This document shows, in pieces, positions 1 through 24,124 of a stretch of 24,124 nt of DNA; the first letter of the stretch is position 1; each line of letters opens with the position of its first letter. Source of the stretch: Candidatus Fraserbacteria bacterium (lineage in GTDB: Bacteria > Bipolaricaulota > Bipolaricaulia > RBG-16-55-9). The position numbers and the translations under genes were made by a program. Below the pieces are notes generated by a model that ran no database searches, was not told where the DNA came from, and saw only the letters and a list, made by a program, of their open reading frames with translations. Where the stretch lies: the NCBI GenBank assembly GCA_037443265.1, contig JBBIOR010000016.1:16707-40830 (forward strand), given 5' to 3'.

Positions 1-977
1 ATAAGCACTCGTGTCTGCTCTACATCGGCACGGAAGACGGGATGTTCGTCTTTCGAATGAACGAGGAGAAGTTCGAGTTGATTGGCCGAGGTCTAGAAGG
101 GAACGCCGTGCGCGGGATCGCAATTCACCCCAAAGCTTCAAAGATCGCTTATGTCGCTTGTGGGTTGCGTGGCTGGGGGCTTTATAGAACCAAAGACGCC
201 GGACACAGTTGGGAGACGCTGGGCTTCCAAGATCGCTGGGTCTGGGACGTCGTCTTTCACCCTCGTGAACCGAAGACGCTCCTTGTGGGCACCGAGCCCC
301 CGATGCTCTACGTCTCTTACGACCACGGACAAACTTTTCAAGCGTTTGAAGGCATCGAGAAACTCCCCAGTCGCAAAACTTGGACATTCTTCCACGAGCC
401 CTTCTACGCGGGGCACATCCATGGGATCGCGCTCCATGCAGAACGCCCAGAGCGAATTTTCGCAGGCGTGGAGCACGGCGCGCTCATCTACTCCCATGAC
501 CATGGCAAGACGTGGCATGAGGCGCTGGTCGGTCACGATCTCCATCGGATCGCAATAGATCCCACAAATCCGGATCGGGTCTTCGCCGGCACGGGCGAAG
601 GGCTCTTCATCAGTGACGATGCGGGCCGGACTTGGCAAGCTGTTTCTAAGCTCAAAGACAAATACGTGCACGGGATCTGCTTCGACCCGCAAAACGCACC
701 CAGAATTTATGTTTACGTGGCCGAAGGAGGCAGGCCGCTCTATCGCAGCGACGACGGCGGGCGACATTGGGCACCCTTAGGACAAGGCCTGCCAGAAGAC
801 GGCCCGGCCGACAGCTTCAGCGTCCATCCCACTGACCCCAGCGTGCTCTTCTACGGCGGAGAAGTCGGAGCCCGAAGAGGGCAGCTCTTCGTGAGCTGGG
901 ATAGTGGGACGAGCTGGGAACCCTTGCGCGAGGAGCTGCCGAAGATCTGGCGACTGCGAACGGTTGCCTGCAAATAG
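1..977 (+). CDS. BNR/Asp-box repeat beta-propeller protein (WD40/YVTN/BNR-like), 5' truncated by the window
   Basis: Repeated S/T-x-D-x-G-x-T/S-W Asp-boxes (TKDAGHSW, SHDHGKTW, SDDAGRTW, SDDGGRHW, SWDSGTSW). The frame is open upstream of 42 (KHSCLLYIGTEDG), so the true start is probably outside the window. Confidence 0.85.
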   Translation, partial: KHSCLLYIGTEDGMFVFRMNEEKFELIGRGLEGNAVRGIAIHPKASKIAYVACGLRGWGLYRTKDAGHSWETLGFQDRWVWDVVFHPREPKTLLVGTEPPMLYVSYDHGQTFQAFEGIEKLPSRKTWTFFHEPFYAGHIHGIALHAERPERIFAGVEHGALIYSHDHGKTWHEALVGHDLHRIAIDPTNPDRVFAGTGEGLFISDDAGRTWQAVSKLKDKYVHGICFDPQNAPRIYVYVAEGGRPLYRSDDGGRHWAPLGQGLPEDGPADSFSVHPTDPSVLFYGGEVGARRGQLFVSWDSGTSWEPLREELPKIWRLRTVACK

Positions 978-1044
978 GATAGCGGGCGGGCGGGCACGCT
1001 CACGGCGGAGGCCGTGCCCCGGGAGACCGCCGGCGCTTCTCGCC

Positions 1045-1204
1045 CATAAAAGCAAGAGGGGCTTGGCCTGCGGGCAAGCTGCTGAGCAAAAATCCGCGTT
1101 TAGAGGCAGGACACGCGGCAAAACTCTGGCAACTTGCGACCTAGGCTGGGTAAGGAGGGCACCCGGCCTAAGCCACCAAGCCCTCTCCCAGGAGGTTACT
1201 CCTG
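1045..1204 (-). ncRNA. Candidate structured RNA of unknown class (strand uncertain)
   Basis: Closing stem 1056-1066/1176-1187 encloses two long hairpins. Minus-strand TATGAT at 1216-1211 and a UUUU tract at 1051-1048. Confidence 0.45.
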
Positions 1205-1296
1205 TAGGCCATCATACCGGCCTTTGTGTCCAATCGAAGGACCTCTGACGTTCTGAGCAGAGACCTTCACGACCCAGCGGGGTGACTGAGTTCTGG

Positions 1297-1329
1297 GGGG
1301 TTGACAACCCCTGCCAGATGCAAGACAAT
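1297..1329 (+). promoter_or_regulatory. sigma70-like promoter for acyP with a palindrome over the -35 box
   Basis: TTGACA (1301-1306)-17 bp-GACAAT (1324-1329); GGGGTTG-A-CAACCCC inverted repeat at 1297-1311. Confidence 0.5.
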
Positions 1330-1341
1330 ACGGCAGTTTCC

Positions 1342-1620
1342 ATGAAGCGGCGTGCACGAGTGCTCATCGGCGGCCAAGTTCAAGGGGTCTTCTTCCGGGC
1401 CCACACGCAGCGGAAGGCCCGCGAGCTCGGCTTGACAGGCTGGGTGAGAAATCGGCCCGACGGCTGCGTAGAGGCGGTCTTCGAGGGGGAAGAGGAAGCG
1501 ATCCAGCAAGCGATCGCCTGGTGCCACCGCGGCCCCAGCGAAGCCCGGGTGGAACGCGTCGAGGTCGAGTGGCAAGACAGTCAAGGCGATCTTGAGGGTT
1601 TTTACATCCGCCGCGAATGA
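1342..1620 (+). CDS. acyP: Acylphosphatase
   Basis: GQVQGVFFR and GLTGWVRNRPDGCVE motifs. Start moved to ATG 1342, downstream of the promoter. Confidence 0.93.
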   Translation: MKRRARVLIGGQVQGVFFRAHTQRKARELGLTGWVRNRPDGCVEAVFEGEEEAIQQAIAWCHRGPSEARVERVEVEWQDSQGDLEGFYIRRE

Positions 1621-2453
1621 AGGGAGAGAGCGTGCCTGAGGGACAAGCGTTTTCTTTTGGGCGATTCGCACGCCAGTCGTTCTATCAGGCGGTGAACGCT
1701 CGTTTGGTGGATCTGGTCAGCCTTTCTCCTGGGGTTCGTGTGCTCGATTTGGCCTGCGGGACCGGAGCCGTCACGAAGCTCATCCTCGAAAAACTTGAGG
1801 GAGTCCGCCAGAGCTGGGTGATCGCCATGGATACCTCGGCGCAGGCCTTAGAGCTGGCCCGCCAGGAGCTTGCACATATCAAAACGGCCACCGTAAAGTT
1901 CATGCAGGGTCGTGCGGAAGAACTCTCTCAGAAGCTCAAAGAGACTGTAGATGCTGTGATTTTGTGCAATGCCATCCACCTGATGGAGGAGAAGGAGCGC
2001 GTGCTCAGCGAAGTTAAACGCATCTTAAATCCCAGAGGGGTCTTTGCGTTTAACACCACCTTCTTTGCGGGAGCGCAGCCTCCGGAGACGGAGCAGTTCT
2101 ACCGCCGCTGGATGATGCGCGCCATTCGATTATTGAAGAGCCATCACAGCCTCCAGCCTACGCGGGAGAAGGTGAGCGCCCGCCGCCAGCTCACCGCAGA
2201 ACAGTACGAAGAGTTGCTCCGCCGACAGGGCTTTGTGATTCGTCAGGAGCAACTCGACCCTGTGGGAGTCCCCCTCGAAGGCTGGCTTGGCATTAGCGAA
2301 TTCCGCGACTTCATTCAGGGGGCGCTCCCTGGCGTGCCGCTCAAAGAAGCCTGTCAAGCGCTCCAGGAGGCCGTAACGCAGGTCTTCCAGGAGCTGGAGC
2401 TTGAAGCCGTCCCACGCCTGTGGCTTCAGGTCGTCGCGGTGCGGCCGTGTTAG
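1617..2453 (+). CDS. Class I SAM-dependent methyltransferase
   Basis: VLDLACGTG motif I and RILNPRGVF; ATGA overlap with the acyP stop. Confidence 0.88.
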   Translation: MKGESVPEGQAFSFGRFARQSFYQAVNARLVDLVSLSPGVRVLDLACGTGAVTKLILEKLEGVRQSWVIAMDTSAQALELARQELAHIKTATVKFMQGRAEELSQKLKETVDAVILCNAIHLMEEKERVLSEVKRILNPRGVFAFNTTFFAGAQPPETEQFYRRWMMRAIRLLKSHHSLQPTREKVSARRQLTAEQYEELLRRQGFVIRQEQLDPVGVPLEGWLGISEFRDFIQGALPGVPLKEACQALQEAVTQVFQELELEAVPRLWLQVVAVRPC

Positions 2454-2731
2454 CGCCGCTTGGCGAGCGCCTCCTTGAGCTGCTTGCCCGCGCGGAACTT
2501 GGGTACCAACTTGGCGGGCACCATCATCTTGCGCCCGGTCTGCGGGTTCATCCGCTGGGTGGCCTTCTGCTGTCGGGCCTCAAAGGTGCCGAAGCCGGTG
2601 AGCGTCACTTTCTCTCTCCTCTTGACCCGGTCGACGATCAGGCTGATCGCCGAATCGACCACCGCTCGCGCGTCCTTCTTGGAGAGCTTGGCCTTCTTGG
2701 CCAATCTCTCGATGAACTCCTGCTTAGTCAT
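2450..2731 (-). CDS. hup: DNA-binding protein HU
   Basis: MTKQEFI...GFGTF...NPQTG...PKFRAGKQLK HU signature. Confidence 0.95.
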   Translation of the reverse strand: MTKQEFIERLAKKAKLSKKDARAVVDSAISLIVDRVKRREKVTLTGFGTFEARQQKATQRMNPQTGRKMMVPAKLVPKFRAGKQLKEALAKRR

Positions 2732-2764
2732 CTCTATCCCCCCGCTTTAATAAGATTGATGCGA

Positions 2765-2794
2765 ATTATACACTCAAGCTGGTGGGAAAGTCAA
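2765..2794 (-). promoter_or_regulatory. Near-consensus sigma70 promoter for hup
   Basis: TTGACT (2794-2789)-18 bp-TATAAT (2770-2765). Confidence 0.75.
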
Positions 2795-2823
2795 GACCCC
2801 CAGCGGACTCTCTTGACCCAGTG

Positions 2824-2832
2824 TGCTATAAT
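2824..2832 (+). promoter_or_regulatory. Extended -10 promoter for the small basic ORF
   Basis: TG-C-TATAAT, followed by the SD GGAGGTG just upstream of ATG 2884. Confidence 0.65.
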
Positions 2833-2883
2833 CCTTGAAGGAAACGAGAGAAGAACCCAATCGGAGCCGGGAGGTGTGAGTCG

Positions 2884-2997
2884 ATGGCCCGAAGTGGCGC
2901 CCGCAAGCGCACCAAGATGAAGAAGCGCCGCAAGGAGCGCAAGATGGGCAAAAAGAAGGGCAAGCGCGGCACGAGCCAGCCCCAATCCCCTAGCTAA
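2884..2997 (+). CDS. Small Lys/Arg-rich protein (37 aa), not in the ORF track
   Basis: MARSGARKRTKMKKRRKERKMGKKKGKRGTSQPQSPS*; strong SD, its own extended -10, and AAG/CGC-rich codons. Confidence 0.8.
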   Translation: MARSGARKRTKMKKRRKERKMGKKKGKRGTSQPQSPS

Positions 2998-3524
2998 CGA
3001 GTTCGATAGATCTCCGGACGGATTCGGGGAAGAAGCGCCATCAGAACGGCCTGTTCTGTGAGCTGAGTGCGATCCATAAGGCCCTTAGAAAGATGGCCAA
3101 TGGCTCCTAGGCGATGGCCGATCCTTTCAATGCCGGTCTGCTGGCTCATGATCTCCCCCACGGTCTGGCCTGCCCGCACGGCCTGGATCACCCAGTCAGG
3201 GTAGACAAACCCCGGCCCATGGCCCACCGTAATCTGACCCTCTGGGTCGATCACAGCACAGAACTGCACGTCAAAATAGACGCCCAGCGTCTCGTTCCAG
3301 ATGAGGCCGGCCTCGATGCCGACCCCAAAATCCGCCTCTTTCAGCGCGGCCTTCGCCCGAGCCATCGCGCCCCGGCAGACCTCTGCGCCCAGCGGCTGAG
3401 CCGGAATCTCCAGGGAGACTTCCACGAGCTTCACTTCCAGCGGAGCACAGGGAAAGACGCGGGCAAAGACCCTTCGCACGGCCTCTTGCTTGACAGGATT
3501 CGACGAGCCCACGTGAACGCGCAT
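2994..3524 (-). CDS. yjjX: Inosine/xanthosine triphosphatase (YjjX/DUF84)
   Basis: VGSSNPVK, QP, GVGIEAG and GAIGHLSKGLMDR motifs; SD GGAGG. Confidence 0.9.
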   Translation of the reverse strand: MRVHVGSSNPVKQEAVRRVFARVFPCAPLEVKLVEVSLEIPAQPLGAEVCRGAMARAKAALKEADFGVGIEAGLIWNETLGVYFDVQFCAVIDPEGQITVGHGPGFVYPDWVIQAVRAGQTVGEIMSQQTGIERIGHRLGAIGHLSKGLMDRTQLTEQAVLMALLPRIRPEIYRTR

Positions 3525-3615
3525 ATCCCTCCATCATGGCCGAGGCACGCAGAACCTTCAAGAAGAATTTGTGGGAAGACCCCCGAGGATCTAGAATGCA
3601 CAGGGGTGATTGGTT

Positions 3616-4068
3616 GTGACGACGGTGGCCACCAATCGCACGGCCCGCCGCGACTATCAGATTGAAGAGACGCTTGAGGCAGGGCTGGTGCTCACCGGCA
3701 CGGAAGTAAAGAGCCTGCGCCGCGGCAGCTGCTCCCTCAAAGACGGCTTCGCCCTCGTGCGCGACGGCGAAGTCTTTCTGCTCAACGTCTACATCGCGCC
3801 CTACAAAGAAGGCCATCGCTACAATCACGATCCCTTGCGCGTGCGCAAGCTGCTCCTCAAGAAGAGCGAGATCGCCCGCCTCACGGGAAAGACCCAGCAA
3901 CGCGGCTACACGCTCATCCCCTTGAGAATCTATTTTAAGAAAGGCTACGCCAAGGTCGAGCTGGCGGTGGCCAAGGGGCTGGCAAGATTCGACAAGCGCG
4001 CAAAGCTCAAGCGCCAAGAGCAAGAGCGCGAGATCCAAAAAGCCCTCAAGGAATACCAACGGCGTTAA
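3616..4068 (+). CDS. smpB: SsrA-binding protein SmpB
   Basis: NRTARRDY, EAGLVLTGTEVKSLR and RKLLL motifs. GTG 3616 lies 6 nt after AGGGGTGA; the track's TTG 3610 abuts that SD. Confidence 0.96.
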   Translation: MTTVATNRTARRDYQIEETLEAGLVLTGTEVKSLRRGSCSLKDGFALVRDGEVFLLNVYIAPYKEGHRYNHDPLRVRKLLLKKSEIARLTGKTQQRGYTLIPLRIYFKKGYAKVELAVAKGLARFDKRAKLKRQEQEREIQKALKEYQRR

Positions 4069-4070
4069 GC

Positions 4071-4265
4071 TCATCCAAAACGGCCTCCAAAGGGGCCAAA
4101 GCCTCTCCCGTGGAAGCCCCCTCGAAGAGCAGTGAGGCGCGAACGGCGAGATCTCCCATGGCCAGAGGAGGACTCCTCGCCCAAAAGCCGTCTGCGGCTC
4201 GATCTCCACAGGAGCCAGACGCCTAAGGCGGCCAGGATCAAGAGCGCGACCGGGAGATTTTCCAT
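4071..4265 (-). CDS. Small membrane protein, one TM helix plus Arg/Ser- and Gly/Phe-rich tail (64 aa)
   Basis: LPVALLILAALGVWLLW then RGGFHGRGFGPFGGRFG; AGGAG SD; overlaps the upstream gene end and fills the gap to smpB. Confidence 0.6.
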   Translation of the reverse strand: MENLPVALLILAALGVWLLWRSSRRRLLGEESSSGHGRSRRSRLTALRGGFHGRGFGPFGGRFG

Positions 4266-4996
4266 TCTGACAGCTCCTGTGCCCGCCCTGACAATTCTTC
4301 CACCTCACGGAGAAGACGCTCAAAGAGCGTTTCCAGTTCCTTGCGCTCCAGACGCTTCAGGCCCGTCCGAACTTGATAGGCGTCGCGCAGTCCCCAAAGC
4401 TCCAACCCGAGACGTTCTTCAATTTGAGTCACGACTTCCAAGAACTCCCGCGGCGGAGGGTGTTTCTCATCGCGGAGGCGTAGCATGGCACGCATGAGCG
4501 CCCCCAGCGGGCTGACCACCTGGCCGAGGACCTCCTCCAATCGTCGCGCATCACCTGAGATCTCCAGATACAGCGAGCGCATCAGAAGTAGCTTTCCCAA
4601 TAGCTCGCCGATGAGCTGGCTGCGGATCTTCTCTGTGGAGATCTTTAAATCCGCGAAGACATCTTCGCCATGCAACAGGCGATGCTGCTCCTTAAGCTCC
4701 AAAAGCTCAATAGGGTAGGACTCGGCCAGAGCTTTCAGCTGATCTGTGGCCAAAAAGAGCGGCGCTAGTCTTCCTCGCTGAAAGCGCTTCAGGGAATGGG
4801 TGAGCTGCCGCAGCTGCTGAGGAGTCACTCCCTTGAGGACCACCAGCACGTTCACATCCGAGATGCCAGGGAGGAAATACAAGCCCGCGGCGCTCCCATA
4901 GAGGACCACGGCCCGCAAGTCATCGCCGAAGACCTCCTCCATCTGTTGGGAGAAATCTTCCAGCATGCGCCTTGTGCGCTCGTCGATGCGCGCCAT
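4238..4996 (-). CDS. Pol-beta-superfamily nucleotidyltransferase domain protein
   Basis: VVLYGSAA...SDVNVLVV motif. Start is 4996 or 5014. Confidence 0.8.
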   Translation of the reverse strand: MARIDERTRRMLEDFSQQMEEVFGDDLRAVVLYGSAAGLYFLPGISDVNVLVVLKGVTPQQLRQLTHSLKRFQRGRLAPLFLATDQLKALAESYPIELLELKEQHRLLHGEDVFADLKISTEKIRSQLIGELLGKLLLMRSLYLEISGDARRLEEVLGQVVSPLGALMRAMLRLRDEKHPPPREFLEVVTQIEERLGLELWGLRDAYQVRTGLKRLERKELETLFERLLREVEELSGRAQELSEWKISRSRS

Positions 4997-5048
4997 CGTT
5001 CGTTGTCCATACATTTGTAGTCCCAGAGCGCGGAAGAAGCAAACTCCG

Positions 5049-5077
5049 TTGCATCGCTTGGGGCTTTCTGTTAGCTT
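5049..5077 (+). promoter_or_regulatory. Promoter for mdh
   Basis: TTGCAT-17 bp-TAGCTT with an upstream TG; GGAGG SD before GTG 5111. Confidence 0.5.
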
Positions 5078-5110
5078 ATACAGTCCAGACGTGCAGCGGA
5101 GGCGATCCTC

Positions 5111-6046
5111 GTGAGAAGGAAAGTGACTGTCGTAGGAGCCGGCTTTGTGGGAGCCACGACCGCCCAGCGCATTGCAGAGAAGAATCTCGCAGACGTCGTG
5201 ATGGTGGACATCCCCCAGAAAGAAGGCCCCACCAAGGGCAAAGCGCTAGACATGCTGGAGTCCGCGCCCATCGTAGGCTTTGATGCAGGCATCACCGGCA
5301 CAAGCGACTACCAACAGATGAGAGATTCAGAGATCGTGGTGATGACGGCAGGTGTGCCACGCAAGCCCGGCATGACTAGAGAAGACCTGATCAACATCAA
5401 CACGAAGATCGTGCGGGAGGTCACGGCACAGATCGTAAAATATGCGCCCAAGGCGATCGTGATCGTGGTGACCAATCCCCTCGATGCCATGGTCTACGCG
5501 GCCTATAAGCTGAGCGGCTTCCCGCGCGAGCGGGTGATCGGGCAATCCGGAGCGCTGGACTCCACACGCTTCCGCACGTTCATCGCGCTAGAGTTGGGGG
5601 TCTCGATGCAGGACGTCCAGGCGCTCGTAATCGGAGGGCACACCGATGTGGGCATGGTCCCTCTGGCCAGCCATGCCAGTGTGGCTGGCATCCCCTTAAG
5701 AGACCTCTTGAGCAAAGAGCGCATTCAAAAGATCCTTGAGCGCACGCGCAAAGGAGGCACAGAGATTGTCGAACTTCTAGGTGAAGGGAGCGCGTACTAT
5801 GCCCCTTCGGCCGGTATAGCCCAAATGGTCGAGGCGATTCTGCTGGATCAGAGGCGCGTCATCCCCAGCGCCGTCCATCTTCAGGGCGAATACGGCCTCA
5901 AAGATCTCTTCTTGGGTGTCCCGGTGGTGCTGGGAGAGGGAGGTGTCGAAAGGATCATTGAACTAAAGCTTTCGCATGAAGAGCAAGAGCTATTCCAAAA
6001 ATCGGCAGAGCTTGTGCGCCAGACGATCGCCCAATTGCCGCTCTAA
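5111..6046 (+). CDS. mdh: Malate dehydrogenase (LDH-like)
   Basis: [32 protein letters not shown] and LDSTRFR motifs. Confidence 0.95.
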
Positions 6047-7224
6047 TACACGACCCGCTTGAACTCGGCGCGTAGCTGCAGCCCTTCTTCGAGGGCCCTT
6101 CGGATCATCTGGCGGCCAAATGTCATATAAATGGCCGGAAAGCCCGTAAACTCCTGATTCTGGCGATAGACGATCAGAGGCTTATACCCCTCGGTGCTCA
6201 GGATGAGCATATCGCTCCTCTCCTCGATCCCTAGCCACTCCGCTTGGGCGTCGGCATGCACGGGCGCATAGCTCTTCCAGACTCGGCCACCGAGATGGGG
6301 CATCTGCGGAGCCGTAGCGGTCGCTAAGATCACCAGCGGCATTGTAGGCACCACCTCGAAGTTCCTAAGGGCGTCAAAGATCCGAGCCAGGGAGATGCGC
6401 TTCTCTCGGGTTTCGTCATAGCGGAAGACGAATTCTCCGTCTTCGAAGCGCGCCGGCTGGCGGCTCCCCCGCGCGTCTACTCCTTCCACCAGGAACGTGT
6501 ACTCGACATAGCGGTCGCGATGGGCGGGCACCGGCATCTCCCAAAATGGGAAGCCTTGATGATATAAGAACTCCAGCACATCGGCCAAGGGGCGCGTGAG
6601 ACTCTGTGAGAAAGGACGCTCCGGCACAATCCTAAGATCGATCAGCTTAAAAAAATCCCGACGAATCGCGATGATTCGATCCGCCACGCGCCCAGAGCCG
6701 CTGTGTTTGCGATAGATGGCGTCGATCTCGTCATAGCGTGCCCGAAATTCTTCGATCTTCTGCTCCGGCGCGCTCTTGATGCGATTCTGCCCGTCTTTGA
6801 TGACAGCACCCGGGTCGTAACTGAAGGCCTCCTGCAAGTGAATGATCCGCTCGGGGTCAAGCAGCCGGGGATTTACGATCACGTACTGCACGCGATAGCC
6901 CTTGGGAGCATCGTGACCCGGGTGGATGTTGTCATAAGCGACATTGCGAATCTCGTCGTCTTTGAGGCCCGCGCGCTCGGCGATCTTCTTCAGCACATAA
7001 TTGCCGTAGACTTCATCGATGGGCAGATTCAAATTGAGATGGGAGAAGGTCGAGATCAGCTTCACGCCCTCGAAGATGCCCTGAAGTTGGGGAAAGCGCA
7101 GCTTTCTCGCTTGAGCGGCTTCTTGGATGAGGCGGGCGTTCTTCGCAATGACGGCTTCAATATCCAGGCGATCCGTGGCCGGAACGGTTGCTTGGGGCTC
7201 CTCCAGTCTACATCCATGGCCCAT
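6043..7224 (-). CDS. Hypothetical protein (393 aa)
   Basis: Long ORF with globular-protein composition that fills the mdh-rpsT gap; no family recognised with confidence. Confidence 0.8.
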
Positions 7225-7303
7225 GAGCTGTCACCACACTTGCCTGTTGGATCTTTAAGGGTAGCAGAGCGCTCACGCTAAAACAAGCGGGATGTGGGTC
7301 TCC

Positions 7304-7332
7304 TTGAAGATGCCTGACAGGTCCGCTATGAT
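7304..7332 (+). promoter_or_regulatory. Promoter for rpsT-recJ
   Basis: TTGAAG-17 bp-TATGAT. Confidence 0.65.
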
Positions 7333-7344
7333 ACCCCAGGGGTG

Positions 7345-7614
7345 ATGAGTATTCCCAACACGAAATCAGCCAAGAAGGCGTTGAGACAGAACTTGAGAAG
7401 GCGCGAGCGCAATCTCAAGCGCAAGGAGGCGCTCAAGCAGGCCCTTAAGCAGTTTAGGCACGCTATAATGGCCGGGGACAAGACGAAGGCCGAACAGCTC
7501 GTTCCCCAGCTGATGAAGGCCGCGGACAAGGCGGCTCAGCGCCGGGTCATTCATCCCAATAAGGCGGCCCGCCTCAAGTCCCGCCTGATGAGGCGCCTCC
7601 ACGCCTTGGCTTAA
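7345..7614 (+). CDS. rpsT: 30S ribosomal protein S20 (start ATG 7345 or ATT 7351)
   Basis: PNTKSAKK...DKAA...IHPNKAARLKSRL. Confidence 0.96.
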   Translation: MSIPNTKSAKKALRQNLRRRERNLKRKEALKQALKQFRHAIMAGDKTKAEQLVPQLMKAADKAAQRRVIHPNKAARLKSRLMRRLHALA

Positions 7615-7630
7615 TAGGCGCTTAGAGTTC

Positions 7631-9379
7631 ATGAAATCGATCGACCAACGATCTCTCATCCAGAGCAAAAGACGCTGGCAGCTGGTGGAGGTCTCGCAGG
7701 AGGAGACGGCGCGACTCGCGGTTGAGCTGGGCATCTCACAGGCCTTCGCGCGCGTGCTGGCCGGCCGGGCTCAAGGCGCAGAGCCAAAGCATCTCCTCAA
7801 GAATGACCTATCAGCCCTGAGTCCACCCAGCCAGCTTTTGGGGATCGAGCGGGCTCTGGAGCGAATCGAGCAGGCTCTCCAAAAGAGCGAGAAGATCTTT
7901 ATTCATGGGGATTTCGATGTCGATGGGCTGACCAGCACGGCGCTCCTCTATAAAGCCCTCCAGCGGCTGGGTGCCCAGGGCACGAGAGTTGAGATCGAGG
8001 ATCGCGCGCGCGGCCACGGGCTTAACCCTCAAATCGTGCAAGAAGTGCTCGCAGGCCGCTTCCAGCTTCTCATCACCACGGACTGCGGCATCTCCGACGT
8101 CGATTGTGTGAGGGCGCTTAAGGAGCATGGAGTCGATGTCATCATCACAGATCATCATGAGCCGCCCAAGGAGCTACCGCCGGCGGTGGCCATCATCAAC
8201 CCGCGCCAAGCGGGGTGCACGTATCCGAATGCAGATCTGGCCGCCGTCGGGGTCGTCTATCAGACTGTAGCTGCGCTGTTTGAGCATCGCGGCCTAGGGC
8301 CAGAGGCCTGCCAGGAGTATTTAGATTTAGTGATGCTGGGGACGGTGGGGGATCTGGTGCCGCTCGTAAGAGGCCACAGTGTTGAGAACCGCGCCCTCGT
8401 CAAGGCCGGACTCGATCTTTTGGCACAGGGAGGCGGAAGTCTGGGGCTGAGAGTTCTGCTGGAGAAGATGTCCCTAGACCCACGGAGGCTCTCGGCCGGT
8501 GAGATCAGCTATATTGTCGTCCCCAAACTGAACGCGGCCAATCGAGTGGGGGACCCGCGGGTGGCGTTCCTTCTGCTCATCACTTCTGACAGAAGGCGCG
8601 CGGATCACTTGGCCGACACTCTTCTTCAATACAACTACGATCGCCAAGTCGTCCAGGACGATCTCAGATTCCAGGCAGAGCAGTTGCTCCATCAAGAGAT
8701 CGATTTCGAGCGGGACAAGATTTTTATTTTAGCGGGCCAGTATTGGAATCCGGGCGTGATCGGACTGGTCGCGGCCGATTTAGCAGAGAAGTACTATCGG
8801 CCCACGATTCTCCTGGCGAAAGGGGATGAGTACGCGCGGGCCTCGGGCCGCAGCATCCCTGAGTTCAATCTGATCCGAAGCTTGACGCACCACAGCCATC
8901 TCTTGGAGCGCTATGGAGGACACCCGATGGCCGCAGGCTTTCTGATCAAGAACGACTGGATTCCACGTCTTAAGGAGGAGCTGGGTGAGTACGCTCGCCG
9001 GGAACTAGCAGATCTGGGTGGGCCTGTCCAGATCATCGACACTGAGCTTGGCCCTGAAGAGATCGATCTTAGACTCTATGAGGAGTTGCAGCGCTTGGGG
9101 CCATTTGGGGTGGGCAACCGTGAACCACGCTTTCTATTGAGAAATGCCTGGGTGAGCGAGGCGCGCGCCCTGGGAAACGGCTCAAAGCATTTGAAGCTCA
9201 AGCTGAAAGCAGGTGAGCAAGAGTTTGACACGATCGGCTTCGAGCTGGGCGATTATCTCGCGGAGATCTGCCAAGAGGGTCAGGTCGATCTCGTCTTTAA
9301 GCTCGGTAGAGATGACTGGGGTGGCCGCTCCAAAGTTCAACTGGAACTCCTCGATGTGCTGAGTTGCAGCAATTTGTGA
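7631..9379 (+). CDS. recJ: ssDNA exonuclease RecJ
   Basis: GDFDVDG, TDCG, TDHH, GTVGDLVPL, GGHPMAAG and PFGVGN motifs. Confidence 0.96.
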   Translation: MKSIDQRSLIQSKRRWQLVEVSQEETARLAVELGISQAFARVLAGRAQGAEPKHLLKNDLSALSPPSQLLGIERALERIEQALQKSEKIFIHGDFDVDGLTSTALLYKALQRLGAQGTRVEIEDRARGHGLNPQIVQEVLAGRFQLLITTDCGISDVDCVRALKEHGVDVIITDHHEPPKELPPAVAIINPRQAGCTYPNADLAAVGVVYQTVAALFEHRGLGPEACQEYLDLVMLGTVGDLVPLVRGHSVENRALVKAGLDLLAQGGGSLGLRVLLEKMSLDPRRLSAGEISYIVVPKLNAANRVGDPRVAFLLLITSDRRRADHLADTLLQYNYDRQVVQDDLRFQAEQLLHQEIDFERDKIFILAGQYWNPGVIGLVAADLAEKYYRPTILLAKGDEYARASGRSIPEFNLIRSLTHHSHLLERYGGHPMAAGFLIKNDWIPRLKEELGEYARRELADLGGPVQIIDTELGPEEIDLRLYEELQRLGPFGVGNREPRFLLRNAWVSEARALGNGSKHLKLKLKAGEQEFDTIGFELGDYLAEICQEGQVDLVFKLGRDDWGGRSKVQLELLDVLSCSNL

Positions 9380-10272
9380 AAGAATATTTTCGCTAAAAAG
9401 AGCGGGATGACCCGCGCGCGCCAGAAACGATGAGGCTCTCGCAGAGCCCGCCAGAGCCACTCTAGGCCCCATCTCTGCCAAGTGATGGGGGCTCTCGGCA
9501 ACTGCCCTGACAGCACATCGAAGCTGCCGCCGACCCCCATCACTACAGGCACATCTAAAAGATTTTGATGTTGCAGCATCCAGCGCTCCTGGCGGGGCAC
9601 GCCCATCCCGACCAGAAGCAGATCCGGGGCTGCTCGGCGAATCTCCTCGATGAGAGCAGCCTCTTCGGCCGCAGAGAAATACCCGTCGCGGGTGCCCACG
9701 ATTTGAAGTCCAGCATAGCGCTCTTGGAGTTTACAGGCGGCTCGAAAAGCCACGCCTGGCTTGGCCCCCACTAGGAAGAGCCGATAGCCCTTGCTCGCCG
9801 CCCGCTCGCAGAATCTTTCAAGGAGATCGATGCCGGTCACCCGCCCGGGCAGCGGGTCTCCCAGCAGCCGAGAGGCCCAGATCAGCCCTGTCCCATCGGC
9901 CGTAACGAGATCCGCTTGGCAGTAGGCGGCTCGCAGGAGGGAGTCCCAGCGCGCGCGCCAGAGAGCCGTCGTGTCCGGCGTCAGTACCAAGCGCACGGAA
10001 GTCTTTCGATTGATCCAGTCTTCCAGACGGCGGACGGCCTCCTCCAGCAAGACGCGATCGATGGGAATGCCGAAGAGATGGACTCTCGAGGGAGTCGCCT
10101 TCCAGATCGCTTCTGGCTCGAAGGCGAGCCATGGAGCCCGGGGTACCCTCTCACCGATCTTTGGCCAAGCGCGAGTCGACACCCCAAGAGCATAGGGGCT
10201 GGGTGCCCCCTGCGAAAAGGACTCTCGTAAGAAGAGAGCGAGACCTTTGTCCCTGGGGCGTGACCAGACCAT
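9337..10272 (-). CDS. WecB/TagA/CpsF (GT26) glycosyltransferase; start uncertain
   Basis: ADGTG, RVTGIDL, VGMGVPRQE, GVGGSFD, RAP and GLEWLWR...EP motifs. Confidence 0.9.
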   Translation of the reverse strand: MVWSRPRDKGLALFLRESFSQGAPSPYALGVSTRAWPKIGERVPRAPWLAFEPEAIWKATPSRVHLFGIPIDRVLLEEAVRRLEDWINRKTSVRLVLTPDTTALWRARWDSLLRAAYCQADLVTADGTGLIWASRLLGDPLPGRVTGIDLLERFCERAASKGYRLFLVGAKPGVAFRAACKLQERYAGLQIVGTRDGYFSAAEEAALIEEIRRAAPDLLLVGMGVPRQERWMLQHQNLLDVPVVMGVGGSFDVLSGQLPRAPITWQRWGLEWLWRALREPHRFWRARVIPLFLAKIFFHKLLQLSTSRSSS

Positions 10273-10337
10273 CTCCACCCCCTGACCAGAGGAGCCTTTC
10301 GCCCGGCCAAGCGCCCTGGATATCATACGGTGAGAGC

Positions 10338-11471
10338 ATGGAGCGGAAGATCATCCATGTGGACATGGACGCCTTCTATGCGGCTATCGAGCAGCGGGAT
10401 CGCCCGCAGCTTCGGGGAAGGCCCGTGATCGTGGGCGGTCGGCCCGAGGCGCGGGGAGTCGTAGCGGCGGCCTCCTATGAAGCGCGAAGGTTTGGCATCC
10501 ACAGCGCGATGCCCACGGCCCGTGCCCTTAAGCTCTGCCCGCAGGCGATCTTGAGAGAGCCTCGCCTGAGCTACTATCGACAAATCTCGCAGGCCATTCA
10601 CGAGATTCTCTATTCATACACACCACTTGTGGAGCCCCTCTCGCTCGACGAGGCATTTTTAGATGTGACGGGCAGTGAGAGGCTCTTCGGACCGGCAGAG
10701 AAGATCGGCCACCAGCTCAAGCAGCGGATCAAAGAAGAGCTCTCTCTTACGTGTTCGCTCGGTCTGGCCCCGAATAAATTTCTAGCCAAGCTGGCCTCGG
10801 ATTTAAAAAAGCCCGACGGCTTCGTGATCATCCGGCCAGAGCAAATCGAAGAGTTTTTAAGAGATCTTCCGATCTCGCGGCTGTGGGGCGTGGGACCGGC
10901 CACGGAAGAGCGTCTGCGTAAGCTGGGGGTCTTGTGCATTGGCGATCTGTGGAGGCTCTCCCGGGAGGAATTAATCGGAAGATTTGGCAGATGGGGTGCC
11001 CGTCTGTATGATCTGGCCCGCGGGATCGATGAGCGACCCGTGACCCCGGAGCACGAGAAAAAATCCATCAGCCGGGAGACGACGTTCCCCCAAGATCTAT
11101 ACGATGGCCAAAAATTGCTGGAGACCTTAGAGGAGCTGGCCGAGGAAGTGGCCGATGAGCTTCAGCAAGAAAGACTCAAGGCCCGTACTGTTCAGATCAA
11201 AGTGCGCTTTGAGGACTTTACGACGATCACCCGCCGCATCACGCTCCAAGAACCTATAGAGACAAGCCGCGTGATTCGCGAAGCGGCCCGGCTGCTCCTT
11301 CAACACAAAGTCGAATTCGAGGGGCGCGGGGTGCGGCTTCTGGGCGTAGGCGTCTCCCATCTAGAAGCCTCCAAAGCAGGGCAACTCGCACTCTTCGCCG
11401 TAGAGAACTCAGATGAGCCTGGGCTCGTCTTGGAAGAGTTGCGTCGACGCTTTAAAGAGCACAGCGCTTGA
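10338..11471 (+). CDS. dinB: DNA polymerase IV
   Basis: IIHVDMDAFYA, SYEARRFG, SLDEAFLD and KLASDLKKPDG motifs; start set at MERKII. Confidence 0.96.
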   Translation: MERKIIHVDMDAFYAAIEQRDRPQLRGRPVIVGGRPEARGVVAAASYEARRFGIHSAMPTARALKLCPQAILREPRLSYYRQISQAIHEILYSYTPLVEPLSLDEAFLDVTGSERLFGPAEKIGHQLKQRIKEELSLTCSLGLAPNKFLAKLASDLKKPDGFVIIRPEQIEEFLRDLPISRLWGVGPATEERLRKLGVLCIGDLWRLSREELIGRFGRWGARLYDLARGIDERPVTPEHEKKSISRETTFPQDLYDGQKLLETLEELAEEVADELQQERLKARTVQIKVRFEDFTTITRRITLQEPIETSRVIREAARLLLQHKVEFEGRGVRLLGVGVSHLEASKAGQLALFAVENSDEPGLVLEELRRRFKEHSA

Positions 11472-11504
11472 CCTTCCCCTGTGAAATGGCGAAGATAAAG
11501 AGCT

Positions 11505-12269
11505 ATGCTGGAACGCTCTTCTTGGAAAGAGGCTCGTGAGCTCTTTCAACAGGCGAAAGTAGGGCTCATCCCCGTGGGCTCGACTGAGCAGCATGGGCCC
11601 CATCTGCCCCTGGGCACAGATTTTCTGATTGCTCAGGCCCTGGCAGGGGCCGCCGCCCAAGAGACGGGAGCCCTCTGCACGCCGGTCATCCCTGTGGGAG
11701 TGGCCTCTCATCACCAGCAGTTCTGGGGGACACTCAGCGTCTCCCCAAAGGCCTTCCACTCGTATATGAAAGAGCTGGCGCAAAGCGTGGCGACTCATGG
11801 CATGAGAAGAATCATCTTCGTGAACGGCCACGGAGGCAATAGCCCCACGCTCTTTGAGATCTGCCGCGAGCTTCGACCCCGAGGGATCTTCTCGCTCGTC
11901 TGGAACTGGTGGCTCAATCCCGAGGTCTTGAAACTCTATGAGAGGCTCTTCCAGAGCCAGGGCTCACACGCAGGGGCTGGCGAGACCTCTATGATCTTGT
12001 TCCTCGATGAAAGACTCGTCGATCGAAGCCGGATTGAGGAAGCCGTGCGCGGAGCCTCAGAGACCTTCGGCGTGGTCAAATACGGAGCTCAACTGCCCTT
12101 CGACACGATCGATTTTTCCGCAAGCGGGGCCACTCTTGATCCCAGAGAGGCCAGCCGAGAGGCAGGCGAAAAGATCTTCGAGACGGCCAGAAGAGAACTA
12201 ATCGCGCTCATCCGCTGGCTCGAGACTGCCCCCGAGGAGGAACTCAAGCTCAAACCACACCAGCCATGA
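11505..12269 (+). CDS. Creatininase/amidohydrolase family protein
   Basis: GSTEQHGPHLPLGTD, NGHGGN and HAGAGETS motifs. Confidence 0.92.
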   Translation: MLERSSWKEARELFQQAKVGLIPVGSTEQHGPHLPLGTDFLIAQALAGAAAQETGALCTPVIPVGVASHHQQFWGTLSVSPKAFHSYMKELAQSVATHGMRRIIFVNGHGGNSPTLFEICRELRPRGIFSLVWNWWLNPEVLKLYERLFQSQGSHAGAGETSMILFLDERLVDRSRIEEAVRGASETFGVVKYGAQLPFDTIDFSASGATLDPREASREAGEKIFETARRELIALIRWLETAPEEELKLKPHQP

Positions 12270-13009
12270 GGATCACCATTCTGGGCACAGGCGGAGCGCT
12301 CCCCCTGGCAGGACGGGCACAAAGCGCGATCTTGTTGGAGAAGCATGGAGGCCGACTGCTCGTCGACTGCGGCAGCGGAACCCTCTTAAGACTCGCCGAG
12401 GCCCAAATCGATCTCGCCCAGATTGAGAGCGCGCTGCTCACGCACTGTCATCTCGATCACATGAGTGATCTGGTGCCCTTGATGACGGCCCGCTGGCTCC
12501 TGGGAAGGCCGCACCATCGGGTCTATGGGCCGAAGGGCACGGCAACCATTCTAAAAACCATCATTGGGCTCTACGACTACGTTCAAAGCCACGTGAGGGT
12601 AGAAGTCTTCGAGCTAGAGGGCGGCGCGAGCTTTGAGGTCGAGGGCTTCCACGTGGAGTCCTCGGCTACCCGCCACGGGAACGTGCCATCCTTGGCCTAT
12701 AAGTTCGACGGGCGACTGGTCATCTCCGGAGACACCGAGCCGTTTCCCCCCATGGCCGACTTCGCTCGTCGCTGCCACACGCTCATCCACGAGTGCTCCG
12801 CGCCTGACGAGTTCGCGGATCTATTCCCGACACATACGATGCCCCAAGCGCTGGGCCTCCTCCTCAAGGACTGCGACATCAAAAGACTCATCCTCACACA
12901 CTTCTACCCTCAAACTCAAGGGCACGAAGCGGATATGATCCGATCCGTCCAGCAGAATTTCAAGGGACCAGTGCTTCTGGCTTTTGACCTGGCTGGCTAT
13001 GAAATCTAG
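12266..13009 (+). CDS. MBL-fold metallohydrolase (RNase Z-like superfamily)
   Basis: LGTG, DCGSG, THCHLDH, SGDT, IHEC and LTHFYP motifs; ATGA coupling to the upstream gene. Confidence 0.9.
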   Translation: MRITILGTGGALPLAGRAQSAILLEKHGGRLLVDCGSGTLLRLAEAQIDLAQIESALLTHCHLDHMSDLVPLMTARWLLGRPHHRVYGPKGTATILKTIIGLYDYVQSHVRVEVFELEGGASFEVEGFHVESSATRHGNVPSLAYKFDGRLVISGDTEPFPPMADFARRCHTLIHECSAPDEFADLFPTHTMPQALGLLLKDCDIKRLILTHFYPQTQGHEADMIRSVQQNFKGPVLLAFDLAGYEI

Positions 13010-13373
13010 GAGGGAGGAGATGATGGGTCGACTGCAGGCCTTCCACGAGTATCGCCGGCGGATGAACGAAGCTATTCTTAAGGCGGGCAATCTGCAAATT
13101 AAGCGCTTCTTCAGTCTGGATTCCCAGGCCTATCGCGATGGAGCCCTGCCTGCGAAGACGAAAGAGCTTATGGGTTTAGTCGCGTCCCTGGTGCTGCGCT
13201 GCGACGATTGCATCACGTATCATCTCATTCAATGTGCCAAGCTGGGCACCACAGATGAAGAATTTTTCGAAGCATTCAACGTGGCTCTCGTCGTGGGCGG
13301 CTCGATTGTCATTCCCCATCTGCGCCGGGCCGTAGAGAGGCTCGAGGAGATTCGCCAACAAGAGAAGGGATGA
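12999..13373 (+). CDS. Carboxymuconolactone decarboxylase/AhpD family protein
   Basis: GALPAKTKELMGL...LRCDDCITYH (CxxC). Start is 12999 or 13020/13023. Confidence 0.9.
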   Translation: MKSRREEMMGRLQAFHEYRRRMNEAILKAGNLQIKRFFSLDSQAYRDGALPAKTKELMGLVASLVLRCDDCITYHLIQCAKLGTTDEEFFEAFNVALVVGGSIVIPHLRRAVERLEEIRQQEKG

Positions 13374-13379
13374 GATCTC

Positions 13380-13796
13380 TTATCTTTTCTGCGTCACTTT
13401 GCGAATGCACTCGACGATCTCTTGAGTGGAAGCCCCAGGGCCGAAGACCTCTGCGACGCCCATTCTCTTGAGCTCCTCTTTGTCATCATCCGGGATGATC
13501 CCGCCGCCGATGAGCACAACGTCATCCATCCCGTGTTCTTTCATGAGCTTTAAGATGCGCGGGAAGATCGTCATGTGCGCTCCCGAAAGGATCGAGACGC
13601 CGATGACGTCCACGTCTTCTTGCAAGGCCGCTCGCACCACTTGCTCCGGTGTGTTGTGCAACCCTGTGTAGATTACTTCCATGCCGGCATCTCGCAGCGC
13701 CCGCGCCACGACTTTTACGCCCCGATCGTGGCCGTCCAGCCCGGCCTTGGCCATCAGCACTCGAATCTTTTTCGTCTTGGTTTGCGTTGCCCTCAT
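13380..13796 (-). CDS. Cobalamin-binding small subunit of an acyl-CoA mutase (IcmB-like)
   Basis: [10 protein letters not shown] (DxHxxG), SILSGAH and GGGIIP motifs. Confidence 0.93.
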
Positions 13797-13798
13797 GA

Positions 13799-15496
13799 TC
13801 AGATCATGGCCGGCTCTCGATACGTCCCGTGGATCTCCCGGAAGACGTCCATGATCTCGCCCACACTGGCGTAGGCTTTGACGGCTTCCACAATATAGGG
13901 CAGCGCGTTCTCTCTGTGCCTGACGGCTGCTCTAAGCGCGTTCAGGCACTGCTCAACGCGCTTATTATCTCGCTCGCGCTTGATACGCTTTAGACGCTCT
14001 ATCTGCCTTCGCTCGATCTTGGGATCGACTCTCAAAATATTGGGCTTTCTCTCTTCTTGGATCATAAATTTGTTCACGCCGACGATCACCTGCTCGCCGG
14101 ATTCGACTTGCTGCTGATAGAGATAGGAAGCTTGAGCGATCTCCCTCTGAAAGAACCCCTCCTCGATGCCGTGGAGCACCCCTTGGAGCATCGAGCCTCC
14201 TCCCATCTGCTCGATCTTGTGAAGGTACTCGAGCGCCTGCTCTTCCATGCGATTCGTAAGGCTTTCGACAAAATAACTGCCTGCCAGCGGGTCAATCACA
14301 TCGGCTACGCCGCTCTCGTAGGCGATGATCTGTTGAGTACGTAGCGCGATTCGAGCCGCTTCTTCTGTGGGAAGCGCTAAAGCTTCATCGTACGAGTTCG
14401 TGTGCAGAGATTGCGTCCCGCCCAGAACGGCAGCCAGCGCTTGAAGCGTGACGCGAACGATATTGTTGAGCGGCTGTTGCTCGGTCAAAGAACAGCCGGC
14501 CGTCTGCGTGTGGAAGCGGAGCATCCAAGATCGAGGGTCTTTCGCCCGGTAGCGCTCGCGCATCACTCGGGCCCAAATCCTGCGCGCCGCCCTAAATTTC
14601 GCGATCTCCTCAAAGAACGAATTATGCGCGTTGAAGAAGAACGAGAGCTGAGGGGCGAACTCATCGACGTCCAACCCGCGCTCCAGGCCGGCTTCCACGT
14701 AGGCCATCCCATCGGCCAGCGTGAAGGCCAACTCCTGCACAGCCGTCGAGCCCGCCTCCCGAATGTGATAGCCCGAGATGCTGATCAGATTGAATTTGGG
14801 AGTCTCCTTGATCCCGTATTCAAAGACGTCAATGATTAGATCTATGGAAGGCTGCGGGGGCATCACCCACTCTTTTTGTGCGATGAATTCCTTGAGCATG
14901 TCGTTCTGGATGGTCCCCCTAATTTTATGGCGGGGGACACCCTGCTGATCGGCCACGGCAATATACATGGCATAGATCACGGGTGCACTGGGGTTGATCG
15001 TAAAACTCGTGCTCACTTGATCCAGGGGAATGCCCTCAAATAATATCTCAAAATCTTTGAGTGTATCTACGGCCACGCCCTCCACGCCCACCTCGCCCTC
15101 CGCCAGGGGATGATCGGAATCTAACCCCATGAGCGTGGGCATGTCGAAGGCCGTGGAAAGACCCGTCTGGCCCTCCTCGAGCAAGTACTTGAATCGGCGA
15201 TTCGTCTCCTCGGGGCCGCCGAAGCCCGCAAATTGCCGCATCGTCCAGAGCTTCCCGCGGTACATCGTGGGATAGATCCCGCGGGTGAAGGGATACTCAC
15301 CGGGATGGCCCAGATCGCGCTCATAATCGAGACTTTCTATATCATCCGGCGTGCAAAGACGGGGGATCTCGGCGTTGGAGACGGTGATGAATCGTGCTTT
15401 TCTTTCACCGTGCTTCTCCAAGAAGGGCTTTAGAGTCTCTTGTTCCCAGCGCTCTTTGTCGCTTCGGGTGCGGATGACAGGCTTCGCCATGAACAT
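13799..15496 (-). CDS. Acyl-CoA mutase large subunit (MCM family, isobutyryl-CoA mutase-like residues)
   Basis: [38 protein letters not shown] and [11 protein letters not shown] motifs; AGGAGG SD. Confidence 0.93.
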
Positions 15497-15517
15497 TCCT
15501 CCTTGCGCCTCTTGATG

Positions 15518-15546
15518 ATTATAAAGAAGGCAAGCGCGCTTGCCAA
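15518..15546 (-). promoter_or_regulatory. Promoter for the mutase operon with a 16-bp palindrome
   Basis: TTGGCA-17 bp-TATAAT; GGCAAGCGCGCTTGCC at 15529-15544. Confidence 0.65.
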
Positions 15547-15587
15547 GGTGGGAGAGCCACAGAGGGTCAGCCCCTAGAACGCATCCG

Positions 15588-15617
15588 TTGACAGATCCTA
15601 ACCACTCAAGCTATATT
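15588..15617 (+). promoter_or_regulatory. Promoter for tRNA-rnhA
   Basis: TTGACA-18 bp-TATATT. Confidence 0.7.
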
Positions 15618-15629
15618 GAAGGTGCACTC

Positions 15630-15702
15630 GGGCCCATAGCTCAGGGGTCAGAGCAGCCGGCTCATAACCGGTCGGTCGCAGGTTCGAATCCTGCTGGGCC
15701 CA
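15630..15702 (+). tRNA. tRNA with CAT anticodon, most likely tRNA-Ile2 (lysidine type); CCA not encoded
   Basis: Full cloverleaf: acceptor GGGCCCA/TGGGCCC, D arm GCTC/GAGC, anticodon arm GCCGG-CTCATAA-CCGGT, T arm GCAGG-TTCGAAT-CCTGC. C4-G69/C5-G68 fit Ile2 and there are no fMet hallmarks. Confidence 0.93.
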
Positions 15703-15706
15703 CCCC

Positions 15707-16249
15707 ATGGAAAAGCTTCTCATTTACGTCGATGGCACAGCCCAAGGCAACCCCGGAGATGCCGGCATCGGAGTCGTCATCTCCGACAGCCAGGGGAACA
15801 TCGTCGAGGAGATCTCCAAGTACATCGGGCGTTCCACCAACAACGTGGCGGAATATCGCGCCCTGATCGAAGCGGCCCAAGCGGCCCTTGAGTATATGCC
15901 CCAGCGGGCTCTCTTTTTCACCGACTCGCAGCTGGTGGCCAATCAGATCAATGGGCTCTATCGCATCCGTCAGCCTCATCTCGATGCCCTCAATCGCCAG
16001 GCGGAAGATCTCTTACATCGCCTGCCCAACTGGCAGGTGCGCTATATTGAAAGAACAGCTAACTGGCAGGCTCATCGTCTCGCCCAGCGAGCCATCTACG
16101 AACGGAGCGGCGCAGATCCGGGGCGGGCTCTGCGCGAGACCCTCCTCGATCGCCTGTGCGCGCTGGCCGAGAGGCTCGATGAGGAGGGACAACGGAAGCT
16201 CATCGAGTACGCCAGACGTCTACTGGAAGAATCTGTTGAAGATTCCTAA
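15707..16249 (+). CDS. rnhA: Ribonuclease HI family protein (archaeal/actinobacterial type) with C-terminal helical extension
   Basis: YVDG...GNPG.AGIG, TNNVAEY and TDSQLVANQING motifs. Confidence 0.88.
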   Translation: MEKLLIYVDGTAQGNPGDAGIGVVISDSQGNIVEEISKYIGRSTNNVAEYRALIEAAQAALEYMPQRALFFTDSQLVANQINGLYRIRQPHLDALNRQAEDLLHRLPNWQVRYIERTANWQAHRLAQRAIYERSGADPGRALRETLLDRLCALAERLDEEGQRKLIEYARRLLEESVEDS

Positions 16250-16938
16250 CGCTCCCCGCAATAGAGAAACGCGATTCCTCCGGCCAGCGGCAGGCTCTTG
16301 ACCCCGCGCAGGCCTGCCTGACTCATGCGTTCTTCAATCTCTGTGGGAGAGGGAAACTCGCAGATTGAGCGATAGAGATATTGATACGCCTCGCGCGAGC
16401 CTGTAAGAAGCGCCCCCACACGGGGAACGATCTGCTTGAGATAGAAGAGATATATCCGCCGCCAGAGCGCGCGCGAGGGCAGCGCGAACTCTAACATCAG
16501 CAATCTCCCCTTAGGGTTCAGCACCCGCGCCAGCTCAGCTAATCCCGCCTGGATGTCCGGGAGATTTCGCAAACCGAACGCGATGGTGACGAGGTCAAAG
16601 GTCTCTGAAGCAAAGGGCAGCCGCATGGCGTCTGCCTCGATCAGCAGAGCTCTGGGAGCACAGCCTAGCGCCTGGAGCTTCTTCTGCCCAACGGAGAGCA
16701 TCTCCCAGGAGAGATCGACGCCCCACAGGCTCAGTGGCTCCTGCTGACATGCGCATGCCAGCAGGAGATCCGCCGTGCCCGTGCAGACATCTAAGACTCT
16801 CTCAGCGGGGCGCGGAGCGGCCCATTCCACAAGTCGCCTGCGCCAGCCGCGGTCCAGATTCCAGCTCAAGACGTGATTGGCTAGGTCATAGCGGGAGGAG
16901 ATGCGCGAGAACATCCGCGCGATCTCAGAAGAATTCAT
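16246..16938 (-). CDS. menG: Demethylmenaquinone methyltransferase (UbiE/MenG)
   Basis: MF..IS.RYDLAN..LS, LDVCTGTAD, IAFGLRN and AYQYL..SI motifs; start set at MNSSEI. Confidence 0.9.
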   Translation of the reverse strand: MNSSEIARMFSRISSRYDLANHVLSWNLDRGWRRRLVEWAAPRPAERVLDVCTGTADLLLACACQQEPLSLWGVDLSWEMLSVGQKKLQALGCAPRALLIEADAMRLPFASETFDLVTIAFGLRNLPDIQAGLAELARVLNPKGRLLMLEFALPSRALWRRIYLFYLKQIVPRVGALLTGSREAYQYLYRSICEFPSPTEIEERMSQAGLRGVKSLPLAGGIAFLYCGER

Positions 16939-16945
16939 AAAGAGC

Positions 16946-17356
16946 TCAGGGCATCTTGACGATGCCGGTGATCTCGACTTCCACTTCGCTGACGTCAAGA
17001 CCCGCCAGCTCTTTGACCTTCCGGCGGACGTTTCGGATCGCCCGCTCGGCGGCCTCCGGGATGGGCGTACCATACTGGGCCACGAGCAACAGCTTGATCT
17101 TGAGCGGCCGCTCCTCGTGCGGGTCGAGCGTTCCTTGCTCCCCTCCCCTCTCATCCTGCGGGGGCACTTTCAGAATCTGAATGCCTACTCCTTGATAGGC
17201 CTTCGAGAGGGAATCCAAAAGACCTCCGGCCTTCACTCGATCCGGCGTGTAGAGCCCCTCCACCTCCAGGAGCGCTCCGTAGGCGATCATCTCGAGGGCC
17301 TTCTCGGAGATGAAGAGCTGCCCTAAGTCTCCCCGAGTCTCTTCTGGCTTGGCCAT
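16946..17356 (-). CDS. Asp23/Gls24 family envelope stress protein
   Basis: LGQLFISEKALEMIA...EVEG...YGTPIPEAA...V.V.I.GI pattern. Confidence 0.85.
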   Translation of the reverse strand: MAKPEETRGDLGQLFISEKALEMIAYGALLEVEGLYTPDRVKAGGLLDSLSKAYQGVGIQILKVPPQDERGGEQGTLDPHEERPLKIKLLLVAQYGTPIPEAAERAIRNVRRKVKELAGLDVSEVEVEITGIVKMP

Positions 17357-17379
17357 GCTCCCACTGCTCCTCTCTACCC

Positions 17380-18192
17380 CTAACAGCGAAGGGCAAGATG
17401 CTGGGTGATCTCTCGCAGCCGAGCCGCCTCTCCCCCAAAGGACATGAGAGCTGCCAGCGCCTCTTCCGTGTGCATTTTCAGCTGCCCGGCCAGCTCCTGC
17501 GGGCTTGTGAAAGCTTCGCCGTCCCGCATATCATCCCTCAGTTGATACGCCAGCCCCAGTTGAGTCCCGAATTGTCTGAGTCTGCGGAGCGGGTCCCCGC
17601 TCATGCCGCCGAGAATGGCACCAGCGGCCAGCGAGGCCTCAAACAGAGCCGCCGTCTTGCGGCGATAGACCTCCGGCCATAGCCTCCGCTCGCCCGCGAG
17701 ATCGAGCAGCTGTCCGCCCGTAAGCCCCCGCCAGCCCAGGGCCTGCGCCCAGATGGACAGCACCTTAAGCACCCGCTTCGCAGGAGAGAATTTCAGCTGC
17801 TCTTGTAGGATCAGCTCAAAGCCTAGGGGAAGGAGCGAGTCTCCCACTAAGATGGCCGTGGCCTCGCCGAAGCGCACGTGCACGGTGGGTCGGCCGCGCC
17901 TCTCGAGGTCATTGTCCATGGCCGGCAGATCATCGTGGACGAGCGAGTAGGCATGGAAGCACTCCACGGCGGCGGCTGTGGGCAGCACGCTCTCGGCTCT
18001 CTCTCCCGCGAGCTGCGCGGCTTCCATCACGAGAATGGCTCGAATCCGCTTGCCGCCCTCCAGCGCATATCTCATGGCTTCGAGCAGTTCGCTCACCAAG
18101 GGATCGCAAGAGCCCGCGAATCGCTCGCTCAAGTAGCGATCTACCCAGAGGCGGCGCTCATCCAGATACGCTTCGAGTTCCATCGTTCCCAT
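17380..18192 (-). CDS. ispA: Short-chain polyprenyl (farnesyl/geranylgeranyl) diphosphate synthase
   Basis: GGKRIR, YSLVHDDLPAMD..RRGRP, GQ.LD, KT and YQLRDDMRD motifs. Start is 18192 or 18183. Confidence 0.9.
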   Translation of the reverse strand: MGTMELEAYLDERRLWVDRYLSERFAGSCDPLVSELLEAMRYALEGGKRIRAILVMEAAQLAGERAESVLPTAAAVECFHAYSLVHDDLPAMDNDLERRGRPTVHVRFGEATAILVGDSLLPLGFELILQEQLKFSPAKRVLKVLSIWAQALGWRGLTGGQLLDLAGERRLWPEVYRRKTAALFEASLAAGAILGGMSGDPLRRLRQFGTQLGLAYQLRDDMRDGEAFTSPQELAGQLKMHTEEALAALMSFGGEAARLREITQHLALRC

Positions 18193-18242
18193 CTCAGAGT
18201 AAAGAGTACACGAGTGGGCGCGCCTACGGCAAGCGGAGGCAG

Positions 18243-18271
18243 TTGCTGTGATCGAAAGACTCAGCTAAACT
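18243..18271 (+). promoter_or_regulatory. Promoter predicted to give a leaderless dtd mRNA
   Basis: TTGCTG-17 bp-TAAACT, then 7 nt to ATG 18279; no SD. Confidence 0.55.
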
Positions 18272-18278
18272 CTGGCAC

Positions 18279-18734
18279 ATGCGTCTAGTAGTTCAGCGGG
18301 TCCGAGAAGCGCGTGTGCGCGTCGAAAATGAGACCGTTGGAGAGATCGGGCCTGGGCTTCTGGTGCTCGTGGGCGTGGGCCGCGAGGACAGCGAATCCGA
18401 GGCGGCGGCTCTGGCTGAGAAAGTCGTCCATCTGAGAATCTTCGAGGACGAGCAGGGCAAGATGAATCGTTCGCTTCTCGAGGTAGGCGGCGAAATTTTG
18501 GCTGTCTCACAGTTCACGCTCTACGGCGATGTGAGCCGGGGCCGGCGGCCCAGCTTTGAGAAGGCCGCGCCGCCCGAGCAGGCGGAAAGAATCTTCGAGC
18601 ATTTCGTCTCGGAGTTGAAAGAATATATGCCTGCGGTGGCCACGGGCCGCTTTCGGGCCAAAATGCAGGTCTTTCTCATTAACGACGGCCCGGTGACCCT
18701 CCTTCTAGAAAGTTGCCCGCAAGCCCCGACTTGA
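18279..18734 (+). CDS. dtd: D-aminoacyl-tRNA deacylase
   Basis: [19 protein letters not shown] and NDGPVT motifs. Confidence 0.96.
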
Positions 18735-18760
18735 AATCCCCCTCCGCCATGGCTTAGAAT
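18731..18760 (+). promoter_or_regulatory. Promoter for rpmF
   Basis: TTGAAA-18 bp-TAGAAT. Confidence 0.6.
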
Positions 18761-18772
18761 ACAGCCTGCACT

Positions 18773-18961
18773 ATGAGCACTCCGAAATATCGACGATCGC
18801 GCTCTGAGAAGCGCAAGCATCGCGGAGGGTGGCGCTTGCCGCGGGTGACGGTGAGCGAATGCTCGCGCTGCCATGAGCCCAAACTCCCCCACCGAGTCTG
18901 CACCCATTGCGGCTACTATGGCGATTTGGAGGTCTTACACATCACCGAAGAGGAAGAGTAG
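18773..18961 (+). CDS. rpmF: 50S ribosomal protein L32 (zinc-ribbon C+ form)
   Basis: PK.R.S basic N-terminus and CSRC...KLPHRVCTHCGYY. Confidence 0.93.
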   Translation: MSTPKYRRSRSEKRKHRGGWRLPRVTVSECSRCHEPKLPHRVCTHCGYYGDLEVLHITEEEE

Positions 18962-18964
18962 CGC

Positions 18965-19069
18965 ATGTGGATCTTCAATCCTCCTGGCTCTCCCGGCGGG
19001 TACATGGCCTTGGTGCTCGCTTTAGGAACATTCATCTATCTGATCTACGCTTTCTATCGCTATCGCTAG
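18965..19069 (+). CDS. Small single-TM protein (34 aa), not in the ORF track
   Basis: MWIFNPPGSPGGYMALVLALGTFIYLIYAFYRYR*; starts 3 nt after the rpmF stop, with GAGGA upstream. Confidence 0.6.
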   Translation: MWIFNPPGSPGGYMALVLALGTFIYLIYAFYRYR

Positions 19070-19113
19070 CGGCTCTTTCGAGTTCTCTGAGGACCGCAAG
19101 GAGTGGAGGCTGA

Positions 19114-19330
19114 TCGCCCAAGACAACCGGAGCCGAGATTGAGATCGATGCCCAGGGGGGACCCTTTAGAGCAGCCCAGAGAAACGCCATCACCCGAAAT
19201 GAAATTGAATCAGTAGGCGGCCTAGAGATCGGTCCAGGCTCCAGCTCAAACGCCATCACCGAGAACAAGCCCCGGGTCTTCTACGGCGTACAGCTCATGG
19301 GGGCAGGGAACATCCCAGATGAAGCTGCAC
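19114..19330 (+). pseudogene. Possible remnant of a parallel beta-helix (PbH1/NosD-like) repeat gene
   Basis: An open frame with no ATG before 19297 reads RNAITRNEIESVGGLEIGPGSSSNAITEN...YGVQLMGAGN; AAACGCCATCACC repeats at a 66-bp period. Confidence 0.4.
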
Positions 19331-19401
19331 CGTCGGTCGCTCCAGGGGTCGTGCTCCATCGAATTTGTGGAAGGCCAAACGCGCCCCTTTTGTATCGAAC
19401 A

Positions 19402-20541
19402 TCACAAAGGCTTCCGTTGGCCAGCGTGGTGGGACCGCCGGGCGATCGCTTCATCAAGGAGCTGAAGAGCTTCCCCCCGCTGATCTAATAGCCGACGGCC
19501 CGTTTTTTTGAGCCCCTCCTGCAGCAGCCCATGCACAACAAAGGGGAAGACGGCGGTGACCTCCGTAAAGACGTACTGCGAGTTCTTCGCGTAATCCGCG
19601 GAGGTCTTGCCCCACGTGTGGGCCTCCCCGGCCGTACAAGAACTCAGGCCGCCGTTTTGAACATGGGCGTCGCAGAACTGCACGTCGCAGTCGTAGCCTT
19701 CGACGTCCAGCCCGCAGATTTGAGAGAGATACGGCTCCGGCTGGAGCGAGTAATTCTTGGGTACCCCTCCCCCCAAGATGATGATGCTCAACTTCTTACT
19801 CCAGCGTGACTTCGCCAGCCAGTGATAGGCCCCGAATTCATGAATGTCTGTCTCAATGTCGATGGCGAATTTGAACTTTTTGCCCAAACGCCGCTTCATG
19901 TACGCCACGTTCAAATGAATAGACGCATCCTGAGGGGCTCCGCAGAAGATCGGAACGCGCTGCAAATGGGCCTGCACGAGCAGACTGCGCGACTGCTGGG
20001 GAGCGCGCCCAAAACGCTCTCGCTCGAGCTCTGCCACATATTGGCCCAGCAGATCATGAAACTCCGGCGTGGTCATGCGCCTCTGGAAGGGCTTTTTGAG
20101 GAGAAGCTCTTGCAGAAATTTATCGGTGCGATAGAGGTCTTCCTCAGGGAAGATGAGGTCATAGATGCGCGTGTAGCCCTGCCGGCGCAGCCAGCGATCA
20201 TCCGTGTTGGGATCGATCGCGTAAAACTCGCCCCGAAGCGTGCGCTGCAGATCATGATAGATGTTCGCTCCGGTGGTAGTAAGAATATCTATGATGCCTC
20301 TTTGAATGAGCGGGATGAGGCAGGTGGTGGCCAGATCGGCCGGGGTCATCGCCCCGGAGACGGCCAGGACGATCGTGTGATCCTCCCGGATCATCCGTCG
20401 AATGATCTCATAGGCTGTCGCCAGCTCTCGGCCCACAAAGGCCTTGAAGGCCTTCTCTATGAGCTCTGCGGTGGTCTCATCTCCCCGGATGGCTTGAGTT
20501 TCGACTTTCGGGCCCAAAAAACGCCTCTCTTTGCGTGCCAT
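19402..20541 (-). CDS. Deoxyhypusine synthase-like protein
   Basis: SGAMT, TTGANIYHD, RIYD, ILGGGVPKN and GGLSSC...EAHTWGK motifs; AAGGAGG SD before ATG 20541. Confidence 0.9.
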   Translation of the reverse strand: MARKERRFLGPKVETQAIRGDETTAELIEKAFKAFVGRELATAYEIIRRMIREDHTIVLAVSGAMTPADLATTCLIPLIQRGIIDILTTTGANIYHDLQRTLRGEFYAIDPNTDDRWLRRQGYTRIYDLIFPEEDLYRTDKFLQELLLKKPFQRRMTTPEFHDLLGQYVAELERERFGRAPQQSRSLLVQAHLQRVPIFCGAPQDASIHLNVAYMKRRLGKKFKFAIDIETDIHEFGAYHWLAKSRWSKKLSIIILGGGVPKNYSLQPEPYLSQICGLDVEGYDCDVQFCDAHVQNGGLSSCTAGEAHTWGKTSADYAKNSQYVFTEVTAVFPFVVHGLLQEGLKKTGRRLLDQRGEALQLLDEAIARRSHHAGQRKPL

Positions 20542-20605
20542 GAAGGACCCTCCTTCCAGATGTGACAAGAGCTTAGCGACCATGGCTGGATTTTCCAATG
20601 GCACG

Positions 20606-21259
20606 CTAGCGGCCTTTCAGATAGGCTTTAATCCCGGCCAGAACGGCTTCCGCAATGAGGGCCTGATACCCGAGGGATTGCAGTTGGACTTCCCCTTGGG
20701 GATGAGTGATGAAGCCAGACTCTACGATCACGGCGGGCATCTTGGCCCAGCGGATATAAAGGGGCTGACGCTTCACTCCCCGATCGGGGATGCCCCGAGC
20801 CAGCAGCCGCGCCCTGAGCTCTTGCTGGATCAGCTGGGCTAGTTTGAGATTCTGTGCGTATAGTGCGCTCTCTGGATCGTTGTGGATAAGCGTCTCGATG
20901 CCCTGGACTCTGGGGTTGGGATGCGCGTTGGAGTGGATGCTCACGTAGAGCGCCGCCCCGAGCTGATTGGCCAGATCCGTGCGATCGCGAAGCGGCAGCG
21001 TAGCATCGTAACGTCGGGTGAGCACGATCTCGATCTCAGGGTCTCCTAGGGCGAGGATCTCAATCATGCGGGCGATCTCGAGATTGATCTGCTTCTCGCG
21101 GGCGCCGCCAGGGCCGATCGCGCCGGGGTCGCTCCCGCCGTGGCCAGCGTCGATCACTACCAGCCAACGAGGGGCGGCGTGACTCTCTCCCAAGCCTCCC
21201 ATAAGAGAAATAAGGACGACAAGCAGAGCGGCGAGAAGACCCCTCCAGCTCTCTTTCAT
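20606..21259 (-). CDS. N-acetylmuramoyl-L-alanine amidase (Amidase_3) with signal peptide
   Basis: IDAGHGGSDPGA, EK..NL, SIHSNA and PAVIVESGFITH motifs. Confidence 0.93.
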   Translation of the reverse strand: MKESWRGLLAALLVVLISLMGGLGESHAAPRWLVVIDAGHGGSDPGAIGPGGAREKQINLEIARMIEILALGDPEIEIVLTRRYDATLPLRDRTDLANQLGAALYVSIHSNAHPNPRVQGIETLIHNDPESALYAQNLKLAQLIQQELRARLLARGIPDRGVKRQPLYIRWAKMPAVIVESGFITHPQGEVQLQSLGYQALIAEAVLAGIKAYLKGR

Positions 21260-21345
21260 CTCACGCCTCCTTGCTCACCAGGGCACGGGGAAGAGCATAG
21301 CACAGCGGGCCAGAGGAGGCCGGTGATGCAAATTACGCCTGCTTT

Positions 21346-22476
21346 TTAGCGCTGAATATAAACGCGGGCTACGCGGCGAGAGAGCGCGGTGAGCACGACT
21401 TCCGTAAAGCGCGCTCCGATCCGACGGGCGATCTCTTCGGCCGGGAGCGCATCGCTGATCAGCTCCACCTCATCGCCCACTCGGACCCCGGGGATCTCCG
21501 TCACATCGACGGTGAGCTGATCCATGGAGATGCCTCCGACGATGGGGGCGCGCCGTCCGCGGATGACGACCTCTCCCTGGCAGCCCAGCTTAGGGTTGAT
21601 CCCATCGGCATAGCCCACGGGCAGCGTGGCGATCAAGCGCTCGGAAGGAGTCTGATATTTTCTCCCGTAGCCGATGTACCGCCCAGGCGGCATCTTCTTG
21701 AGGCAGACTACCCAACTGAGAAGCGACATCGGGGGGCGGATCCCTTCTGTCCAGGGGCGGCGGACTTCCGGGTAGCCGTAGAGCAGCACCCCCGGACGGA
21801 CCATGTTGTAATACCCCCTCGTGACTTCGTCTTCATATTGGATGAGCCCGGAGGAGTTGGCAATGTGCACCAGAGGCGGCAGTATTCCGGCTCGATCGAG
21901 TTCCTTCAAAAGCTGATTGAATGTCTTGATCTGCAGGCGCGTGTACTCCTGATCCCCAGGCTCTTCGCTGTAGGAGACGCTGAAATGGCTGAAGATCCCT
22001 TCAATTTCGATGTGAGGACATTCTTGATGGAGCCACTCCACAAAGCGCACGGCGTCTTCGGCCAGCATGCCGTTTCGCCCCATGCCCGTGTCCACTTTGA
22101 CGTGGGCCTTGACGATCTTTTTCATGGGGGAGGCCGCCCGCTCAAGGGAAGAGGCCATCTCCGGAGTCGAGACCGTGACGGTGACGTCGGCTTCGATGAG
22201 CTCTCTAGCCAGTTCTGGGCGGGAGCTGGAGAGGATCAAGATGGGAATTCGAATGCCGGCCTGGCGCAGCTCTAGGGCTTCTAAGAGATTGGCCACGCCT
22301 AGATAATCTACGCCCATCTCTTCCGCCACCCGGCAGATGCCGACGGCCCCGTGGCCGTAGCCGTCGGCCTTTACAGGAAAGAGCAGCTTGACCCGGCCCA
22401 GACGCTGCTTTACGATCTCGATGTTGCGCCTTAGCCGCTCCAGATCGATCCGGGCCTCGGCCATGTGGATGCCCAT
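21346..22476 (-). CDS. alr: Alanine racemase
   Basis: VKADGYGHG, KVDTGMGRNG, HIANS, VRPG, GYG, GYADG and SMDQ motifs. The track ATG 22491 overlaps a TATAAT box (22495-22490), so the start was set at 22476. Confidence 0.94.
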   Translation of the reverse strand: MGIHMAEARIDLERLRRNIEIVKQRLGRVKLLFPVKADGYGHGAVGICRVAEEMGVDYLGVANLLEALELRQAGIRIPILILSSSRPELARELIEADVTVTVSTPEMASSLERAASPMKKIVKAHVKVDTGMGRNGMLAEDAVRFVEWLHQECPHIEIEGIFSHFSVSYSEEPGDQEYTRLQIKTFNQLLKELDRAGILPPLVHIANSSGLIQYEDEVTRGYYNMVRPGVLLYGYPEVRRPWTEGIRPPMSLLSWVVCLKKMPPGRYIGYGRKYQTPSERLIATLPVGYADGINPKLGCQGEVVIRGRRAPIVGGISMDQLTVDVTEIPGVRVGDEVELISDALPAEEIARRIGARFTEVVLTALSRRVARVYIQR

Positions 22477-22509
22477 AGTCTCACCAGGCATTATAGGCAG
22501 AGGGAGGCC

Positions 22510-22800
22510 AAAGAAAAGGACACGATTCTCCGGGAGGAGGCCCCAGCCGTCCCTCAGTCTTTGGGCTTATCGCTGGGGATAGCTTTGGAGGAGGGCGGCA
22601 AGGGGAGGAGGCACTTGCCGCGGGCCCCTCGCAGGAGCAACCCCTGAAACTTCACCTGGCGATGGGCCCGCCGAAGACGGCGTTGTAAGCGCATAAGCTC
22701 CCTGCGACGCGCTGAGGAGATCACTCAGTCCCTCCCTGGACTCCTGCCGCATATGCCCCTCGACTCCTCGTCCCTCTCGGAGCTGACCGCCATTCCAGCT
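22510..22800 (-). ncRNA. Candidate structured RNA of about 290 nt (or structured leader/small ORF)
   Basis: Array of GC-rich hairpins, minus-strand TATGAT at 22807-22802, CCUUUUCUUU end, three CCUCCUCC motifs. Confidence 0.4.
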
Positions 22801-22853
22801 TATCATAGACATAGCGGATTCTGACAGGATCTTCTGTAACTTCGGACACATAA

Positions 22854-23471
22854 TCAGAGATTCTTGGCTCTTCTGCGCAACTCAGAGAGGAGCGCTTTGG
22901 CGCGCTGGATCGTCTCTTGGGGCTCGCCGCCGCTTTCGATCACGAAATCAGCGCGCTTACGCTTCTCCTCCGGAGGCGTTTGCGACCGGATCTTCTGGAG
23001 CGCTGCCTCGCGGCTGAGCCCATCGCGCTGCATGAGCCGACGCAACTGCTCCTTAGGGTCGACCCAGACCATCACATAGCAATCAAAGAAATCTCGAGCG
23101 ACCGGCTCGAATTCAAGCAGTAGAGCCGCTTCGACGATCAAGATCTCAACCCCTTGAGCTTCATAGGAACGGGCCAACTCCCTCAAGCGCCGGAGAACCA
23201 CAGGATGGACTGTGCAATTTAAGAAGTCTCGTTCTTTGGGATTCTGGAAGACCAGGGTCCCCAGGGCATGGCGATTGATGGTTCCATCGGGCTTTAAGAT
23301 CTTTGAGCCGAAGTGCTCGACGAGTCTTTCATAGACTTCGGTGCCTGGCTGATAGGTCTCCCAGGCGATCTTGTCCGCGTCGATGACGGCCACTCCCGGC
23401 TCTCCTTTCAGAGCTCGAGCGATGGTGCTCTTGCCGCTGGCGATTCCACCTGTGAGGCCCACGATGAGCAT
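22854..23471 (-). CDS. coaE: Dephospho-CoA kinase
   Basis: VGLTGGIASGKST, IDAD, HP and RLMQRDG motifs. Confidence 0.95.
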   Translation of the reverse strand: MLIVGLTGGIASGKSTIARALKGEPGVAVIDADKIAWETYQPGTEVYERLVEHFGSKILKPDGTINRHALGTLVFQNPKERDFLNCTVHPVVLRRLRELARSYEAQGVEILIVEAALLLEFEPVARDFFDCYVMVWVDPKEQLRRLMQRDGLSREAALQKIRSQTPPEEKRKRADFVIESGGEPQETIQRAKALLSELRRRAKNL

Positions 23472-23482
23472 TTCAGCTCATC

Positions 23483-24049
23483 TTAGCGCATGGCGGTCCG
23501 GATGTCCGGTCTGCTTGTCGGGGCTTGCTGCGGGGCGAGGGGGAGCCAATGACGGAAGGTCAACAGGGCCCAGATGATGAGGGCCGAAGCCTGCTCGCCC
23601 AGGCCGCCGACGATCTGCGCCAGCCCGTAGAGGCTCTGCTGGCCATAGACGACGGATTGATAGTTGGCAGCCACACTGAGGGTGATGTCCAAGAAATGGA
23701 AGCCCATTTGCCAGAGGAGCGCTGCGGCTGTCCAGGCGAGTCTCCTTCGGAGCTGTAGGCGGGGAGTGGCGAGCATCAGCGCTGTAAGAAGGAGCATATT
23801 GAACGTGATGGCCTCTAGGATGGTCGTGGTGTGGATGGTGAGGAGCTGTGTGCCTTGGACGGCGGTCAGGCTGATTCTGATCTGATGGGCGTTGGCTTGG
23901 ATCTGGGCTGAAGGAAGCCAAGCGTGGGCCAGTGCCGCTAGCAGCTGGGAGTAGGCGGGTGCGAGGAGGGGCCAGAGCAGGGCCAGCCCCAGCAGCGCTC
24001 CCAGGGACTTGGCCACGAAGAGGAGCAGCTCACGTGCGCTGAGCCTCAT
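23483..24049 (-). CDS. Multi-pass membrane protein, exosortase H-associated-like
   Basis: Four hydrophobic segments and an LLLTALMLATP motif; no Cys; overlaps the end of the exosortase-like gene. Confidence 0.6.
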   Translation of the reverse strand: MRLSARELLLFVAKSLGALLGLALLWPLLAPAYSQLLAALAHAWLPSAQIQANAHQIRISLTAVQGTQLLTIHTTTILEAITFNMLLLTALMLATPRLQLRRRLAWTAAALLWQMGFHFLDITLSVAANYQSVVYGQQSLYGLAQIVGGLGEQASALIIWALLTFRHWLPLAPQQAPTSRPDIRTAMR

Positions 24050-24124
24050 AGCGATGCACGAAGACTTCTACCCACACCAGCCAGAACAAGACCGCAAAGA
24101 AGATGATCAGCGACTGCCACACCA
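24030..24124 (-). CDS. C-terminus of a probable exosortase H/archaeosortase-family protein (partial)
   Basis: Frame from 24122 reads VWQSLIIFFAVLFWLVWVEVFVHRYEAQRT*, like the WQ.L...W..W last helix of the family. Confidence 0.55.
   Translation of the reverse strand, partial: VWQSLIIFFAVLFWLVWVEVFVHRYEAQRT

Follow-up and report, generated by a model that had tools for sequence, protein, structure and literature searches.

Among the small, basic ribosomal proteins that are restricted to particular lineages are bTHX and bL37, with 24–27 residues; Sra (RpsV), a stationary-phase ribosome-associated protein of enterobacteria, has 45 residues. bS22, bL37 and bL38 were recognized as components of the ribosome only once structures had been solved. 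For bS22 of Borrelia (bb0822), the published account describes a protein of 30–33 residues, 61% of them lysine or arginine (K/R), which is helical with a bend and occupies the h2/h27/h44/h45 pocket of the 16S rRNA, touching H68 of the 23S rRNA (PMC10618245). As presented there, bS22 routinely goes unannotated, is conserved across Borrelia and is an essential-gene candidate; the same account describes mycobacterial bL37 as small and helical, with a position close to the peptidyl transferase center (PMC10618245).

Here, we describe a small open reading frame (sORF) from an uncultured member of the Bipolaricaulota (Ca. Acetothermia), whose product can be compared with these proteins. It shares with bS22 (PF08213 type; Bacteroidota/Borrelia type), eL41 and mS38 that it is tiny (30–37 residues), helical by prediction, extremely basic and usually unannotated, and with bTHX and bL37 that it is small, basic and lineage-specific. 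Likewise, Sra is by its general description small, basic, taxonomically narrow and non-essential, as we propose for the sORF product, although it is less basic than the latter. We find that the gene is new, real and lineage-specific. It stands for a new family within a known general type, and its product does not rank among the core ribosomal proteins.

The sORF between hup and yjjX as a protein-coding gene

The window, i.e. the whole stretch of 24,124 nucleotides analyzed here, covers positions 16707–40830 of contig C16 in a 1.69-Mb assembly of 44 contigs that is 88% complete (genome G000). Its hup and yjjX genes are separated by a spacer of 262 nt, on the + strand of which an ATG ORF (2884..2997) encodes the peptide MARSGARKRTKMKKRRKERKMGKKKGKRGTSQPQSPS: 37 residues, 17 of them lysine or arginine, with a single glutamate, followed by a TAA stop. 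This reading is given by the ORF list and the sequence, and is accompanied by the pN/pS values and the homologs in four other genomes described below. Between the preceding in-frame stop and the ATG at 2884, there is no earlier in-frame start. A Shine–Dalgarno (SD) motif, GGAGGTG (2870..2876, +), is located 7 nt 5′ of the ATG; SD-like motifs precede the sORF in all five carrier genomes (G000, G001, G005, G006 and G024), and the one in G001 and G006 is identical.

On one side, the sORF is divergent from hup (2450..2731, −), a gene of the HU family (Pfam PF00216, Bac_DNA_binding, E 6e-30). The consensus scan assigns hup a promoter, TTGACT-18-TATAAT (2765..2794, −), which stands back to back with the sORF leader, is kept in G001 and G006 and is recognizable in all eight aligned genomes of the family. 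On the other side, the sORF is convergent with a gene for an NTPase of the DUF84/YjjX type (2994..3524, −; NCBIfam NF003039, E 4e-60; Pfam PF01931), whose TAG stop (2994–2996, −) has two nucleotides in common with the TAA stop of the sORF (2995–2997). The same 2-nt overlap is found in G001 and G006.

The preliminary description of this locus, made from the DNA letters alone, had reported the ORF with its 17 lysines and arginines among 37 residues, the SD GGAGGTG, a TGnTATAAT element and the stop overlap with yjjX, and all of these are present as read. The TGnTATAAT, an extended −10-like element (TGCTATAAT; 2824..2832, +), remains a candidate promoter for G000 only: it is not conserved in the syntenic loci of G001 and G006, neither of which has a consensus promoter for the sORF, and it has no accompanying −35 element. 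Since no acceptable −35 lies at 16–18 nt, the consensus scan calls no promoter on the + strand at the sORF.

An Rfam search of the window yielded no RNA family at the sORF, its sole match being a tRNA at 15630–15702. Terminator-like hairpins of the yjjX strand are located at or inside the sORF (2925–2940 and 2856–2871, −, in the window; L003 1604–1623, −; L002 1491–1503, +), in numbers not above those in shuffled sequences. The termination of yjjX and the coding sequence of the sORF may share sequence.

To judge by composition, the sORF stands out in its own genome. The assembly contains 40,037 start-to-stop ORFs of 25–70 residues, of which 26 have a K+R content of at least 40% and three have an SD-like motif as well. 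The sORF ranks first among these three and is the only intergenic one, the other two lying inside longer genes in a different frame or on the other strand. It uses major codons (AAG for 9 of 10 lysines, CGC for 6 of 7 arginines and GGC for 4 of 4 glycines, at genome-wide shares of 0.69, 0.39 and 0.46, respectively), and a relaxed tblastn search found no paralog in the genome. A separate lysine-rich stretch on contig C11 (from 1949, +), 23 residues with 57% lysine at the end of an open frame, may be the C-terminal tail of a longer protein.

In a DNA alignment of G000, G001 and G006, the 5′ leader varies, and conservation is seen in the SD, the ATG and codons 1–30. Within these codons, the variable columns comprise seven synonymous third positions and three first or second positions, the latter resulting in two replacements (M12A and M21K); for this excess of third positions (7 of 10 variable columns), our own binomial estimate is ~0.02. 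Low pN/pS values of 0.10–0.12 (Nei–Gojobori) are obtained for the sORF frame in this close trio, compared with 0.06–0.17 for hup. Four of the other frames have pN/pS values of at least 1 or no synonymous changes at all. The fifth frame, antisense and wobble-matched, is uninterrupted in each of the five carriers and has a pN/pS of 0.13–0.29 in the close trio, a low value that is predicted by its geometry.

From the close trio alone, antisense coding would remain compatible with the data, and it is the distant homologs in G005 and G024 that decide the strand in these sequence comparisons. There, residues are kept by means of different codons, for instance R3 by CGA, AGG and CGG and R7 by CGC, AGA and CGC; these switches between arginine codon families preserve arginine in the sense frame only. 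For five genome pairs taken together, there are 90 identities in 145 positions and a BLOSUM62 sum of 438 in the sense frame, and 71 in 140 and 268 in the best antisense frame. It is thus very unlikely that the locus is non-coding in the sense direction and owes its conservation to an antisense ORF, to the 3′ end or terminator of yjjX, or to regulatory DNA of hup. The open, slowly evolving antisense frame and the hairpins would suit such an origin; both the ATG and the SD are conserved and agree with the sense frame, the ends of the antisense ORF vary (36, 48 and 75 residues), and neither yjjX nor hup lies beside the homologs in G005 and G024.

Judged from these comparisons, the sORF is a genuine protein-coding gene, as the preliminary description had supposed, and is under purifying selection over its first ~30 residues. 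The selection signal comes from few sequences, as the family is known from five genomes and a few metagenomic variants. The exact peptides of G000, G001 and G006 are absent from ~15 billion predicted proteins, which fits a gene that has not been called and indirectly supports the earlier statement that it had been missed.

Distribution and genomic contexts of the family

A six-frame search of 41 relatives recovered the peptide in G001 (89% identity) and G006 (86%), in both cases between hup and yjjX, as well as in G005 (63%) and G024 (60%). In a profile search of 184 genomes of the phylum, the sORF was found in five, the same five carriers. Further weak matches in other genomes turned out not to be homologs on inspection, and a scan of genome contigs returned only the two distant carriers already known. 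Of the close relatives, G001 and G006 carry the sORF, and five genomes of the same family do not. In these five, hup and yjjX are adjacent with a spacer of 111–167 nt, compared with 261–262 nt in G000, G001 and G006, i.e. the sORF is absent from five of the eight aligned family genomes in this comparison. The sORF is dispensable or replaceable in close relatives. A core ribosomal protein would be expected to be nearly universal in its lineage; the presence of the sORF in just 5 of 184 genomes and its absence from the same spacer in five of eight family genomes argue against a protein of this kind and agree better with an accessory factor.

In the two distant carriers, the genomic context is different. 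The homolog in G024, a peptide of 43 residues, follows a DJ-1/PfpI gene and precedes a cysteine-rich ORF and a Phd/YefM antitoxin gene. The cysteine-rich ORF (L005 1654..1869, +) encodes 71 residues, begins 28 nt after the sORF and belongs to no Pfam family; 3′ of it lie the Phd/YefM antitoxin gene and an ORF of 140 residues. In G005, the homolog follows a gene for a Zn-dependent oxidoreductase and reads without a stop into a domain named YjbJ (UPF0337) by JGI. This in-frame fusion of the polybasic module with a YjbJ-like domain of ~70 residues (L004 1258..1596, −, equivalent to L021 3001..3339, +) yields a protein of 112–127 residues, which occurs in three sequence variants in the G005 lineage, one of them bearing the JGI name YjbJ, and is labeled hypothetical by NCBI. 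The name of the partner domain is that of JGI, as no Pfam CsbD match was obtained for it at E ≤ 0.1. The window peptide has no CsbD/YjbJ-type domain, and the YjbJ-like partner was not found in G000, G001, G006, G024 or G002; the fusion therefore says little about the function of the sORF in the window.

Beyond these genomes, relatives are scarce. A profile search of 1.84 billion representative sequences gave a single cluster, and in 5.8 billion clusters a word-indexed search identified four proteins, 43–46 residues long and all of the G024 type; together with the count of 5 in 184 genomes of the phylum, this bears out the earlier view of a lineage-restricted protein. The G024-type homologs (P0001–P0003 and P0007–P0009; 43–46 residues) share a C-terminal tail, N-x-P-I-[QK]-D-A-W-T-[ED]-P, which is absent from the window type. 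A metagenome scan with profile A1 matched 281 stretches to the pattern, with zero relatives among them, and a degenerate pattern for the N-terminal DNA returned four metagenomic loci: one peptide of the G006 type, one N-terminus of uS11 and two spurious matches. The family is narrow, patchy and changing in genomic location, and within the sequence data searched, it is confined to a few lineages of uncultured Bipolaricaulota (Ca. Acetothermia). For ribosomal proteins, such patchiness and such shifts of location would be out of the ordinary.

Possible roles of the sORF product

The family members follow the signature M-[AS]-R-S-(G)-x-R-x-x-T-K-x-K-x-R-x-K-x-R-x-x-G-x-x-K-G-x-R-G-[TS], in which S4, T10, G22, G26 and G29 are invariant non-basic residues among basic ones. 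With a K/R content of 46%, the window peptide has a net charge of +16, and it ends in a Ser/Pro/Gln tail. A single helix comprising residues 6–27, followed by a short loose tail, is predicted for it (AF2, pLDDT 72), and a helix comprising residues 3–25 for the G024 homolog (AlphaFold, pLDDT 75.5), although a lone predicted helix at a pLDDT of ~72 carries little information. Such a helix is likewise an uninformative query for Foldseek, where the G024-type model had 0 matches in the PDB; the ESM Atlas offered no usable match to the peptide.

Our preferred reading, for which belief and doubt are about balanced, is that the sORF founds a tiny orphan family and that its product is an accessory polycationic nucleic-acid binder. 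The helical peptide, with its charge of +16, would most likely act by binding to a polyanion, the probable target being structured RNA (the ribosome) or else DNA. It would do so as an accessory, non-core factor, acting in the manner of bS22, eL41 and mS38 or of Sra without detectable homology to them; the closest working analogy is most likely that of bS22, eL41 and mS38, i.e. of a helix inserted in an RNA pocket. The invariant residues S4, T10, G22, G26 and G29 suggest a defined binding site rather than a generic coating of the protamine kind. The module forms the N-terminal extension of a YjbJ/CsbD-like, stress-type domain in the G005 lineage, and this fusion suggests that it may be a portable arm for the binding of nucleic acids, with a possible link to stress. 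To judge from the sequence, the product may have a ribosomal or nucleoid role. Structured RNA or the ribosome ranks first among the targets as a tentative possibility, which includes true membership in the bS22 family.

A nucleoid target ranks next and is unlikely. The product would in this case be a protamine-like or HU-tail-like protein that condenses or coats DNA and is co-regulated with the divergent hup. Other phyla have HU-family proteins with lysine-rich extensions, and the extreme positive charge of the peptide would be in keeping with such a function, as would the back-to-back promoter regions of the two genes. The link to hup that the preliminary description had drawn is, however, limited to the synteny in three genomes (G000, G001 and G006), since the homologs in G005 and G024 sit elsewhere, and the five relatives without the sORF keep the hup–yjjX arrangement all the same. 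Moreover, the position-specific conservation of Ser, Thr and Gly exceeds the needs of a generic DNA coat.

We also doubt that the product belongs to the flexible genome as an accessory peptide with a stress, toxic or regulatory function, for instance a small polycation resembling a toxin or an arm that can be detached from stress proteins, which would have spread patchily through transfer between co-occurring relatives. The patchy distribution and the changing location are what this explanation would lead one to expect, and some of the neighbors are suggestive, namely the DJ-1/PfpI gene, the Phd/YefM antitoxin gene and the 140-residue ORF in G024, and the Zn-dependent oxidoreductase gene and the fused YjbJ-like domain in G005; the overlap with the convergent yjjX would, in addition, permit antisense interplay. 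Most type I toxins have a hydrophobic segment, however, whereas the sORF peptide has none, and the contexts examined have no conserved cognate partner gene in common. A precursor of a RiPP or a membrane-active peptide was dropped from consideration, given the lack of a hydrophobic segment and of a conserved neighbor gene in these contexts.

Compared with known families, the sORF peptide gave nothing significant in Pfam, NCBIfam or PHROGs, the Pfam search having been run on seven family members at E ≤ 10. Among 177,635 distinct PDB sequences, searched with phmmer and with a profile at E ≤ 10, the only matches were eukaryotic S19 (E 2.1–2.7) and Elongator protein 1 (E 5), with the proviso that the composition filters of HMMER may mask weak matches of low complexity. 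The earlier impression that the sequence belongs to no clear known family is thereby upheld. The comparison with bS22/COX24 and Thx profiles that had been proposed along with it gave the same answer: in the five carriers, the sORF is matched by neither PF08213 nor PF17070. For PF17070 (bTHX), one control genome passes the cut-off, and the matches of this profile elsewhere in the carrier genomes are all below it. The peptide has no PDB match to bL37 either, in a searched set that may not include a bL37 chain of at least 20 residues. One homolog, P0008, bears the JGI name 'ribosomal protein L19E'. We rejected a relationship with eL19/L19e, as PRK08570 scores 8 bits against a cut-off of 131 and the best E-value for Pfam L19e_C is 0.077, with matches in three of seven members; the name looks like a mis-annotation that reflects compositional resemblance of the sequences.

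Of the described proteins, bS22 deserves the closest comparison, and a strongly diverged true bS22 of the Bacteroidota/Borrelia type, located in the h2/h27/h44/h45 pocket and unseen by profiles, is an improbable alternative. Size, charge and helical prediction are similar, and bS22, too, is described as routinely unannotated (PMC10618245). By eye and with no statistic attached, the first 12 residues of the sORF product, M-A-R-S-G-A-RKR-T-K-[MVA], resemble the N-terminus of bS22 from F. johnsoniae and Borrelia, M-P-[SC]-G-..-RK.-..-K-[VI], as given in the same account (PMC10618245). The likeness does not extend further: when the bS22 sequences shown there are compared by eye with our alignment A4, their central T-H-K-R-K-K is absent from the sORF family, which has no histidine, and the glycine-rich K-G-x-R-G-[TS] end of the sORF product, which precedes its Ser/Pro/Gln tail, has no counterpart in bS22. 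The K/R content is 46%, as opposed to 61% in the Borrelia protein described. PF08213 (COX24_C/AURKAIP1, bS22) matched neither at the sORF in a six-frame search of the five carriers at E ≤ 10, where one control genome passes the cut-off, nor any of the seven family members in a Pfam hmmscan at E ≤ 10, and no bS22 was among the PDB chains matched at E ≤ 10. Finally, the sORF is patchy within its phylum (5 of 184 genomes, and missing from the spacer of five close relatives), whereas bS22 is, according to the published account, conserved across Borrelia and an essential-gene candidate.

Small ribosomal proteins in the phylum and significance of the family

The general likeness of the sORF product to bL34 (rpmH, PF00468), an equally ultra-basic protein of ~45 residues, draws attention to the small ribosomal proteins of these bacteria. 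The H-G-F and R-M-x-T motifs of bL34 are absent from the sORF. PF00468 matches in none of the five sORF carriers and in all ten bacterial control genomes. Over the whole phylum, bL34 exceeds the cut-off in 50 of 184 genomes, which belong to families f9 (47 of 50) and f3 (3 of 4) only, with none in f1 (0 of 8) or f5 (0 of 18); it is undetectable in G000 and in 134 of the 184 Bipolaricaulota genomes. Six sub-threshold matches in f8 and f10 proved spurious. In G000, tblastn, unfiltered hmmsearch and a six-frame search with the phylum's own bL34 revealed nothing real, a bL34-like stretch on contig C6 being an out-of-frame artifact within an oxidoreductase gene. No rpmH is located upstream of rnpA in this genome (locus L049, G000:C3:77504-80818); the gene in that position is divergent, encodes 444 residues and, by eye, looks like serS.

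Metagenome-assembled genomes (MAGs) can lack genes for ribosomal proteins, as has been reported (PMC9723686). As internal controls for this effect, we recovered bL36 in all five carriers, and bL32 in 31 and uS11 in 33 of the 35 genomes of the order. rnpA was present in five of five carriers. In a COG survey, the loss of L34 is reported for two lineages only, certain Clostridia and Planctomycetes; Acetothermia goes unmentioned there (bioRxiv 10.1101/2021.01.31.429008). In the literature searched, no paper links L34 with Bipolaricaulota or rpmH with Acetothermia, and the papers found for small proteins of Acetothermia/Bipolaricaulota appear to concern ecology and genomics only.

That the sORF product is a non-homologous stand-in for the bL34 that its lineage lacks is highly unlikely and was rejected: size and charge are near those of bL34, which is missing from all five carriers, including the six frames of G000, but 129 of the 134 genomes without a bL34 match are also without the sORF, so that there is no complementary pattern, and hhalign gives a probability of 0.7% for our sORF alignment A3 against nine distinct bL34 sequences of the phylum.

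Other small ribosomal proteins were noted along the way. bS21 (PF01165) was matched in none of the 35 genomes of the order and in 6 of 10 bacterial control genomes. In the window itself, rpmF (bL32) is found at ~18782-18937 (+; PF01783, E 1.2e-16), after a D-Tyr-tRNA deacylase gene (18279-18731), and a gene of the deoxyhypusine synthase family follows at 19405-20604 (−; PF01916, E 1e-59), beside amidase and alanine racemase genes. uS11 (G000:C5:35770-36099, −; L060-L089) is N-terminally short, with frames of 109–123 residues that start M-A-K-K-x-L-x-R-A-R-[IV]-H-V-H in 26 of the 33 matched genomes of the order, a count that leaves out seven longer stop-to-stop frames. A metagenomic uS11 (L029) has 130 residues and a longer basic N-terminal arm. 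An origin of the sORF by fission of the uS11 gene was rejected, because uS11 is short with or without the sORF and the resemblance was forced by the search pattern.

To return to an accessory binder of nucleic acids as the preferred reading, its most specific form would be a new, lineage-restricted accessory ribosomal protein, a helical polycation seated in an rRNA pocket and acquired in an order where neither bL34 nor bS21 is detectable and uS11 has a short N-terminus. In this specific form, we consider it rather unlikely. If true, it would offer a snapshot of ribosomes in the course of gaining and losing tiny proteins.

Annotation systematically misses tiny polybasic proteins. The sORF offers a clean and testable case in a phylum that had no cultured members until very recently; a first isolate has been reported (bioRxiv 10.1101/2025.11.21.689855). 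It combines purifying selection, the lack of a known family, one fusion and a lineage with an unusual set of small ribosomal proteins. Should its product bind the ribosome, it would document that a ribosomal protein was gained recently; should the product bind DNA or act in stress, it would represent a new class of bacterial polycation. Either way, the family deserves to be added to the annotation models of the phylum.
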